From: a candidate division WOR-3 bacterium
Lineage (GTDB): Bacteria > Hydrothermota > Tepidihabitantia > SM23-42 > JAOAFX01
Assembly (NCBI GenBank): GCA_965649105.1
Contig: CBFGJP010000001.1
Location: 14,464-78,463, forward strand
DNA: 64,000 nt
Direction: 5' to 3'
Shown here: positions 1 through 64,000 of the stretch, in pieces
Layout: each line of letters opens with the position of its first letter
How positions within the stretch are numbered: the stretch's first letter is position 1
Notes under the pieces: generated by a model
Database searches by the model: none
What the model was told of the DNA's origin: nothing
Seen by the model: the letters and a program-made list of their open reading frames with translations, nothing else
Made by a program: the position numbers and the translations under genes

Positions 1-421
1 TATGATAATTGGGGTCAAGGTCATTAAAGATTGCATAGCCATCTTCAGGTGAAATCGGAGTAAAGGGATAATCTAAATCAGTTGAAAAATAGACCCGCCA
101 TTGTGCATCATTAGGATTTGAATAGGGAATGCCCGGTGTAAATTCATGCTCTGCGCCATGTGGCCCATATCCAATTGTCACAAGTGTATCACCATTTGGT
201 GCAATGGCACCAACCCATATTCCCGCACCAAAGATATAATTATGACCCGAACCCCTGGGCCAATAGGCACCAACATTGCCGGAAAGTGTCTGCCCGAACT
301 TCCCGAAGTTTGAGATACAAACCTCCCATTGACCAATTTTATTGATTTTAATATCCCAGATTGCCCAGGAGAGATTTATTATTACGAGAAAGACAAATAA
401 GAACACTTTTATTTTTCCCAT
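1..421 (-). CDS. secreted hypothetical protein, N-terminal part (gene continues beyond window start)
   Basis: ATG at 421..419 is preceded by GAGGGAGG RBS. Translation MGKIKVFLFVFLVIINLSWA... has a signal-peptide-like N-terminus and an open frame to position 1. No stop codon in window. Confidence 0.5.
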   Translation of the reverse strand, partial: MGKIKVFLFVFLVIINLSWAIWDIKINKIGQWEVCISNFGKFGQTLSGNVGAYWPRGSGHNYIFGAGIWVGAIAPNGDTLVTIGYGPHGAEHEFTPGIPYSNPNDAQWRVYFSTDLDYPFTPISPEDGYAIFNDLDPNYH

Positions 422-443
422 CTTAATCCTCCCTCTTTACTTA

Positions 444-473
444 ATTATAATATATTTTTTATAAAAAAGTCAA
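444..473 (-). promoter_or_regulatory. sigma70-type promoter TTGACT-N17-TTATAAT upstream of the partial gene at 1..421
   Basis: On minus strand TTGACT (473..468), 17-nt spacer, TTATAAT (450..444), then RBS and ATG. Confidence 0.55.
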
Positions 474-821
474 GGGTCATTTTACCTGAGTCCGCTATAT
501 TTTTTCACTTGTTAATCTCCTTAATCTCCCTTTTCTTAGGGATTTTGTCGTAAAATGTAGCATTGCCATTTATGGCACTAAAAATCCTAAGGAATTTCAT
601 TATGTTTTTACAGATTAAGGTCTCCCACTAAAAAGAAAATGAGAGAGTCCAAAAGGAAATAAGAAGATTAATCAGGAAATGACGCCAAGTTTGGTGTTAT
701 TATTGATATTTAAATGATACGGCTAAAAGGGGCGAAAAAAGGCTAAATGAGACGAAAAGGACAAAACGAATGACAGAGGGCAAAATGGTGAAATAGGGGT
801 GAACAAATATGTAAAGTTAAA

Positions 822-1988
822 CTACTTGATAAACACTATCCTTCTCATTTTATTACCAGGGGTCTTTATGAAATATACACCCGTATTGAGAGACCTATCA
901 GGTTTCCAGATGCCTGGAATAACTATTTCGGCAATCTTCTTTCCGGTAATATCAAAAATCTCTGCACCACGATCTTTTCCGATTATTCTCAAGGATTTGG
1001 TAAATGGATTGGGATAGACTGAAATATCATATTCTCTATCATCTATCTTTTTCTGTTCTTTCACTCCAACCCCTTCATATCGGACTTCAACCGTATCCAT
1101 TGTAGGATGTCCTTTTATGGAATCTCCAAAACAATAATGATAATTCCACGATGTTGTATCATTTCTCAAGTAGCGCTGGAAGAATGCGGTCATATGCCGG
1201 CGGGCAATTCTTTGTTGTTCAGCGCGGGTTATAGTTGCAGTTCCACCGTTTTCCCAAGAATATGAATAGTCCATAAAGTATCCATGATTTGCCCCATGGA
1301 TAACGGCGAATGTGCCGGGTGCTGGTGCATTCTGCCAGTATGCAGTGCGGACATCATTCCAGGGTGCAATATTATCAACTGAACCTGCGATAATCATCTT
1401 CGGTGTTATCAGGTGTTCGGAATGGGTTGCCGGTGTTGTCTGGGGACTTGCCAGTGATACGACTGCCCTCAGTGTATCAACGAGTTTAAATGTATCAGCA
1501 GCAAGAAGTGCCAGGCCACCACCCATACTGTGTCCGGTAAATCCCCATTTGAATCGTGCGAGTTTGTTATAAAAAATATCAGTTGAGACGGTATCCCTGC
1601 TTGCAGTCCAGCGCGCTGCGTCCATCATTGAATGTGCACGGGTATAGTGTTCAGGTGTTGGAAATGGATTGGAAATGGTGGGCAGGACTACAACATAGCC
1701 CCAGGATGCAAGATGCTGTGCATAACTATAATACCGGTCAATACCCATCTGGAATCCATGACCAAAGATGATTATCGGACAGGGCACAGCAGAAGGATTC
1801 ACCTGTCCCCCTGAAGAAGGATAATAGATCCGAGAGTTGTTCATTGTCTCATAGAGACCAGGGATATTTTCGGTCCGGTAAGAGACGGTTGGAAATGGAC
1901 CGGTAGTATCATAATCCGGATACTGGGAAAAGATTGGTTTAATAAATAAAAAGAGAACAATTAACACAACAAAAATAAATTTTCTCAT
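822..1988 (-). CDS. secreted alpha/beta hydrolase, cutinase/PETase-like (dienelactone-hydrolase-type) esterase with T9SS C-terminal sorting domain
   Basis: N-terminal signal peptide. GHSMGGG nucleophile elbow as in Thermobifida cutinases and Ideonella PETase (GHSMGGGG/GWSMGGGG). Downstream Asp and a His in the HGANHGYF region. Last ~80 aa form a T9SS CTD (…GVYFIKTPGNKMRRIVFIK). Confidence 0.6.
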   Translation of the reverse strand: MRKFIFVVLIVLFLFIKPIFSQYPDYDTTGPFPTVSYRTENIPGLYETMNNSRIYYPSSGGQVNPSAVPCPIIIFGHGFQMGIDRYYSYAQHLASWGYVVVLPTISNPFPTPEHYTRAHSMMDAARWTASRDTVSTDIFYNKLARFKWGFTGHSMGGGLALLAADTFKLVDTLRAVVSLASPQTTPATHSEHLITPKMIIAGSVDNIAPWNDVRTAYWQNAPAPGTFAVIHGANHGYFMDYSYSWENGGTATITRAEQQRIARRHMTAFFQRYLRNDTTSWNYHYCFGDSIKGHPTMDTVEVRYEGVGVKEQKKIDDREYDISVYPNPFTKSLRIIGKDRGAEIFDITGKKIAEIVIPGIWKPDRSLNTGVYFIKTPGNKMRRIVFIK

Positions 1989-1997
1989 AGTCGCCCC

Positions 1998-2513
1998 TCA
2001 ATATTCAACGAGGGAAAATATTTCATAATCTCTTAGTTTCTCGGTGCCGCTGAGATAGGTTAAATTGGCAATGAAGGCGCAGGCAATCACCTTACCACCG
2101 AGGGTCTCCACAAGTTTGCACGCCGCAAGCATCGTGCCACCGGTCGCAAGAACATCATCAAAAAGCAATACCCTCTCTCCTTTTTCTATTCCATCTTTAT
2201 GTATCTCAATGGTATTCTTCCCGTATTCTAATTCATATTCCATTTTTACGGTCTCTGCAGGCAGTTTGCCGAGTTTGCGCACCGGCACAATACCACAGCC
2301 AAGGTTATATGCAATAGCACCACCAAAGATATAACCCCTTGCCTCAATGGAAACAACCTTATCAATCTTTGCATCTTTGTATTTATTAACAATCGTATCA
2401 ATGGAGTATTTAAACGCCTCCGGATCTTTCAATATTGTTGTTATATCACGAAACATAACTCCTTTTTGGGGAAAGTCAGGGATATCGCGGATAAATCTCT
2501 TAAGTTCCATCAA
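1998..2513 (-). CDS. apt: adenine phosphoribosyltransferase
   Basis: 171 aa. PRTase motif VLLFDDVLATGGT. Typical Apt N-terminus (LKRFIRDIPDFPQKGVMFRDIT). Confidence 0.85.
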   Translation of the reverse strand: MMELKRFIRDIPDFPQKGVMFRDITTILKDPEAFKYSIDTIVNKYKDAKIDKVVSIEARGYIFGGAIAYNLGCGIVPVRKLGKLPAETVKMEYELEYGKNTIEIHKDGIEKGERVLLFDDVLATGGTMLAACKLVETLGGKVIACAFIANLTYLSGTEKLRDYEIFSLVEY

Positions 2514-2569
2514 ACCTCCTTACACTGATTATATATAACTAATGGAAATTGTCAATTTTCAGTCAGATT

Positions 2570-4159
2570 TTATCTTATTAAAATAAATTTGCCATTTATG
2601 CCTTCTTTTCTGATGAAATATACACCTTCAGATAACGAAGAAAGGTCTATTTTTATACTGTGATGACCGGAACTCAAATTTTCGGTCCTGATCTTTTTTA
2701 CAACCCGACCCTCGGCATTATAAATAGTAACTGTGCTGCTTTCATTTATGTCGATTTCAAGTAAGATATCTTTAGAAGCGACATTCGGTCTTATCATTGG
2801 TAAGACGACAGTATTCACCCTGCGGTTTTCTTTCGCACCAACATTTTCTACTACCCCAACGTATGTATCCTGGTTGCCATTCCTTGTATCAGTCCAGATC
2901 GGTATTGTATTTCCCTTTGAAGCCGCTGCGAGGCCATTATATTCACCAATCAAACCAGCCCTTTGGTCAACAAGGGGCTTATTTGGGTTGTAAGGTTCAA
3001 ATTCAGCAACCGAACCTGCCCTTAAATCAAAAGAGACATTGGTTACACGCACATTAGGAAGCCAGGTATTTCCTCCATCAGTTGATTGAGCAAGATATAC
3101 ATCACAGAGGATATTGTTGGGGTCATTTCTTGAATCGTAAAAAATCACAGAAATGCATCCTGTGCGGTCTACAGTGAGCCAGGGATGAAACTGGTCTATA
3201 TGATTTCCAATAGGGTCATCATTTATTCTGACCTTTTGACTCCAGGTATTTCCTCCGTCTGTGGAACGGGTAAAAAACATATCTGGATAGCCATCAATTC
3301 CATTGTCCATATAGGCAATATAGATATAACCCCGGTATGGCCCATTAGTTATATCAACATCCATAGCAGGATAGGAGAATGTCATTATCGTTCCCTTAAC
3401 ATAACGATTCATTGAGGCAATACTTTGGACTGTTTTATCGGTTCCAAATGAAAGACCACCATTTGTGGAACGGTCAAACTTTATTGAATTGTAAGTGCAC
3501 CAGGCAACATAAACCTCACCGTTTGGACCAACTGCGGGCACCGGCCATTGGAGATTTCCCTGTGTGTCACTAATTTGAATCGGGGTTGACCAGTTATAAC
3601 CCTGGTTGGTTGAACGGGTGAAATATATTGCCGGTGTGGAAAAATTAAGGAACCTTGCCCAGGCAACATAGAGATAACCACGATATGGGCTATTCGTTCT
3701 ATCACAGGCAATCAGTTCTTTATCTTCAAATACATTTTGAACGCCGTTCACCACGGTCCTCGGCAAACTCCAGGTGAGCCCTTTGTCGGTTGACTGGAAT
3801 AGAAAAAATCCGTTCGGTTGGGAAGTTGAATTAAAAGATAGAACTATCGCATAAAAATTGCCATCAGCATCAACCGTCATTCCCGGATCAGAATCCCAGT
3901 TATAGGTCGGTTCAACAAAAAGGGTCTCCGCAATCCAGGTTCTTCCTCCATCCAGTGATGCTGCATGACCAACCTGACGGTATCCGACACGAAAATCCCG
4001 CCAGTTCGCAACCAGATTTAAGGTATCATTAGGATTTATCACAATTTGTTGTTCATTCTGAATCTGGGTTGTGTTGTCGGTATTGACTTTGATGTTAAGA
4101 AAACCCTCGCTGAATAAAAGATGACAGAGCATCGCAATAAACGCAACAATTTTAATCAT
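2570..4159 (-). CDS. BNR/Asp-box repeat protein (sialidase/sortilin-like beta-propeller) with T9SS C-terminal sorting domain
   Basis: Signal peptide. Multiple S-x-D-x-G-x-T-W Asp-box repeats (SLDGGRTW, STDKGLTW, STNGGLSF, STDGGNTW x2). C-terminal T9SS CTD (…GVYFIRKEGINGKFILIR). Confidence 0.65.
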   Translation of the reverse strand: MIKIVAFIAMLCHLLFSEGFLNIKVNTDNTTQIQNEQQIVINPNDTLNLVANWRDFRVGYRQVGHAASLDGGRTWIAETLFVEPTYNWDSDPGMTVDADGNFYAIVLSFNSTSQPNGFFLFQSTDKGLTWSLPRTVVNGVQNVFEDKELIACDRTNSPYRGYLYVAWARFLNFSTPAIYFTRSTNQGYNWSTPIQISDTQGNLQWPVPAVGPNGEVYVAWCTYNSIKFDRSTNGGLSFGTDKTVQSIASMNRYVKGTIMTFSYPAMDVDITNGPYRGYIYIAYMDNGIDGYPDMFFTRSTDGGNTWSQKVRINDDPIGNHIDQFHPWLTVDRTGCISVIFYDSRNDPNNILCDVYLAQSTDGGNTWLPNVRVTNVSFDLRAGSVAEFEPYNPNKPLVDQRAGLIGEYNGLAAASKGNTIPIWTDTRNGNQDTYVGVVENVGAKENRRVNTVVLPMIRPNVASKDILLEIDINESSTVTIYNAEGRVVKKIRTENLSSGHHSIKIDLSSLSEGVYFIRKEGINGKFILIR

Positions 4160-4299
4160 AAAAACCTCCTAAATAATTGCTCCCGTAAAATTATACTGAA
4201 TAAATCAAAGAAATCAAGGTCGCGATTATTCCGAGAAGTCTTTCATACTGATGACATACCACGAATTGTTTTTCTTTCCGAACCTATGATTCATAATAC

Positions 4300-4578
4300 C
4301 TAAAATTTGACACTGAAATTTGTATATCCTTTTTCTTTCTCAGAAAATTTTACACTAACCTTCGTTACCTTTGCTGCCCTCGGACCGATTTTTAATTCCT
4401 TTATAAAATCATTCAACATCCCCTTTTCACCTTCAGCGACGACGAAGACGCTTCCATCAGGAAGATTTTGAACATATCCAGTTATTCCGTATTCCCTTGC
4501 TTTTTGAATTGCAAAAAACCTATAGCCAACTCCCTGCACAACGCCCTGTATAATTACTTCGGCATGCATTTTGACCAA
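4300..4578 (-). CDS. acyP: acylphosphatase
   Basis: 92 aa. VQGVGYR and GYVQNLPDGSV motifs. Confidence 0.8.
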   Translation of the reverse strand: MVKMHAEVIIQGVVQGVGYRFFAIQKAREYGITGYVQNLPDGSVFVVAEGEKGMLNDFIKELKIGPRAAKVTKVSVKFSEKEKGYTNFSVKF

Positions 4579-4707
4579 ATTGTTATTCGTTATACGGTTT
4601 TGCTGCCTGTATCGTTATAAGTTGTAGTCTTGAAGTTTGTAACCAAAAATATAAAACAAAAAACGATACCGACTGCCACCCCTTACAACCTTTAACGCAA
4701 AACATTC

Positions 4708-5166
4708 TTAACCTTCAGTATGTTCAAATGCCTTTTCCACTGCCTGCTTTGCGGTTTTAACATGGATTATCGGAGCATCTATCTTCCAGGTGTTGATGCC
4801 AATCACCGGCACATTGAACATTAAACAGTAGGCGATTTCAGAGAGTGTTCCATATTTTCCGTCAATCGCAATAGCACAATCACAGGTACGGGCAATGATG
4901 ATATTGCGTGCCTGGTTCATTCCAGTTACGATTGGTATATCAACATATTCATTGGCAGTCCGTTTGTCTGTTCCAGGTAGAATTCCAATCACAAGACCAC
5001 CTGCCTCTTTTGCACCCCTTGATGCGGCTTCCATTACCCCACCAAGTCCACCGGTTATTAAGATTGCTCCATTTTTGGCAATCAAAGAACCAACCTCTTC
5101 GGCAATTTTAAGATTTTTATCGCTGGTCTCAGAACCGCCGATTACTGCAATTAATTTTTTAGTCAT
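4708..5166 (-). CDS. LOG-family / TIGR00725-type Rossmann-fold protein (putative nucleotide 5'-monophosphate nucleosidase)
   Basis: 152 aa. ITGGLGGVMEAASRGA and DGKYGTLSE motifs typical of LOG/DprA-like fold. Confidence 0.5.
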   Translation of the reverse strand: MTKKLIAVIGGSETSDKNLKIAEEVGSLIAKNGAILITGGLGGVMEAASRGAKEAGGLVIGILPGTDKRTANEYVDIPIVTGMNQARNIIIARTCDCAIAIDGKYGTLSEIAYCLMFNVPVIGINTWKIDAPIIHVKTAKQAVEKAFEHTEG

Positions 5167-5230
5167 ATTATTCCTTATTCATATTTATTAACGAGATTGA
5201 AATCTCTACTACATTATTTGTTTTTAAAAA

Positions 5231-5304
5231 TCGGGGCGGTGGGATTTGAACCCACGACCTCATGGTCCCGAACCATGCGCGCTAAACCACTGCGCCACAC
5301 CCCG
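5231..5304 (-). tRNA. tRNA-Pro (anticodon CGG)
   Basis: Reverse complement folds as cloverleaf. Acceptor CGGGGTG/CGCCCCG, D arm GCGC-AGTGGTTTA-GCGC, anticodon stem CATGG/CCATG with loop TTCGGGA, T arm GTGGG-TTCAAAT-CCCAC, discriminator A. No encoded CCA. Confidence 0.85.
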
Positions 5305-5339
5305 ATTATAATAAATACCTAAAAGTCCAAAAAATGTTT

Positions 5340-5996
5340 TTATTTCTCTTCCCAGCCTTCTTTCCCCACAAGCGGAACAAAGGTACATTCAAAAAGTTCC
5401 TTTCTTGTTATTACCCCTTTATGTTTTTTTATTACATTCAAGGTCTGAAAATATTCGCCACCGATTGGAATCACCAATCTCCCTTTATCCGCCAACTGGT
5501 CAATCAATGCCCTGGGCGTTTCTGGAGCGCCTGCTGTAACAAGTATTCCATCATAAGGTGCATAATCAGGCCAGCCCACACTACCATCACCGATCAAAAA
5601 ATTAATATTATTGAATCCAAGTTCATTAAGAATCTTTCTTGCGCGAAAACTCAATTCAGAAATTCTTTCAATTGTAAAAACCCGATTACACAGTAGCGCA
5701 AGTATTGCAGTCTGATAACCCGAACCAGTGCCAATTTCCAATACCGATTCATTTCCCTTTAATTCCAGCAATTCCGTCATCACTGCCACCATATATGGCT
5801 GGCTTATCGTCTGGCCATTACCAATCGGTAGCGGATAATCATTATACGCCTGATGATAATAAGTTTTATCAACAAACGAATGGCGGGGAACACGCATCAT
5901 TGCATCAATTACCCTTTCATCTTTTACGCCGCGGGCAATAATCTGTTCCTTGACCATCCGCTCCCTTTCCACCCGCCATTCTATAACCTCAATCAC
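5340..5996 (-). CDS. pcm: protein-L-isoaspartate O-methyltransferase
   Basis: SAM-binding motif [16 protein letters not shown]. Conserved PIMT N-terminus. GTG start in the ORF track; the true start may be the internal Met (MVKEQ...). Confidence 0.8.
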
Positions 5997-6286
5997 TTAT
6001 ATAGAATATTTAAAATAAAAGAAAAGTCAAGATAGAGAGGAAATATTTTCAATTTTTATTCTGTAATTGAGCAACTTCTTTGTCACTAAATTGTTAAAAA
6101 GTTCATAGAAGATATTTAATGAGCGATTACTACATTTATAAATTTCTAATTATTGTAAATTTCTATTTAGAGTAAAATCTGATACTACATTTTTAAAAAA
6201 GTTTGTAGATCATTTCTTTCTTAAGAAACAAAGAAAGTATAATTTGGTTTGAGGAAGGGCAGAAGAAAATAGAGTAATACAAGAAA

Positions 6287-6314
6287 TTGACAACGGGATT
6301 TTACTGACTAAAAT
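6287..6314 (+). promoter_or_regulatory. promoter TTGACA-N16-TAAAAT positioned for a leaderless transcript of the 6320 gene
   Basis: TTGACA 6287..6292, TAAAAT 6309..6314. ATG at 6320 is only 5 nt after the -10 box and has no SD. Confidence 0.5.
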
Positions 6315-6319
6315 TAAGT

Positions 6320-6922
6320 ATGGATAGAGAAAAGAGAAGGTTACGCGAAGAGATTTGGCGGGTACTGGAAGAGAAAAAAGTTGCCCGATTTCCATTGCCA
6401 TTAAAGGACCGAATTCCAAATTTTGAAAATTCAGAAAAGGCAGCACTACTGCTTGCAACACTCCAGGAGTGGAAGGATGCAAAAATCATCTTTGCCAATC
6501 CTGACTATGCCCAGAAACCCGTGAGGGAGATTTGCCTTAAACAGGGAAAGACCTTGATTATGGCAACACCCAAACTGAAAGAAGGTTTTATAAAGATTGA
6601 ACCGCAGAAAGTCAAAGGCAAAGAATATGAAGCATCAACGATTGCGGGTGCATTCAAGTATGGGATAAAAATAAAGGAACTCATAAGACCAGATTTAATC
6701 ATCACCGGTTGTGTTGCAGTTGACAAAGAAGGCTGGCGCCTGGGCAAGGGTGGTGGGTATGGGGATAGGGAGATTTCAATGCATCTTGAGAAGTTCGGCA
6801 GAATCCCTGTAGCAACTACGCTCCATAAATTACAGATTGTTGATAAAGTCCCACACAATAGATTTGATACAAGAGTAGATTACATTGTTACACCAGATAG
6901 CATAATAAAAATTCCCAAGTGA
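6320..6922 (+). CDS. 5-formyltetrahydrofolate cyclo-ligase family protein
   Basis: 200 aa. GKGGGYGDR motif (family GxGGGYYD) and overall 5-FCL length. Confidence 0.7.
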   Translation: MDREKRRLREEIWRVLEEKKVARFPLPLKDRIPNFENSEKAALLLATLQEWKDAKIIFANPDYAQKPVREICLKQGKTLIMATPKLKEGFIKIEPQKVKGKEYEASTIAGAFKYGIKIKELIRPDLIITGCVAVDKEGWRLGKGGGYGDREISMHLEKFGRIPVATTLHKLQIVDKVPHNRFDTRVDYIVTPDSIIKIPK

Positions 6923-6964
6923 TTCTTGACAAATATGTTGTAGTAATTATAATTTAAATTAGCG

Positions 6965-7981
6965 ATGGTTTATTTTTTTATCATTTCTTTCTCTTTAGAT
7001 TGGGGTTACATACCCGTGAAGGTGAATCTTGGATATTCAAATCAGTATATGACAATCGCCCATTTTTCAGCGAGCACGCTGGGGCTGCACAGTGAATTAA
7101 TTACACTCGGTGTATCATTATATGGCCAGGAGAATTTCTTCTATGAACATCGTAATGGTAGAATTAAAACTGATTTTCCAACCTGGGAAGATTCAATTGA
7201 TTTAATAATACGCTATAGAAATCTGTTTTCCCAATATATCTTCAATGCCGAATTACATCCCTTAAAGAGAATACCATTTTTTATAAGAATTGAAGGTTCA
7301 TTATGGGCAAGGGCGAGAATTGACCATTGGATTGTATCAGAGATTATTTCTGAAAATCCAATCAAATTTTATGATTATGCCTTATATGAATTGTATCCTA
7401 AAGGATATAAGAGATTGTCCATAGGTATTGAACCGCTAACATTATTTAATTCTGAGATTTTTGTTGAAGCAGGTATTATGAATATAAGTTATCCAAAAAT
7501 AGATGTGAAAGAAATAAATACCGCATTCAACCAATTATATCTTTCAGTCGGGACAAACTTTCTGCATAAGAGGACAAATAATAGATTGCCCTGGGAGATC
7601 GCGCTTGCCACCGGGATTGATGCGACAGCAACTGGAACCTTCACGCTAACTTATGTCTGGAATGAAAGGTATATGAAAGATTGGCAATTGTCTATACTCG
7701 GTGGTCTATCTGTAGTTTCGGGTGCCGGGTGTGGTTATTTCCAGCATTATGTAAAAAGATTATGGTTAAAACCAGAGGATAAATTCTGGAGTAAAGCATT
7801 AAAAAAGGGTGGGGTGGGACTGGCTTCAGGATTGATCTATGAATTGGCGATGATTTCTGGTTATATATATGCAAGCCGTGATTGGCCCCATAATGGCGAT
7901 TATATGGTGCGTGATTTTGCTTATCTCTCTATTATAAAGATTGTTTTTTTGGGACATTTATTAACAAGTTTGGTATTCTGA
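6965..7981 (+). CDS. hypothetical protein (possible outer-membrane beta-barrel; ends in aromatic residue)
   Basis: 338 aa. Alternating hydrophobic pattern, C-terminal ...TSLVF. No recognisable catalytic motifs. Confidence 0.4.
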   Translation: MVYFFIISFSLDWGYIPVKVNLGYSNQYMTIAHFSASTLGLHSELITLGVSLYGQENFFYEHRNGRIKTDFPTWEDSIDLIIRYRNLFSQYIFNAELHPLKRIPFFIRIEGSLWARARIDHWIVSEIISENPIKFYDYALYELYPKGYKRLSIGIEPLTLFNSEIFVEAGIMNISYPKIDVKEINTAFNQLYLSVGTNFLHKRTNNRLPWEIALATGIDATATGTFTLTYVWNERYMKDWQLSILGGLSVVSGAGCGYFQHYVKRLWLKPEDKFWSKALKKGGVGLASGLIYELAMISGYIYASRDWPHNGDYMVRDFAYLSIIKIVFLGHLLTSLVF

Positions 7982-7986
7982 TATTT

Positions 7987-9264
7987 TTATACGATCTCTC
8001 CAATCGGTGTTCTGCCTTTTATTTTGGTGATGAGGACATTATGGATAGCACCGGGTTTTATCTCCTTTTCTACAATCACATCCTTGTTTCCCCTATTCTT
8101 TCCCCGAGTGCCATTTTCTGTTTTCTCTTCAAATAGGACCTCATAGACCCGACCCAGCATCTGTCCGGTCTTCTTGATGATTATCTCATTTTGAGTATTG
8201 ATGAGAATTTGTAGACGTTTTTTTATAACTTCTTCCGGAAGGGATGGATATTCGCTTGCCCGGGTCCCGGGTCGGACTGAATAGCGATACATATATGCAT
8301 CGTCAAATTCAATCTTTTTTACCAGCTCAATCGTCTCATAGAATTCTTCTTCAGTTTCCGTCGGAAATCCAACGATGATATCGGTCGTGATTGTAGCATC
8401 AGGAAGATTCTCCCTTATTTTTTTAATGATTCTTAAATAATCTTCTTTTGTATATTTTCTATTCATCAACTTTAAGATTCTATTGTTTCCTGATTGTAGA
8501 GGCAGGTGAAACCACTCACAGATATTTTTATTCTCTTTTATCACTTTTATTATTTCATCATCAAAATCTTTGGGATGTGAAGTTAGAAATCTTAACCTGA
8601 ATATGTTTGTTTTCTGGGCAACGAGTTTCAAGAGTTCAGGGAATTTTATTCCATCATAATAATATTCATTTACATTCTGACCGAGAAGTGTTATATCTTT
8701 TACACCGGCTTCAACAAGATGGTTTACTTCTTTAATAATATCTTCAACCGGCCTGGAGCGCAATCTTCCCCGCACAAAGGGGACGATACAATATGAGCAA
8801 TAATTATCGCAGCCGCGGGTTATGGAGACGAAATCGGAAATCTTTTTTGATTTCCTGCATATACCGGCATATAATTCTTTGCCAACTTCGGTCTCAATAA
8901 TCTTGGTCTTTTGATTTGTCAGAACTTTTATATATGCAGGAATTTTTTGGTATGAATCAGGGCCGAGGACAAGGTCAACAAATGGATATCGGGTGATAAT
9001 CTCATCAGCAAGCCTTTTTGCCATACAGCCGACTATGCCGAGAACAATGCCTTTTTCCTCGCGCCATTTTTTTAATGTTGAGATATAACCAAGTGCCCGC
9101 TGTTCAGCGTGTTCCCGGACTGAGCAGGTATTAATGAAGACCATATCCGCTTCGGCAATACTTTCTGCCGGCATACAATTTTCTTCAATAAGAATCTCCT
9201 GTATAATATCCGAGTCATTCTTATTCATCTGGCAGCCAAATGTCTTGATATAGAATTTATACAT
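7987..9264 (-). CDS. miaB: tRNA-2-methylthio-N6-dimethylallyladenosine synthase (radical SAM methylthiotransferase)
   Basis: N-terminal FGCQMNKNDSD (MiaB signature). Radical SAM CSYCIVPFVRG. C-terminal TRAM domain. Confidence 0.8.
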   Translation of the reverse strand: MYKFYIKTFGCQMNKNDSDIIQEILIEENCMPAESIAEADMVFINTCSVREHAEQRALGYISTLKKWREEKGIVLGIVGCMAKRLADEIITRYPFVDLVLGPDSYQKIPAYIKVLTNQKTKIIETEVGKELYAGICRKSKKISDFVSITRGCDNYCSYCIVPFVRGRLRSRPVEDIIKEVNHLVEAGVKDITLLGQNVNEYYYDGIKFPELLKLVAQKTNIFRLRFLTSHPKDFDDEIIKVIKENKNICEWFHLPLQSGNNRILKLMNRKYTKEDYLRIIKKIRENLPDATITTDIIVGFPTETEEEFYETIELVKKIEFDDAYMYRYSVRPGTRASEYPSLPEEVIKKRLQILINTQNEIIIKKTGQMLGRVYEVLFEEKTENGTRGKNRGNKDVIVEKEIKPGAIHNVLITKIKGRTPIGEIV

Positions 9265-10419
9265 TTACTCTACTATAATGCCAAATGTTTCGGTCTCTGT
9301 CACATCGGTGATTTCAACGGTCTTCAACTCTCTCTCCATACAGGTTTGGCTGATATTAACCCTTATGTAATTATCGGTCAAACCTTTAATCGTCCCTCTT
9401 TTCTTTTCAATGATAACACCAATCTTTTTACCCATAAGTGTCTGCCGGAATTTATAATTTTTTTCAATGATAAATTTTTTAAGCATCCAGAATCTTTTTT
9501 TCTTTTCTGCGAGATTCACCGGGTCACCAAATTCATAAGCCTTGGTTATATTTCTTGGTGAATAAGTAAAAATATGAAGGTGAGTTATGGGTGAATTGGT
9601 GATTAGATCATAGGTGTTTTTGAATTCTATTTCTTTCTCTCCAGGGAAACCAACGATGACATCCGCTCCGATTGCAACATCAGAAAAATTTTTTGTAAGA
9701 AGTTCAAAGATATTCTTAAGATGATTAGAATCATACTGGCGCCCCATTAGAGATAGAATTCTATCATCCCCGCTCTGGATGGGAATATGAAAATGTCTGC
9801 AAACGGGCAAATCCTTAAGACAGGAGAGCAATTCTCTGTTTATGAAATTCGGTTCAAGAGAGGACAATCTTAACCGCGGCAGGTTTGGTGAATTTGCTAA
9901 TCCTTTAAAAAGCTCCATTAACGAAGCACCGATATCCATACCATAAAGCCCGATATTTGCACCAACCAGCACAATTTCATTAAAACCCAGGCTCTTTGCC
10001 CATTCAATCTCTTTTTTGATTAAATCTATAGATTTACTTATGATTTTTTTTCGCAACTTTGACACTACACAGAATGTGCAAGGTTGATTGCAACCGTCCT
10101 CAATCTTTAAAAAATAGCGGGATTTTTTTGGTGCCGGGTATATACCTTCAATAATCTTGTTCCGTTCTTCGTTATCAATCTTTTCATACCCTGCAAAGAG
10201 TTCGGGTTTAAATTGTACCAGACATCCGGTTATAATTATCTTTTTATCTGAGAAATCCCGCTGTGCCTGTCTGAATTTTTTCAGGGATTTTACTTCTGCC
10301 TCATGGGTAACACAACAGGTATTGACAATGACAACATCGTCATCTTTGTGATATTTTTCGGAGAGACAATAGCCTTCGTATTGATTCAGTTTGCAACCGA
10401 CATTGAATAGAATTGCCAA
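9265..10419 (-). CDS. mtaB: MtaB-like tRNA methylthiotransferase (radical SAM MTTase paralog)
   Basis: N-terminal VGCKLNQYE (MtaB-type signature). Radical SAM CTFCVVSKLRK. TRAM-like C-terminus. Directly abuts miaB. Confidence 0.65.
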   Translation of the reverse strand: MAILFNVGCKLNQYEGYCLSEKYHKDDDVVIVNTCCVTHEAEVKSLKKFRQAQRDFSDKKIIITGCLVQFKPELFAGYEKIDNEERNKIIEGIYPAPKKSRYFLKIEDGCNQPCTFCVVSKLRKKIISKSIDLIKKEIEWAKSLGFNEIVLVGANIGLYGMDIGASLMELFKGLANSPNLPRLRLSSLEPNFINRELLSCLKDLPVCRHFHIPIQSGDDRILSLMGRQYDSNHLKNIFELLTKNFSDVAIGADVIVGFPGEKEIEFKNTYDLITNSPITHLHIFTYSPRNITKAYEFGDPVNLAEKKKRFWMLKKFIIEKNYKFRQTLMGKKIGVIIEKKRGTIKGLTDNYIRVNISQTCMERELKTVEITDVTETETFGIIVE

Positions 10420-10437
10420 ATTTTTGCCTGGCTTAGA

Positions 10438-12117
10438 TTATTCTTTCTCTTTTTTTATGATTTCTTTGGTCTTTTCACCTATTATATCACCGATGGTGAT
10501 TTTATCAGCGGCGGGCTTAATTTCTTCTTTTTCTTTTTTCTTTGCCGGAGCTCTGCCAAATCCTTTCTCGGCTAAAATTATCCTTCTCAGTTTTGTATTG
10601 TATTTTCTAACAATAAGTTGGAGTTCTTCATCAATCTTGTATAAATCTTTCAGGTTTTTGCCCTTTCTTTCCAAATATTTTGAAGGAATAAATTCCTCAA
10701 AATTACCTTCCAGAACAACGCGTAGCCCTTTGGGCAGAATATCACTAATCTTTCCAATAATTTCTGAATTATCCGGATACTTTTCCATCAATTTCACAAA
10801 CGGGTCTTCCTGGAGATGTTTTATACTCAAGGAGATTTTTCTATTCTTGCGGTCTATAGAACGGATAACTGCCTCAATCTTCTGTCCTTTCTTGAAATAA
10901 TCCGAGGCCTTCTTCACTTTTTTATCCCAGAAAAAGTCGTTGACATGAATCAAACCATCAAGGCCATCAGGCAAACGCACAAATGCTCCAAAGTCCTTCA
11001 GATTTGTTATTTTAACCGTCACTTTCTGACCAATCTGGTACTTCTCGTCAACAACTGACCAGGGGTCAGGCTGAGTTTGCTTCATTCCAAGATAGATTTT
11101 CCGTTCATCGCGGTCAACAGAAAGAACGACTGCATCAATAACATCGCCTAACTTTACCAAAGCATTAGGGTCTTTTATATCTTTTGACCAGGTCATGTCA
11201 GAAACATGGACAAAACCCTGTATGTCTTTCTCAAGTTCAATGAATGCCCCATAATCAACTATATTAACGACTTTACCTTTAATCTTGGTTCCTGGTGGAT
11301 ACTTTTTCTCAATCGCTTCCCACGGGTGAGGCAATAGTTGTTTCAAACCAACGGATACCCTTCCCGATGCCTTGTCTAAAGAAAGTACCTTTACCTTTAA
11401 TTTATCATTTATTTTTAAAACCTCGCCAGGATGCGTCAGTTTTGTCCAGGAAATATCGCTTATGTGTAGCAGGGCATCAATTCCACCGATATCGATGAAT
11501 GCACCGTAATCAGCAATGTTCCGCACCGTTCCTTCAATAATATCGCCCACTTTTATCTTGCCGAATATTCTTTTTCTCACCTCTTCCTGCTCTGCCTCAA
11601 CAGCGAGTTTCCTTGAAACAACAATGTTTTTTCTCAACATATTTATCTTGACGATCTTCACCCCGAATGTCTGCCCGATGAGTGCATCTGGATTGGTCTG
11701 AGGTTTGAAATCAATCTGAGAACTCGGCAGGAAGGCATCAACACCTAAAAGATCAATTGTAAAACCACCCTTTATTCTTTTACGTATCGTTGCCTCCGCT
11801 ATCTCACCATTTTCATAAATGTGCTTTATCTTGTCCCATGCTAATTGAAAATCTGCTTTTTTCTTTGAAATAACAGGGAACCCTTCCCGATTTTCAAAAG
11901 CCTCAAGAAAAACATATACTTCTTTACCTTCAACTGCATCATCAGGATTTGAAAATTCCTCATACGGCAAAAAGCCTTCTGCCTTTAAACCAAGATTAAC
12001 AAGAACACCATTTTTGGTGCGCTTAATTATGGTTGCCTTTATAATGTCACCTTCCTGATGGGTGACATAACTTTCTTCAAGTAACTTATTCAATTCGTCA
12101 TGAGAATGACCATTCAT
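10438..12117 (-). CDS. rpsA: 30S ribosomal protein S1
   Basis: 559 aa with repeated S1 domains (G.V.G.V..I..FGAFV... pattern). Confidence 0.85.
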   Translation of the reverse strand: MNGHSHDELNKLLEESYVTHQEGDIIKATIIKRTKNGVLVNLGLKAEGFLPYEEFSNPDDAVEGKEVYVFLEAFENREGFPVISKKKADFQLAWDKIKHIYENGEIAEATIRKRIKGGFTIDLLGVDAFLPSSQIDFKPQTNPDALIGQTFGVKIVKINMLRKNIVVSRKLAVEAEQEEVRKRIFGKIKVGDIIEGTVRNIADYGAFIDIGGIDALLHISDISWTKLTHPGEVLKINDKLKVKVLSLDKASGRVSVGLKQLLPHPWEAIEKKYPPGTKIKGKVVNIVDYGAFIELEKDIQGFVHVSDMTWSKDIKDPNALVKLGDVIDAVVLSVDRDERKIYLGMKQTQPDPWSVVDEKYQIGQKVTVKITNLKDFGAFVRLPDGLDGLIHVNDFFWDKKVKKASDYFKKGQKIEAVIRSIDRKNRKISLSIKHLQEDPFVKLMEKYPDNSEIIGKISDILPKGLRVVLEGNFEEFIPSKYLERKGKNLKDLYKIDEELQLIVRKYNTKLRRIILAEKGFGRAPAKKKEKEEIKPAADKITIGDIIGEKTKEIIKKEKE

Positions 12118-12174
12118 TATAGATAAAACCTCCCTGGAATGTTTTTACCATTCCGGAATAATTATATCTGATTT

Positions 12175-14310
12175 TTACACTTTGTCAATCCGTAATGAGA
12201 GTTGAAATAATCCGAGACCCACGATAAAATTCAGGATTATAAATAAAACAGAAGTATATAATATCCCAAGTATTGGGATGAAAATCAAGGCAGTAATCAA
12301 TGCCCCGAAACTTGCGCCCAAAAGATCAATCCCATAAAGGATACCCGACTTTTTTTCAAAAAATATGTCTATTACCAATGGGAAATGTAAACCATTTAAA
12401 AATCCCCCGGCTAATAAAAGAATGGCAATGATATAATTTATAAACTCCACCTTCGTAAAAGTACAAATAAAAATTATTAAAAAATAAATGCCTATGGTTA
12501 TTTGAATAGTCGATAAAAAGTTCAGCTTTTTCTGAAGGGTATCTATTTTTCTAAATATTCTCATCTTAATAAAAAACAAAGTTCCCATTGCAAGTCCCAG
12601 CATGAATAAACCTATAATAATACCTATCCAGTTATAAACATATCCATAAAATACTTGAAAGAGAATCAAAAGTACTATCTCAGATGAAATGCCTGCGACA
12701 CCGGTGGTAAATATTGAGAGATAAATAAGCGTTTTGCGATACCAGCAGAAAAGAATGGGAATCAATATTAATAAAAATAAACCCGGATGCATATTGAAGA
12801 GTTTTAAAAATAATTTTTTAACAAATCCTGAAGAAATACTACCCCATAGTAGCACATTGAAATAATAACATACAGGCTTTAAATCGTTGTTAATATAAGA
12901 CTTCGTTCTTTCGATACACTGCTTTATATATCCAATTTTTTCCTCAGTAAGATTGTAATCAAAAAAATAGTTATTTACGTAAAGAAGATTAAGATTTCTG
13001 TCCCTGATATTTTTCTTCAAAATTTCTCTAATTCCAACTTCAATTTCGTAGTCCAGTCCAATATATGTGGCTTTTGATAACGGTAATACATAAACTTTTT
13101 TGAAAACCCTTTCCAATGTATTCTTGATTGTGCCTAAAAATTGGCTATAAATCGGGCTGAAAATATCCGGTGTATAATTGACTCTAATACAGAATATCCC
13201 ACCCTGATTAAGCCTGCCTTTAGATTCCTGGAAGAATTCTAATGTATAATATCTATTAAGATTTGCATTTACCGGATCAGGCAGATTAATAATAATACAA
13301 TCAAATTTTTCTTTGGTATTTTTGATATAGTATCGACCATCGCCGATAATTACATTTAATCTATTATCAAAAATTTGAGAACCAATAAATTTTTTTGAGA
13401 TTTCAATAATCTTGGGATCGAGTTCCAGATAATTCAATTTCTGAATCGATGGATGTTTGAAAATCTCTTGTATGCCACCACCCAAACCACCGCCAATAAG
13501 CAGAACACTTTCAGGATTCTTGTGGATTAACAGCGGATAATGAACCGCCTCTTCCGAGGCATAAAAATCAGGGTACGCAAAGTCAAAAACGCCGTTTGAA
13601 TAAAAGTTGATCTGATCATCCGATTTTGTTAATGTGATATTTCCGTATTTTGATTCAAAGACACCAATAATATTTTGCCCCGGCATCTGCACTTTTTTTA
13701 ACTTAAACTCTATCGAGTTTATAGCCAGAAATAAAAATAAGGGAAGCACGGACAATAACAGGTAAATCTTTTTTCTAATACATAAATAACTGGCGAATAT
13801 TAATAACGAAATGAGCAAAATAAAGATACCCGATGGGGGGATGAAAGATAATAAAACGAAGGATAATATAATACCACCAAAAACAGCACCAAAACTTTCA
13901 AAAAAATACACCCTTTGTGGTCTTATAATTTCAGTAGCAGCAGGAAATAGGGCACCAAAGATGATACAGAGTGGACAAAGCGTAATAAACGCAATAATTA
14001 TTATCTTGTATAAATCAATAACCTCACCAAAGTTTATAGAGAAGATCGCAGGGGCATTCCTTATGAATATAAAAGAGCATACCAAAAACAGTGCGGTTAA
14101 AAAAATAAGATTTGCATAATTTCGCGCCGGGTTATCTCTTAAATTCAATTTTGAATATATGAAACTTCCCAACCCGGTCAACAAAAGCCAGAGAAATAGC
14201 ACAATACCTGAAATCAATTCATTGCCCGAAAAAAATGCGAGCATTTCGCGGATGATCATTGTTTGACTCATAACTGCCGCCATACCCGATATAAAAATTG
14301 CAATGTGCAC
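12175..14310 (-). CDS. fused polytopic-membrane / spermidine-synthase-like (polyamine aminopropyltransferase family) protein
   Basis: 711 aa. Multiple TM helices at both ends. Central PABS-like domain (LLIGGGLGGGIQEI...LELDPKII...GDGRYYI...DCIIINLPDP). Confidence 0.6.
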   Translation of the reverse strand: MHIAIFISGMAAVMSQTMIIREMLAFFSGNELISGIVLFLWLLLTGLGSFIYSKLNLRDNPARNYANLIFLTALFLVCSFIFIRNAPAIFSINFGEVIDLYKIIIIAFITLCPLCIIFGALFPAATEIIRPQRVYFFESFGAVFGGIILSFVLLSFIPPSGIFILLISLLIFASYLCIRKKIYLLLSVLPLFLFLAINSIEFKLKKVQMPGQNIIGVFESKYGNITLTKSDDQINFYSNGVFDFAYPDFYASEEAVHYPLLIHKNPESVLLIGGGLGGGIQEIFKHPSIQKLNYLELDPKIIEISKKFIGSQIFDNRLNVIIGDGRYYIKNTKEKFDCIIINLPDPVNANLNRYYTLEFFQESKGRLNQGGIFCIRVNYTPDIFSPIYSQFLGTIKNTLERVFKKVYVLPLSKATYIGLDYEIEVGIREILKKNIRDRNLNLLYVNNYFFDYNLTEEKIGYIKQCIERTKSYINNDLKPVCYYFNVLLWGSISSGFVKKLFLKLFNMHPGLFLLILIPILFCWYRKTLIYLSIFTTGVAGISSEIVLLILFQVFYGYVYNWIGIIIGLFMLGLAMGTLFFIKMRIFRKIDTLQKKLNFLSTIQITIGIYFLIIFICTFTKVEFINYIIAILLLAGGFLNGLHFPLVIDIFFEKKSGILYGIDLLGASFGALITALIFIPILGILYTSVLFIILNFIVGLGLFQLSLRIDKV

Positions 14311-14353
14311 TGAAAAGTATAATTAAAATTTTTTGATTGGCAATAAGATTTTC

Positions 14354-14381
14354 TTGACTCTACATTTTTTTTGCGTAAAAT
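14354..14381 (+). promoter_or_regulatory. promoter TTGACT-N16-TAAAAT upstream of the glutaredoxin-like gene / lar region
   Basis: TTGACT 14354..14359, TAAAAT 14376..14381, followed by AAGGAGG RBS and ATG at 14400. Confidence 0.55.
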
Positions 14382-14399
14382 AAAAAACAAGGAGGCCCA

Positions 14400-14666
14400 A
14401 TGAAAAAAATTTATATTTTTGGTCGACAAACCTGTCAGGTTTGTAAGGATACCTATGAGAAATTTTGTTATTTTAAAGAAAAAAAGGGGTTTAAGGCACC
14501 GATTGAATATATTGATATGGATACGGTTGATGGTATGGCAGAGGGTGCATTTTATGAAGTCGCTGACATTCCAACAATTATTATATTTGAAAACGATCAA
14601 GAAATTGTGCGTTGGTCAAAAAAACCACCGGTCAGTGAAGAATTTCTACCGTATTTGTTAAAATAA
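14400..14666 (+). CDS. glutaredoxin/thioredoxin-fold protein (CxxC)
   Basis: 88 aa. CQVC redox motif near N-terminus. NrdH/glutaredoxin-like size. Confidence 0.5.
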   Translation: MKKIYIFGRQTCQVCKDTYEKFCYFKEKKGFKAPIEYIDMDTVDGMAEGAFYEVADIPTIIIFENDQEIVRWSKKPPVSEEFLPYLLK

Positions 14667-14685
14667 ATTCTGTAATTTAAACTGT

Positions 14686-15489
14686 ATGGAAGAAATTCTC
14701 CAAGCAAAGCAGAAAAAGATTGAAAAGTTAAAAGAAATTTTAAAGAAATTTCCGGGCGTGGTAGTTGCCTTCTCTGGTGGTGTTGACTCAACATTTCTTT
14801 TAAAAATGGCGGTAGAAATATTTAAGGACCAAGTTATTGCAGTAACCGCCACTTCACCTCTTTATCCTGAAGCCGAAATCAAGCAGGCAAGAAAGATTGC
14901 AAAACTATTGAATGTTAAACATATCATCATCGGCTCAAATGAACTTATGAATAAGTATTTTAAAAATAATCCGGTCAATCGTTGCTTTCATTGCAAGGTT
15001 GGATTGTTTAAAAAATTAAAAAAAATTGCACAAAAATGTGGATTTATTGTTGTTGAGGCAAGTAATTATTCTGATCTCAATGATTTCAGACCCGGGCTAA
15101 AGGCAGTAAGAAAACTTGGTATCAAATCGCCATTGATAGAAGCGCGCTTGACAAAAGATGAAATAAGATATTTTGCCAGAATGTTTAAATTGCCGAACTG
15201 GAACAAACCTTCAATGGCTTGCCTTGCCTCAAGAATCCCTTACGGTGTAAAAATAAATAAAAAAATTCTAAAACGCATTGAGCGAGCGGAAGCATTTTTA
15301 AAAAAACTAAAGTTTTCTCAATGCCGGGTACGGGACTACTTTCCGATTGCCCGGATCGAAATCCTACCCAATGAATTTTCCCGAATACTTAAGGATAGAA
15401 CACAAATTATTAGATTTTTCAAAAGAATCGGCTACAAATATATTACACTCGATTTGGATGGCTATAAAACCGGCAGTATGAATTTATGA
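14686..15489 (+). CDS. larE: LarE-type PP-loop ATP pyrophosphatase (sulfur transferase of nickel-pincer cofactor biosynthesis)
   Basis: PP-loop AFSGGVDS. LarE-like blocks YRPGLKA, NWNK, CLASRIPYG (Cys at the sacrificial-Cys position) and YITLDLDGYKTGSMN (cf. YVTLDLGGFRSGRMN). Extra CxxC (NRCFHCK). Confidence 0.7.
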   Translation: MEEILQAKQKKIEKLKEILKKFPGVVVAFSGGVDSTFLLKMAVEIFKDQVIAVTATSPLYPEAEIKQARKIAKLLNVKHIIIGSNELMNKYFKNNPVNRCFHCKVGLFKKLKKIAQKCGFIVVEASNYSDLNDFRPGLKAVRKLGIKSPLIEARLTKDEIRYFARMFKLPNWNKPSMACLASRIPYGVKINKKILKRIERAEAFLKKLKFSQCRVRDYFPIARIEILPNEFSRILKDRTQIIRFFKRIGYKYITLDLDGYKTGSMNL

Positions 15490-16574
15490 ACTCCTTGAAA
15501 ACCATAGCCAAGACATTTTTCAAAATCGGACTCCTTGGTTTTGGTGGTGGTCCCGGGATGCTTGCGCTATTAAGGTCTGAATGTGTTAGAAAAAAGAAAC
15601 TCATCTGTGATGACGAATTAACAACCGCGGTCGCCATCGGACAGATGCTTCCCGGTCCATTTGTCCCTAATTATTGTGAATATATCGGATATTGTCTTTC
15701 GGGTTTGAAGGGTGCGATTGTAGCGGGAATTTCTTTGCTCCTCCCATCTTTTATTATTATGCTTATTCTCTCTTATCTCTATTTTGCCTTCCACACACTT
15801 CCGGCAATCAATCAAATATTCAAGGGCGTTGGCGCTGTAATGACAGCAATAATTCTCTGGTCCGGAATTGATATGGGACGGTTGATAATTAACAAGGTCA
15901 ACCGGGTTATTATATTTATTTTTGCCTTTATCCTTTTTCTAATTAGATTTGATCCGGTACTCGTCGTGCTTTTTGCGGGTGGTTTGAATATAATACTTGA
16001 GCATATCAAATCCCCAAAAATTTTTCTTTCCGTACCGATTTTTTTATTTGATATTAAAAAGGCATTTGAATTATTCGGTATCTTTTTAAAAATCGGCGCA
16101 GTGATCTTTGGTGGGGGTTATGCGGCTATTCCATTTATTCAGAATGAAGTTTGCATTTACCGTGACTGGCTTACAACAAGAGAATTCTTTGATGGCTTTG
16201 CACTCGGACAAATAACACCCGGACCGGTGGCGATCACGGCAACTTTCGTTGGCTTCAAAGTCATGGGAATCTTCGGTGCATTGATTTCTACAATTGGAAT
16301 CTTTCTACCATCATTTCTCATGCTCATCATATTAATAAAAATTTACAAAATAATTGAGCAAAACTGTTATGTCCAATCGTTTCTAAATGGAATAAAATCC
16401 GCGGTCGTTGCCGTCTTGCTATCTACCGGGGTTATATTCATTCCGATGCATTGGTTTAATATAGCATATGGATTCTTTGGTATTTTATGCTTGATTATTT
16501 TAGTCACCGTAAAAAAATTAGACCCTTTTATACTCGTCGTTACCGGCATTATCTTTGGGATAATAAAAGGATAG
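15486..16574 (+). CDS. chrA: ChrA-family (chromate ion transporter, CHR) two-domain membrane protein
   Basis: 362 aa. Two CHR repeats, each with GxxxFGGG signature (KIGLLGFGGGPGM and LKIGAVIFGGGYAAIP). Start overlaps larE stop. Confidence 0.65.
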   Translation: MNSLKTIAKTFFKIGLLGFGGGPGMLALLRSECVRKKKLICDDELTTAVAIGQMLPGPFVPNYCEYIGYCLSGLKGAIVAGISLLLPSFIIMLILSYLYFAFHTLPAINQIFKGVGAVMTAIILWSGIDMGRLIINKVNRVIIFIFAFILFLIRFDPVLVVLFAGGLNIILEHIKSPKIFLSVPIFLFDIKKAFELFGIFLKIGAVIFGGGYAAIPFIQNEVCIYRDWLTTREFFDGFALGQITPGPVAITATFVGFKVMGIFGALISTIGIFLPSFLMLIILIKIYKIIEQNCYVQSFLNGIKSAVVAVLLSTGVIFIPMHWFNIAYGFFGILCLIILVTVKKLDPFILVVTGIIFGIIKG

Positions 16575-16593
16575 ATATCCAAACTGCTCCTGG

Positions 16594-16621
16594 ACTTGAC
16601 TTTTATTGTATTTTAACTAAA
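16594..16621 (+). promoter_or_regulatory. promoter TTGACT-N16-TAAAAT upstream of bioY-like gene
   Basis: TTGACT 16594..16599, TAAAAT 16616..16621, then GGAGG RBS and ATG 16639. Confidence 0.55.
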
Positions 16622-16638
16622 ATATTTCAGGAGGTGCA

Positions 16639-17220
16639 ATGAATATCACTAAGACAATTGATTTGTTCAATTATGGAAAAATATTATATTTTGAGTGGTT
16701 AAAAGAGTTACATTGGATCAAAAAATTAGGTCTATCTTTGTTATTTGCTTTGGCTACGGGAATCTTTGCACAAATTAGAATACCGCTCGGATTCACACCG
16801 GTTCCCGTAACGGGACAGGTATTTGTAGTGTTGTTAAGCGGGGTGTTTCTGGGTGGATTTTATGCGGGTATGAGTATGATTTTTTATATAACTCTTGGGG
16901 CAATTGGAATTCCATGGTTCGCGGGATTTCGTGCTGGATTAAATCCTGGTTACACTCTGGGTTATCTTTTAGGATTTATTCCTGCTGCAATCTTTATTGG
17001 ACTGTTTGTTCATAGACATAAAGGTTTTTTCAACCAAATTTTGATAATGATGTTTGGTGTATCAGTAATCTATTTTGTTGGTGCCCTTAATTTTGCCTTT
17101 CTACTCCGGACAAATTTTTTAATAACAATGAAATTGGCTGTCTTACCATTTATACCATTTGATATTATAAAGGCATTGGTCGCTGGGGTTTTATCGCGGG
17201 TGATCATTCCTAATGATTGA
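16639..17220 (+). CDS. bioY: BioY-family S-component membrane transporter
   Basis: 193 aa. TPVPVTGQVF signature (BioY PVP(I/V)T.Q). 5-6 TM helices. Confidence 0.65.
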   Translation: MNITKTIDLFNYGKILYFEWLKELHWIKKLGLSLLFALATGIFAQIRIPLGFTPVPVTGQVFVVLLSGVFLGGFYAGMSMIFYITLGAIGIPWFAGFRAGLNPGYTLGYLLGFIPAAIFIGLFVHRHKGFFNQILIMMFGVSVIYFVGALNFAFLLRTNFLITMKLAVLPFIPFDIIKALVAGVLSRVIIPND

Positions 17221-17235
17221 AGTTTTGATTGCTAT

Positions 17236-18690
17236 ATGTTTAAAATTATTACTAAAATTTTTCTGACAGGAGTTTTAATTATGACACAGAACTGTAATGG
17301 TGGAGAGTATCGCGAATCAATCCATGCTGGCTCCTGGTATCCGGGCAGGGAAAAAGACCTTCAAGAGGTGATAAAGACCTATCTCAAAAATGCCCGAACA
17401 AAGATTTCGGGTGAAATATACGGACTTGTTTCACCTCATGCCGGTTATATGTATTCAGGACCATTTGCAGCATTCTCATATAAACTATTGGAAAATAAAG
17501 AATTTGATGATGTGATAGTAATAGGTCCGAGTCACCGGTATGGATTTTATGGCGTTTCTGTTGATAAAATGGCGGGCAGGAAGACGCCTTTAGGCAAGGT
17601 AGATTTTGATACAGACCTTGCGGATAAAATAATCAAGCAAAACTCAAAGATTATAAAATACGAACCGATGGCACACATTGAAGAGCATTCTGTTGAAATA
17701 CAGATACCATTCCTCCAGATGGTTTTGAAGAAATTCAAACTTATTGAGATTGTTATGGGATCTCATGATTATAAAACCTGTGGTGTACTTGCTGATGCCA
17801 TTGTAAATGCAGCAAAAGATAAGAAATTTTTAATCATTGCGAGTTCCGACCTATCCCATTATCATAATCAGGAGACCGCGGAAAAACTTGATAATCTTGT
17901 GATTGATGCTATAGAAAAATTTGACCCGGAACTTTTATATAAAAGGCTCTCTTCGGACAGTTGCGAGGCATGTGGAGGTGCACCGATAATCACTGCAATG
18001 CTCGTAGTGAAGAAATTAGGTGCAGACAAGGCAAAGGTTTTGATTTATGGAACGAGTGGAAATATCACCGGTGATTATGCTCAGGTCGTTGGTTATCTTT
18101 CAGCAGTTTTTTTTAAGGGAAATGAGCAGAAACATGAAAAAGTTGGGGTTGATCTTGGTTTTAATGAAGAAGAAAAGAAGGTATTAAAGGATATCGCAAG
18201 AAAGACTATCGAAGCGGTGGTTCAAGGTAAAAAAGTTCCTGAGTTTAAAGATGTACCTGAAAAACTGAAAGAACCCTATGGTGTATTTGTGACGCTTACC
18301 AAACACGGAAATTTAAGAGGATGTATCGGTCATATCATTGCGGATGAGCCCCTTTATAAAACATGTGCTGAGATGGCAAAAGCTGCCGCACTCCACGACC
18401 CGCGGTTCAATCCTGTAAATGAAAAAGAACTTCCCGAGATCGAGATTGAGATCTCCGTTCTTACTCCGATGGAGAAAGTTAAGGATTTCAATGATATTGT
18501 TATTGGCAGAGATGGATTGTTTGTTCGTAGAGGCTATTATAGTGGCCTGCTTTTACCCCAGGTGGCAACTGAGTATGGGTGGACTGTTGAGGAATTTTTA
18601 GAACAGACCTGTATGAAGGCCGGGCTTCCCGAAGATGCTTACAAATTGAAGGATACCGAGGTTTATAAATTCTCAGCCCAGATATTTTAG
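17236..18690 (+). CDS. fusion protein: Memo1-like (AmmeMemoRadiSam system protein B) N-terminal domain + AMMECR1 (system protein A) C-terminal domain
   Basis: N-terminal domain has AGSWYPG and VSPHAGYMYSG motifs of the MEMO1/extradiol-dioxygenase-like family. C-terminal about 180 aa has AMMECR1 hallmarks (GVFVTLTKHGNLRGCIGHI ... LLPQVA). Confidence 0.65.
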   Translation: MFKIITKIFLTGVLIMTQNCNGGEYRESIHAGSWYPGREKDLQEVIKTYLKNARTKISGEIYGLVSPHAGYMYSGPFAAFSYKLLENKEFDDVIVIGPSHRYGFYGVSVDKMAGRKTPLGKVDFDTDLADKIIKQNSKIIKYEPMAHIEEHSVEIQIPFLQMVLKKFKLIEIVMGSHDYKTCGVLADAIVNAAKDKKFLIIASSDLSHYHNQETAEKLDNLVIDAIEKFDPELLYKRLSSDSCEACGGAPIITAMLVVKKLGADKAKVLIYGTSGNITGDYAQVVGYLSAVFFKGNEQKHEKVGVDLGFNEEEKKVLKDIARKTIEAVVQGKKVPEFKDVPEKLKEPYGVFVTLTKHGNLRGCIGHIIADEPLYKTCAEMAKAAALHDPRFNPVNEKELPEIEIEISVLTPMEKVKDFNDIVIGRDGLFVRRGYYSGLLLPQVATEYGWTVEEFLEQTCMKAGLPEDAYKLKDTEVYKFSAQIF

Positions 18691-18704
18691 TTAGGAGCGA
18701 TAAC

Positions 18705-19376
18705 ATTAAAAAAAGATTTAGCAAAACAATAAGCGACATCGGGTTTGCAAAATTAGATCTGCACCGAAAAAATAGAAAAGGATTTCCCGAGGTCATCTTA
18801 TGCCAAGGTAAGTCAGAAGAGCAAATAGTGCAATGTGCGTGGCAGATATTTAAAGCCAATAAAAAAGTGCTTTTGACGAGAATTAATCCATCCATTGCCC
18901 GATCGCTTGATAATGAATTTAAATCAGGCAAATATTATTCTGAAGCCAGATTGTATTTTATTGGTAAACAAAAGGAAAAAACAGGTCTGGTAGTTGTAAT
19001 ATCTGCAGGTACCGGAGATATCCCGGTGGCTGAAGAAGCCGCGGTCACCGCTGAAATTATGGGGAGTAATGTTAAAAGAATATATGATGTTGGTGTAGCT
19101 GGGTTGCACAGGCTCTTAAAATTCAAAAACCTGATAAAAAAAGCGCGGGCCCTTGTGGTTGTGGCAGGCATGGACGGTGTTCTTCCCTCAGTTGTTGGTG
19201 GTTTATTCCCGGCACCGGTAATTGCGGTGCCCACAAGCATTGGATATGGGGCGCATTTCAATGGCATTGCATCTTTATTGACAATGTTGAATTCCTGTGC
19301 GCCGGGTGTAGCAGTGGTTAATATTGATAATGGTTTTGGAGCGGGTTATCTTGCGGCAATTATAAATAGTCTATGA
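18705..19376 (+). CDS. larB: LarB (pyridinium-3,5-biscarboxylic acid mononucleotide synthase, PurE-like); start codon uncertain
   Basis: PurE-like core (VVVISAGTGDIPVAEEAAVTAEIMG ... VVAGMDGVLPSVVGG ... VPTSIGYG). LarB-specific N-terminal block GFAKLDLHRKNRKGFPEVI is encoded in frame upstream of the first ATG (18828). No ATG/GTG/TTG between the in-frame stop at 18666 and 18828. AGGAG at 18693 is followed 7 nt later by ATT at 18705. Confidence 0.6.
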   Translation: MKKRFSKTISDIGFAKLDLHRKNRKGFPEVILCQGKSEEQIVQCAWQIFKANKKVLLTRINPSIARSLDNEFKSGKYYSEARLYFIGKQKEKTGLVVVISAGTGDIPVAEEAAVTAEIMGSNVKRIYDVGVAGLHRLLKFKNLIKKARALVVVAGMDGVLPSVVGGLFPAPVIAVPTSIGYGAHFNGIASLLTMLNSCAPGVAVVNIDNGFGAGYLAAIINSL

Positions 19377-20032
19377 TTGTCTTTGATAAAGTCACAAAGA
19401 TTTTCCAGCGAGACTGGGTCGCACTTGACAGCATTTCTTTTGAAATCCAGAAAGGCGAGTTTGTTTTTATTACTGGTCCGACCGGTGCAGGAAAAAGTAC
19501 GGTCCTCAAACTAATCTACAAAGACGAAGAACCAACCAAAGGAACAATTAAAGTTCTTGATTACCATCTTCATTTTTTAAAACGGAATAAATTACCCGAA
19601 TTCCGTCGTAAGATCGGCGTTATTTTTCAGGACTTCAAACTTCTTCAGGACCGGACGGTCGAAGAAAATGTTGCATTTGCCCTGGAGGTCACTGATATTC
19701 CACCCCGGGATTTAAAGAAAAAAGTGTTTGATATTTTAACCTATGTAAAATTAAGTCATAAAAAATTTAATTATCCTTATCAACTTTCTGGTGGCGAGCA
19801 GCAAAAGATCGCAATTGCCCGCGCATTAGTGCGTGATCCCTACATACTGCTTGCCGATGAGCCCACCGGAAATCTGGATTTGAAAAGTTCCCAGGAAGTT
19901 CTTGAAATTCTGCTGGACATCAACTATAAAGGCACCACCGTTCTGATGGCAACACATAATCAATTACTCGTCCGCAAGGCAAAAAAACGTATCATCCATC
20001 TGGAAAATGGAAAAATCGTGTCGGATAAATGA
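19373..20032 (+). CDS. ftsE: cell division ATP-binding protein FtsE
   Basis: Walker A GPTGAGKST, ABC signature LSGGEQQK, Walker B LLADEPTGNLD. ATGA overlap with larB stop. Confidence 0.8.
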   Translation: MIVFDKVTKIFQRDWVALDSISFEIQKGEFVFITGPTGAGKSTVLKLIYKDEEPTKGTIKVLDYHLHFLKRNKLPEFRRKIGVIFQDFKLLQDRTVEENVAFALEVTDIPPRDLKKKVFDILTYVKLSHKKFNYPYQLSGGEQQKIAIARALVRDPYILLADEPTGNLDLKSSQEVLEILLDINYKGTTVLMATHNQLLVRKAKKRIIHLENGKIVSDK

Positions 20033-20044
20033 GAAAGGATTAAT

Positions 20045-20893
20045 ATGGCATTGCGCATTGGCATAAGAGAGGGTTTGAGAACGATAATCAGAAGTCGTTC
20101 TTTATTCATTCTTTCGTTACTTGTCGCCGCGATATCTTTTTATTTGCTATCAATTTTCGGATTGGTAACGGTCAATCTTTATGAAATTGCAAACCTTCTT
20201 GATGAAAAGATTGAAATCATTGCATTCCTTGAAGAACGTGCAGATATCGCTTGGTTAAAAAACAGCATAAACAAGATTAACGGTGTTCAAGAAGTGGTTT
20301 ATGTATCAGCCGAAACCGCATTAAAACAACTGCAGGACGAAGTTGCTGAAACAAAAGAGATAATCCGCATATTTGAAGATAACCCATTACCTGCATCGAT
20401 AAGAATTAAACTCGAGCCTCAATATCGTAATCCAAAAGGATTAGAAGAAATAAGCAAGAAAGTTTTGTTGCTCAAGGGTGTGAAAGATACAATATACGGT
20501 GGAGAACTTGTAGAGCAACTAAAAAAGATAACTAATATTATGCTATTCTTCGATGTCGGCTTATTGATCATCATTACTCTTTCCGTCATATTTGTCATAT
20601 TTCAGACCATTAAACTAACAATCTTTGCCCATGCTACCGAGATTGAAATAATGAAACTCGTTGGTGCAACAGATATATTTATCACCATACCATTTGTGTT
20701 TCAGGGATTGGTCCAGGGTATATTAGGTGGAATCATTGCCTTTATACTGCTTGAAATAACCGTCCGGATTGCATCATCATTTTTCAACATTCCTTTCTTT
20801 CCCAAACTCTTATTCTTTCTGGGCAGCATATTATTCGGAGTGGTATTTGGTATAATAGGTTCAAGTATTGCATTGAGAAGGTTTTTAAAATGA
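20045..20893 (+). CDS. ftsX: cell division permease-like protein FtsX
   Basis: 282 aa. N-terminal TM, periplasmic domain, three C-terminal TMs. Follows ftsE. Confidence 0.75.
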   Translation: MALRIGIREGLRTIIRSRSLFILSLLVAAISFYLLSIFGLVTVNLYEIANLLDEKIEIIAFLEERADIAWLKNSINKINGVQEVVYVSAETALKQLQDEVAETKEIIRIFEDNPLPASIRIKLEPQYRNPKGLEEISKKVLLLKGVKDTIYGGELVEQLKKITNIMLFFDVGLLIIITLSVIFVIFQTIKLTIFAHATEIEIMKLVGATDIFITIPFVFQGLVQGILGGIIAFILLEITVRIASSFFNIPFFPKLLFFLGSILFGVVFGIIGSSIALRRFLK

Positions 20894-22002
20894 CATCCTT
20901 TTTAATATTTTTATGTTTATTTTTACAATTAAATCAAAAACAGAAAGAGCTTGATGACTTAAAGAAACGATTAAGTGAAGTAAGACAGGAAATTAAACAA
21001 CTTGAAAAGGAAAAATCAGGTGCCCTTGCTCGGCTCGAAAAGATAGATGAGGCCATAAATCTTTCCTCAGAGTATATCGAAAAAGTGACTACCCAGGAAT
21101 ACGAAGAAAAGATGCGAGTCTCAGAATTAAATCGTGAAATTGCACGTTTAGAATCAAAAATGAAATTTCAAAAAGAGGAATTGAAAGAAAGATTAATCCG
21201 TCTTTATAAATGGACTCCCTTTTATAAACTGGAGATTTTATTATCATCAAAGTCAATACCTGAGATACTATCAACCTCCTATTACTTACAGATTCTTGCG
21301 AAGCACGACAGCAAATTGTTCTTTGAATTTAAAGATTACTGGACAAAATATCTTGCTGATAAAAAAATGCGTGAGCAACTTATTTCGTTATTAGAAACCC
21401 GGCGGCAAGAAAAGGAACAGGAACTTGAGCAGTTAAATAAAGAAAGGCAGGAAAAAAGAAAAATCCTTGATGAAATAGCAAAACAGGAAAATGAGAAAAA
21501 AAAGATTGAGAAAGAATTGAAAAGTGCACAGCGCAAATTGGAAGATTTGATCGTCTCGCTTCGCAAAAAGAAAGAAAAAGAAGAAGCAAGTGCCAAGAGT
21601 TATTTTGAAATAAACAAAGGTAAATTACCCTGGCCCTGCAGAGGTTCGGTTGGGACAAAATTCGGGAAGGTCATTCATCCAAAGTACAATACAACGACAA
21701 AAAATAATGGAATTGATATATTGAGCAATTATGGAGAAAATGTTTATGCAGTTGCCCAGGGCAAAGTTGTTTATGCGGGGAAATTTATGGGATATGGTGA
21801 CTTGGTTGTAATTGACCACCAGGATGGATTTTATTCACTTTACGGGCATCTTTCCGAGATCCTTGTTAAGGTCGGAGACGAAGTGCCTTTAGGAAGAATA
21901 ATTGGTAGAGTAGGAGAAAGTGGTTCGTTGTCAGGTCCAATGCTACATTTTGAATTAAGAAAAGAAGGCAAACCAGTTGATCCCCTGGTATATCTGGAAT
22001 AG
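20890..22002 (+). CDS. envC: EnvC-like murein hydrolase activator (coiled-coil + degenerate LytM/M23 domain)
   Basis: Long coiled-coil region. C-terminal M23 fold where the Zn-ligand motifs are degenerate (NGIDIL instead of HxGxD; MLHFE instead of HxH). ATGA overlap with ftsX. Confidence 0.65.
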   Translation: MTSFLIFLCLFLQLNQKQKELDDLKKRLSEVRQEIKQLEKEKSGALARLEKIDEAINLSSEYIEKVTTQEYEEKMRVSELNREIARLESKMKFQKEELKERLIRLYKWTPFYKLEILLSSKSIPEILSTSYYLQILAKHDSKLFFEFKDYWTKYLADKKMREQLISLLETRRQEKEQELEQLNKERQEKRKILDEIAKQENEKKKIEKELKSAQRKLEDLIVSLRKKKEKEEASAKSYFEINKGKLPWPCRGSVGTKFGKVIHPKYNTTTKNNGIDILSNYGENVYAVAQGKVVYAGKFMGYGDLVVIDHQDGFYSLYGHLSEILVKVGDEVPLGRIIGRVGESGSLSGPMLHFELRKEGKPVDPLVYLE

Positions 22003-22019
22003 AATTTAACTTTAAATAT

Positions 22020-22799
22020 TCACATAACTATTTTGGTTGCACTTAAAAGATATGCGGTATGAGTAATTTCTCTTTCTCTTGGCCGAACACCTCTCTCCCT
22101 AACTAAAATCTCCCGTTGCATAATCTCGCAAACTTTTATTCTAACGAAATTATGTGCATGAAGTGATTCTACGGTTTTTTTTATCTGCTCAACATTCGGA
22201 CTCCATGATACCAGGTGGTGTCCACTTTTTAATACATCAAATGCCCGGGGCACAATTTCCCATGGTTCAGGAACATCGATAAATACTGCATCAACATTTC
22301 TATGAATAAAACCTTCAATTGCCACATCCCTGAGAATGAATTCGACTTTGCTTTTATATTTGCCCTTCTCCACATTTCGCTTTGCATTTGCAAGAAATTC
22401 TTCGTTCCTTTCGTAAGAATAGACAATGCCGTCGGGGGCAACAATCTTTGATAAAAATAAGGTCAATGCACCACTACCGGTTCCCACCTCAATGACTTTT
22501 GAACCCGGTCCAACAGAAGTTTCAAATAATAGATAACCAATGTCCTTTGGGTAGACAATTGTAGTTTTTCTTTTTATTTTCAATATTAAATCGCTCGTGG
22601 TGGGCTTAAGACAATAAAAATTTCTGCCCAGATGTGTTTTACCAGTAAAACCAAACTCTTTATTTATGATTTCATCAACCTTTATATCACCAAAATCTGT
22701 TGATAATTTCATTTTAGGGATTGCCTGGATAAGAAATTGCCGTTTTTCATCAAGGTATATAAGGACCAATTCACCTTGTCCAATCAAATTTTCATTCAT
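22020..22799 (-). CDS. trmI: tRNA (adenine58-N1)-methyltransferase TrmI/Gcd14 family
   Basis: SAM motif VIEVGTGSGALTLFLS and Gcd14-like architecture. 259 aa. Confidence 0.7.
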   Translation of the reverse strand: MNENLIGQGELVLIYLDEKRQFLIQAIPKMKLSTDFGDIKVDEIINKEFGFTGKTHLGRNFYCLKPTTSDLILKIKRKTTIVYPKDIGYLLFETSVGPGSKVIEVGTGSGALTLFLSKIVAPDGIVYSYERNEEFLANAKRNVEKGKYKSKVEFILRDVAIEGFIHRNVDAVFIDVPEPWEIVPRAFDVLKSGHHLVSWSPNVEQIKKTVESLHAHNFVRIKVCEIMQREILVRERGVRPREREITHTAYLLSATKIVM

Positions 22800-22805
22800 T
22801 AAATT

Positions 22806-22833
22806 AGTATATTGAAAAATATTTTATGGTCAA
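22806..22833 (-). promoter_or_regulatory. promoter TTGACC-N16-TATACT for trmI (leaderless geometry)
   Basis: On minus strand TTGACC (22833..22828), TATACT (22811..22806). ATG at 22799 is 6 nt downstream of the -10 box. Confidence 0.5.
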
Positions 22834-22852
22834 TAGACTAAATTTTTTAAAC

Positions 22853-22880
22853 TTGACTTTATTATCATCTCCATTATACT
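22853..22880 (+). promoter_or_regulatory. promoter TTGACT-N16-TATACT for the 22887 gene (leaderless geometry), divergent from trmI promoter
   Basis: TTGACT 22853..22858, TATACT 22875..22880. ATG 22887 follows after 6 nt with no SD. Confidence 0.5.
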
Positions 22881-22886
22881 CACTCC

Positions 22887-25322
22887 ATGGGTATATATTT
22901 GGTTCTATTTTTCTTGTCTGGTTTTTCTGCTTTGATTTATGAGATTACCTGGACAAGATTACTCTTGCTTGCATTTGGTTCAACAACCTTAGCAAATGCC
23001 CTGGTCGTATCAGCATTTATGCTGGGACTTGGTCTTGGCGGATTATATTATGGTTCCTATGTCGATCGGGTCAACAATTCTAAGAAATTATTTTCATATC
23101 TGCAGTTAGGAATTGGCTTATCTTCCTTTTTATTACTGCTTCTCATTAATCAGTTACCAAATTTTTATAAAGGCATATCAAAAAATATACATTTAAACCC
23201 ATCAATTTCATCAACCATTATATTCATTTTAACCTTCGCAGTCTTATTTATTCCTACATTTTTAATGGGCGGGACATTTCCAGTAATTACAAAATGTTAT
23301 GTTCAGGATGAGAATAAAATCAAAAATGGAATAGGATTATTATACGGATTCAATACTTTCGGAGGTACGATTGGTGCATTATTAACCGGATTCTTTTTTA
23401 TCAGAACATTGGGGCTTTCTTCGACCCAGTTGATCGCAATTTTAATAAATTTAATAATCGGCATTTTGGTGTATCTTTTCATTGCAAAAATGTCAACGGA
23501 AAATAGAATTTCAAAAACTGTTCCCCAGGAATCAAAAAAAGATAATTTAAACAAAATAAAAAAATATATGCCACTCATTGCCGGGCTAACAGGGTTTGCT
23601 GGGCTTGCCTGTGAAATTTTATGGATTCGTGCATTATCAATATTCCTTATCAATTCCACCTACACCTTTACTATGATTATTATTGTCTTTCTGTCGGGAA
23701 TTTTTATCGGTAGTATTGTATTTACCAGATTATCAAAAAAATCAAATATCCATAATGTTTTTGCATTAGTGCAAATTCTGACAGGATTATATATCATAAC
23801 TGGCAGTTTATTTTTAAATAAACTACCAGCATTACTATTTTTGTTCTCTAGTATCTTTGAAATACCTACCCTTAGAATGTTCCTACCCGCATTACTTCTT
23901 TCTTGGGTTATAGTCTTTGTACCCGCAATATTTATGGGGATAAGTTTTCCGCTAATTTGTTCTCTATACGAACAGAAAATACCGAACCTTGGTAACTATC
24001 TGGGTAATATTTATTTTTTCAATACAATTGGCAGTGCACTTGGTTCGCTAATTGCTGGTGTGCTCTTAATCCAATATATCGGAGTCATAAGGGGATTGGT
24101 AACTGTTGCTTTTATAAATTTACTGATTGGTTTCTTTTTTACGCTTTCTTTGAAGAAAAAATTTGTATATATCATTATTTTTGTTTGGGCAATCGCCAGC
24201 TTTTTTTATTCAATGCAAAATAAATTAATACTTCCGCCTTCCCTTTACCAGTCACCGAGCAGACAACACCGTGTTTTATTTTATCAAGAAACATTGGATG
24301 GGACTATAATTGTGAGTGAAGACCGTTCCACGGGCATAAGGTCCTGCTATGTAAATAACAGTGCGGTAATCGGCACAACCTATGATGCATTGAAGGTTGT
24401 AAAAATGCTCGGGCATCTTCCGTTCATATTCAATCCTGATGCAAAAGAGATATTGGTCATTGGTTTTGGAATTGGTATAACAACTTCAGCAATTGCACGG
24501 TATAATGTGAACCAAATAGATTGTGTTGAAATTTGTCCGGGCTTGCGTACAGCAGCAAAATATTTTGCAAATTTTAATAACTATATTTTTAATAATCCCG
24601 TAGTAAATTTTATTAACGCTGATGGCAGGAATTTTTTGCTATTAACAAAAAAAAGATACGATATCATTTCCTGCGACCCAACACATCCTATATTGGGAAG
24701 CGGAAGTCTTTATACTAAAGAGTTTTTCATATTGTGCAGGGAGCATCTATCGGATAATGGAGCAGTCTGTCAATATCTGCCCCTTCATAAACTGAGCCCG
24801 GATCAATTTAAATCTTTGATAAAAACCTTCGCTGATGTCTTCCCGCATACTTCAATCTGGCTTGGTTATTCGCATGGTATCCTTGTGGGCACAAATCATT
24901 CCCAAAAGATAATCTTTGAATCATTAAAAAATTTAAACGATGACCTGCTCAAAGATCCATATCTTCTTGCCGTCTCATATCTTCTTGATACAGAGGCAAT
25001 TAGACATTTCACCTCGGGTGCAAAGATAAATACCGATAACCAACCCAGGTTAGAATTTTTTACTCCCTTAAGTTTGAGGAATGAAAACTGGGAGCATAAT
25101 ATAAAATCAGTAATGGAACACAGAATTAGTATTGATAAAATCGTTATTGGCATTGAGGATTTAGAAAAATTGCAACGATATTTGCAGGGACAGAAGTATT
25201 TTATTGAAGGGCTCATATATCAAAACCGAAGAGACCGACAGTCAATGATCGAGGCGTTTAAAAAATCATTGGCAGTAAATCAAGAAAATAACGAAATAAG
25301 GCTATTACTTCAATCGCAATAA
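22887..25322 (+). CDS. fused polytopic-membrane / spermidine-synthase-like protein with C-terminal TPR region (paralog of 12175..14310)
   Basis: 811 aa. About 12 TM helices in the N-terminal half. PABS-like domain (ILVIGFGIGITTSAIA...IDCVEICP...FINADGRNF...DIISCDPTHP). TPR-like C-terminus. Confidence 0.6.
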   Translation: MGIYLVLFFLSGFSALIYEITWTRLLLLAFGSTTLANALVVSAFMLGLGLGGLYYGSYVDRVNNSKKLFSYLQLGIGLSSFLLLLLINQLPNFYKGISKNIHLNPSISSTIIFILTFAVLFIPTFLMGGTFPVITKCYVQDENKIKNGIGLLYGFNTFGGTIGALLTGFFFIRTLGLSSTQLIAILINLIIGILVYLFIAKMSTENRISKTVPQESKKDNLNKIKKYMPLIAGLTGFAGLACEILWIRALSIFLINSTYTFTMIIIVFLSGIFIGSIVFTRLSKKSNIHNVFALVQILTGLYIITGSLFLNKLPALLFLFSSIFEIPTLRMFLPALLLSWVIVFVPAIFMGISFPLICSLYEQKIPNLGNYLGNIYFFNTIGSALGSLIAGVLLIQYIGVIRGLVTVAFINLLIGFFFTLSLKKKFVYIIIFVWAIASFFYSMQNKLILPPSLYQSPSRQHRVLFYQETLDGTIIVSEDRSTGIRSCYVNNSAVIGTTYDALKVVKMLGHLPFIFNPDAKEILVIGFGIGITTSAIARYNVNQIDCVEICPGLRTAAKYFANFNNYIFNNPVVNFINADGRNFLLLTKKRYDIISCDPTHPILGSGSLYTKEFFILCREHLSDNGAVCQYLPLHKLSPDQFKSLIKTFADVFPHTSIWLGYSHGILVGTNHSQKIIFESLKNLNDDLLKDPYLLAVSYLLDTEAIRHFTSGAKINTDNQPRLEFFTPLSLRNENWEHNIKSVMEHRISIDKIVIGIEDLEKLQRYLQGQKYFIEGLIYQNRRDRQSMIEAFKKSLAVNQENNEIRLLLQSQ

Positions 25323-25348
25323 CTCAATATTAATTTTTTGAAAAAAAG

Positions 25349-25690
25349 CTATTTATGAGGAATCATTTGCTGGAGTTCAGTTTCATCAAATCCAAAATAA
25401 TGACCGATCTCATGCAGTAAAACATCAAAAATCAAATTTTCCAGTTCCCCTTCATTCCTCGTGATACTTTCAATATTGGTTTTAAATAATGTTATCTTGT
25501 CCGGCAGGACATTGCCATACCAGAATCCCCTTTTCTTTAAAGGGACACCTTGATAAAGACCCAATAGTGTTTTTTGTGGTATAGGTTTATCCTCAATGAC
25601 AATCTCTACATTTACCAATTTATCTTGAAGAATTTTAGGTATTTTTTTCAACGACACCCTTACAATCTTTTCAAAATTTTCTTTGGTCAT
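25349..25690 (-). CDS. small zincin-like metallopeptidase family protein (HExxH)
   Basis: 113 aa. C-terminal LLHEIGHYFG zinc-binding motif. Confidence 0.5.
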   Translation of the reverse strand: MTKENFEKIVRVSLKKIPKILQDKLVNVEIVIEDKPIPQKTLLGLYQGVPLKKRGFWYGNVLPDKITLFKTNIESITRNEGELENLIFDVLLHEIGHYFGFDETELQQMIPHK

Positions 25691-25737
25691 ATCTATCTAC
25701 TTATAATTATAAGCAAACAACTCATTAACAAATCTAT

Positions 25738-26850
25738 TTAACGGGAAGAACTTGCTAATAAATTTCCACTTTTCAGTATTGTCCGAGCAATCTTTAAAGC
25801 AGAATTGTTTTTGCCCAATTTTAAAAGGTTTTCTTGCATTTGTGCAATCTTTTCTTTATGGGCAAGCAAATCAGCCATAACCTTCTGCGCATTGTCTTTC
25901 GTGATCTTCAAGCCGGCATTATGGCTTATAAAAAATTCTTCATTTTTATCTTCCAGACCAGGAATTGAATTTGCAAACAAAAGGCAAGGACCTGTCCTGG
26001 TCGCTTCAGTAGTTGTAATACCCCCTGCCTTTGTGATTAAAATATCACAAACTGCAATCAATTCTTGAATCCTATCAACCATACCATAAACCTTTAAATT
26101 TGCCTTACCTCTGAGGCCCTTAATCTTTTCCATGGCTTCTTTATTTGTCCCGCACAAAACAAGTAAATCATAATCAAAGTCAACAATTTCCTGAACAATT
26201 TCAAACCAATCCCCCCCAAAGACTTTACTACCCATTACCACAACCGAAATTCTATCTGCAGTCAATCCAAATCTTTTACGTGCCATTTCTTTATCAATCG
26301 CACCTTCCAAGGCAATGTTCACCGGAATACCAAATGGATAGATCTGAGCTCCTTTTATTCCATATTTTAATATCTGTTCACTCAAATCTTCATTTGGGAT
26401 AAAATAATCGTCAATCTCTTTATTGACCCAATGCGGATGGATATAATAATCAGTAATTACCACGCCCAATCTATAATTAAATATTTTTTTGTATAGCGCC
26501 GAATAATAAGCGGGAGAAAAATGTGTACACAAGATATAGTCCGGTCTATATTCATTGAGCAAGTGTGAAAATTTATAGGCAGTCATTTTATGAAATTTAT
26601 AAAGGGTCTTATCGCCACCGGTTTTCACACCCATTCCTTGATAGAAAATCTTTAAAAGCCAAATTGCATTTTTCTGACAAAATTCATAAATGTTTTTGTA
26701 CATAAAACCGTATAGTGGAAACACCCAATTGAAGCAATCTTCAAATCGAACCTCTGATTCTGATGATAAACTCTCTACTGCCTGTTTTATAGCATTTGCG
26801 GCCTTTAAATGCCCTGCACCAATCGGTACCGCAAGGAGAAGAATCCTCAT
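25738..26850 (-). CDS. glycosyltransferase family 28 (MGDG-synthase / UgtP-like diacylglycerol glycosyltransferase)
   Basis: 370 aa. N-terminal MRILLLAVPIGAGH (MGDG synthase-like). C-terminal GT-B domain with ITKAGGITTTEA. Confidence 0.6.
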   Translation of the reverse strand: MRILLLAVPIGAGHLKAANAIKQAVESLSSESEVRFEDCFNWVFPLYGFMYKNIYEFCQKNAIWLLKIFYQGMGVKTGGDKTLYKFHKMTAYKFSHLLNEYRPDYILCTHFSPAYYSALYKKIFNYRLGVVITDYYIHPHWVNKEIDDYFIPNEDLSEQILKYGIKGAQIYPFGIPVNIALEGAIDKEMARKRFGLTADRISVVVMGSKVFGGDWFEIVQEIVDFDYDLLVLCGTNKEAMEKIKGLRGKANLKVYGMVDRIQELIAVCDILITKAGGITTTEATRTGPCLLFANSIPGLEDKNEEFFISHNAGLKITKDNAQKVMADLLAHKEKIAQMQENLLKLGKNNSALKIARTILKSGNLLASSSR

Positions 26851-26891
26851 AGAAGATTATATGGATTTAATATAAATTTTCAAGGAATTTT

Positions 26892-28062
26892 TTAACCAAA
26901 TATTATTAAAACAGCAATGCCAATAATTAAGGTTATTATCGTAAAAGGTAAACCGAGTTTTAAATATTCAAAAAATCCCACCCTTACGCCTTTTTTTCTG
27001 CTTATTCAAAAACAATTATATCGGCAACCAAACCAATGACCGTAAGATTTCCGGCAAGCGTTGAAGACATAGCCAGCGTAAGCCAAGCAATTTTAGAATT
27101 AACTAAGCCTGCAAAGAAATGCGAGAACAGGATCACAGCTGGCGTATTGCTTATGATATTAGATAAAACTGTGGAGCCCACCGTCAAATTAAAAATTTGG
27201 GAAAATTTACCATTGGAAAGATAAATTTTTACATATGCAAAGATTGATAAAGTAATACCTGATTTCTCCGCGCCCCGCATTACAATAAATAAACCGGCAA
27301 AGAATAGAAGCAACTGCCAGTCCATCTCTTCTAATACCTTTCTCGGCTTATTGACACCAAACAGAATTCGAAAACATGTAATGGTGATTGCGACATTCTG
27401 CGGGCTATAACCCAAACACAAAAAAATCAGCAGCAAAACCAAGTTTATAAATGATGCGATAAAAAGTCTTTTCGGAACAACGATTTTATTTTCATTAGAT
27501 TCAATTTTTATCTTTTTGCCTGCAAAATCATTGTGATAAACAAGGCGGATTAGTTAAAAATTTACCAATAATCCTATGATTGAAATCGATGAAAGGATTC
27601 TTAGAAACTCCAAAAAAGGAGTTTGGGGAATAAAGACCGATAAACATATTTTGTGGATTCCCGATGATCGTCATTGTGCTACCGATATTTGAAGAGGTTG
27701 CCAATGCAATTAGATAAGGAATCGGATTTAATTTGACTTTTCTCGTAATCTTTAAAACAATTGGTGTAAACAGCAGGGAAATGGTATCATTCATAAAGAG
27801 GCTGGCTGTAATTCCTGATAAAACTATTAGAAAAAACAAAAGCCCAGAAGCACTTTTTGCCCTGCGCAATATCCACCTTTCAACTGTTTCAAAAAAACCA
27901 GATAATTCTATCTACGCGATAATAATCATCATCCTTAGAATGAACAATATTATATCCAGGTCGATCGCTGCATATGCTTCTTTCAATGAAATAACACCAA
28001 AAAACCATCGCCACGGCCCCTAAAAGTGCACTTGCTGGTCTATTAATATGAATTCCTGGCAT
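26892..28062 (-). pseudogene. ArsB/NhaD-superfamily anion permease (CitMHS/YbiR-like) disrupted by multiple frameshifts
   Basis: Homologous segments lie in different frames. MPGIHINRPASALLGAVAMVF (from ATG 28062), GVISLKEAYAAIDLDIILF, ORF 27528..27869 (…IGSTMTIIGNPQNMFIG…), ORF 27002..27442 (…WQLLLFFAGLFIV…NLTVIGLVADIIV) and terminal GFFEYLKLGLPFTIITLIIGIAVLIIFG* (stop 26892). At least 5 frame changes, one at a T7 homopolymer (26991..26997). Confidence 0.7.
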
Positions 28063-28385
28063 ATTTGGGATGCCGATTACAATATAGGTTATGGTAAATA
28101 TATACCTGGACTCATTCAGAAATTTTATCGTTGAAGATATGTTGATAAATAATATTTTCGTTGTGGTAATTATATTTTAAAAGTCACTTATAATGTATCC
28201 TGATTCCCTTTTTCTTTTCCCATCGTCCCACCAAGGATTGGTGCGGTGATGAAATAACTGAAAGAAAGCAGAAAAGAATGATGATTGGTGTTTTGAGAGA
28301 ACTTTCCTATCAAAGATGTCTATTAATTCAAATATTTTCAATTTGATTCTTCAAGAAAATGGAGTTTAGTCATTAATATATCGTA

Positions 28386-28413
28386 TTGACTCTGCCTTTT
28401 TTTTGCGTATAAT
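28386..28413 (+). promoter_or_regulatory. promoter TTGACT-N16-TATAAT for glnA (leaderless geometry)
   Basis: TTGACT 28386..28391, TATAAT 28408..28413. ATG at 28423, 9 nt after the -10 box, no SD. Confidence 0.55.
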
Positions 28414-28422
28414 TTAAAAAAT

Positions 28423-29772
28423 ATGAAAAAACAATATAATATAAGACAATTAAAAAAACAGTTGATCAAAGAGGAAATAAAATTCATTGATTTAAAGTAT
28501 TGCACACTTATCGGCACACTGAATCATATCACCATTCCAATTGAAAGATTTGAAGAAATAATTTCCGAAGGGGTTGGGGTGGACGGTTCAAGCCTGCCCG
28601 GTTACAAAGGGGTCCAAAAAGGTGATATGCTCTTGTTCCCGGATTTAAACACCCTTTTTATAGATCCATTTTTTGAAGATAAGACAGTTTCTTTTTTGTG
28701 CAGTGTTTATTTACCTGATAAATGGGTTCCTTACGAACGAGATTCAAGAAATATTGCCAAAAAAGCAACAAATTATTTAAAAAAAGTCCTCAATGCCCAG
28801 GCATTTTTTCAACCTGAACTTGAATTCTATGTTTTTGAAAAATGTACCTATGGCGAAGGACCTGGGTACGGGTATTATCGAATTGCATTTGCTGATGAGA
28901 TAGAAAATAAGATAAACTATCCAATAAGGTATAAAGGTGGATATCATATTGGTCCGCCGGAAGACCGTTACGCCAATCTGCGCAATGAAATGGTAAAAAT
29001 ACTCAATCAATGTGGAATTAAGGCAAAATATCATCACCATGAGGTAGGGGCAAAAGGGCAGCTGGAAATAGAGCTGTTAATGGAACCAATGTTGCAAGCC
29101 GCCGATAATCTATTTCTTTCAAAATATCTACTGAAATCTCTGGCACAAAGTCGGAATATCTATCTCACATTTATGCCCAAACCATTCATTGGTGAACCTG
29201 GAAATGGCCTTCATTTACATCAATATCTTGGCGAAAAAAATAGCTCACTATTTTATGATTCAAAATCCACGAACAATCTTAGTGAACTGTGTCTAAAATA
29301 TATCGGGGGAATTCTCCAGCATTCAAGGGCACTCTGTGCTTTTACAAATCCCAGCACAAATTCTTACAAAAGATTGATCCCCGGATTTGAGGCTCCAACC
29401 TATACTGATTTTGCCCTTGGAAGCAGAACATCCGCAATCCGTGTTCCCGCATATGTCAGGAACAAAAAAGAACTGGATATAGAATATCGTATTCCTGATG
29501 CAACAAGCAATCCATATCTTGCAATGAGTGCAGTCCTCCTTGCTGGACTTGATGGAATAGAAAATAATCTTAAACCAGATAAAAAAGAAAAATTACCTAC
29601 CAATTCCTATGAAGCAATAAACGCACTTAAGGAAGACCATAAATTCTTGCTAAAAGGCGAGGTATTTAATACCGATCTTATTGAACGATGGATTGAAGTA
29701 AAAACTAAAGAATTTGAAGAAGTCCATTTAAGGCCACACCCTTATGAGTTTAATCTCTATTTAGGAATATGA
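28423..29772 (+). CDS. glnA: glutamine synthetase family protein (type I-like)
   Basis: 449 aa. GS beta-grasp N-domain (GVDGSSLPGY). Catalytic domain motifs (HHHEVGAKGQLEI, RIPDATSNPYLAMSAVLLAGLDG). Confidence 0.75.
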   Translation: MKKQYNIRQLKKQLIKEEIKFIDLKYCTLIGTLNHITIPIERFEEIISEGVGVDGSSLPGYKGVQKGDMLLFPDLNTLFIDPFFEDKTVSFLCSVYLPDKWVPYERDSRNIAKKATNYLKKVLNAQAFFQPELEFYVFEKCTYGEGPGYGYYRIAFADEIENKINYPIRYKGGYHIGPPEDRYANLRNEMVKILNQCGIKAKYHHHEVGAKGQLEIELLMEPMLQAADNLFLSKYLLKSLAQSRNIYLTFMPKPFIGEPGNGLHLHQYLGEKNSSLFYDSKSTNNLSELCLKYIGGILQHSRALCAFTNPSTNSYKRLIPGFEAPTYTDFALGSRTSAIRVPAYVRNKKELDIEYRIPDATSNPYLAMSAVLLAGLDGIENNLKPDKKEKLPTNSYEAINALKEDHKFLLKGEVFNTDLIERWIEVKTKEFEEVHLRPHPYEFNLYLGI

Positions 29773-30776
29773 AAAAAACAATCAAAATCGGAATTGTTGG
29801 TTGCGGGGCTCACGCTCAGATTGCCCACATTCCTGTTTTTAAAAAGAACAATGATTGCAATTTGATCGCATTGTGCGACACCGATACCCAAAAGGTTGAA
29901 CAACTTGCAAATAAGTACAGCATCCCAAAGAGATACGGCGACTTTCAAGAGATGATAGAAGATAAAGAGATAGATGCGTTAGTAATCTCTACACCCAATT
30001 ATCTTCACGCACCCATGACCATCGCTGCGCTGAAATTTGGCAAGGATGTCCTCTGTGAAAACCCAATGGCGATAAGCCTCAACGAGGCACAGGAAGTCGT
30101 GAAAGTTTCCCGGCAGACTAAAAAGCAGGTGGCGGTCGCACTTACGGGCCGATTCAGGCCCGATGTTCAAACATTAAAAAAATTCATCAAGGAAGGCGAG
30201 CTCGGAGATGTATACTATCTAAAAGCCGGATGGCTTTTAGGGATGAAAGAATGGGTCCTTTCTGACTGGCGGTTGGATCTCTTGAAAAGTGGTGGCGGTG
30301 CCTTTTTAACGCTTGGCACCCAGATTCTCGCCATTGCCACCCATTTTCTTGAAGATAAAGAAGTGGATACAATTTTCGGCTCTATGCACAAAAAAGAATC
30401 GGATACAAAAGTGGAAGACACCGCTTTATGTATAATCAACTACAAAGATGGCACCCTGCTTACAATTGAGGTGGGCTGGTCGCTATTGTTTGATAAAGAT
30501 TTTTTATATTGCAATATATTTGGCAGAAAAGGCGGAGCATTACTCAATCCATTAAAAATTCATAAAGAGTTGCATAATGAACTGGTAAATGTTACCCCAT
30601 CGATCCCGGTTAAAAATTTTTATAAGGTTGCCTGTGAGCTCCAGGCACAATTTTTTATTGATGCTATCAGAAAAAATACAAATCCGCCCTTTACTGCTGA
30701 AGATGGATTGTTCGTTGCGCGTGTCACCGATGCCTTTTATGAATCAGCAAATAAAAATAAAATGGTAAAGATTTAA
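29769..30776 (+). CDS. Gfo/Idh/MocA family NAD(P)-dependent oxidoreductase
   Basis: N-terminal Rossmann IGIVGCGAHAQIAHIP. 335 aa. ATGA overlap with glnA stop. Confidence 0.65.
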   Translation: MKKTIKIGIVGCGAHAQIAHIPVFKKNNDCNLIALCDTDTQKVEQLANKYSIPKRYGDFQEMIEDKEIDALVISTPNYLHAPMTIAALKFGKDVLCENPMAISLNEAQEVVKVSRQTKKQVAVALTGRFRPDVQTLKKFIKEGELGDVYYLKAGWLLGMKEWVLSDWRLDLLKSGGGAFLTLGTQILAIATHFLEDKEVDTIFGSMHKKESDTKVEDTALCIINYKDGTLLTIEVGWSLLFDKDFLYCNIFGRKGGALLNPLKIHKELHNELVNVTPSIPVKNFYKVACELQAQFFIDAIRKNTNPPFTAEDGLFVARVTDAFYESANKNKMVKI

Positions 30777-30785
30777 AAATGTCGA

Positions 30786-32255
30786 ATGAAAAAAATTTTT
30801 TTAATATTACTCTCATCAGTTCTGTTGTCGCTTTCCTTCCATCCGCTCGGGCTCTATTTTCTTGCCTGGGTTGGACTAATTCCCCTCCTTTTTGTAGCAT
30901 ATAATTCAAATCTTTCAAAAACTTTCCTTTACGGTTTGCTCTTTGGCTTTTTATTCTGCCTTTTTTCTCTCTTCTGGATTATATTTCTCCAGATCGGAGT
31001 TAGTATAAAATTGTTAATGGTGTTAGGAATGGTATTGATGTTTTTATATATCGGTTTATATATTGCTACAGGATTGTTATTTTCAAAAATAATTGGACTC
31101 TGGTCATTACCTTTTATCTGGGCAGGTCTTGAATATCTAAAAGGTCTCGGGGAACTCGGTTTTCCCTGGCTTTCGTTGGGTTATTCTCAGGCACGCTATC
31201 CTTTAATTATTCAGCAGGCTTCTATTTATGGAGTATATGGGGTATCTTTCTGGTTGGTTCTTCTAAATGTAGCATTTTTTTATTTTCTACTCAATAGAAA
31301 CAAAAAAAATATTTTTATAATTCTTTTGGTCTGGCTATTACCCATTTTGTTCGGATATATCAGATTGCATAATAAACCAAAAGTTACAAAAGAGATCACC
31401 GTAGGCATTGTCCAACCAAACATTGACCCAAATTTAAAATTTACCTGCCCAATGCGTGATGAAACATTTCGCCGGCTCTTAAGGCTTTCGGAAATGTGTC
31501 AGGAAAAAAATCCGGATAAAAAACTTTCTTTAATTGTCTGGCCCGAGACCGCGACTCCAATATTCATCAAAGCCCCGGGCGCTTATCAGGACTCGGTAAT
31601 GGCTTTGGCAAATCGGCTTGAAGTCTCAATCCTCACAGGAACACCTATCTACGATCGGAAAATAAATGAGATTTACAATGGAGCCGTCATCATTGAACCC
31701 AAAAAGGGTATAACCCAGGAATACAAAAAAATCCACCTTGTCCCGTTCGGTGAGCATATACCATTTGATAAATATATCCCGCTATTTAGAAAAATTGATT
31801 TTGGGGAGGGTGATTATTCACCCGGAAATGAATATACAATCTTTTCTACCAATGATGTAAAGTTATCCTGTCTTATCTGTTTTGAGTCAATATTCCCTGA
31901 AATCTCAAGAACATTTGTAAAAAATGGCGCTCAGTTACTTGCCAATATCACCAATGACGGCTGGTTTGGCAAAATTTCTGGACCCCAGCAGCATAATGAT
32001 ATGGCGATTTTAAGGACAGTTGAAACTGGTGTTTCGCTGGTGCGCAGCGCCAATACGGGTATATCAATGGTGGTAGACCAGTTTGGAAGGATACAAAAAG
32101 AAACACCCCTCTTTACCGAAGATATAATAACCTTTTCTTTACCCCATTTTAACATCCCAACAATCTATCTTATTATTGGCGATTCGTTCTGGTTAATCTG
32201 CCTTTTATTAGTACCATTCTTTGCTGCCTATAAAATTTTTATACGCAACCATTAG
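30786..32255 (+). CDS. lnt: apolipoprotein N-acyltransferase
   Basis: 489 aa. N-terminal polytopic membrane domain plus C-terminal CN-hydrolase domain (VWPETA, catalytic Cys in LSCLICFES). Confidence 0.75.
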   Translation: MKKIFLILLSSVLLSLSFHPLGLYFLAWVGLIPLLFVAYNSNLSKTFLYGLLFGFLFCLFSLFWIIFLQIGVSIKLLMVLGMVLMFLYIGLYIATGLLFSKIIGLWSLPFIWAGLEYLKGLGELGFPWLSLGYSQARYPLIIQQASIYGVYGVSFWLVLLNVAFFYFLLNRNKKNIFIILLVWLLPILFGYIRLHNKPKVTKEITVGIVQPNIDPNLKFTCPMRDETFRRLLRLSEMCQEKNPDKKLSLIVWPETATPIFIKAPGAYQDSVMALANRLEVSILTGTPIYDRKINEIYNGAVIIEPKKGITQEYKKIHLVPFGEHIPFDKYIPLFRKIDFGEGDYSPGNEYTIFSTNDVKLSCLICFESIFPEISRTFVKNGAQLLANITNDGWFGKISGPQQHNDMAILRTVETGVSLVRSANTGISMVVDQFGRIQKETPLFTEDIITFSLPHFNIPTIYLIIGDSFWLICLLLVPFFAAYKIFIRNH

Positions 32256-32271
32256 ATTTAATTTTTCAAAT

Positions 32272-32301
32272 AAAAAAGCCCCTTCATCAGAAGGGGCTTC
32301 T
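32272..32301. terminator. bidirectional rho-independent terminator between convergent lnt and the T9SS cargo gene
   Basis: A-tract, GCCCCTTC-ATCA-GAAGGGGC hairpin (32278..32297), then TTCT. Confidence 0.7.
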
Positions 32302-32323
32302 CACAATCAATTGCTATGATTAT

Positions 32324-35300
32324 TTATTTTACCATTAGCACTTTATTTGTCATGCGCCGCCCCTCGGTATTCATCCGAATAAAATAGACACCGTTGGGCA
32401 ATTTTCGGTCATTATCATCAAATCCGTTCCAGATTGTCGTATACAACCCTTGCTCAACCCTTGTCTTGACTATAGTCTTTACCTGCTGTCCTGCAATATT
32501 ATATATTACAATCTCAACATCAGAAGTCTGTGGTATTCCATAATTTATCACTAATTTTTCTGAAAAAGAATTAGGCTGGGTTTCAAAAAAATATTGACTT
32601 ATTAAATCCTTATTTGCCTCATTTATGCCCACATTGAAGTCCAGAATAAAGTCATCAATGTATCACCACATTTCATTATTCGCACTGTAATGGAAGGCGA
32701 ATCGAACATCATTTTCACCCTGTACATAGGATGTTACATCCACGGACTTGTAACTTGAATCATCGGCATTAGAATAGAAATGAATTTGCTGCCAGGTCAA
32801 ACCATCATCGGTGCTCACGAGGACTCTACCCGAATCTAAACGGGTAGTTGCTAAATCATTGTAGTAATGCCAGTAATTGAGCGTATAGGTACTACTGTTG
32901 GTGCAATCAAAGCGCGGCGAAATAAGCCAATCATCATGGGTCTCAACCGGTGAAAAATATACCCTTGCCACGATCCGTGCTGGACTTGTTGAAGTATAAC
33001 GATGCCAGTCATTATTATCAGTAACGGGCGGTGTTTGCGAACCACCGTCAATTATATACCAGCCGCAGAACGGTGGCTCAGTGGAATTGTTCCAGAGTTC
33101 ATCAAAGTTTTTTGAGTATGGTGGGGTATGTGAATAAGGACATACTGTAATTACCCTAACGATTGTATCATTTTGAGGATTCTGGTCTCCTGACATTTTT
33201 GTCCCGAACCAGATTGTATTATCGCCCGCGGTCGTCGGGACAAATTGTTGAGTAAAGGAATAATTAGCAATCTGACTAATCTCAAGATAACCGGTCCAGT
33301 TTTCAAAAGTCGTATCGGCACCACCGGTCGCATAAAAAACCTGGAGTGATGTAACCGGATTAAACCCAAAATTCTTAATCGTAACGCTTACATTTATTGG
33401 TTTACCGATCACGAATGGCTTTGGTCCCATTGTCGCAGTAATGATTCCGGCATCATTGTTGTATGCCGTTGGTGCCGTGGTGTACGCTCGGACAGAATCT
33501 ATAAACATATTGTTTCCGTAACCACTCCGAGCACGGAATGCGAGATACAGATTACGGTTGGCAGGGAAGTCACCCACTTCTACATCATGGACATACCAGC
33601 CAGCAGTAGGATTGTATCTATGGAATGCGGCGACCGGTGTATAAAGAGTGTCATTATAAGAGAATTCAACGATGATTGAGTCCGGATTGCCCTGATTACC
33701 GGCGTCATGATACATATAGAAACGGAGCATAAGTTTTTTGTTCTGCGGTCCGATATTAATCCGATGGGTACGGAGCCGAACACCCGAGCCACTGCTCGCA
33801 TTATAAGAAGGATAACCCGCCATTGCATAACCTTCAAGTGGGGTACAGACTGGATTCGTCCCATTTGTATATCTAGCCCAGTTATATGTTCCGGCAAGGA
33901 TTATCCGCCACCAAGTCTCGGGCGTATTGCCCGGTGGTGAAAATGTAGCATTAGTCGGTGGGAATGGTATGGCATTAAAATTTGATGCCACCATTGTGCT
34001 TTCATCATAGACTTCAACATGGAGTTTTGTGGTATCATTGACCGGGTTATCATCACCGTATAGATTTGTATAGACATAAAGAGTGTTTATACCAAGAAAA
34101 TTCATTATTAGATGAATCTTCAGCGAATCGCATCCCCCTGGCGGCAATGTTCCAGAATAATTTGCAACACCACTAATTGGATTATTTTTGAAACTGTATT
34201 GAACCGGGAAGCCACTCTGCGGATTTGAACCCGAATTATATATGGTCACGACTAAGGTATCGTTTGCCATTCTTATTGAAGTAGGATTCTTTAACCGAAA
34301 ATAATATGTTCCAATATCATTCATTAGATCAACCTGTTCAATTTCCACGAGTGAACCGCCACCCGAAAGTACAATTTCCTGATTAAAATTTCGGAATCGG
34401 TTGATATCTCCGATAACCACCCCATAATCACTCTGAGATGTGACCGATTTTTGCAAACCCCTGATCCAGGCCGTGCCATTGGGTGCATACCAGAAGATAT
34501 AAGGTATTGCCGAGGTACTGGTTCCACCGCTCAGAACAAGCTCTGCATCAGGATTATCAGTTAATATATCGCCGATAGCAATGCAATTATCTGAGGAACC
34601 CCAGGTCGTAGTCCAGAACCAGGCAACCCCATACCAGGTTGCGCCGGTCCAGTTCCAGATCGAAACCTGATAAGTAGGTGTGCCATTCCAGTATAACTGC
34701 CAGAGTCGCGATGCACCAACCACATAGACCTCATTTCCCGAAATACTAGTTATATGCGATACCCCTGGCTGCGACTGTACCACCCAAAAGGATTCTCGTT
34801 GTATCCCAGGCCGAACCGCTCCATAGAACTCTCATTATTCCGCACTTGGAGAAGTCTGGGCAATATTGATATAAAAATCCCTGGTTGCGGGATTATTGTC
34901 GCCGTCTCCGAAGACAATATCATTTATTGCGCTATTCACCGAAAATGAATCGCGGTCTGCCCAGTTTGATCCATCCCATTCAAACCAGATAAGTCGATAA
35001 GGTGTGGCAGAATGGCCCGTAACAATATCGGTATATTCATCTCCATCCACATCCCCACCGCCACTCCATATGTGGTACTACCACTCGTAAATGAATAAGG
35101 TGTTTCAATACGAAAACCATTTTTGACAAAGCCCGTGCCCATCATGTCTGTAGCCATGACAAGAAATCTTGTCCCACCTGATTGGACCGTTATTATTCTC
35201 AAAGTATCATCCGTGCTTCCTTTGAAATATTTGCCATAGGCAACCTTTCTCGTCAAATTAGAAGTACTCCCGGTCCAAACCCGGTTGGAATCATATACTG

Positions 35301-35439
35301 GCGCCGGCAATCTCACTGATGTGCCGGCATCGTTTGCCCTTAGAATCTCTATATTCTGAATCGTTATATTCTCTTTTGCATATAATAGAATGAAAGAAGA
35401 AAACAGACATCCTATTAATAGTTTTTTGACTATCTTCAT
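32324..35439 (-). pseudogene. large secreted FG-GAP / MAM-like (choice-of-anchor) T9SS cargo protein, interrupted
   Basis: Fragments: 34936..35439 (signal peptide MKIVKKLLIGCLFSSFILLYA), frameshift near 35075 into the frame of 34835..35050 (FG-GAP GDVDGDEYTDIVTG), consecutive stops TAA TGA at 34832..34837, main body 32663..34783 (FG-GAP repeats, two MAM-like domains), in-frame TGA at 32663..32665, then T9SS CTD 32324..32632 in the same frame. Confidence 0.6.
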
Positions 35440-35539
35440 ACATATAATACCTCCTCTCCTTTATATAAGTTTAACCATTTATAAATATCAATACTGCGAT
35501 AATTCTTGACTTTTTCATAAAATTGCTTAATATTATATT

Positions 35540-36493
35540 ATGAAATTGCCTAAGGGCAGACCGATACTTGAGAATACACGTCTTGAATTTATCAATCTTG
35601 ATAATGTATTGACGGCATCAAAGCGTGAAAGGGCACACCGTATTTCAGGATACATTTCTATTATTTATCCCGAAATGGAAGAGTTAATATTCTTAAAACA
35701 GGGCGAACCATTCAATGCTGCAAGATTGAGTTTAAAAGAAAGAAATATAATTTCAATATCCGAGGTCATTGAAAAGGCGAAAAAGGCAACTTCAGGGATT
35801 CTATCTGAATATGCAACAGATGAAATCCTGCTCAATATGATTATAACCTCAATCACAAACCAACCGATAAAAGCGGGGATTGATCTCAATAGACTTCAAC
35901 CCAAAATTCTTATAGATAAACTTAAGTCGACAAAATTTGATGGTTTTATATGGATAAAATCAGGCATTGAAGAATCTTTTATTGCCTTCAAACAGGGTGA
36001 ACTACTGGGACTTTATGCCGCGGGAACCAATGAAAAAATTCAGGATGAAAAAACCGTTTTCAGCTATTTGACTAAACCAAATGTAAAAATATCAATCTTC
36101 GACCACATTGAAGTTATTGTACCGGTTCAAGCAACTCCTGCACAGGTTGAAATGTTTTGCAAAATAATCTCAGCGATGCTGAGAAAATACGCAAGACCAC
36201 TTGGCAACACAATGGTGCTTAAAACGGTCATTATGGCCAAAGCAACTGCCCAGAAAGAATATCCCTTCATTAGCGAATTCCAGATTGATGCTGATTTCAA
36301 TATTTCGGCAAAACTTGTCATTGAACCAAGGTTGCTTTCGCGCGGAATTGCCCGCTGGTTGGATTTAATCTTCGAATCTTTTTCGACACTATTGGGCAAA
36401 GAAAGTGAAAATATCGCCAAAAAAGTCCTCAATGATTATCGTTTTGCCTTGATGTCTTTAAACTTTTTTGATTATACAAAATTAAAACTTTAA
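35540..36493 (+). CDS. hypothetical protein with two DUF4388-like repeats
   Basis: 317 aa. Two segments fitting the DUF4388 pattern (…FINLDNVL…[24 protein letters not shown] and …[39 protein letters not shown]). Confidence 0.35.
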
Positions 36494-37176
36494 TGCCCCT
36501 TTTTATAGTAGCGACTCCGATAGGGAATCTTGAAGATATAACTATCCGAGCAATAAAAACTCTAAATGAAGTAGATCTTATTGCTTGTGAAGATACAAGG
36601 CGGGCAAAGATAATTTTAAAAAAATATAATATTAAAAAGAGTCTGATTTCTTATTATGATCGAATCGAAAAAAAGAGAACACCAGAATTATTAAAATTAT
36701 TAAATGAAGGGAAAAAAATTGCGCTCATCTGCAATGCGGGAACACCTTTAATATCGGATCCCGGTTATGTTTTGGTTAAAGAAGCGGTTTCAAAAAACAT
36801 CCCGGTAATCTCCGTGCCCGGTCCCTCAATACCCATCGCGGCACTTGTGGTCTCTGGATTACCAATTAATCGTTTTATATTTGAAGGATTTCTACCGAAA
36901 AAGAAAAAACAGCGCGAAAAAATTTTTGAAGCATTAAAAACCGAAACAAGACCAGCGATAATATTAGAATCACCACATCGAGTCATTAAAACGTTGAACG
37001 AGATGAGCGCGATCCTTCCGAATAGAAAAATCGTCCTTGTTCGTGAATTGACTAAATATTATGAAGAAATTTTGAGGGGAACAATCGATGAGGTCTTAAA
37101 AAGTCTAAAGACTGATTGTGGAGAATTTACAATAATAGTTGCAGGTAAAGATGAAAAAGATAAAGGCACTGTATAA
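36493..37176 (+). CDS. rsmI: 16S rRNA (cytidine1402-2'-O)-methyltransferase
   Basis: [18 protein letters not shown]...CEDTRR N-terminus. Tetrapyrrole-methylase fold length (227 aa). Confidence 0.75.
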
Positions 37177-37735
37177 GAAAATCTTCCTTTTACCGATTGT
37201 AAATCTCTTTATAAAATTAAATATTGCGCCCAACATTATCACAATATTGAGTTTTATTATCGCAATATTTGCCTTTTTTGCTTATCAAAATGGCGTTTTC
37301 TGGCTCGGTGGCATTATTTTATTTTTCAGCAGTATCCTTGATACATTTGATGGCGAAATTGCTCGTCAGACAAATCGGGTCACAAAATTTGGCGGATTTT
37401 TGGATTCAACGCTTGACCGGGTGAATGAATTTTTAGTTTATCTTGGATTATTTTTTTACTATTATCATCGTTTGGATTTCGTTCTTTACTGGATTCTATT
37501 TGCCCTGTTCGGTTCACTAATGGTCAGTTATACAAGGGCGCGAGGTGAAGGTGTTGGAATATCACCCCAGGTTGGCTTATTTGAACGATTTGTAAGACTA
37601 TTATTTTTAATACTTGGCTCCTTTGGAGGACCTCAGATTATGATTTATGCTCTGATCGTTATTGCCGTAGGATCATTTATGACATCGCTCCAGCGTATTT
37701 TATATCTATTCAATAATTCAAAGTCTGCGGATTAG
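37139..37735 (+). CDS. CDP-alcohol phosphatidyltransferase family protein
   Basis: [28 protein letters not shown] matches D-G-x2-A-R-x8-G-x3-D-x3-D. Multiple TMs. Start may be an internal Met (about 37151). Confidence 0.65.
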
Positions 37736-37740
37736 ATTAT

Positions 37741-38829
37741 ATGGAAAAGAAAGAACGGACTTTTCTCATTGGAGTCAGCGATGGTAATTTAAAACGCTAC
37801 GAATTAATCAAAGCGCTTGAAGAATTAGCCAATCTTACTCGCACTGCGGGTGGTGAGGTTGTTGAAAGTTTTATCCAGATCAGGGAAAAATTTAATCCGG
37901 CACTATTGATTGGAAAAGGGAAGGCGCAGGAATTGAGCAAACTCGCACAAGACTATAAAATTGACCTGCTGATATTCGATACTGAACTTTCGGGTATTCA
38001 GATAAGAAATATTGAATCTGAAACCGGAGTCAGGGTAATCGATCGCACAACTCTAATCCTTGATATATTTGCCAAACATGCTCGCACCAGGGAAGCAAAA
38101 TTACAGGTCGAAATGGCACAACTTGAATATCGTTTGCCCCGGCTTACGGGAAAAGGTTTAGAACTTTCAAGGCTTGGCGGGGGCATTGGAACAAGGGGTC
38201 CCGGAGAAAAAAAATTAGAAGTGGATCGTCGGAGAATAAAAGAAAGAATTGCAGTATTAAAAAAGGAACTTAAAAAAATTGAATTATCTAAACAGGTACA
38301 GAGAAAACAACGCCGGAATTTTTATAAAGTATGCACAGTTGGATACACGAATGCAGGTAAGTCATCATTAGTAAACGCCCTTACCAAAGGCAACCTACTT
38401 ACTGCAGATTATCTATTTTCCACCCTTGATTCAAAAACATCCATTCTATTTTTACCACCAGATCACAAGGTTCTGTTCAGCGATACCGTTGGTTTTTTAA
38501 GAAAATTGCCTCATAGTTTGATTGCCTCTTTTCACGCAACACTCGCGGAAGTGCTTGAGGCGGATTTATTGATTCATATCGTTGATGCAACAGAAGATGA
38601 TATTGAAGTAAAAATCAATACCGTGGAAGAAGTTTTAAAAGAAATTGGTGCTGAAAATAAACCAAAGATTTTGGTTTTCAATAAATTAGATCGGCTCTTC
38701 AACGAGGAACGCATTCGATTGAGTGAAAAATATCCCAAGGCACTGTTCGTTTCGGCAAAAGAAAAAATTGGTATTGAAGATTTAAAAAGATATTTAAATT
38801 CTTATTTTTTTGGTGAAAATTCCTGTTGA
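37741..38829 (+). CDS. hflX: GTPase HflX
   Basis: HflX N-domain with GIGTRGPGE. G-domain GYTNAGKSSL, DTVGF, NKLD. Confidence 0.8.
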   Translation: MEKKERTFLIGVSDGNLKRYELIKALEELANLTRTAGGEVVESFIQIREKFNPALLIGKGKAQELSKLAQDYKIDLLIFDTELSGIQIRNIESETGVRVIDRTTLILDIFAKHARTREAKLQVEMAQLEYRLPRLTGKGLELSRLGGGIGTRGPGEKKLEVDRRRIKERIAVLKKELKKIELSKQVQRKQRRNFYKVCTVGYTNAGKSSLVNALTKGNLLTADYLFSTLDSKTSILFLPPDHKVLFSDTVGFLRKLPHSLIASFHATLAEVLEADLLIHIVDATEDDIEVKINTVEEVLKEIGAENKPKILVFNKLDRLFNEERIRLSEKYPKALFVSAKEKIGIEDLKRYLNSYFFGENSC

Positions 38830-38859
38830 CATTTAAAGAATTTTATATAGAATCTTCTG

Positions 38860-40389
38860 ATGCCCAGAAAGGTAGATTTTCTGGTTGTGGGCTCCGGTGT
38901 TGCAGGTTTAACCTTTGCAACTAAGAGTGCAAAATACGGCAGTGTTCTAATCCTCACAAAGAAACATAAGGCAGAATCAAATACGAATTATGCACAAGGT
39001 GGAATTGCTGGTGTCTTTAGCAAGGATGATTCATTTGAAAGTCATATTGAAGACACTTTAAAAGCAGGAGACGGGTTATGCCATCGGGATGCAGTTGAGA
39101 TAATGGTGAAAGAAGGTCCTTCCTTGATAAAAGAACTATATCACATGGGTTGCCGTTTTTCGGTGGATAGTGAAGGGAATTTTGAACTCGGACAGGAAGG
39201 TGGACATTCACATCGTAGAATTGTCCATGCACGAGATTATACCGGGCAGGAAATCGAGCGGGTACTGATTGAAGAAGCAAAAAAATATGATTTTACAATA
39301 AGCGAAAACGAAGTGGTTCTCGACCTGATTGTTCAGGATGGTGAATGTCTTGGTATTTATTACCTTGATGTTGACACGCAACGAGTGGAAACGATATTTG
39401 CCAGTGCAACAGTTTTAGCAACAGGGGGAGTTGGTCAGGTATATGAACATACCACAAACCCACCAATCGCGACCGGGGATGGTATCGCAATGGCATTTCG
39501 AGTTGGTGCAGAAATAGCAAATATGGAATTTGTCCAATTCCATCCCACCGCAGTTTATAATATAAAAATAGACGGCAGGTCGTTTTTAATATCCGAGGCG
39601 GTTAGGGGCGAAGGTGGGATTTTGAAAACACGGGCTGGTAAAGCGTTTATGAAGAATTACCACCCTCTTGAGAATCTTGCACCACGAGATGTGGTTGCTC
39701 GCGCCTGCGTTACTGAGATGATCAAAAACAACGACCCGTATGTGCTGCTTGATGTTACCCACCTCAAACCGGATTATATAAAAAATAGATTCCCAACGAT
39801 TTATGAAACCTGCCTGCGCTGGGGCATTGACATCACAAGGGAACCAATCCCAGTTGTTCCTGCAGCCCATTATCTGTGTGGCGGGATAAAGGTAAACACC
39901 TGGGGTGAAACATCTATCAAAAGGTTATTTGCTCTTGGCGAATGTGCTTGTACCGGGGTTCACGGTGCAAATCGTCTCGCCTCGAATTCTCTACTCGAGG
40001 CACTTGTTTTTGCGACAAGGGCTGCAAAACGTGTTTCTCAAATCAAATCATTAAGGTTAAAAAAACACCCCAAATTAAAACCATCGGTCAGCACGGGTCC
40101 GGATTTCAAGATTCAAATAAAACAATTGATGTCTCAATTTGTTAATGTTATTAGAACCGAAGCTGGATTGAAAAAGGCGAGCGAAATGTTGAACGAATAC
40201 AAAAAATATTTTGAGCCAGGTATTCATTTAAAAAATGCTGAATCTCGCAATATGATTGATGTCGCTTGGTTGATTGTAGAATCTTGTTTGATAAGAAAAG
40301 AATCGCGTGGGCTGCACTACATTATGGATTATCCCGAGAAGGATGACGATTTTTTAAGAGACACAGTTATCCAGAGAATATCAATATGA
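38860..40389 (+). CDS. nadB: L-aspartate oxidase
   Basis: FAD-binding DFLVVGSGVAGL. Fumarate-reductase-family flavoprotein domains (HYLCGGI catalytic region). 509 aa, no extended C-terminus of SdhA. Confidence 0.75.
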   Translation: MPRKVDFLVVGSGVAGLTFATKSAKYGSVLILTKKHKAESNTNYAQGGIAGVFSKDDSFESHIEDTLKAGDGLCHRDAVEIMVKEGPSLIKELYHMGCRFSVDSEGNFELGQEGGHSHRRIVHARDYTGQEIERVLIEEAKKYDFTISENEVVLDLIVQDGECLGIYYLDVDTQRVETIFASATVLATGGVGQVYEHTTNPPIATGDGIAMAFRVGAEIANMEFVQFHPTAVYNIKIDGRSFLISEAVRGEGGILKTRAGKAFMKNYHPLENLAPRDVVARACVTEMIKNNDPYVLLDVTHLKPDYIKNRFPTIYETCLRWGIDITREPIPVVPAAHYLCGGIKVNTWGETSIKRLFALGECACTGVHGANRLASNSLLEALVFATRAAKRVSQIKSLRLKKHPKLKPSVSTGPDFKIQIKQLMSQFVNVIRTEAGLKKASEMLNEYKKYFEPGIHLKNAESRNMIDVAWLIVESCLIRKESRGLHYIMDYPEKDDDFLRDTVIQRISI

Positions 40390-40422
40390 AAATAACACAT
40401 ATAAAATAAAAAGGAAAGGAGC

Positions 40423-40704
40423 ATGCAATCAGGAGAAATTGAAGTTTTAATGGAGATTGGACAATCATATCTCTTAAATAAGGAGTATGATAAAGCAATA
40501 GCAAAATTTAGTGAAGCCTTAAAAATAAATTCCCATGACCCGGAATTATATTATTATCTGGGTCTGGCTTATGAACAATCGGGTAGATTAGAACAGGCAA
40601 AGGATATGTATTTAAAGGCGCTGGCGTTAGACCGGGGATTCTGCAATGCTGAAATAAGGTTATACGAAGTAAATAATAAAATTTCTCAGGAGAAGAAAAT
40701 GTAG
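40423..40704 (+). CDS. small TPR-repeat protein
   Basis: 93 aa. Two TPR-like helices (AIAKFSEALKINSHDPELYYYLGLAYEQSGRLEQA). Confidence 0.5.
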   Translation: MQSGEIEVLMEIGQSYLLNKEYDKAIAKFSEALKINSHDPELYYYLGLAYEQSGRLEQAKDMYLKALALDRGFCNAEIRLYEVNNKISQEKKM

Positions 40705-40717
40705 GGTTAAATGTTTT

Positions 40718-41899
40718 TTACTTCTTTTCATCCGTTTTTATCAAGGCAATTAACAGTAGCGCTGCAATAAAGGACAATAGCGCACCAAGAAAAAGAGCAA
40801 CATTAAAACCAAATTTCTGCCAGAGATAGCCCATCATCAGGTTGGCGGGCAAAAGGGTAATACCCACAACCGTGTGATAGAGGCCAAAAATTGTTCCCCT
40901 GTGTTCAGCACCTGTGAGGTCGGCCACAAATGCCCGGAGATTTCCTTCAGTAAAGCCATAATATAAGCCATAGATAATAAAAATTGGCCAGAGCAGAATA
41001 ACTTTATCATTAAATGCAAGTGCGGAATAAGTAATGGCGTAGATAAAAAAGCCAAAGACTATTGTTTTTTTTCTACCGATGCGGTCGGAAATAATACCTG
41101 CCGGATAAGACCAGAGAAAATAAGATATGTTAAAAACAAGCCAGAGAATTGGTATCAATGGAAGAGCAAGGCCCAGTTCTTTTGCCCTCAAGATTAGAAA
41201 TGCATCCGATGAATTGCCCAATGTAAATAAAATTATTATAAGAAAAAAAGTTCGCAGTTTTGGATGGATTTCTTTAAAAGAGAATTTGAAAGTCTTTTTT
41301 GTTTCCGAAAGTATATCTGTCACCCCGAAAATAATAAACATAACGGCGATAAAACCAGGAATGAAAGCAATGACAAAGAGCAATCGATAATTCTGCGAAG
41401 ATAGCGAAAGAATAAAAAATGCCAAAAGAGGTCCAAGAATTGCTCCCATTGTATCCATCGCCCGATGAAAACCATATGTCCTTCCATAAAATGCTGCCTT
41501 GGTAGATTCGGCAATCAATGCATCCCGCGGCGCTGTCCTTATGCCTTTGCCAAAACGATCGGCAAAACGCACAATTAGTACATGCCAGCCTTGAGTGGCA
41601 AGGGCAAGCAATGGTTTGACGATTGCCGAAAAAGTGTAGCCGATAAAAATAAAAAGTTTTCTTTTTCGAAAACGGTCCGAGATATACCCAGAAAAAGTCT
41701 TTAAAATACTTGCGGTTGATTCCGCTATTGCCTCAACCAGACCAATAAATATCGGTTGTGCCTTCAAAACTTCTTTTAAAAAGATTGGTATTATTGCATA
41801 AGACATCTCCGTGGAAAGATCGGTGAAAAGACTAACCAGACCAAGAATGAGGACATTGCGAGTAAGGAAAAATCTCAATCCGTTTTTTTTCTCATTCAT
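40718..41899 (-). CDS. MFS transporter
   Basis: 393 aa. 12 predicted TM segments. MFS loop motif (ISDRFGRKK). Confidence 0.7.
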   Translation of the reverse strand: MNEKKNGLRFFLTRNVLILGLVSLFTDLSTEMSYAIIPIFLKEVLKAQPIFIGLVEAIAESTASILKTFSGYISDRFRKRKLFIFIGYTFSAIVKPLLALATQGWHVLIVRFADRFGKGIRTAPRDALIAESTKAAFYGRTYGFHRAMDTMGAILGPLLAFFILSLSSQNYRLLFVIAFIPGFIAVMFIIFGVTDILSETKKTFKFSFKEIHPKLRTFFLIIILFTLGNSSDAFLILRAKELGLALPLIPILWLVFNISYFLWSYPAGIISDRIGRKKTIVFGFFIYAITYSALAFNDKVILLWPIFIIYGLYYGFTEGNLRAFVADLTGAEHRGTIFGLYHTVVGITLLPANLMMGYLWQKFGFNVALFLGALLSFIAALLLIALIKTDEKK

Positions 41900-41902
41900 T
41901 GT

Positions 41903-42286
41903 CTATTTACGGAGATTAATTTCGACCGTGTCTACAACTCCCGATAGGGTTAAATACCAATACTGTCTGGGCCATCCAGGATTATCAACACTGTCTAATA
42001 AAACCGCAACAATCTGACTACCTTGATAACTTGATGTTCCGTAACAAACACTATCCATTTCAAAAAATCCTGGGAACGAATCACCTGAATAACCGGTTGT
42101 CACAGGTCTGAATCTATAATAGCCTGTATCATCCGGTTTGATATCTCTTATGACCAAATTAAGCCCATTAATACCGCTTGTATCATATTTTGCCCATCCA
42201 TATAAATGAGTGAAATAAAGTTCTTCTTTTTTTGTGCAATCAAAAACAACGCCAGTAATTATTATGAAAAAAATAATCTTCTTCAT
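41903..42286 (-). CDS. hypothetical secreted protein / lipoprotein
   Basis: 127 aa. Signal peptide MKKIIFFIIITGVVFDC with lipobox-like Cys. Confidence 0.4.
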   Translation of the reverse strand: MKKIIFFIIITGVVFDCTKKEELYFTHLYGWAKYDTSGINGLNLVIRDIKPDDTGYYRFRPVTTGYSGDSFPGFFEMDSVCYGTSSYQGSQIVAVLLDSVDNPGWPRQYWYLTLSGVVDTVEINLRK

Positions 42287-42440
42287 AAAACCTCCCTATG
42301 CCCTTAATTTTATCAAAGAAATTTCAAAAGTCAAGTTACCGGTATCTGTATTTCTCAATAACTTCTCTTTCGTAATTGAATAAACAACAAGAATGTGTTG
42401 CACAGATTTAAAAAGCAGTAGTTAAGATTGCTTAACAATA

Positions 42441-42468
42441 TTGACCCAGTGTGATTTCTGAATATAAT
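42441..42468 (+). promoter_or_regulatory. promoter TTGACC-N16-TATAAT for iorA (leaderless geometry)
   Basis: TTGACC 42441..42446, TATAAT 42463..42468. ATG 42477 is 8 nt after the -10 box, no SD. Confidence 0.55.
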
Positions 42469-42476
42469 AATTCATT

Positions 42477-44231
42477 ATGAGCAATAAAAAAATACTTTCA
42501 GGAAATGAGGCGGTCGCAAGGGGTGCCTGGGAAGCAGGATGCCACTTTGCCGCTGCTTATCCGGGAACTCCATCTACAGAAATTTTAGAGAATATAATAA
42601 AATACCCGGAGATCTATACCGAATGGTCGGTAAATGAGAAAGTAGCGCTTGAAGTTTGTGCAGGCGCATCATTTGTTGGTGCGCGGGCTATCACGGCAAT
42701 GAAACATGTAGGTCTGAATGTTGCTGCCGATCCGATGTTTACCCTTGGATATACTGGAGTGACCGGTGGACTTGTTATTGTCACCTGTGATGACCCGGGA
42801 TTGTGGTCATCACAAAATGAACAGGATAACCGCCATTATGGAAGGCATGCCAAGATTCCTATTCTTGAACCTTCGGACTCAAATGAGGCAAAGATATTTG
42901 CAAAAATGGCATTTGATTTATCTGAGCAATTTGACAGTGTATTTCTCTTGAGGCTGACAACCCGTATTTCACACTCATCAGGCATTGTTGAATTTGGAGA
43001 ACGTCAAGAAGTTCCAGTAAAAGGCTACACAAAAAATATCAAAAAAAGGCTTGTTCTTCCTGCCCATGCTAGAATTCTCCATCAAGTTGTTGAAGAACGA
43101 TTAAAAAAACTTGCTGAATATTCTGAAAAGTTTCCTTATAATAGGATTGAATGGGGCGAGAAGAACCTTGGGATAATAAGTTCCGGGATTGCCTATATGT
43201 ATGCAAAAGAAGTCTTTCCCGATGCAAGTTTTTTGAAACTCTCATTCACATATCCCTTGCCAAGGAATTTAATCAAAAAATTCGCACGGAAGATGAAACA
43301 CTTACTTGTCATTGAAGAAGGTGACCCTATCCTTGAACAGGAAATTAAAGCAATGGGAATTAAGGTTATCGGTAAAGATAAAATTCCTTTGTGCGGTGAA
43401 CTCGATCCAACCGTGATAAAAAAGAGTTTCAATAAAAAAATTTATAAACCTCAATTGGAATTAAAAGATGTACCCGAAAGACCTCCGGTCCTTTGTCCTG
43501 GTTGTCCCGAAAGAGGTGTATTTTATGTTATTAATAAATTGAAACTCACCGCGACTGGAGATATCGGCTGTTATACCCTCGGTGCCCTGCCGCCATTAAA
43601 CGCAATGGATACCTGCATTTGTATGGGGGCATCGGTGACGAATGCACACGGAATGGATAAAGCCTTAAAAAAAGAGTTAAGCAAAAAACTTGTAGCAATC
43701 ATTGGTGACTCTACCTTCTTCCATATGGGTATCACTGGATTGATAAATGCGGTATACAATAAAGGAAATCTGCATCTGATAATTCTCGACAACTTAACCA
43801 CCGCAATGACCGGACATCAACCCCATCCGGGAACCGGAAGACTCGCTCGGGGTGAAGAAGGTAAAAGAATTCTACCAGAAGATGTTGCGCGTGGCTGTGG
43901 GGTTGAATTTGTCAGGGTTGTAGATCCAATGGATTTGAAACAAACAGAGCAGGCGATTAAAGATGCAATAAATTTTGAAGGCGTAACAGTCCTTGTATTT
44001 CGCAGCCCCTGCATATTTTTGAAAAAACCAAAACCCTATCTTGCGGTAGACCCAGAAAAATGCAATGGCTGTAAACTCTGCTTGAGATTGGGGTGCCCGG
44101 CAATTATCATTAAAAATATAGCATCAAAAGAAAAACCGGTGGCATATATTGAACCAACACTTTGTAACGGTTGTGATTTATGTCTTCAATTATGTCAGCA
44201 TGATGCGATATATCCGTCAAAAAAGGAATAA
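42477..44231 (+). CDS. iorA: indolepyruvate ferredoxin oxidoreductase subunit alpha
   Basis: 584 aa. TPP-dependent 2-oxoacid:ferredoxin oxidoreductase N-terminus. Two C-terminal 4Fe-4S motifs (CNGCKLCLRLGCP and CNGCDLCLQLCQ). Confidence 0.75.
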   Translation: MSNKKILSGNEAVARGAWEAGCHFAAAYPGTPSTEILENIIKYPEIYTEWSVNEKVALEVCAGASFVGARAITAMKHVGLNVAADPMFTLGYTGVTGGLVIVTCDDPGLWSSQNEQDNRHYGRHAKIPILEPSDSNEAKIFAKMAFDLSEQFDSVFLLRLTTRISHSSGIVEFGERQEVPVKGYTKNIKKRLVLPAHARILHQVVEERLKKLAEYSEKFPYNRIEWGEKNLGIISSGIAYMYAKEVFPDASFLKLSFTYPLPRNLIKKFARKMKHLLVIEEGDPILEQEIKAMGIKVIGKDKIPLCGELDPTVIKKSFNKKIYKPQLELKDVPERPPVLCPGCPERGVFYVINKLKLTATGDIGCYTLGALPPLNAMDTCICMGASVTNAHGMDKALKKELSKKLVAIIGDSTFFHMGITGLINAVYNKGNLHLIILDNLTTAMTGHQPHPGTGRLARGEEGKRILPEDVARGCGVEFVRVVDPMDLKQTEQAIKDAINFEGVTVLVFRSPCIFLKKPKPYLAVDPEKCNGCKLCLRLGCPAIIIKNIASKEKPVAYIEPTLCNGCDLCLQLCQHDAIYPSKKE

Positions 44232-44233
44232 AA

Positions 44234-44836
44234 ATGGAAAAAAATAAAAAAACGATTGAATCATCAAATAATAAAATTACCAGTATAATAATCTGCGGAG
44301 TTGGCGGTCAGGGTATATTGCTTTCCTCAGATATTCTTTGTACTGCGGCATTTCTGGCGGGATACGATGTAAAAAAAAGTGAAATACATGGAATGGCCCA
44401 GCGTGGCGGCAGTGTAATAACGCATGCACGATTTGGTAAAAAAGTATATTCACCACTCGTAGAAGAAGGCAGTGCTGATTTTATTCTGGCATTTGAAAAA
44501 CTGGAGGCATTGAGATACAGTTATTTTCTGAAAGAAAAAGGGATAATCATTTTGAATGACCTTGAAATTCCGCCCATGAGTGTACTTACCGGTGAAAGAA
44601 AATATCCTGAAGATTTAATTAATAAATTAAAAAGCATTGCTACTGTAAATTTAGTCCCCGCTCAGGATATTGCCTTGAGATTGGGTAATGTGCGCGTAGC
44701 CAATGTCGTACTTTTAGGCAGTATTGCGAAATTTTTGCATTTTCCTAAAGAAGTCTGGATTGAAGCAATAAAAGAAAATGTGAAACCACAATATCACGAT
44801 TTGAATATTAAGGCATTTGAGCAGGGATTACTTTGA
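44234..44836 (+). CDS. iorB: indolepyruvate ferredoxin oxidoreductase subunit beta
   Basis: 200 aa. IIICGVGGQGILLSS gamma-domain-like. Directly follows iorA. Confidence 0.7.
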   Translation: MEKNKKTIESSNNKITSIIICGVGGQGILLSSDILCTAAFLAGYDVKKSEIHGMAQRGGSVITHARFGKKVYSPLVEEGSADFILAFEKLEALRYSYFLKEKGIIILNDLEIPPMSVLTGERKYPEDLINKLKSIATVNLVPAQDIALRLGNVRVANVVLLGSIAKFLHFPKEVWIEAIKENVKPQYHDLNIKAFEQGLL

Positions 44837-44967
44837 TATTTGTTCGATCAGTTTTATCCCCAAGCGATTGCAGAATAAATCTTTAGCTCTGAACTTATTG
44901 CATTTATCCGATTACTTGTTTCTCTAATAATTCTTGACTTTATTAGCTTTATGGGTAGAATTATTTT

Positions 44968-45603
44968 ATGAAAGGAAGTAAAATGAACAAATTAATTATA
45001 TTCTCATTTACTTTGCTATTGATTACAGGAATTGCTCAGCCGCAAAACTTAGATAGTATCATTAACAAAACAATTGCCCATTATCAAAACCTTAATAGTT
45101 TTTACATAGAATTCTCCCAGAATTTCTGCGAAAAAAATTCTGGTATCTGTCAGAATTTTGATGGCACCGTATACTTTCTTAGACCCAATTATTTCCGTAT
45201 GGAAATAAAAGCACCCAAACAGATTTATGTCGGTGATAGTATCTCACTATGGATTTATCTTCCGGATAAAAAAAGGGCCATAAGGCAGCACTTTGGTGCC
45301 CAGATTCCGTTCGCGGTTAACCCTGATATTTTTCTCAAGGATTATAACCAAAGATTTAATGCCGAATTGAAAATAAACAAAAATTATGAAATAATTATGA
45401 CGCCCAAGGAAGATACCGAAATTTATAAAAAAATAATCGTCACGATTGACTCTCAAAAATACGAAATAATTGGAATCACCATTTTGGACGAAACCGATGC
45501 CGAGAATAAATTCATCTTCAAAAATATTCAGTTGAATAAAAAGATATCTAAAACATTATTTGAATTTAAACCACCTAAAGGGACTGAGGTCATTGAAGAT
45601 TAA
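44968..45603 (+). CDS. LolA-like outer-membrane lipoprotein carrier family protein
   Basis: Signal peptide. LolA-like size and beta-rich composition. Alternative ATG at 44983 has a better RBS (AAGGAAG). Confidence 0.45.
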   Translation: MKGSKMNKLIIFSFTLLLITGIAQPQNLDSIINKTIAHYQNLNSFYIEFSQNFCEKNSGICQNFDGTVYFLRPNYFRMEIKAPKQIYVGDSISLWIYLPDKKRAIRQHFGAQIPFAVNPDIFLKDYNQRFNAELKINKNYEIIMTPKEDTEIYKKIIVTIDSQKYEIIGITILDETDAENKFIFKNIQLNKKISKTLFEFKPPKGTEVIED

Positions 45604-45610
45604 ATTCTTA

Positions 45611-45991
45611 ATGGACAATAAGTGTTTTGCCTGTGGTACTGATAATCCCATCGGATTACATCTCGATATTCGTGAAAATCCAAATGGAGTGTATGCAAAG
45701 ATAAAACTAAGCCCGATATATCAAGGTTATCAGCAGGTGATACATGGCGGCATTGTTTCAACGATTCTTGACGAAATGGCAGTTTGGGCATCGTTCAAAA
45801 AAGGCAAAAAGGCTGTTACTGCCGAACTGAATGTGCGGATAAAAAAACCAATGCTTTCAGATACAGAATATATTGCTATCGGACGGGTGATAAATACAAA
45901 GTATAATCTCGTAATTGCGCAGGCAGAGATAAAAGACTCAAATGAAAAGGTTATTGCCTGTGCCGATTTGAAATTGATAGAGATTGATTAA
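45611..45991 (+). CDS. hotdog-fold acyl-CoA thioesterase (PaaI/YbgC-like)
   Basis: QQVIHGGIVSTILDEMAVWA motif. Start chosen at internal Met after the LolA-like stop. Confidence 0.6.
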   Translation: MDNKCFACGTDNPIGLHLDIRENPNGVYAKIKLSPIYQGYQQVIHGGIVSTILDEMAVWASFKKGKKAVTAELNVRIKKPMLSDTEYIAIGRVINTKYNLVIAQAEIKDSNEKVIACADLKLIEID

Positions 45992-47219
45992 GGTATATTT
46001 CATTTCGCTGGGCTGTCCCAAGAACCTTGTTGATTCAGAAAAGATAATGGGAACTTTGGAAAAAAACGGCGTAACACTCGGCTCCAGTCTGCAGGAAAGC
46101 GATATTGTCATAATCAATACTTGTGGATTTATAAGACCTGCCTTGAAAGAAACTGAGAGGGAAGTGGAAAAGAGTTTAAGATTTAATAATAATAAAGAGG
46201 TTTATGTATACGGTTGTGCGGTCAATCGAGCACGTGATTTTTTATCTAAAAAGTTTCCTGGAGTCAAAACCTGGTATTATATAACTGAAAGAAAAAAGCT
46301 TATTAAAGATATCCTAAAAAAGGTTCCAAAAACTGACGCAAGATTGTTGACAACATCAGGTTATGCTTATCTCAAGATCGCCGATGGGTGCTCAAATCAT
46401 TGTTCATATTGTACAATTCCTATGATCAAAGGAGAATTTAAAAGTTTAAATTTTAACGACCTCATCAATGAAGCAGCAGCGCTAGCAAAACTGGGCATAA
46501 AAGAGTTGATCCTCATTGCTCAGGATACAGCACGGTATGGCTTGGACTTGTATAATAAAAAAATGATTGTGCCACTTATAAGAGAACTCTCAAGATTAAA
46601 AGGAATTGAATGGATAAGGTTGTTATATGCCCATCCCAGATCATTGACTGATGAATTAATATCCGAGATAAAAAATAATCCGAAAGTCTGTAAATATCTT
46701 GACCTTCCAATTCAACATATCAATGACCGAATTCTTAAATTGATGAATCGTTATATCACAAAAAAAGAAATTTTAAGATTGATAAAAAAATTAAAGGGCA
46801 TAACCCTGCGTACAACAGTAATCGTTGGTTTTCCAACGGAAACTGATGAAGAATTTGATGAACTTTTTGATTTCTTGCAAAAAGGCTACTTTGATTGGCT
46901 CGGTGTTTTTAAATATTATCAGGAAAAAGATACACCCGCTGGTCTGTTAAAACAACTTCCATCTTATGTTGTCAATAAAAGATTTAATAAATTGATAAAA
47001 CTTCAGCAGAGAGTAATAAAATATAAGAACAGGCAAAGAATAAATAAATCTTTCAGGGTTCTTGTTCATCAAAAAAACAAGTATTTTATTGGACATACCG
47101 ATTTTGCCGCACCTGATATTGATGGGCAGATAATAATCAGACACGAAAATGTAGAATTGGGTAAATTTTATTGTCTTAAAATAAAAGACGCAAAAGGGGC
47201 TGACCTTTATGCCTATTGA
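45984..47219 (+). CDS. rimO: ribosomal protein S12 methylthiotransferase
   Basis: N-terminal LGCPKNLVDSE (RimO signature). Radical SAM CSYCTIPMIKG. TRAM domain. Confidence 0.75.
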   Translation: MIKVYFISLGCPKNLVDSEKIMGTLEKNGVTLGSSLQESDIVIINTCGFIRPALKETEREVEKSLRFNNNKEVYVYGCAVNRARDFLSKKFPGVKTWYYITERKKLIKDILKKVPKTDARLLTTSGYAYLKIADGCSNHCSYCTIPMIKGEFKSLNFNDLINEAAALAKLGIKELILIAQDTARYGLDLYNKKMIVPLIRELSRLKGIEWIRLLYAHPRSLTDELISEIKNNPKVCKYLDLPIQHINDRILKLMNRYITKKEILRLIKKLKGITLRTTVIVGFPTETDEEFDELFDFLQKGYFDWLGVFKYYQEKDTPAGLLKQLPSYVVNKRFNKLIKLQQRVIKYKNRQRINKSFRVLVHQKNKYFIGHTDFAAPDIDGQIIIRHENVELGKFYCLKIKDAKGADLYAY

Positions 47220-47976
47220 TCTTATAGTTATAACCATCTCTTGTATTATCAGTCACATTGATTTTCCGCTTGAATTTAATGGGCGCGTTTTCCTTGGGAA
47301 GTACCTTAATAGTGATACGGCCAGATTCAACATGGATGCTTCAGCACAAATGAGATGTACAATGATAAGATATAAAAATCTTTCTTATTATATGGAGTAT
47401 AGAGATGATCTCGATATGGCAGAACAGAAAGGCGGCGTCTCTCTTGACCCGAGATATTCACATTATTATGTCACAGGTGGTTTCGAATATAAATTTTCAA
47501 AATCCTTCTGCCAGGTCTCGTTTGTCCACGATTGTGTCCATGATATTGATTACGAAGTAACAGGGACGCCAGTTTTTAACCGACTCTCTTTGCTCTTTGC
47601 CAATTCCGCATACCATCCAGCGAATATAATAATAACAAATGAAAAATTCCTCTGGGCATTCAGCACAAAATTCTATCCACACTGGGAATATCATGGCTGG
47701 GATATAAATGCTGGTGCTGACTATCAGCTCGATTTTAATATCGATCTTACATTCAAATTTTATGATAAAAAATCCTTCGCTGCTTTCACCAACCTATATC
47801 TATTGGTATGTAAAAGTGATACCACAGTTTACCATCAGGATTTTGTTCGAATGAATGTTTTTTATAAAAATTTCAGTCGCAGATTTGGGGTTGAGTTAAA
47901 ATATAATTTTTATAATAACGACCCAATAAAGGATCCGGGAGGCTTATGGCTACTTTCAGTATTTGTGGAATTTTAA
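47209..47976 (+). CDS. hypothetical protein (possible outer-membrane beta-barrel, C-terminal Phe)
   Basis: 255 aa. Amphipathic beta-strand-like pattern. Ends ...LLSVFVEF. Confidence 0.35.
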   Translation: MPIDLIVITISCIISHIDFPLEFNGRVFLGKYLNSDTARFNMDASAQMRCTMIRYKNLSYYMEYRDDLDMAEQKGGVSLDPRYSHYYVTGGFEYKFSKSFCQVSFVHDCVHDIDYEVTGTPVFNRLSLLFANSAYHPANIIITNEKFLWAFSTKFYPHWEYHGWDINAGADYQLDFNIDLTFKFYDKKSFAAFTNLYLLVCKSDTTVYHQDFVRMNVFYKNFSRRFGVELKYNFYNNDPIKDPGGLWLLSVFVEF

Positions 47977-49577
47977 TATTAAATCTTCTGTCTTTCAATC
48001 AAGCAGGCAATTCTTACGAATTATTCAGCATTGGTTGTCAGCTTGAACTTGAAGGCAAAATTTCTGAGGCAATAAATTATTATCTAAATGCCCTCCAATT
48101 CGACCCGACCGCAAAAGAGTTATACTTTTCTCTCGCCAGTGCATTTTATAAAATAAAGGAATTTGATAAAGGAATTGAATATGCGCATAAAGGACTAGCC
48201 TTCGTCAGTGATAGTTCTGAAATGTACGGTTTGATTGCCGCAGGATACATTGGAAAGGGCGACCTTAAGAATGCAGTCACGATCTATAAAAAAATAAACG
48301 AATTGAAACCTTTAGATACCGGAGTAATTCAAACTATCGCTTTAATCTATGAAGGTATGGGCGATTTAAACTCCGCAATGAAGACACTCCTTGAATTTCC
48401 TGATAGTCTCAAAAATGCTGATATATATAACCGTTTAGGAACGATAGCAGGAAAATCTCAAAATCATATGGATGCCATTAAGTATTACAAACAGGCATAT
48501 GTCCTTGATACAACAAAAGCCCTTCCCCTAATTGGTATCGGCACAGGATTTGATATTTTGAATGTAAAGGATTCGGCAATATACTACTATGAGCTTGCAT
48601 TAAAATACGATGATTCCAATGATCTTCGTAAAAGACTTCTTGACCTTTACAGTGATACCGAACAATATGAAAAAATAATCAGTGTTGCTCATGAAATACT
48701 AAAGTTTGATTATTACGACGCTTATGTCCGCAGAAGTCTCGGTTTTGCATTATACAAATTAGGCTTATTTAATGAAGCCCTGAATGAATTTTTAATAAGT
48801 GCGGGTCTAAATCCACTGGACGATTATTCCCGTTTTTACATTGCACGCATAAATCTTGAGAAAAGAAAATACGATGAAGCACAGCAGGCGATTGAGGATG
48901 CAATTAAAATCAATCCCAATTTTACCGAACTATGGGTTTATGCTGGATTTATTGCGCTGGATAAAAAAGAATATAAGGTCGCAAGATATTACTTTACCGA
49001 AGCAGCGTATCGCAATGCGGATATGTCGCAAATCTACTACTTACTTGGTGTTGCTTGTGAACTTGATAGTGAATTTACTAATGCCTATTTCCATTATAAG
49101 AAATCTTTGCTCTTGAATCCTCAATCCCTGCCGGTTTTATCTGCCCTTGCCAGTATATGTGAACGTCTTGGCAGAGAAAATGAAGCCCTGCGTACATTTG
49201 AAAAAATTATTCAGATTGACTCTACCAATGCTACTGCCCTGAATTATGTTGGGTATACTTACGCAGAGCGTGGTGAAAAATTAGATTATGCCTTGGATTT
49301 GATTGAAAGGGCGCTACTGATTGAACCGAACAATGGTTATATAATTGATTCCAGAGGATGGGTTCATTACCAAAAGGGTGATTATGAGGCTGCCCTCATC
49401 GATTTAAAGAGAGCAAGCGAACTCGTTGAAGATGCAGTGATCTTTGAGCATTTGGGGGATGTATATTTGAAACTCAATGAAGTTGAAAGGGCAATCGAAA
49501 TGTACAAAAAGGTTATTAATCTCGACCCACAAAATAAAACCGTGAGGCATAAATTATTAAGATTGGAAGGAAAATGA
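47946..49577 (+). CDS. TPR-repeat protein
   Basis: 543 aa with numerous 34-aa TPR units. Confidence 0.65.
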   Translation: MATFSICGILILNLLSFNQAGNSYELFSIGCQLELEGKISEAINYYLNALQFDPTAKELYFSLASAFYKIKEFDKGIEYAHKGLAFVSDSSEMYGLIAAGYIGKGDLKNAVTIYKKINELKPLDTGVIQTIALIYEGMGDLNSAMKTLLEFPDSLKNADIYNRLGTIAGKSQNHMDAIKYYKQAYVLDTTKALPLIGIGTGFDILNVKDSAIYYYELALKYDDSNDLRKRLLDLYSDTEQYEKIISVAHEILKFDYYDAYVRRSLGFALYKLGLFNEALNEFLISAGLNPLDDYSRFYIARINLEKRKYDEAQQAIEDAIKINPNFTELWVYAGFIALDKKEYKVARYYFTEAAYRNADMSQIYYLLGVACELDSEFTNAYFHYKKSLLLNPQSLPVLSALASICERLGRENEALRTFEKIIQIDSTNATALNYVGYTYAERGEKLDYALDLIERALLIEPNNGYIIDSRGWVHYQKGDYEAALIDLKRASELVEDAVIFEHLGDVYLKLNEVERAIEMYKKVINLDPQNKTVRHKLLRLEGK

Positions 49578-50830
49578 TGGAACCATATCGTATAAAAGTT
49601 ATTGAGCCTCTGAGGAAAACAACCCGGAATCAGCGCGTCGAGATATTAAAAAAGACAGGCTATAATCTTTTTCTCATCCCTGCCCGTTATGTATACCTCG
49701 ATTTTATCTCAGATTCTGGTACTGGTGCAATGAGTGCCTGGGCCTGGTCCGAAATGATTGCAGCAGAAGAAGATTTTTCTGGTCAGAAAGCAAGTGAAGA
49801 TTTCATAAATATTGCTCGAAAGATCACTGGCTTTCCTTTTATACAACCAGTGCATCAGGGTAGAACTGCCGAAAATATTCTGTTCAATTTATTTTTCAAA
49901 AAGGGTGATAGAATTATCTCTAATACTCACTTTGAGACAACCCGGGCAAACCTTGAGAAAATCGGCTGTGCAGTCACTGATATCCCTGATTTCACACCAC
50001 CCTTCTGTGGAAACATAGATCTAAATAGACTGGAATCAGCCGTAAAAAAAGATAATAAGATAAAAGCTGTGGTGTTAACGCTCACCAACAATATAAAAGG
50101 TGGGCAACCAGTTTCCCTTGAAAATATAAAACAGACACATCGAATCATAAAAAAAATTGGTGCCCTTTTGATATTCGATGCAAGCCGATTTGCCGATAAT
50201 GCCTATTTCATAAAAAAATATTCCGATTCAAGAAAATCAATATCGAGCATATGCCATGAAATGTTCCGATACTGTGATATTCTATACCTAAGCAGTAAAA
50301 AAGACGGACTCGTAAATATCGGCGGATTTATCGGTCTGCGCGATAGAAAGAAATATGAGCAATTGAGAGAAAAGATTATTGAACAAGAATCATATCCAAG
50401 TTCGGGTGGCCTTGCAGCAAGAGACCTTGCCGCAATGGCGGTTGGACTCAAAGAATCCATTGACGAAGAGTTTCTTAAATCACATATCGAAAAGGTTCGT
50501 TATCTGGGCAAAGTTTTAAAAAATAACGGGGTAAAAATTTTTGAACCGCTCGGTGGTCATGGTGTTGTAATAATTCCAAAATCTAATAATCCATATCCCG
50601 CCTATACATTAGGTGCCATGATTTACCTTGAAACAGGCATAAGGGGTGGTGTATTTGGTAATGAATTTAGACTTGCAATTCCAAGAAGAGTTTATACTTC
50701 TGAACATCTCAAATATGCCGGCGAGGCGATAAGTTTTGTTTATAATAAAAAACCAAAATTCACATTAAAATTAATAAATAGACCAAAAACTTTTTTCAAT
50801 TTCTTCGCCCGATTCACCGCCGAAAAATAA
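49574..50830 (+). CDS. tryptophanase / tyrosine phenol-lyase family PLP-dependent beta-eliminating lyase
   Basis: PYRIKVIEP, DSGTGA, HQGRTAE, GGQPVSLENIK, DASRFADNAYFIK, PLP-lysine region LSSKKDG. All collinear with TnaA/Tpl. Confidence 0.7.
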   Translation: MMEPYRIKVIEPLRKTTRNQRVEILKKTGYNLFLIPARYVYLDFISDSGTGAMSAWAWSEMIAAEEDFSGQKASEDFINIARKITGFPFIQPVHQGRTAENILFNLFFKKGDRIISNTHFETTRANLEKIGCAVTDIPDFTPPFCGNIDLNRLESAVKKDNKIKAVVLTLTNNIKGGQPVSLENIKQTHRIIKKIGALLIFDASRFADNAYFIKKYSDSRKSISSICHEMFRYCDILYLSSKKDGLVNIGGFIGLRDRKKYEQLREKIIEQESYPSSGGLAARDLAAMAVGLKESIDEEFLKSHIEKVRYLGKVLKNNGVKIFEPLGGHGVVIIPKSNNPYPAYTLGAMIYLETGIRGGVFGNEFRLAIPRRVYTSEHLKYAGEAISFVYNKKPKFTLKLINRPKTFFNFFARFTAEK

Positions 50831-50912
50831 ACTTTATTTCTATAAATTTGTCTAACTCTTGACAACCTATAGATTTTATATAAAATCAATGTAGGTAGTT
50901 AAGGAGGTTTAT

Positions 50913-53315
50913 TTGCAGGAACGATTTACCGAAAGAGTTAGAAAGATATTGCATATTGCCCGTGAAGAGGCGATAAAATTTAGACATAATTTTATAGGAA
51001 CTGAGCATCTTCTTTTGGCAATGATTAAAGAAGGCGAAGGTGTCGGTGCTATGGTTTTGATAAACTTAGGTGTAGAATTAGGAGAATTATTAAAGGCAAT
51101 TGAAAATTCTATAACAATTGGACCGGGTGGTAAGATTGATGTAACCCTGGGTAATGAAGCGCGCCTCTGTCTTAATTATGCAATGGAAGAAGCAAAAAAT
51201 CTTGGTCACACCTATGTAGGTACTGAACATTTATTATTAGGTATCATAAGGACTGAAGGAAGCATTGGTGCCCAGATTCTTAGTTCTATGGGCATTGATT
51301 ATGAAATAGCAAAGAACGAAATTATCCAATTATTAAAACCCGAAGGTGTTGCTGCAGGAAAGGCAAAAGGAAAACAAAGGGGTTCCGCCCTTGATTTATT
51401 TTCAAGAGACCTTACTCAACTCGCCCGCGAAGGTAAACTTGACCCGATAATAGGAAGAGAAAATGAAATTGAACGGGTTATACAGATTCTATCCAGGAGG
51501 AAAAAGAATAATCCAGTACTAATCGGTGAAGCGGGGGTTGGGAAAACCGCAATCGTTGAAGGACTTGCTCAAGATATAGTTTCGGGTAATGTTCCGGATT
51601 CCTTAAAGAATAAACGGGTTCTTGCCCTTGATATGGCATCTATTGTAGCGGGTACCAAGTATCGTGGACAATTTGAAGAAAGACTCAAGGCAGTGATCAA
51701 TGAAGTTACCAATAACAAAGAGATAATACTGTTTATTGACGAGCTTCACACAATCGTTGGCGCAGGTGCAGCAGAAGGTGCGATTGACGCATCAAATATG
51801 CTCAAACCGGCGCTGGCAAGAGGCGAACTCCAGTGCATCGGTGCCACAACCCTTGAGGATTATCGGCGCTATATTGAAAAAAACGGTGCATTGGAACGAA
51901 GATTCCAACCCGTTATCGTTAATCCACCAACGGTTCAGGAAACAATTGGAATATTAAAAGGATTAAAAGAAAATTATGAAAAGCATCATCAGGTGATATA
52001 TTCCGATGAAGCACTTGAGGCTGCCGCATATCTTTCTGATCGATATATTATCGACCGATTCCTACCTGATAAAGCAATCGACGTCATTGATGAAGCCGGT
52101 GCAAAGGTAAAATTATCAAAAATTACTAAAGACCCCAAGGTGGTTGAACTGGAAAATAAACTTCTTGAAATTAAAAAGACAAAAGATAAAATGGTTGCCG
52201 AACAAAAATATGAAGAGGCGGCTGAATTACATAAAGAAGAATTAAAAATCCAAGAGCAGATAAAAAAGAGAAAAGAGCAACAGAGCGAAAGTTCCAAACC
52301 AGTTGTTTGTGAAGAAGATATCGCCTTCGTAGTGTCGCGCTGGACCGGAATTCCGGTATCAAAAATCGAAGAGAAAGAATCGAAACGTTTATTAAAAATG
52401 GAAGAAGAACTTCGAAAAAAGATTGTGGGGCAAGATGAGGCAATTAAAGTCATATCCCGGGCGATAAGACGAAGCCGTGCCGGCGTGAAGGATCCCCGGC
52501 GACCGATTGGCTCTTTTATCTTCCTGGGACCAACCGGTGTCGGAAAAACAGAACTTGCCCGCAGACTGGCAGAGTTTCTTTTCAACGATTTAAATTCCCT
52601 CATTACTCTTGACATGTCGGAATATATGGAGAAATTCAATGTATCAAGACTGATCGGTGCCCCGCCTGGATATGTTGGTTATGAAGAGGGTGGACAATTG
52701 ACCGAAAAAGTAAGGCGCAAACCCTATTCGGTTGTCCTCTTTGATGAAATTGAAAAGGCTCATCCAGATGTGTTTAATATCTTACTTCAGATTCTTGAAG
52801 ATGGGCAACTTACGGATTCTTTTGGCAGAAAGGTGGATTTCAAAAATACTGTAGTAATTATGACATCAAATATCGGAACTGCTGATATAAAGCGGAGTGA
52901 TGGACTTGGATTTGCCAAAGTTGATCCCAATGTATCTTACGATAAAATGAAAGAAAGATTATTGGAAGAAGTCAAAAAACTATTTAATCCCGAATTCCTC
53001 AATCGCGTTGATGAAATAGTGGTATTCAAGCAATTAACGAAAGAAGATATGAAAAAGATTGTAGATATCCTCATTGCCGAGCTTGAAGAAAGATTAGATG
53101 ACAAGAAAATGGTTCTTGAACTTGATGAATCGAGTAAAGAATTACTGGTGGAAGAAGGATTCGACCCTCAATACGGCGCGCGCCCTATTAGAAGAACAAT
53201 AAGAAGATTAATTGAAGACCCGCTTTCCGAAGAAATCTTGAAAGGAAACATAAAAGAAGGTAAGCATATAAAACTCATTCGGGCAGGTGACCGACTGGAA
53301 TTCAAAGTTAAATGA
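50913..53315 (+). CDS. clpC: ATP-dependent Clp protease ATP-binding subunit ClpC
   Basis: 800 aa. Two Clp_N repeats. Two AAA+ modules ([18 protein letters not shown]). Short UVR-like linker. TTG start. Confidence 0.8.
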
Positions 53316-55504
53316 TTTTATCCATAATCTTCGCTTATACAATCGCCAATATAACGGTTGACGCCCAATTCACTAACAAAGAGTTTATTATCCAGACCAG
53401 TGGATTTAAAATCGGAGAACAATTTAAAGAATCAATGATTCCGCAGGCAATAAACAACCTTTTTCGCCTGCGGCTGTTTGATTACATCGCCATTGATACA
53501 ACAATTGTCGCCGATGGAATTTTTATTAAAATAAATGTAACTGAAGCACCTTTTTTAAACGGTGAACCACGATTTATTGGCAACAAAAAAATTAAAAAAG
53601 GTGATTTACTAAAAAAAGTTGATTTAAAAAATGGTCAGGTTCTTACAAAAAAAGCAATCTTTGACGCTCGGCTTAAGATAATTGACCTTTACGCTGAAAA
53701 AAATTTTTATAATACTTCGGTAAAAGATAGTATAGTGCGCGATTCACTCAATAGAGTTGATCTTTACTTTATAATAAATGAGGGTTCGGCATTGAGAATA
53801 AGTAAAATAAAGGTTGAAGGTAATAAAGCGATTTCGGAGAACGCCATAAAAAGAAAAATGCAAAACAAAGAGAAAGGATTTCTGCGCAGTGGAAAACTTG
53901 ATCGTGCTAAACTAAAAGAAGATATAGAGCGAATAAAAATTTTGTATCGCGAGAACGGATTTCTTGATGTTGTTGTTAGTGAACCAGAGATAAAAGTCGT
54001 TGATAATAAACTTATTATAAGTATAAATATAAATGAAAATCAAAGATTTTATGTGGGTGAAACAAAATTCAGCGGTAATAATCTTTTTTCTAATGACCAG
54101 TTGCAAAAGTTATTAATGATCAAACCCGGGGCGGTCTTCAATTTAACCAAGGCACAGAATACATTGCAAAAATTTTATGAGCACTATGCAGACGAAGGAT
54201 ATATATATTGTTCAATAACACCGATTGAAACGATCCGGGATAGTTTTGTTGATATTGAGTATCAAATAAATGAATCAAAACCGGCAAATATAAATCGTAT
54301 CATTATTGCCGGTAACTACCGAACCAGAGAAAAGGTTATCAGAAGGGAAATTGTTACCCTGCCCGGAACGAGGTTTCGACGCTCTCAGGTTATCAGGAGT
54401 ATGCGCGAAGTCTTCAATCTTGGATTCTTTGAAGACATCACCCCCGAGACCGGTAGCCCGGATGACAGTGGTAACATCGACTTAATTTATCGGGTTAAGG
54501 AAAAAGAAGGTGTTGGATCTATCGGGGCAGGGATGGCATATTCTGCCCAAGATAAATTAACTGGTTATATTGAATTAAGCCATCCCAATGTCTTTGGCAG
54601 GGGGCAACGTGTTTATACCAAGTTTGAGATCGGTGGTCGACTAACCAATATCCAATTTGGTTTTACCGAACCCTGGCTTTTTGATACAAGAACCACCGCG
54701 GGATTTGATATTTATTATACCAATAGATTATGGGATTTTTATACAAAAAGGGATATCGGAAGTGCCGCAAATGTTTCATTTCCATTTTTCCTTGATTATA
54801 CAAGACTCAATTATACATTCAGGGTGGAAAGAACGCAAATTCTGGATATCGCAAAAGAATATCAGCCAACCTCAGGATATGATTTGAGAAAAGATACCAT
54901 TCCTAAATGGACGCTGGCAAACAATTATGGAATAACAAGGGACACGCGTGATTTCATATTTAACCCTTCAAGTGGCTCATATATTTCTTTGCAGACCGAA
55001 ATCGCCAAACCCTGGATATTTGCTAATATTGATTATAATAGATTTACCTTTGAAACCCGTTCATATTTTCCAATCTTCTGGAAGTTTGTTTTAATGACGC
55101 GCTTCCGTATGGGCATTGTTACAAGTGTAGATGAGGTTCCATATTACAAAAGGTTCTATGCCGGTGGTACCGGCGAAGATGGCGTAAGGGGATATTCAGA
55201 CCGTTCCCTTTCACCAGTTGAGGATGGCAAAAGGATTGGTGGTAATGCCTTATTTATAAATAATATTGAATTGAAATTAAAATTTTCACAAAGTTTTGCT
55301 ATTCTTGCATTTTACGATATGGGTAATGCATTCGCCTCTTATAAAGACTTCAATCTCTGCGACCTAAAAAGAGGTGCTGGAATAGGGATAAGAGTCGAAA
55401 TACCAATGATGGGTGTTCTGGGGTTTGATTTGGGTTATGGGTTTGACCGTGTGCAACCAGGTTTTGAACCCCATTTCCAGATAAATCCGTTTGGAATGTT
55501 TTAA
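53312..55504 (+). CDS. bamA: outer membrane protein assembly factor BamA
   Basis: 730 aa. POTRA repeats followed by Omp85 beta-barrel, ending ...INPFGMF. Confidence 0.8.
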
Positions 55505-55523
55505 TCATTGTAATGGAGGAGTA

Positions 55524-56480
55524 ATGGAAAAAATAAAATCTATTTTAATAATTGTAATAATACCGTTAATTATTTTTGCCAAGGAGCAAAAGATTGGATT
55601 TGTTGAATCATCAAAAATTTTTAGCCAGTATCAGGCAACAGCTTCTGCCAGTCAAGAATTTAATGAATATGTAAGTGCCTGCCGTGACTCGGCAGCGAAA
55701 TTGCAGTTGACGGTTCAAAATCTAAAAAGTGAATTTGATGCCCAGAAATTGATGTTGAGTGAAGAAGCACGCTTGAAAAAACTTGATGAAATTGAAAAAT
55801 ATATCCAGTTTTATAACCAATATCTTCAAGATGTGTTTGGACCTGGTGGAAAGATTGAGCAAAAGAATGACGAACTGATGGCGCCATTATTAAAAAAAAT
55901 AAATGATGCCATAGCCAAAATTGCGCAACAAGAAGGGTTTGCAATGATAATAGACCTTTCCGAAGATATTTTTTATGCCTCGGCAGAATTAAATATTACC
56001 GATTTAGTGATCAATGAACTAAATCGTGAATATGGTGTTGCTACAACTATTCCCAGTGCAATGAAAAAATACATTGGGATAATGCCCTTCAAAGAAGAAA
56101 ACACTGAAGCAATCAATGAAAATCTTGGAATGAGATGTCAAAATGAATTATATACAGTATTAAACAACTACTCCCAGACATACAATATTGTGACCAAAGC
56201 AACAATCATGGCCGAATTAACTAAAAGGCAGTGGGACTATAAAATGATCGATGAAAATCAGGCACTCCAGATCGCCGGATTTGCTTTGTGTAATTATATT
56301 GTTATGGGGAAAGTGAGTAAGTCCGGTATAAAAATTGATTATACAATCAGTCTGAAAGATGTCAGTTCAAAGGAAGAAATTGGCAGTCGTTCTAATTCAG
56401 TCACTGATGATATAAAATTTTCCGAATCTCTAAAAAACGATTTAATGGGTCTGATTGAAGCATTAAAGAAAAAAGAATAA
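55524..56480 (+). CDS. skp: Skp/OmpH-family periplasmic chaperone fused to a C-terminal TolB-N/CsgG-like domain
   Basis: GGAGG RBS before ATG 55524. Signal peptide. OmpH coiled-coil region (KIGFVESSKIFSQYQ...). Extra about 150-aa C-terminal domain starting YIGIMPFKEEN. Located immediately after bamA. Confidence 0.55.
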   Translation: MEKIKSILIIVIIPLIIFAKEQKIGFVESSKIFSQYQATASASQEFNEYVSACRDSAAKLQLTVQNLKSEFDAQKLMLSEEARLKKLDEIEKYIQFYNQYLQDVFGPGGKIEQKNDELMAPLLKKINDAIAKIAQQEGFAMIIDLSEDIFYASAELNITDLVINELNREYGVATTIPSAMKKYIGIMPFKEENTEAINENLGMRCQNELYTVLNNYSQTYNIVTKATIMAELTKRQWDYKMIDENQALQIAGFALCNYIVMGKVSKSGIKIDYTISLKDVSSKEEIGSRSNSVTDDIKFSESLKNDLMGLIEALKKKE

Positions 56481-56490
56481 CTACCGATAA

Positions 56491-56518
56491 TTGACTAAAA
56501 TCTAAACTTGAATATAAT
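56491..56518 (+). promoter_or_regulatory. promoter TTGACT-N16-TATAAT upstream of tRNA-Arg/tadA
   Basis: TTGACT 56491..56496, TATAAT 56513..56518. Predicted TSS is about 128 nt upstream of the tRNA. Confidence 0.55.
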
Positions 56519-56605
56519 TTGAAAATGATATTTAATAGATTGAGGTTGAGGTGCTGGATTGGTTAATGGGCTTGGTGAATAATCCAGATCCCTAAATCAG
56601 TGACC

Positions 56606-56640
56606 AAAGACCATACCAGCATCCATGCCCAATAACCTTA
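56606..56640. repeat. 35-bp exact direct repeat, copy 1 (10 nt upstream of tRNA-Arg)
   Basis: AAAGACCATACCAGCATCCATGCCCAATAACCTTA is identical to 57303..57337. Flanking similarity extends (TTGAGGTTGAGG block about 65 nt upstream in both copies). Confidence 0.9.
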
Positions 56641-56652
56641 GATTATCTGTGG

Positions 56653-56726
56653 GCGCCCGTAGCTCAACTGGATAGAGCGGCGGACTACGAATCCGCAGGC
56701 TACGTGTTCAAGTCACGTCGGGCGCG
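56653..56726 (+). tRNA. tRNA-Arg (anticodon ACG)
   Basis: Acceptor GCGCCCG/CGGGCGC, D arm GCTC-AACTGGATA-GAGC, anticodon stem GCGGA/TCCGC with loop CTACGAA, T arm ACGTG-TTCAAGT-CACGT, discriminator G. Confidence 0.85.
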
Positions 56727-56759
56727 TGGTAATAAAAAAGACTTTGTGCCTGGGAAAAT

Positions 56760-57227
56760 ATGGTAAATAATGATGAACTTTTTATGGTTGAGGCATTGAA
56801 AGAGGCACAAAAGGCATTTAACGAAGATGAAGTGCCGATTGGTACAGTGGCGGTTTATAAAAATCAAATCATCGGGCGTGGTCATAATCGGACAGAAGCA
56901 CTTCAGGATCCCACTGCCCATGCCGAGATTCTGGCAATCACCGCTGCAGCAATTAGTTTGAAGTCTTGGCGTTTGAACGATGTGGTTATTTACACAACCA
57001 TTGAACCCTGTATAATGTGCGCTGGTGCGTTAATTCTGGCGAGGGTTAAAAAAATAATTTTCGGTGCACGAGATGAAAAATTTGGTGGTTGTGGTTCGGT
57101 TTTCAATATTGTCCAGGAGAAAAAATTGAATCATAGGATTGAGGTAGTTGAAGGTGTTTTAAGAAATGAAGCATTGTCTTTAATGAAAGATTTCTTTAAG
57201 CAAAAACGTAATAAAAAGAAAAAATAG
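56760..57227 (+). CDS. tadA: tRNA-specific adenosine deaminase
   Basis: CDA zinc motifs HAEILAI and PCIMCAGAL. 155 aa. Confidence 0.8.
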   Translation: MVNNDELFMVEALKEAQKAFNEDEVPIGTVAVYKNQIIGRGHNRTEALQDPTAHAEILAITAAAISLKSWRLNDVVIYTTIEPCIMCAGALILARVKKIIFGARDEKFGGCGSVFNIVQEKKLNHRIEVVEGVLRNEALSLMKDFFKQKRNKKKK

Positions 57228-57302
57228 ATACATTAAATTATATAGTTGTTGGGTTGAGGTTAGGAAGCTGGTTGAAGGTTTAAAGCCTAAAAACCTTTGA
57301 AT

Positions 57303-57337
57303 AAAGACCATACCAGCATCCATGCCCAATAACCTTA
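57303..57337. repeat. 35-bp exact direct repeat, copy 2 (175 nt upstream of tRNA-Ser)
   Basis: Identical 35-mer to 56606..56640. Confidence 0.9.
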
Positions 57338-57512
57338 AACCATCTGTTCGGGTGGTTTGCTTGATGCGAAGTTTTTTTCTGGTAGAGCAAAGCCGAAAGA
57401 TTAAGGGTTGATGTATGAAAACAGGTCAACGAGGGGGGATTAAAGACTTCCAAGAACTTTTGGGCTTTGTTTAGCAAAGTGAGTGGAAAAAAGGGGGAAC
57501 CATCCCCCTTTA

Positions 57513-57601
57513 GGAGAGATGGCCGAGTGGACTAAGGCGCGCGACTCGAAATCGCGTATCCGCTTAAAAGCGGGTCGGGGGTTCAAATCCCCCTCTCTCC
57601 G
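57513..57601 (+). tRNA. tRNA-Ser (anticodon CGA), class II with long variable arm
   Basis: Acceptor GGAGAGA/TCTCTCC, 3-bp D stem with 11-nt loop, anticodon stem CGCGA/TCGCG with loop CTCGAAA, 20-nt variable arm, T arm GGGGG-TTCAAAT-CCCCC, discriminator G. Confidence 0.8.
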
Positions 57602-57679
57602 TCTACTCGACTGAATACCATTTTATTTCCACAATTCCATTATTCCAGAATACTAAAATTGTGGATTTGTCATTTCTGC

Positions 57680-57946
57680 TCACACATCTTTGTCAAGGCG
57701 TATTGATATTCTCTCAACCAGATGTTCACAAGCACTAAGGAATTTACTAACTTCTTCCGGATATTTTATCCAGTATATGGTGGACCTGCCTTTCTTTTCG
57801 TAACGCACCAAATTCGCAAGCCGTAATTTTGTCATATGAGAACATACTGCCTGACACATTTGGTAATCGTATCTAAATCCAATCTCTCTTTTTCTAACAA
57901 TAATTTTAATATGCCATAAGAAATTGGATATCCCAAAACACGGCAT
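57680..57946 (-). CDS. ArsR/SmtB-family transcriptional regulator
   Basis: 88 aa. Winged-HTH segment CQAVCSHMTKLRLANLVRYEKKGRSTIY fits the ArsR recognition helix. TTG start. Confidence 0.55.
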   Translation of the reverse strand: MPCFGISNFLWHIKIIVRKREIGFRYDYQMCQAVCSHMTKLRLANLVRYEKKGRSTIYWIKYPEEVSKFLSACEHLVERISIRLDKDV

Positions 57947-58004
57947 ATTATTGAACCACGAAATCTTTTCTCAATAATCTGCATAATTACACCTTCATTC
58001 CATA

Positions 58005-58022
58005 ATTCCACAATACTGGAAT
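58005..58022. promoter_or_regulatory. perfect inverted repeat ATTCCA-N6-TGGAAT overlapping the predicted arsR-family promoter (candidate operator)
   Basis: Lies 59-76 nt upstream of the regulator start and overlaps the -35-like TTGTGG on the minus strand. Confidence 0.4.
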
Positions 58023-58217
58023 AATGTAATTATAGTATAATGAAAAAAAGAATATCTGTCAAGAATTTGTATACAATTATTTATAAAATTAGACTGATTA
58101 TAAAAATTTTATATCCGGAATGGCGGTGTCATATCCTTTTTAGATTTTGTTGAAAAATTAATCTATTCACAATTATATATTATAAATTCTTGATATTAGA
58201 AAATATGGTCTATCTAA

Positions 58218-60200
58218 TCAGAATACATCCAGTGGGTCAACATCAATCTCTAATTTTGATTTAATCAATTTAACCTGTTTTAAAAATTTCAGTCTTCGAT
58301 GTTCAAACTTTAGTGGCGATTTTATTAAAATATAAACACGATAATTGTTGCGTATTTTATAGTAAAAAGATTGGTTTGGTCCAAAAATTTTAATTCCTTT
58401 AATTCCGGTTAGCAAATTATAAATTTTCTTTGCTTCACTCCAGGTGGTTTGTTCATCTTTGCCTGAAAAGCGGATAAGAATTAGTCGCGAAAATGGTGGA
58501 AAATTCAGTTCTCTACGCAATTTCATTTCTTCAGCATAAAATTTTGGATAATTCTGCAACTGACTAAAAAGTATTGAATACTGCTCGGGATGATATGTTT
58601 GTATTAAAACCCTGCCTGGTTTTTCTCCCCGGCCGGCCCTTCCTGCAACCTGGGTTAAAATTTGGAATGTTCTTTCACTGCCTCTAAAATCAGGTAGATT
58701 AAGAATGGTATCTGCATTAACAATACCCACGAATGTGACATTCGGAAAATCAAAGCCTTTTGTAACAAGTTGCGTGCCAAGCAATATCTTAGCCTTTTGC
58801 TCTTCAAATTTCTTCAAAATTGCTTCTGCCTCTCCTCTTTTCCGTGCACTATCGCGATCAAGTCTTAAGATCATTGATTTAAAACTCTCATCATCTAAAC
58901 TAAATTCAGATTTTAGTATCTTTTTAATTATCTCTTCTATGCGCTGCGTCCCAGCACCGCGGTATAACAAAGTAGCCTTACCGCATTTTGGGCAAAGTCT
59001 AAAATAATCAGTCTTATAATCACAGGTATGGCAGGAAAGAAAAGGAACATCCCCTTTCTGAAAGGCACGATGGTATACCAGTGGCAATCTACAATATGGA
59101 CAACGAACAGTGTGACCACAATTTGGACATAATAAATTTGGAGCAAAACCCCGGCGATTCAAAAATAAAATTGCCTGTTCATTTCTTTGGATAATTTCCT
59201 TTATTGACTCCTCAAATCTTTGAGAAATAAATTTTCCACTTTCTTTTTTTAAATCCACAACCTCAACTTCAGGCAAAGGACGGGCATCTATCCTTTCTTT
59301 TAGTGTCAGAAGTTCATACTTTCCAATTCCCGCATTATAATAAGATTCTATCTGAGGTGTAGCACTACCCAAAACAACAACACAATTTTCAATCTTCGCT
59401 CTAACCACAGCAACATCACGGGCATTGTATTTGACTGCCTGCTGATGTTCTTTGTAGGAATGGTCATGCTCTTCATCAACGATGATTATTTTCAAATCCG
59501 GTATGGGGAGAAATATCGAACTCCGGGGTCCAATAATGATTTTATAAATTCCATTTTTAATTCCGTACCATGCATTTCTTCGCTCTTTAGCAGTAAGTGC
59601 TGAATGTATTGTAATTACATCCTTACCAAAGCGTTCGGCAAATCTTTTTAGTAAAAGAGGCGTCATTGATATTTCCGGGACGAGAATAAGTGCCCTGCCG
59701 CCACTTTTCAAAACTTCCGAAATGACTTTTAAATAGACTTCAGTCTTTCCACTCCCCGTTACACCGAAAAGGAGAAAAACCTTAAAGAGATTTTTTTTGA
59801 ATGAATAAAGAATACGATTTATTGCATTATTCTGAGAAAATGTTGGGACGGGTTCCTTTGCCACAATTGGTTGTTCAGATTCTTTTTTTATATATTCAAA
59901 TTTCTTTAAAATCTTGGGAGGAAATGCCTGTTTAAGAACCTCGCCAAGATATGATAAATAATAATACGCAATCCATTTATAGAGATTTACCAATTTTGGT
60001 GAAATAAAATTTGTTTCCACCAATTTATGGACTTTTTTTAAATTGGGCACATCCCTCTTTATATTTGTGCCAACGATTATTCCGTATTTGAATTTTTTCT
60101 TTAAAGGCACGATGACCAGGTCTCCGATATGCAAATCAAGGTCTGTCTCATATGTAAGATAATCAAACTTCGTATTAGGTATCGCAACATCAACAAACAT
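58218..60200 (-). CDS. priA: primosomal protein N' (replication restart helicase)
   Basis: 660 aa. Walker A GVTGSGKTEVYL, DEEH box, Cys-rich zinc-binding region (CPNCGH...CPYC...CHTC...CPKCG). Confidence 0.8.
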   Translation of the reverse strand: MFVDVAIPNTKFDYLTYETDLDLHIGDLVIVPLKKKFKYGIIVGTNIKRDVPNLKKVHKLVETNFISPKLVNLYKWIAYYYLSYLGEVLKQAFPPKILKKFEYIKKESEQPIVAKEPVPTFSQNNAINRILYSFKKNLFKVFLLFGVTGSGKTEVYLKVISEVLKSGGRALILVPEISMTPLLLKRFAERFGKDVITIHSALTAKERRNAWYGIKNGIYKIIIGPRSSIFLPIPDLKIIIVDEEHDHSYKEHQQAVKYNARDVAVVRAKIENCVVVLGSATPQIESYYNAGIGKYELLTLKERIDARPLPEVEVVDLKKESGKFISQRFEESIKEIIQRNEQAILFLNRRGFAPNLLCPNCGHTVRCPYCRLPLVYHRAFQKGDVPFLSCHTCDYKTDYFRLCPKCGKATLLYRGAGTQRIEEIIKKILKSEFSLDDESFKSMILRLDRDSARKRGEAEAILKKFEEQKAKILLGTQLVTKGFDFPNVTFVGIVNADTILNLPDFRGSERTFQILTQVAGRAGRGEKPGRVLIQTYHPEQYSILFSQLQNYPKFYAEEMKLRRELNFPPFSRLILIRFSGKDEQTTWSEAKKIYNLLTGIKGIKIFGPNQSFYYKIRNNYRVYILIKSPLKFEHRRLKFLKQVKLIKSKLEIDVDPLDVF

Positions 60201-60311
60201 AAATTATCACTTTCAATTTTTACCTCTTTTATACATAGATTCTAATTTATACAATAAACAGAATTAACTTCCATACATAAATCTTACAATGCAACACAAA
60301 ATTATAATATC

Positions 60312-60848
60312 TTAATTATGCAATACAAAAACTTGATTACCTGGAGATTTGATCGACCAGTTATCTTTGCCCGATCCGATCAAACCATATTCGGTCCATG
60401 GATATATACCTGTGGGAGACCAGCGCCCATAACCGATACAACCAGAATTAATAAGATTTACATAATTTGGTCCTGGTATGTTTGTATTACAGTTATCATT
60501 CTCATTTGCATAATTAAAAATAATGAATTCAGTAATAACCATTTGTTTACCGGAATACGGATTGGTCGGTAATGTACCTAACCGGGTTTGTAGATCTTCG
60601 TCGCCACCCGGAAAATAGTAACCAAATCCTTGCCCTGCTGTGTTAAGATCTGATGGGTAGATCCCATGCTTATCTATTGAAAAAGCATAAACACAAACCT
60701 GTGTAGCATGCATATTTTCTTTTACTGCCGCTTGATGCGCCCTTTCCCTCATTATTATGTAATTTGGAATAGCAATTGCTGCAAGAATACCGATTATTGT
60801 TACAACAACCATTAATTCTATCAGCGTAAAACCCTTTCTCACACACAT
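60312..60848 (-). CDS. type IV pilin / pseudopilin (prepilin-type N-terminal cleavage/methylation domain)
   Basis: Leader MCVRKG followed by FTLIELMVVVTIIGILAAIAIPN (class III signal peptide). 178 aa. Confidence 0.75.
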   Translation of the reverse strand: MCVRKGFTLIELMVVVTIIGILAAIAIPNYIIMRERAHQAAVKENMHATQVCVYAFSIDKHGIYPSDLNTAGQGFGYYFPGGDEDLQTRLGTLPTNPYSGKQMVITEFIIFNYANENDNCNTNIPGPNYVNLINSGCIGYGRWSPTGIYPWTEYGLIGSGKDNWSIKSPGNQVFVLHN

Positions 60849-60856
60849 ATTCCCGT

Positions 60857-61906
60857 CTATAGTTTTTTCTTTTTAATGTAAGATGGTAATATTATCTTAC
60901 CTTTATTTCGATCGTAGATATACGGATTTCCAAATGGATTTTTTGGTATCTCCCGTATAAATTTTTCTTTTACAAGGTCATCAAGTTTATCCGGGTATTT
61001 CCCCTTTGCTGCTTTATATGCCATAATGCGCTGATTGAGATAATTGGCATTCATTTCTAATTCATCCAACAACAAAGTTGTGCTTGACACTATACTATCC
61101 ATTATCAAAATATATTTACCTCCAAATGGTTCTGCCGGAATCTTAGTGAGTAGCCTTGCATTAACAAGTTCCGTTAAACCTTTCGGCAAAACGTCAAATT
61201 TACGCCGGTATTGATGTACAAATCTCTGTAATGAATCAATGTCTTCTTCAATTTGGATATAATATAGGGATTTCAGTGCCGTCTCCTTTCTTTTCTCTGT
61301 CTGGGCATTTTTCAGGACTATCTGCCAAAGATCTTTTGCAAATTTATATTTTTTTGCTTTTCTGAAGGCATGAGCAGCAAAACGGATGGATCTTCCAGAA
61401 AAACCTTCCCTCAAAGCAGAAAGTTTAAAATAACGCCCGGCCTTGTTGAAATCCTTCAATAAAAAATAGTTAATAAATCCAGCGTCAAAAAGTGGTTCCC
61501 ATCTATCAGGACAGTTGGTGATCGCGCGTCTAAGTAATTTAATAGCTTCTGCAGGACTACCAGCATCTTCAGCAATCAAAAGTGCACCAAAACGATATCC
61601 GTTAATAAATAGAGGATCCAATCTTGTAAGTATATCAAAAATATGTGTTAACCATGGATAATTATAATCGGTAAGTGCATGCTGGCCATAATATTGAATT
61701 GCCCTAAGCCAAACAATATTTGAAACAAATATATCAAAATCGCACACTACAATTTTTAAAAATCTTCCTGATGGGAAATACATCATTTCATTAAGAATTT
61801 CCTTCTTAGGTGGATAAATTTGGTCGTACTTAATCTGGAAAAAATGAACTATCATTGGAAAAATGACAATGATCAAAATAGGCACAAAAATCTTCTTAAT
61901 AATCAT
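60857..61906 (-). CDS. membrane-anchored TPR-like protein with two GspG-like C-terminal motifs (pilus/ABC-system accessory protein)
   Basis: N-terminal TM helix without prepilin motif. Central helical-repeat region. Two copies of a pseudopilin-like segment (…LVNARLLTKIPAEPFGGKYI and …LVKEKFIREIPKNPFGNPYIYD, cf. GspG …LP.DPWGNPYQY). 4-nt overlap with upstream permease gene. Confidence 0.45.
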   Translation of the reverse strand: MIIKKIFVPILIIVIFPMIVHFFQIKYDQIYPPKKEILNEMMYFPSGRFLKIVVCDFDIFVSNIVWLRAIQYYGQHALTDYNYPWLTHIFDILTRLDPLFINGYRFGALLIAEDAGSPAEAIKLLRRAITNCPDRWEPLFDAGFINYFLLKDFNKAGRYFKLSALREGFSGRSIRFAAHAFRKAKKYKFAKDLWQIVLKNAQTEKRKETALKSLYYIQIEEDIDSLQRFVHQYRRKFDVLPKGLTELVNARLLTKIPAEPFGGKYILIMDSIVSSTTLLLDELEMNANYLNQRIMAYKAAKGKYPDKLDDLVKEKFIREIPKNPFGNPYIYDRNKGKIILPSYIKKKKL

Positions 61907-62664
61907 AAATCCTTTCTCTCAAAAATAACAATTGCTAAAGAAAGCAGAATAATAGTATAAGCAAGTCCATAGGCGACCGCAAATATTGTAGCATTCAAAT
62001 CCAAAGAAAGGTTATTAGCGATAGCGGCGCGAACATTAAAATAAGAAAGGTTAGGGAGAATGTAGTAAAGCGCCGTAGAGATGTTCTTCAAAATCGGTGA
62101 CTTCGTCAATTCACCCAGAACCAATATATCCGCGGTGAAATGTCCACAAAAATAGATCGCAAATGTAAAAACACCACTACTCATAGGGCTGGAAAATGTA
62201 GAAAAGAGAATCGCAACAGCTGAAACAATTATTATTTCCATAAACTGTAAAAATATTGCAACGATAATATTTGTACTGAATGCCACTTTAAAAACAATTA
62301 AATAAAGAATAAATATGAAACCAAGTATACCTATTATCAAAGATAAGGCAAAAATTATACCCAGATATTTTCCAACAATAAATTGCCACCTTTTGACAGA
62401 TTTAGGGATTATCATATAGATTGTCTTTCGCTGAACTTCATCAAATACCAATCTGGTACTTACAAAAACCGTAATTAGAATACCAATAATTGAAATCATT
62501 GAAAGTCCAAAATCTTTGATTAATCGAACCTCCTCTCCAAATGAAAGGGGAGCAATTAATTTAACACTCATTATTGAAATTAGCCCTAACACCAATATAA
62601 TCAGAAGAACTTTGTCTCGAATTACCTCACGCATTGTATTAATAGAAACAGCAATTGTTTTCAT
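61903..62664 (-). CDS. ABC-2 family transporter permease
   Basis: 253 aa, 6 TM helices, ABC-2 topology. Overlaps the ATPase gene by 4 nt. Confidence 0.65.
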   Translation of the reverse strand: MKTIAVSINTMREVIRDKVLLIILVLGLISIMSVKLIAPLSFGEEVRLIKDFGLSMISIIGILITVFVSTRLVFDEVQRKTIYMIIPKSVKRWQFIVGKYLGIIFALSLIIGILGFIFILYLIVFKVAFSTNIIVAIFLQFMEIIIVSAVAILFSTFSSPMSSGVFTFAIYFCGHFTADILVLGELTKSPILKNISTALYYILPNLSYFNVRAAIANNLSLDLNATIFAVAYGLAYTIILLSLAIVIFERKDL

Positions 62665-63584
62665 TTTTTATGTCCAGAAATTGATACAAAATAGTCTTCT
62701 AAAGTTTTGGTTTCCGGGGCCAAACTGATTATGGTGCCATTATTGTCCAAAATTGTTTTCATCGCTTCATTGCAGTCATTAATATTATTGAAGACAAGTT
62801 TTATAGAATCAGAAAGTTCTACTATTTCGATGAGATTATGTATTCTGGAAAGAACATCTTGATTAACATTTTTGGCTTTGATAATATACAAACCTGCATC
62901 CGGTTTCAGAAGATCATCAATGCTACCTTCTCTGACAAGGTGGCCAGAAATTATTATTCCTACCCGGTCACAAACTTCTTCGACATCAGACAGTATATGA
63001 GTTGAAAAAAATATGGTTTTCCCCTGTTTTTTGAGATTAGACATTATTGCTTTCACATCCTTTCTGCCGATTGGATCAAGCCCTTCCATTGGTTCATCAA
63101 GAATAAGCAACGAAGGATCATTAATCAATGCCTGCGCAATACCAAGTCTCTGAAGCATGCCTTTAGAATAAGTTCTAATTTTCATGTTACTAGCACTTTC
63201 TAAACCAACCAGAGACAATAGATTAGGTATACGTTTATGTAATACCTTAATGGAAATTTCAAAAATATGTCCGCAGAATTCTAAAAATTCATATCCAGTG
63301 ATATGAGAATAAAAACTTGGATTTTCGGGTAAATAACCTACTTGTTTCATTGCAAGTATGTTTGGTAACTTAATACCATTTATATAAACATCGCCCGAAT
63401 CTGGAAAAAGCAAACTGGTCAGGATTTTTATTGTTGTCGTTTTTCCTGCTCCATTCGGTCCAAGAAATCCATATATCTCACCAGACTTTACTGATAAACT
63501 AACATTGTTCAAGGCATTCTTCTTTTTGAGGAGAAAACCCGTTTTATAGTTTTTTGTCACTTTTAATATTTCTATTGCATTCAT
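62661..63584 (-). CDS. ABC transporter ATP-binding protein (ABC-2 subfamily)
   Basis: Walker A GPNGAGKTT, signature YSKGMLQR, Walker B LLILDEP. 307 aa with C-terminal extension. Confidence 0.75.
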   Translation of the reverse strand: MNAIEILKVTKNYKTGFLLKKKNALNNVSLSVKSGEIYGFLGPNGAGKTTTIKILTSLLFPDSGDVYINGIKLPNILAMKQVGYLPENPSFYSHITGYEFLEFCGHIFEISIKVLHKRIPNLLSLVGLESASNMKIRTYSKGMLQRLGIAQALINDPSLLILDEPMEGLDPIGRKDVKAIMSNLKKQGKTIFFSTHILSDVEEVCDRVGIIISGHLVREGSIDDLLKPDAGLYIIKAKNVNQDVLSRIHNLIEIVELSDSIKLVFNNINDCNEAMKTILDNNGTIISLAPETKTLEDYFVSISGHKK

Positions 63585-63595
63585 ATTGATAGAAT

Positions 63596-63633
63596 AAAGG
63601 GACCTTTATATACGCGTATATAAAGGTCCCTTT
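63596..63633. terminator. perfect 38-bp palindrome (19-bp arms) between pilin paralog and ABC operon; terminator and/or operator
   Basis: AAAGGGACCTTTATATACG|CGTATATAAAGGTCCCTTT, flanked by T/A tracts on both sides. Confidence 0.6.
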
Positions 63634-63656
63634 TTGGCGTTTAGAGTAAACAGCAG

Positions 63657-64000
63657 CTAATTGTGCAGAACGAGAATGCTGCTACCACCTCTTAAAGTGA
63701 GAAAGTCTTTCCTTGAACCAACGACACCCCACTCAGTCCAAGGCCACGCACCGGAGGTTGAATAGGTTCCGTACCTTATAAGACCTGCTCCACCAAGGTT
63801 TGCGTCATTTGCTCCGCCGATTGATTGGTCACTATTGTCGCCGGCATTGGCGTACACATGTATAATAAAATCAGCTACTTGCATTGGTGCACCCGTATAT
63901 GGATTATTGGGTAGTTGTCCAAGTACTGTTTGCAAATCTTCGTCACCACCAGGGAAATAATAACCAAAGCCCTCTCCAGAAGTATTCACATCTGTTGGAT
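63657..64000 (-). CDS. type IV pilin paralog, C-terminal part (N-terminus beyond window end)
   Basis: Aligns with residues about 70-178 of the 60312..60848 pilin (GEGFGYYFPGGDEDLQT…LVLHN). No prepilin leader within window, so the gene must start past 64000. Confidence 0.65.
   Translation of the reverse strand, partial: PTDVNTSGEGFGYYFPGGDEDLQTVLGQLPNNPYTGAPMQVADFIIHVYANAGDNSDQSIGGANDANLGGAGLIRYGTYSTSGAWPWTEWGVVGSRKDFLTLRGGSSILVLHN

Follow-up and report, generated by a model that had tools for sequence, protein, structure and literature searches.

A type IVa pilin locus with a probable PilGHI-type ABC module in an uncultured FCB-group bacterium

Genes and features of the pilin locus

The analysed window is a 64-kb stretch of DNA (64,000 nucleotides) from an uncultured FCB-group bacterium related to WOR-3/Stahlbacteria. 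On its minus strand, an end-cut pilin gene (pilA1) is followed in order by a strong hairpin, an ABC ATPase gene, an ABC-2 permease gene, the gene of a TM/TPR protein, and a second pilin gene, pilA2 (Table 1). All five open reading frames of the original prediction were found on this strand as described. The ATPase/permease and permease/accessory gene junctions each overlap by 4 nt (ATGA), which supports the tight overlapping operon that had been proposed; however, pilA2 starts 8 nt after the stop codon of the accessory gene, and therefore the tight unit comprises four genes rather than three. The priA gene lies downstream of pilA2, and the neighbours of the module within the window are the pilins and PriA.

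Table 1. Coordinates of the genes and features of the pilin locus in the window
Feature	Position	Strand	Description
pilA1	63657..>64000	-	type IV pilin gene, 3' part (113 codons and stop); N-terminus lies past the window end, where the frame runs off
Hairpin between pilA1 and the ATPase gene	63596..63633	-	17-bp stem and 4-nt loop; ends 11 nt ahead of the ATPase ATG
PilH-like ABC ATPase	62661..63584	-	307 aa; ABC_tran 1.4e-29
PilI-like ABC-2 permease	61903..62664	-	253 aa; ABC2_membrane_2 8.3e-10
PilG-like accessory protein	60857..61906	-	349 aa; TM helix at the N-terminus, then TPR superhelix, with two GspG-like head modules
TPR-like superhelix of the PilG-like protein	61196..61768	-	aa 47-237; all-helical repeats in the AF2 model
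GspG-like head module 1 of the PilG-like protein	61082..61243	-	aa 222-275; helix and beta-hairpin in the model
GspG-like head module 2 of the PilG-like protein	60890..61051	-	aa 286-339; tandem duplicate of module 1
pilA2	60312..60848	-	complete type IV prepilin, 178 aa

The two pilins share 54% amino acid identity over 113 residues (E=4e-44), and by this similarity they are true paralogs. Their paralogy had been predicted correctly, whereas the nucleotide identity of about 75% given for their 3' halves was too high; the best local stretch of 133 nt reaches 74%, and the whole shared 340 nt only 61%. The pilA2 product has the leader MCVRKG|FTLIELMVVV, with G(-1), F(+1) and E(+5), and a hydrophobic alpha-1N helix, as in class III signal peptides; it also matches the N_methyl (35.8 bits, cut-off 21.2) and TIGR02532 (37.8 bits, cut-off 16.3) models. 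The complete upstream pilins of two related loci, which begin MKKGFTLIELMVVV and carry the class III motif, are 87% (L001) and 75% (L002) identical to pilA1 and represent its orthologues. L001, L002 and L006 each have an orthologue of pilA2 in the equivalent place.

Relationship to the PilGHI proteins and to other ABC-2 systems

PilG, PilH and PilI have been known since 1998 to be needed for the pili of Myxococcus, and they are often seen as a myxobacterial oddity. The proteins used for comparison were those of the pil locus in a genome titled M. xanthus AM003. The ATPase shares 39% identity with PilH over 298 aa (E=2e-72), and the permease shares 27% identity with PilI over 251 aa, from end to end (E=2e-38). 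The ATPase identity alone is unspecific, and the DrrA and GldA models of NCBIfam score equally, at 226 bits and below their cut-offs. The closest solved relatives of the ATPase are the ABCA NBDs and NosF (7e-45 for NosF). Searched against the PDB, the family profile of the permease matched NosY only (E=2.5e-8, full length); the single-sequence search detected no similarity to NosY. Permease homologues of 35-43% identity, located within pilus clusters, provide intermediates to PilI. Permease homologues are tagged as 'multi-copper enzyme maturation permease' by the JGI pipelines.

It is very unlikely that an ordinary ABC-2 transporter, such as those for gliding (GldAFG), copper/N2O-reductase (NosDFY) or drug/lantibiotic immunity, lies between the two pilin genes by chance. 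The equal ATPase scores on the GldA and DrrA models, the JGI label of the permease homologues, and a T9SS-type cargo protein encoded in the window at 2570-4159 would fit such a transporter. GldAFG of the Bacteroidota also resembles the module in its FCB-group setting and in its three-part make-up, in which an accessory membrane protein joins the two ABC-2 components and no cargo is known. However, the ATPase scored only 226.1 bits on the GldA equivalog model (TIGR03522), far below the cut-off of 402.6; the permease had no NCBIfam match at E<=0.1 and thus none to GldF, and the accessory protein had a weak GspG match only and none to GldG. The neighbours are pilins rather than gliding genes.

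In NosDFY (PDB 7O0Y), an ABC-2 pair works with a third, periplasm-exposed partner, and this complex reportedly passes a conformational change outward instead of pumping a solute. Its partner is the beta-helix protein NosD; whereas the partner here is a TPR/pilin-head protein, in the context of pilins and not of nos genes. NosY was reached by the family profile only, and no NosD-, NosL- or NosZ-type domains were present in the domain tables of six annotated related loci. Moreover, the three-gene set, including the PilG-like gene, is kept with pilins and pilD in most of the informative loci, and its homology is to PilGHI, a system defined by genetics. A GldAFG, NosDFY or drug-type identity is thus largely refuted. 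The original prediction had named best matches to GldA/GldF or NosFY with no pilin linkage as fatal to it; with GldA below cut-off, no GldF or GldG, NosY a distant profile match, and strong pilin linkage in relatives, this was not the outcome.

Sequence comparison identifies the accessory protein as a PilG homologue, not a PilG substitute. A direct tblastn search against the Myxococcus locus gave no match at E<=1e-3; BLASTP against PilG gave E=3e-9, and hhalign, with 24 FCB-type sequences on one side and 17 PilG sequences from Myxococcaceae on the other, gave a probability of 100% (E=8e-43, 247 columns). In a Myxococcota MAG, a bridging homologue occupies the PilG position. The original proposal for this locus was a pilus ABC system not yet described, with a new pseudopilin-motif protein in the place of PilG. 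Such a system is extremely improbable: the gene order H-I-G instead of the G-H-I of M. xanthus, the two GspG-like motifs and the empty tblastn search would fit it, but the same motif occurs in the M. xanthus PilG, H-I-G predominates in public data, and the replacement itself is refuted by the BLASTP and hhalign results.

The AF2 model of the accessory protein has a pLDDT of 92.7. With this model, Foldseek returned TPR matches only, including consensus TPR and OGT/SPY TPR arrays; the Pfam matches to TPR_14 (E=0.0011) and T2SSG (20.2 bits, cut-off 21, aa 291-333) were sub-threshold. The TPR superhelix is the conserved core of the PilG-like family, including a W-L-R-A-I-Q-Y-Y-G motif. The M. xanthus PilG has the same layout, with an N-terminal anchor, TPR, and a GspG-like head module or C-terminal motif, which is single there and duplicated here. 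Head module 1 aligns with this single module; head module 2 matches it with E=4e-6, and also matches the single module of L006_u298 (E=5e-7).

The likeness of the C-terminal modules to pilin heads is weak. Besides the sub-cut-off T2SSG match, the C-terminal profile retrieved seven GspG entries from the PDB with a best E of 0.0016, and the top Foldseek matches of head module 2 were EpsG/PulG/GspG, with an rmsd of 1.6-3.2 A but E>=1. The modules share the motif '...P..L..LV..GYL..IP.DP.GG.Y...' and the helix/beta-hairpin shape with the GspG/EpsG/PulG heads. Unlike GspG, the PilG-like protein has neither a class III prepilin leader nor a hydrophobic alpha-1N helix, and each module is only a partial head of ~55 residues, fused behind a TPR array; by these features and its T2SSG score it does not qualify as a GspG pseudopilin.

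The PilG-like family has ~4,060 representatives at 50% identity (E<=1e-10), from the Myxococcota, metagenomic lineages resembling Acidobacteriota, and FCB candidate phyla. It has no curated model and no Pfam or NCBIfam entry, and therefore thousands of genomes carry its members under the labels 'hypothetical' or 'TPR protein'.

Gene order and pilus linkage in related loci

Many metagenomic lineages have homologues of the module within their type IVa pilus clusters. In L001-L003 the order is PilR-like, pilin, ATPase, permease, PilG-like and pilin; in L006, pilin, ATPase, permease, PilG-like, pilin, minor pilins and pilMN-O-Q. In L005, pilC-pilS-pilR and two pilins are followed by VKOR/Dsb, ATPase, permease, PilG-like, PilD and minor pilins. 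The module lies within full pilus clusters in L005, L099, L133, L146 and L150. Where 2.5 kb or more of flank was available on each side, 12 of 17 loci had a core pilus gene within 6 kb; where one side alone had to reach this length, 32 of 42 did. The synteny in relatives thus shows strong pilin linkage, and together with the PilH and PilI homology it supports the central idea of the original prediction, in that the PilGHI-like ABC-2 module serves type IV pilins or is at least closely linked to them.

The module of M. xanthus is arranged differently in part. The reference locus (L012) reads pilBTC-pilSR-pilA-pilG-pilH-pilI-pilD-pilS2R2-pilMNO; whereas in the window H-I-G is followed by pilA2, a second major-pilin-like paralog, and priA. 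H-I-G was the commonest order among metagenome loci anchored on the PilG-like gene (58/80), and G-H-I was found in 46 of 79 Myxococcota loci. The gene order was treated as a lineage trait, not as a defining one. The two loci resemble each other in the three homologous proteins, the position directly after a major pilin gene, the translationally coupled genes, and the PilG layout; placement beside pilins holds here on both sides, and likewise in L001-L003 and L006. Close relatives of the window locus also have a PilR-type sigma-54 activator upstream, but no PilS-type kinase beside it. Other differences are the phylum (an FCB-group candidate lineage), the identity of only 22-39%, and the pilus genes nearby: neither pilB/T/C nor pilM-Q is adjacent here, and a search of the entire 64-kb window found no pilB, pilC, pilD, pilM-Q or pilT.

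These comparisons (PilH, 2e-72; PilI, 2e-38; PilG by hhalign) make it likely that this is a type IVa pilin locus with a PilGHI-type, pilus-linked ABC module. The locus thus adds a member to the known PilGHI-type set and is not a new system. The description as an apparently undescribed arrangement was not upheld, since the ATPase-permease-PilG-like form beside pilins is the commonest in public metagenomes. PilGHI homologues outside Myxococcus had also been noted among surveyed bacteria, mostly Deltaproteobacteria (PMC6060248). In the literature searched, PilGHI was not described in FCB-group candidate phyla, nor was the domain make-up of PilG. For this window the outcome is modest: a pilus accessory system that is known but poorly understood is extended to an uncultured lineage of the FCB group.

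In a related sub-clade comprising L090, L091, L092, L117 and L126, and also L113, the H-I-G module adjoins no pilus gene. A MurJ-like gene lies downstream of the module in five of these six loci; L092 has neither a MurJ-like nor a pilus gene. The module may therefore not be strictly dedicated to pilins.

Possible function and expression of the module

We know of no accepted mechanism for PilGHI. The requirement for pilus assembly and pilus-dependent motility is known from M. xanthus genetics alone (PMC3724824, PMC5544727). The three proteins have been stated, citing Wu et al. 1998, to be essential for pilin translocation across the inner membrane (PMC3724824). Single pilG, pilH and pilI deletions lack exopolysaccharide (PMC3724824) and are treated as pilus-negative; a strain deleted for pilGHI shows no S motility and makes no exopolysaccharide, and pilGHI complements it (PMC5544727).

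The PilGHI-type system is widespread, mostly in the order ATPase-permease-PilG, and has a central place within type IVa pilus clusters; its PilG component is a TPR protein anchored in the membrane, with one or two terminal pseudopilin-head-like modules. The spread, order, cluster placement and PilG architecture together lead to a concrete and testable idea of the target of the ABC engine. A PilH dimer and a PilI dimer would form an inner-membrane ABC-2 engine, with NosFY as the nearest solved relative. By analogy with NosDFY, PilG would be anchored by its N-terminal helix, and the periplasm would be the side to which its TPR array and pilin-head-like modules are exposed. ATP hydrolysis might then be relayed via PilI to PilG, which would act on pilin subunits in their handling, priming or membrane release, and the module would not pump a small solute. 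A working pilus machine in the host organism is assumed in this explanation. Such a mechanotransduction step from PilH/PilI through PilG to the pilins is a tentative possibility, built on analogy. More speculative, and rather doubtful at present, is the idea that the PilG-like proteins are periplasmic pilin mimics, in which the membrane pilin pool is linked to a NosFY-like ABC-2 engine by a TPR array with either one or two pilin-head modules, and the two-module form co-transcribed with a second pilin is tuned to two major-pilin paralogs. If this were true, many type IVa pilus systems would gain an unrecognised ATP-driven step besides PilB and PilT.

Alternatively, the module might export or flip an envelope component (a polysaccharide, a lipid-linked glycan or a pilin-modifying group) which the pili need indirectly, with PilG as a periplasmic cargo adaptor and the genes kept beside pilins for co-regulation. 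This is unlikely, although ATPases of the ABC-2/DrrA type typically serve exporters, the nearest solved NBDs belong to lipid-handling ABCA proteins, and one sub-clade has the module beside a MurJ-like lipid II flippase gene without pilins. Distant lineages share a specific linkage of the module to pilins and pilD, PilG has pilin-head-like modules, and no conserved glycosyltransferase or polysaccharide genes lie beside the module in the annotated related loci. The missing exopolysaccharide of the M. xanthus pilGHI mutants might also point to export; however, a pilB Walker A allele suppresses this defect in the pilG/H/I deletions, just as it does in a pilA deletion. The authors took this as a sign of lost pili or pilin and not of a lost exopolysaccharide exporter (PMC3724824).

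The hairpin between pilA1 and the ATPase gene, which was missing from the original prediction, has an RNA fold of -26.4 kcal/mol (z=-5.7), and none of 200 shuffles was as stable. It was not called by a simple terminator scan. L001 and L002 have a hairpin at the equivalent position with different stem sequences, and a T-run is present in L002. The hairpin is probably an intrinsic terminator or attenuator. Located past pilA1, it could keep the pilin transcripts abundant, and the ABC genes and pilA2 would be expressed from read-through only.

Gene organization and homology to M. xanthus PilGHI

The original prediction of five genes, a three-gene ABC operon bracketed by two type IV pilin genes, was confirmed by ORF, Pfam and NCBIfam analysis, except for one nucleotide identity figure. 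The features of the locus, together with the promoter sites found in related loci, are listed in the table.

Features of the pilin-ABC locus, of its accessory protein model and of related loci
Feature	Position	Strand	Basis
pilA1, partial pilin gene (5' part beyond the window end)	63657..>64000	-	reading frame
Hairpin between pilA1 and the ATPase gene, perfect 17-bp stem	63596-63633		
ABC ATPase	63584..62661	-	Pfam ABC_tran, 1.4e-29
ABC-2 permease	62664..61903	-	Pfam ABC2_membrane_2, 8.3e-10
Accessory protein, 349 aa, N-terminal hydrophobic helix	61906..60857	-	sub-threshold TPR_14, T2SSG
pilA2, complete prepilin	60848..60312	-	N_methyl, 35.8 bits (cut-off 21.2)
Accessory protein, N-terminal helix	residues 2-30		AlphaFold2 model
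Accessory protein, TPR-like superhelix	residues 47-237		AlphaFold2 model
Accessory protein, module 1 (helix plus beta-hairpin)	~residues 222-275, structured core 245-275		AlphaFold2 model
Accessory protein, module 2 (helix plus beta-hairpin)	~residues 286-339, structured core 309-339		AlphaFold2 model
Exact sigma-54 sites, related loci	L001 7325-7340; L002 7398-7413, 9547-9562; L003/L087 4264-4279, 6413-6428; many of L135-L148		

The ABC module is a tight operon: the ATPase/permease and permease/accessory junctions are ATGA overlaps of 4 nt each, and pilA2 starts 8 nt past the accessory stop codon, followed after 111 nt by priA on the same strand. The T2SSG match of the accessory protein reached 20.2 bits vs a cut-off of 21. 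The two pilins share 54% amino-acid identity over 113 residues (E=4e-44). The predicted nucleotide identity of about 75% between their 3' halves holds locally (74% over the best 133 nt), but not across the shared 340 nt (61%). Between genomes, the upstream pilin is better conserved (75-87% identity vs 53-63% for the downstream pilin); inside any one genome, 40-50% of positions differ between the paralogs, so the duplication is an old one.

A word-index search with a Myxococcota PilG-like protein returned only unnamed MAG proteins and no named Myxococcus PilG. Myxococcaceae pil loci were fetched with M. xanthus PilA as query; this query was identical to PDB 8TJ2 across the mature 208 residues. 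The locus titled M. xanthus strain AM003 (L012) has the order pilB-pilT-pilC-pilS-pilR-pilA-pilG-pilH-pilI-pilD-pilS2-pilR2-pilM-pilN-pilO. In pairwise BLASTP against this locus, the window ATPase matched PilH (39% identity, E=2e-72), the permease matched PilI end to end (27%, E=2e-38), and the accessory protein matched PilG (22% over 274 residues, E=3e-9), its second C-terminal repeat also matching the single C-terminal module of PilG (E=4e-6). A tblastn search of the M. xanthus locus with the accessory protein gave nothing at E<=1e-3. When a profile of 24 FCB-type accessory proteins was compared with one of 17 Myxococcaceae PilG proteins, the probability was 100% (E=8e-43, 247 columns); therefore the accessory protein is PilG-like, and not the pseudopilin-motif protein in place of PilG that had been proposed. 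Judged by these comparisons, all three window proteins are homologous to M. xanthus PilG, PilH and PilI, which raises the suggested analogy to homology. GSU1498-1500, putative pilA-linked ABC transporter genes of Geobacter, are not counted as evidence; a literature search for such a Geobacter transporter found no paper.

Distribution of the module and rival ABC families

Relatives of the accessory protein found by word-index search were few (55), all from MAGs or metagenomes, and the labelled ones were Stahlbacteria, WOR-3, Latescibacteria or Eisenbacteria. The exact arrangement of pilin, ATPase, permease, accessory protein and pilin is repeated in three related contigs, where the module is preceded by a PilR-type response-regulator/sigma-54-activator/HTH_8 protein and two unknown proteins. 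The PilR-like regulator has no adjoining PilS-type histidine kinase in two fetched loci (L001 3971-5950; L002 3590-5625). The two conserved proteins ahead of it there (~350 and ~310 aa) have no Pfam domain and may provide sensory input; the first is probably a lipoprotein.

The permease family is far larger (331 matches, 33-45% identity), and three distant members all lie within type IVa pilus clusters. The first cluster contains pilC-pilS-pilR, two pilins, VKOR/Dsb, ATPase, permease, a 296-aa protein, PilD and minor pilins; the second contains a pilin, ATPase, permease, a 298-aa protein, a pilin, minor pilins and pilMN-pilO-pilQ; and the third, from a Myxococcota MAG, contains a 251-aa protein, ATPase, permease, a 214-aa protein and PilD. 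The 296-, 298- and 251-aa proteins are homologous to the window accessory protein (E=4e-26, 1e-72 and 4e-29, respectively), and in the Myxococcota MAG the homologue occupies the place of PilG, ahead of the ATPase. One permease homologue (P0059), 62% identical to that of the window, carries the NCBI label 'Bacteroidales bacterium'; the label probably stems from an error of binning or naming, because every other labelled relative is a Stahlbacteria/WOR-3-type MAG.

Scanning metagenomes with an alignment of PilG-like proteins (motif W[LF][RK][ATV][IV][QG]YY[GA]) yielded 428 relatives, and 80 loci were kept. The arrangement had been thought undescribed; ATPase-permease-PilG-like (H-I-G) is in fact the usual order, present in 58 of the 80 loci, most of the others being truncated. 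Of the 17 loci in which both flanks reach 2.5 kb or more, 12 have a core pilus gene within 6 kb; of the 42 with one flank of that length, 32 have one. The module is typically embedded as pilBTC-pilSR-pilin-HIG-pilD or as pilin-HIG-pilin-minor pilins-pilM-pilO-pilQ-pilT-pilD. Among 79 pilA-anchored Myxococcota loci, 46 have G-H-I in that order after pilA. An exhaustive profile search of 1.84 billion representatives gave 7,797 matches at E<=1e-3, 4,060 at E<=1e-10 and 1,188 at E<=1e-30.

The exceptions are one sub-clade (L090, L091, L092, L117, L126) plus L113, in which the module has no adjacent pilus genes, so the system may not be dedicated strictly to pilins. In five of the six, an unknown gene (IIDVNLNRLREGLK...) and then a putative MurJ-like flippase gene come after the module; L092 has neither. 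In L090 and L091 only, the gene upstream of the module has the N-terminus IITIFPEYF... and is putatively TrmD-like by eye.

Loci with additional pilA paralogs, apart from the main pil cluster, were also observed in Myxococcota, including L020 and L070 on the same Cystobacter fuscus chromosome, and many from Archangium and Myxococcaceae among L025-L084. Many of them have their own pilG-pilH-pilI set and lack pilBTC and pilMNO in the flanks that were fetched, which suggests that pilin paralogs can each move together with an ABC module of their own. A complete Myxococcaceae-type cluster (pilBTC-SR-pilA-GHI-D-SR-MNO), with a PilA 46% identical to that of M. xanthus, is present in L050 (BNCN01000001.1, titled Comamonas sp. 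KCTC 72670); a mislabelled assembly, or one that is not a Comamonas, is the probable explanation.

Three other ABC readings were considered. A GldAFG gliding transporter was rejected, since the ATPase scored 226 bits with the GldA model vs a cut-off of 402.6, and neither the permease nor the accessory protein matched the NCBIfam GldF and GldG models. As for a NosDFY transporter, NosF is among the closer relatives of the ATPase, and NosY (7O0Y) was the only solved relative reached by the permease profile (E=2.5e-8). However, NosY was not reached by the single permease sequence, and no NosD-, NosL- or NosZ-type domains are listed for the annotated related loci, so this reading was also rejected. 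A drug exporter was rejected on membership tests. The module therefore belongs to the broad ABC-2 class of NosFY and is neither a Nos nor a Gld system. Its linkage to pilins and pilD is conserved, and best matches to Gld or Nos transporters with no pilin linkage were not found.

The locus is thus a member of the known but under-studied PilGHI kind. No NCBIfam equivalog was reached by the window proteins or by M. xanthus PilG, PilH and PilI. For specialists on pili, the points of moderate interest are the family breadth, the usual H-I-G order, the PilG domain make-up and the missing curated model; none of them is specific to the window.

Anatomy and possible role of the PilG-like protein

The AlphaFold2 model of the accessory protein (pLDDT 92.7) has four parts, and a long helix (276-301) joins the structured cores of modules 1 and 2. 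The number of helix-plus-hairpin modules varies from zero to two within the family, with one in M. xanthus PilG and two in the window clade. Foldseek with the whole model found generic TPR arrays only. A C-terminal profile gave eight PDB matches at E<=10, of which the best seven were all GspG-type pseudopilins (top E=0.0016). EpsG, PulG and GspG were among the top Foldseek matches of a separate C-terminal model (pLDDT 94.6), with rmsd 1.6-3.2 A over ~68 columns and a non-significant E>=1. The likeness of the C-terminal modules to pilin heads is weak, and it is consistent across methods.

In M. xanthus, single pilG, pilH and pilI deletions are treated as pilus-negative and without exopolysaccharide; like that of a pilA deletion, their lack of exopolysaccharide is suppressed by a Walker A allele of pilB (PMC3724824). 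The pilGHI deletion abolishes S motility and exopolysaccharide (PMC5544727). Translocation of pilin across the inner membrane is summarised as requiring PilGHI, with reference to Wu et al. 1998 (PMC3724824). In the window, neither tblastn with PilB/T/C/S/R/D/M/N/O/Q references nor Pfam analysis of ten large ORFs found any pilus machinery, and thus no pilB/C/D/T/M-Q.

PilH and PilI might form an ABC-2 engine. The N-terminal helix of PilG would anchor it in the membrane, with the protein facing the periplasm; the N-terminus of M. xanthus PilG is signal-peptide-like and GspG-type heads are periplasmic. ATP-driven movement could then be passed to PilG and used in pilin handling, in the way that NosFY drives the periplasmic NosD. 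All pilins of the clade (window, L001, L002, L006) end in [ILVF]-[LF]-[VL]-[LF]-H-N-COOH; the remainder of the head is divergent, down to 25-39% identity. C-terminal peptides are frequent ligands of TPR domains, so this tail could, as pure speculation, be what PilG recognises.

Possible expression signals, and other features of the window

The hairpin after pilA1 folds with -26.4 kcal/mol (z=-5.7) and ends 11 nt ahead of the ATPase start codon; hairpins with other stem sequences occupy the same position in two related genomes. It might keep pilin mRNA abundant, with the ABC genes and pilA2 expressed at a low level by read-through. A consensus scan of the window locus found no credible sigma-54 promoter. 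In close relatives, the exact consensus TGGCAY-N5-TTGCW occurs 300-390 nt upstream of pilA1, beside the PilR-like gene, a region that lies beyond the window here. L002 and L003 have a second exact site within the permease gene, a possible internal promoter of pilG-pilA2.

A conserved leader of ~70 nt was also observed in the long 5' region of pilA1 in L001 (7536-7605) and L002 (7586-7655), again outside the window; an Rfam scan of it gave no match. Its nested stems (GTGTGCC...GGCACAC vs GTGTCTC...GAGACAC; GGTTGC/GCAACC vs GGTTAC/GTAACC) appear to keep pairing through two-sided changes, although two independent sequences do not establish covariation.

The protein encoded at 2570-4159 (-) has BNR repeats and, at its C-terminus, a Por_Secre_tail (T9SS sorting) domain (33.4 bits vs a cut-off of 27), which supports an FCB/T9SS background and makes the T9SS label plausible for this organism. 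The Rfam scan of the window found three tRNAs and nothing else. The tRNA-Arg(ACG) at 56653-56726 (+) is the substrate of TadA and is separated by 33 nt from a downstream 155-aa ORF (56760-57227, +), which by the look of its sequence may be the tRNA adenosine deaminase TadA; a tRNA-Ser(CGA) follows this ORF at 57513-57601. A spermidine-synthase-like domain is present in two large proteins of 711 and 811 aa (12175-14310, -; 22887-25322, +), and one of the two is fused to an MFS-type membrane domain.

What the first reader, a model, noticed from the sequence alone, without database searches (positions are those of the whole stretch)
60857..61906. Accessory protein with two tandem GspG/pseudopilin-like C-terminal motifs but no prepilin N-terminus
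Segments KIPAEPFGGKYI and EIPKNPFGNPYIYD resemble the conserved C-terminal beta-region of GspG-type pseudopilins (…LP.DPWGNPYQY). The protein instead has an uncleaved-type TM anchor and a helical-repeat middle. This could be a pilin-mimic adaptor linking the ABC transporter to the pilus.
Basis: inference. Interest (0 to 1): 0.5.

Follow-up and report, generated by a model that had tools for sequence, protein, structure and literature searches.

The report
Pilus ABC-transporter partner with pilin-like heads
This gene encodes a membrane-anchored partner protein of a pilus-linked ABC transporter, probably the counterpart of Myxococcus PilG, that carries two tandem copies of a truncated pilin head domain and so gives a testable clue to a transporter whose role in pilus assembly is still unexplained.

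Summary
The 349-aa ORF at 60857-61906 (-) has one N-terminal membrane anchor and no prepilin motif. It has a TPR-like helical domain and two tandem ~60-aa modules containing the quoted motifs.

The modules are related to the GspG pseudopilin head:
- Pfam T2SSG matches the protein at E=6.5e-4, just under the family cut-off.
- A profile of 50 modules gives GspG structures as its eight best PDB hits (E=2.9e-6 to 2e-3).

The gene is the third of an overlapping trio: ABC ATPase, ABC-2 permease, this protein. Two paralogous pilin genes flank the trio. The ABC pair sits next to the homolog in 59 of 59 related genomic loci, and a prepilin gene in 42 of 59.

Distant family members lie inside complete type IVa pilus clusters, at the position of Myxococcus xanthus pilG (the pilA-pilG-pilH-pilI operon). 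One is the positional ortholog of the gene published as PilG in Bacteriovorax marinus.

Best reading: a PilG-type accessory subunit of a PilH/PilI-type transporter that has gained one or two pilin-head modules in some lineages. Direct homology to M. xanthus PilG and any pilin binding remain untested.

The parts
60857..61906 (-). Target gene: a 349-aa bitopic accessory protein (PilG-like). It consists of a membrane anchor, a TPR-like domain and two pilin-head-like modules.
   Evidence: ORF. Full model has pLDDT 88. 55-105 homologs were found. No Pfam or NCBIfam family covers the core.
61817..61903 (-). N-terminal membrane anchor (residues 2-30). It is uncleaved and has no prepilin G-F-T-L-I-E motif and no lipobox cysteine.
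   Evidence: AF2 helix 2-30. It is the only strongly hydrophobic stretch. Across 95 family members the N-flank has net charge +1.9 and the C-flank +0.7, a mild positive-inside bias that places the body in the periplasm. Topology is inferred.
61766..61789 (-). Most conserved motif of the family, E-M-M-Y-F-P-S-G (residues 40-47), just after the anchor. It lies in the only low-confidence segment of the model.
   Evidence: Near-invariant columns E40, Y43, F44, P45, S46 and G47. pLDDT is below 50 for residues 36-57. Coordinates were checked. That it is the contact site for the permease is my inference.
61196..61738 (-). TPR-like helical-repeat domain (residues 57-237). Its last long helix (204-237) also serves as the helix of module 1.
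   Evidence: Helix pattern. Foldseek hits to consensus TPR, SPY, OGT and MamA at E=8e-5 to 1e-3. MamA is the best PDB sequence hit at E=0.06. Pfam TPR_14 scores 1.1e-3.
61076..61258 (-). Pilin-head-like module 1 (residues 217-277): helix, L-x-E-L-V turn, I-P-A-E-P-F-G-G-K-Y loop and a beta-hairpin.
   Evidence: HMM from one-module homologs gives E=1.7e-20. Strands 265-268 and 272-275. The module profile hits GspG structures.
60893..61060 (-). Pilin-head-like module 2 (residues 283-338): helix, Y-P-D-K-L-D-D-L-V, I-P-K-N-P-F-G-N-P-Y-I-Y and a beta-hairpin.
61903..62664 (-). ABC-2 type permease (253 aa), PilI-like. Its stop codon overlaps the target's start codon (ATGA).
   Evidence: Pfam ABC2_membrane_2 at E=8e-10. 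29% identity to the permease in the Bacteriovorax-like pilus cluster L084. Adjacent in 59 of 59 loci.
62661..63584 (-). ABC transporter ATPase (307 aa), PilH-like. Its stop codon overlaps the permease start codon.
   Evidence: Pfam ABC_tran at E=1e-29. The DrrA and GldA subfamilies match but score below their cut-offs. 39% identity over the full length to the ATPase of L084.
63596..63633 (-). 17-bp perfect hairpin followed by a U-rich tail, between the upstream pilin gene and the ATPase gene. Probably a terminator or attenuator after the pilin gene.
   Evidence: Sequence. RNA fold -25.6 kcal/mol, z=-5.8, 0 of 200 shuffles as good. Its function is inferred.
63657..64000 (-). C-terminal part of an upstream pilin gene. 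It runs off the window end and is a paralog of the downstream pilin.
   Evidence: Translation shares GFGYYFPGGDEDLQT..LP.NPY.G...VLHN with the downstream pilin. In relatives both flanking genes carry N_methyl.
60312..60848 (-). Downstream prepilin gene (178 aa). It starts 8 nt after the target's stop codon.
   Evidence: Pfam N_methyl at E=5e-9. NCBIfam PilA_Myxo, GspG and IV_pilin_GFxxxE match the N-terminal part. The alignment of cassette pilins hits geopilin, M. xanthus PilA and PulG through the N-terminal helix.

Best explanation
The protein is the accessory, third subunit of a pilus-associated ABC-2 transporter. This is the type known genetically in Myxococcus xanthus as PilG (accessory), PilH (ATPase) and PilI (permease).

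It is anchored in the inner membrane by one N-terminal helix. A strictly conserved E-M-M-Y-F-P-S-G segment follows, which I infer contacts the permease. A TPR-like scaffold and two tandem, truncated copies of a GspG-type pilin head then project into the periplasm (inferred topology). Each truncated head has the C-terminal half of the pilin helix, the alpha-beta loop and one beta-hairpin. It lacks the hydrophobic polymerisation helix.

Proposed mechanism (inferred): ATP-driven movements of the ATPase-permease pair are passed to this periplasmic subunit. Its pilin-like heads dock onto the globular domains of pilins, or onto the pilin-binding part of the assembly platform. The transporter could then act on membrane-embedded pilin before or during assembly.

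Shown here: the domain anatomy, the homology and fold of the modules, the obligate gene linkage to the ABC pair, and the frequent linkage to pilin genes and pilus clusters. Inferred: the topology, complex formation, pilin binding and the direction of action.
For: Anatomy:
- One anchor, a TPR-like domain and two modules.
- The modules are GspG/pilin-like by sequence profile and by fold.
- They also align to the head of the cassette's own pilins at the equivalent positions (hhalign E=1e-4, probability 58%).

Linkage to the transporter:
- ATPase, permease and target have 4-nt overlapping stop and start codons.
- The same trio is present in 59 of 59 related loci with enough flank. These come from WOR-3, Cloacimonadota, Gemmatimonadota, Eisenbacteria, TA06, Edwardsbacteria and Nitrospirae.

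Linkage to pili:
- Pilin genes lie on both sides in the window and in a 55%-identical relative, which also has a sigma-54 PilR-like regulator upstream.
- A prepilin ORF lies within 4.5 kb in 42 of 59 loci.
- Distant members (profile E=5e-29 and lower) lie inside complete clusters: pilB-pilT-pilC-pilA-[homolog]-ATPase-permease-pilD-pilMNOPQ, and pilB-pilT-pilC-pilS-pilR-pilA-pilA-[homolog] in Bradymonadia.
- The first of these clusters matches the Bacteriovorax marinus SJ cluster gene for gene. There the gene between pilA and pilH is published as PilG with no Pfam domain (Table S3 of PMC6060248).
- In Nitrospirae the order is pilin-homolog-ATPase-permease, the order of the M. xanthus pilA-pilG-pilH-pilI operon (PMC3546991).

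Published function: pilG, pilH and pilI deletions abolish pili and social motility (PMC3724824). The system is listed in TCDB as 3.A.1.144.5, 'necessary for pilus assembly and PilA export' (PMC3924187).
Against: - I could not obtain the M. xanthus PilG sequence, so homology to the founding member rests on synteny and on another paper's assignment.
- The Myxococcota-like branch of the family has no pilin-like module (0 of 150 representatives). The modules therefore cannot be essential to the core function.
- 17 of 59 loci have no pilin gene nearby, and module number does not correlate with pilin adjacency.
- This 64-kb window holds no pilB, pilT, pilC, pilD or pilM-Q.
- Foldseek E-values for the module fold are weak.
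- The modules are minimal, with one hairpin and no third strand or calcium site of GspG. A pilin-like surface is therefore not guaranteed.
- No binding or complex prediction was possible.
Confidence: 0.6

Rival explanations
1. The trio is an exporter for a surface polysaccharide or glycolipid, and the accessory protein helps that export. Pilin genes are neighbours only because pili and matrix are co-regulated. The pilin-like modules would then be a generic periplasmic binding domain with no contact to pilins.
For: In the Bradymonadia locus the homolog is separated from the ABC pair by an epimerase, a lysyl-PG-synthase-like membrane protein and a family-2 glycosyltransferase. An outer-membrane Toluene_X channel follows.

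In Geobacter sulfurreducens the cluster GSU1498-1508 is described as the extracellular anchoring polysaccharide cluster. Its ABC ATPase GSU1501 (xapD) is needed for polysaccharide production and electrode growth (PMC3495685; PMC5585712). That this cluster lies directly downstream of the pilin genes GSU1496/1497 is from my own knowledge and is not stated in the passages read.

ABC-2 permeases typically move lipid-linked or amphipathic substrates (general knowledge). 17 of 59 loci lack a nearby pilin gene.
Against: The window cassette and most WOR-3 loci contain no glycosyltransferase. Only pilins flank the trio. In M. xanthus the pilGHI mutants lack pili (PMC3724824). A pilin-derived fold is an odd choice for glycan binding. 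Whether GSU1498 belongs to this family was not tested.
Confidence: 0.2
2. It is a TPR pilotin of the PilF/PilW/Tgl type, which helps the secretin PilQ assemble in the outer membrane.
For: It is a TPR-like protein encoded near pilin genes.
Against: There is no lipobox and no cysteine in the N-terminal 30 residues, but a transmembrane anchor instead. The NCBIfam scan at E<=1 listed only three weak matches, none of them to a pilotin family. It is always adjacent to the ABC pair rather than to pilQ. The Bacteriovorax-like cluster has a separate TPR protein next to the secretin gene.
Confidence: 0.03
3. The GspG resemblance is a chance match of a short proline/glycine motif in an ordinary TPR protein.
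For: The single-sequence Pfam hit is just below the family cut-off. Foldseek E-values are above 0.4.
Confidence: 0.02

Closest known systems
Myxococcus xanthus PilG, accessory factor of the PilGHI ABC transporter (MXAN_5782-5780; TCDB 3.A.1.144.5; Wu et al. 1998)
   Same: It is a third gene of no known Pfam family, co-operonic with an ABC ATPase and an ABC2_membrane_2 permease next to the major pilin gene. Family members occupy the pilG position in Bacteriovorax-like, Bradymonadia and Nitrospirae pilus loci. The M. xanthus system is required for pilus formation (PMC3724824).
   Different: Gene order here is pilin-ATPase-permease-accessory-pilin, not pilA-pilG-pilH-pilI. The cassette is detached from the rest of the pilus genes. 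The protein carries two pilin-head-like modules that the Myxococcota-like branch lacks. Sequence homology to M. xanthus PilG itself was not tested.
GspG/PulG/EpsG major pseudopilins of type II secretion (Pfam PF08334 T2SSG)
   Different: There is no prepilin leader and no hydrophobic N-terminal helix half. There is no third strand and no C-terminal calcium-binding loop. The alpha-beta loop is about 12 residues shorter. The modules are fused in tandem behind a TPR domain, so the protein cannot polymerise like a pilin.
Clostridioides difficile PilJ, a pilin with two pilin-like domains (PDB 4ixj)
   Different: PilJ is a true pilin with a prepilin leader that is incorporated into pili. Identity is only 10-12%.
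NosD-NosF-NosY and GldA-GldF-GldG: ABC-2 systems with an extracytoplasmic accessory subunit
   Same: The permease belongs to the same Pfam family (ABC2_membrane_2). The ATPase matches the GldA and DrrA subfamilies below their cut-offs. The logic is the same: an ABC-2 pair working through a dedicated periplasmic partner (general knowledge).
   Different: The accessory protein is unrelated to NosD and GldG, with no hits. The genomic partners are pilins, not nitrous-oxide reductase or gliding genes.

Membership tests
PilG-type accessory factor of the PilGHI pilus ABC transporter (M. xanthus nomenclature) | Encoded in one operon with an ABC ATPase (PilH) and an ABC-2 permease (PilI) | tested here: met
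   Overlapping stop and start codons in the window. The ABC pair is adjacent in 59 of 59 related loci.
PilG-type accessory factor of the PilGHI pilus ABC transporter (M. xanthus nomenclature) | Located next to the major pilin gene or within the type IVa pilus cluster | tested here: met
   Pilin genes lie on both sides. A prepilin ORF is nearby in 42 of 59 loci. Distant members lie inside full clusters between pilA and pilH.
PilG-type accessory factor of the PilGHI pilus ABC transporter (M. xanthus nomenclature) | Sequence homology to M. xanthus PilG (UniProt O30384 / MXAN_5782) | not testable with these tools
   No M. xanthus sequence could be retrieved. Indirect support: family member P0104 (profile E=5e-29) is the positional ortholog of the gene labelled PilG in Bacteriovorax marinus SJ by Sharma et al. 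2018. Homologs named Myxococcota and Bradymonadia were also found.
PilG-type accessory factor of the PilGHI pilus ABC transporter (M. xanthus nomenclature) | Required for pilus formation | not testable with these tools
   This is a genetic phenotype known only for M. xanthus (PMC3724824).
Type IV pilin / pseudopilin (class III signal peptide proteins) | Prepilin leader with G-F-T-L-x-E cleavage and methylation motif | tested here: not met
   There is no N_methyl or IV_pilin_GFxxxE hit for this protein, while the neighbouring pilin scores E=5e-9 and 1e-9. The N-terminus reads MIIKKIFVPILII.
Type IV pilin / pseudopilin (class III signal peptide proteins) | Head domain of one long helix packed on an antiparallel beta-sheet | tested here: met
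Pfam PF08334 T2SSG domain | Score at or above the gathering threshold (21 bits) | tested here: inconclusive
   This protein scores 20.2 bits (E=6.5e-4), just below the cut-off. 17 of 50 family modules match at E<=0.1, the best at 9.1e-7.
PilF/PilW/Tgl TPR pilotin lipoproteins | Lipoprotein signal peptide with lipobox cysteine | tested here: not met
   There is no cysteine in the first 50 residues. The NCBIfam scan listed no pilotin-family match.
GldG / NosD accessory subunits of ABC-2 transporters | Sequence match to the family models | tested here: not met
   No hit in Pfam or NCBIfam at E<=1.

The most novel reading that the evidence does not exclude
The PilH/PilI/PilG-type transporter may be a second, ABC-powered pilin-handling machine. 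The pilin-head modules would hold the globular part of a membrane-embedded pilin, like a non-polymerisable neighbour subunit. The ABC-2 pair would meanwhile lift or reinsert the pilin's hydrophobic helix. That would make it a pilin extractor or chaperone working alongside the PilB/PilT motors. The modules would then be a fossil of the substrate captured by its own transporter.
Probability: 0.15. Interest if true: 0.8.

Novelty: new variant of a known kind. Interest (0 to 1): 0.55.

Why it matters
PilG, PilH and PilI have been known since 1998 to be needed for type IV pili in Myxococcus. Their job has never been explained, and the accessory protein has no annotated domain.

This work shows that the accessory protein belongs to a large family. 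About 2,000 clusters at 50% identity match a profile of its Myxococcota-like branch at E<=0.001. The family is spread over many phyla and is always tied to the ABC pair.

In several deep-branching lineages the protein has acquired one or two copies of a truncated pilin head. That points to pilin, or a pilin-binding site, as what the periplasmic subunit touches. An open question thereby becomes a set of direct binding and deletion experiments.

It is also a rare case of a pilin head domain used outside a pilin.

Tried and rejected
- Single-sequence search of the whole protein against PDB sequences gave only a weak TPR (MamA) match.
- Foldseek of the full-length model returned only TPR proteins, so the C-terminal part had to be modelled separately.
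- Foldseek against the AlphaFold database, which might have named M. xanthus PilG, was not available.
- Looking up the window protein by exact sequence gave no contig.
- Two cluster look-ups of 20 distant homologs gave no organism names.
- The word-indexed homolog searches reached Bradymonadia and unnamed Myxococcota but not Myxococcus itself.
- The 1998 PilGHI paper is not in the library.
- A literature search for pilin-like domains in ABC transporter partners found nothing.
- The simple terminator scan missed the 17-bp hairpin after the upstream pilin gene. It was found by reading the sequence.
- The idea that residues 49-70 form a second membrane span was rejected, because the segment carries conserved acidic residues in the window protein and its relatives.
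- The expectation that module number would track pilin adjacency was tested and not borne out.

Full report
**What is there.** The ORF at 60857-61906 on the minus strand encodes 349 residues.

The gene is the third of three with 4-nt overlapping stop and start codons:
- an ABC ATPase at 62661-63584;
- an ABC-2 permease at 61903-62664;
- the target.

A prepilin gene starts 8 nt after the target's stop codon (60312-60848). A paralogous pilin gene lies upstream and runs off the window end (63657 onward). Between that upstream pilin and the ATPase gene is a perfect 17-bp hairpin with a U-rich tail. It folds at -25.6 kcal/mol with z=-5.8. It looks like the terminator or attenuator often found after a major pilin gene.

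**Anatomy of the protein.** An AlphaFold2 model built on 24 homologs has mean pLDDT 88. It shows four parts:
- An N-terminal helix, residues 2-30.
- A low-confidence linker, residues 36-57.
- A stack of paired helices, residues 57-237.
- Two repeats of long helix, short helix, loop and beta-hairpin, at residues 204-275 and 276-340.

Residues 1-28 form the only strongly hydrophobic stretch. Across 95 relatives the residues before it carry more net positive charge than those after it (+1.9 against +0.7). This mildly favours an N-in topology with a periplasmic body. The protein has no prepilin motif and no lipobox.

The linker holds the most conserved motif of the family, E-M-M-Y-F-P-S-G. I take its conservation together with its lack of predicted structure as a sign of an interface, most simply with the permease. 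This is inference.

The helical stack is TPR-like. Foldseek of the full model returns only TPR proteins.

**Are the C-terminal modules pilin-like?** Yes, by three independent lines.
1. The protein alone matches Pfam T2SSG at E=6.5e-4 and 20.2 bits, against a cut-off of 21.
2. I extracted the module from relatives and aligned 50 non-redundant copies. The profile of that alignment gives GspG pseudopilin structures as its eight best matches in the PDB, at E=2.9e-6 to 2.1e-3. Both the helix (D-i-x-x-L-x-x-A-l-D-x-Y-r-x-d-x-x-r-Y-P) and the loop (G-y-I-x-x-l-P-x-D-P-W-G-x-x-Y) are aligned. GspG has about 12 extra residues between them. Seventeen of the 50 modules also hit T2SSG individually.

Foldseek ranks the same proteins first, but with weak E-values.

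An HMM made only from 56 one-module relatives detects both copies in the window protein, at E=1.7e-20 and 3.2e-17. The tandem duplication is therefore real.

Each module is a cut-down pilin head. It keeps the C-terminal half of the pilin helix, the alpha-beta loop and one hairpin. It has no hydrophobic helix half, no third strand and no calcium loop.

The modules also align at the equivalent positions to the head of the pilins encoded in the same cassettes (hhalign E=1e-4, probability 58%). This is suggestive but not conclusive.

**The family and its neighbours.** Homologs fall into three length classes: about 350, 298 and 237 residues. These correspond to two, one or no modules. Among 84 genomic copies, 14 have two modules, 44 have one and 26 have none.

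A scan of one genome per species found 182 species with a relative. The best 80 come from WOR-3, Cloacimonadota, Gemmatimonadota, Eisenbacteria, TA06, Edwardsbacteria and Nitrospirae.
- In all 59 loci with enough flanking DNA, the ABC ATPase and ABC-2 permease are next door.
- In 42 of the 59, a same-strand ORF with a prepilin motif lies within 4.5 kb.
- Module number does not correlate with pilin adjacency.

A 55%-identical relative has the same five-gene cassette, with a sigma-54 response regulator of the PilR type upstream.

No Pfam or NCBIfam model covers the core domain in ten diverse members.

**Link to the known PilGHI system.** A profile of the whole family reaches more distant proteins. 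Their contexts are complete type IVa pilus clusters.

[quoted passage not shown] Over 20 genes this matches the Bacteriovorax marinus SJ cluster tabulated by Sharma et al. 2018. In that table the gene between PilA and PilH is labelled PilG, 'putative secreted protein, no domain'.
- *Bradymonadia (Myxococcota).* The order is pilB-pilT-x-pilC-pilS-pilR-pilA-pilA-[homolog], then three genes, then ATPase-permease.
- *Nitrospirae.* The order is pilin-[homolog]-ATPase-permease. This is the order of the M. xanthus pilA-pilG-pilH-pilI operon (PMC3546991).

In M. xanthus these three genes are required for pili and social motility (PMC3724824). The system is catalogued as an ABC system 'necessary for pilus assembly and PilA export' (PMC3924187).

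The window's ATPase is 39% identical and its permease 29% identical to those of the Bacteriovorax-like cluster.

I could not obtain the M. xanthus PilG sequence. Direct homology to the founding member therefore remains untested. The assignment rests on transitive homology plus synteny.

A profile of the Myxococcota-like branch finds 2,086 cluster representatives at E<=0.001, so the family is large. None of the best 150 has a pilin-like module.

**Mechanism.** The best-supported reading is that this is the periplasm-facing accessory subunit of a PilH/PilI-type ABC-2 transporter. In the WOR-3/Nitrospirae/Gemmatimonadota part of the family it has acquired one or two pilin-head modules.

ABC-2 pairs of the same permease family commonly work through a dedicated extracytoplasmic partner, such as NosD with NosFY or GldG with GldAF (general knowledge). 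I therefore propose that ATP-driven movements are passed to this subunit. Its pilin-like heads would contact pilin heads or a pilin-binding site of the assembly platform.

The Myxococcota-like branch lacks the modules. They must therefore be an add-on that strengthens or specialises an interaction, not the core of the function.

**Main rival.** The trio may export a surface polysaccharide or glycolipid, as reported for the Geobacter xap cluster GSU1498-1508 and its ABC ATPase xapD (PMC3495685 and PMC5585712). That this cluster sits next to the Geobacter pilin genes is from my own knowledge, not from the passages read. The Bradymonadia locus does contain sugar-modifying genes between the homolog and the ABC pair. 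The window cassette contains only pilins.

Two other readings were considered and given low weight: a pilotin-type role and a chance resemblance (see the rival explanations).

**Verdict.** The adaptor idea is reasonable and now has strong context support, but it is untested.

The thing is a new architectural variant of a genetically known but mechanistically obscure system. A pilus specialist would find it moderately surprising. It makes the long-standing question of what PilGHI does more directly testable.

Noticed in passing
window 63596-63633 (-): A perfect 17-bp hairpin with a U-rich tail lies in the 72-nt gap between the upstream pilin gene and the ABC ATPase gene. It folds at -25.6 kcal/mol (z=-5.8). 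The consensus terminator scan missed it.
   Followed up: partly
window 60312-60848 (-) and 63657-64000 (-): The two pilin genes flanking the cassette are paralogs. They share G-F-G-Y-Y-F-P-G-G-D-E-D-L-Q-T, L-P-x-N-P-Y-x-G and a C-terminal V-L-H-N. The same features recur in cassette pilins of many WOR-3 relatives, so this seems to be a distinct pilin subfamily tied to the ABC cassette.
   Followed up: partly
window 61766-61789 (-): The family's most conserved motif, E-M-M-Y-F-P-S-G, lies directly after the membrane anchor, in the only low-confidence part of the structure model.
   Followed up: partly
window 1-64000: [quoted passage not shown] The cassette is detached from any pilus machinery genes.
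   Followed up: yes
L084 9001-9822: In the Bacteriovorax-like pilus cluster the PilG-like gene is on the opposite strand to all 13 other pil genes around it. In M. xanthus pilG is co-operonic with pilA, pilH and pilI.
   Followed up: no
L001 5668-6960 (also L002): A sigma-54-dependent response regulator of the PilR type lies about 750 bp upstream of the first pilin gene of the cassette in a 55%-identical relative. No adjacent PilS-like kinase was called.
   Followed up: no
L085 9888-16385: In Bradymonadia the PilG-like gene is separated from the ABC pair by an epimerase, an LPG_synthase_TM protein and a family-2 glycosyltransferase. A Toluene_X outer-membrane channel follows. This hints at a lipid or sugar substrate in that lineage.
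   Followed up: no
window 50913-60200: The genes next to the cassette look like housekeeping envelope and replication genes, judged from the translations alone: a ClpC-like ATPase, a BamA-like Omp85 protein overlapping it by 4 nt, a Skp/OmpH-like protein, a TadA-like deaminase and PriA.
   Followed up: no
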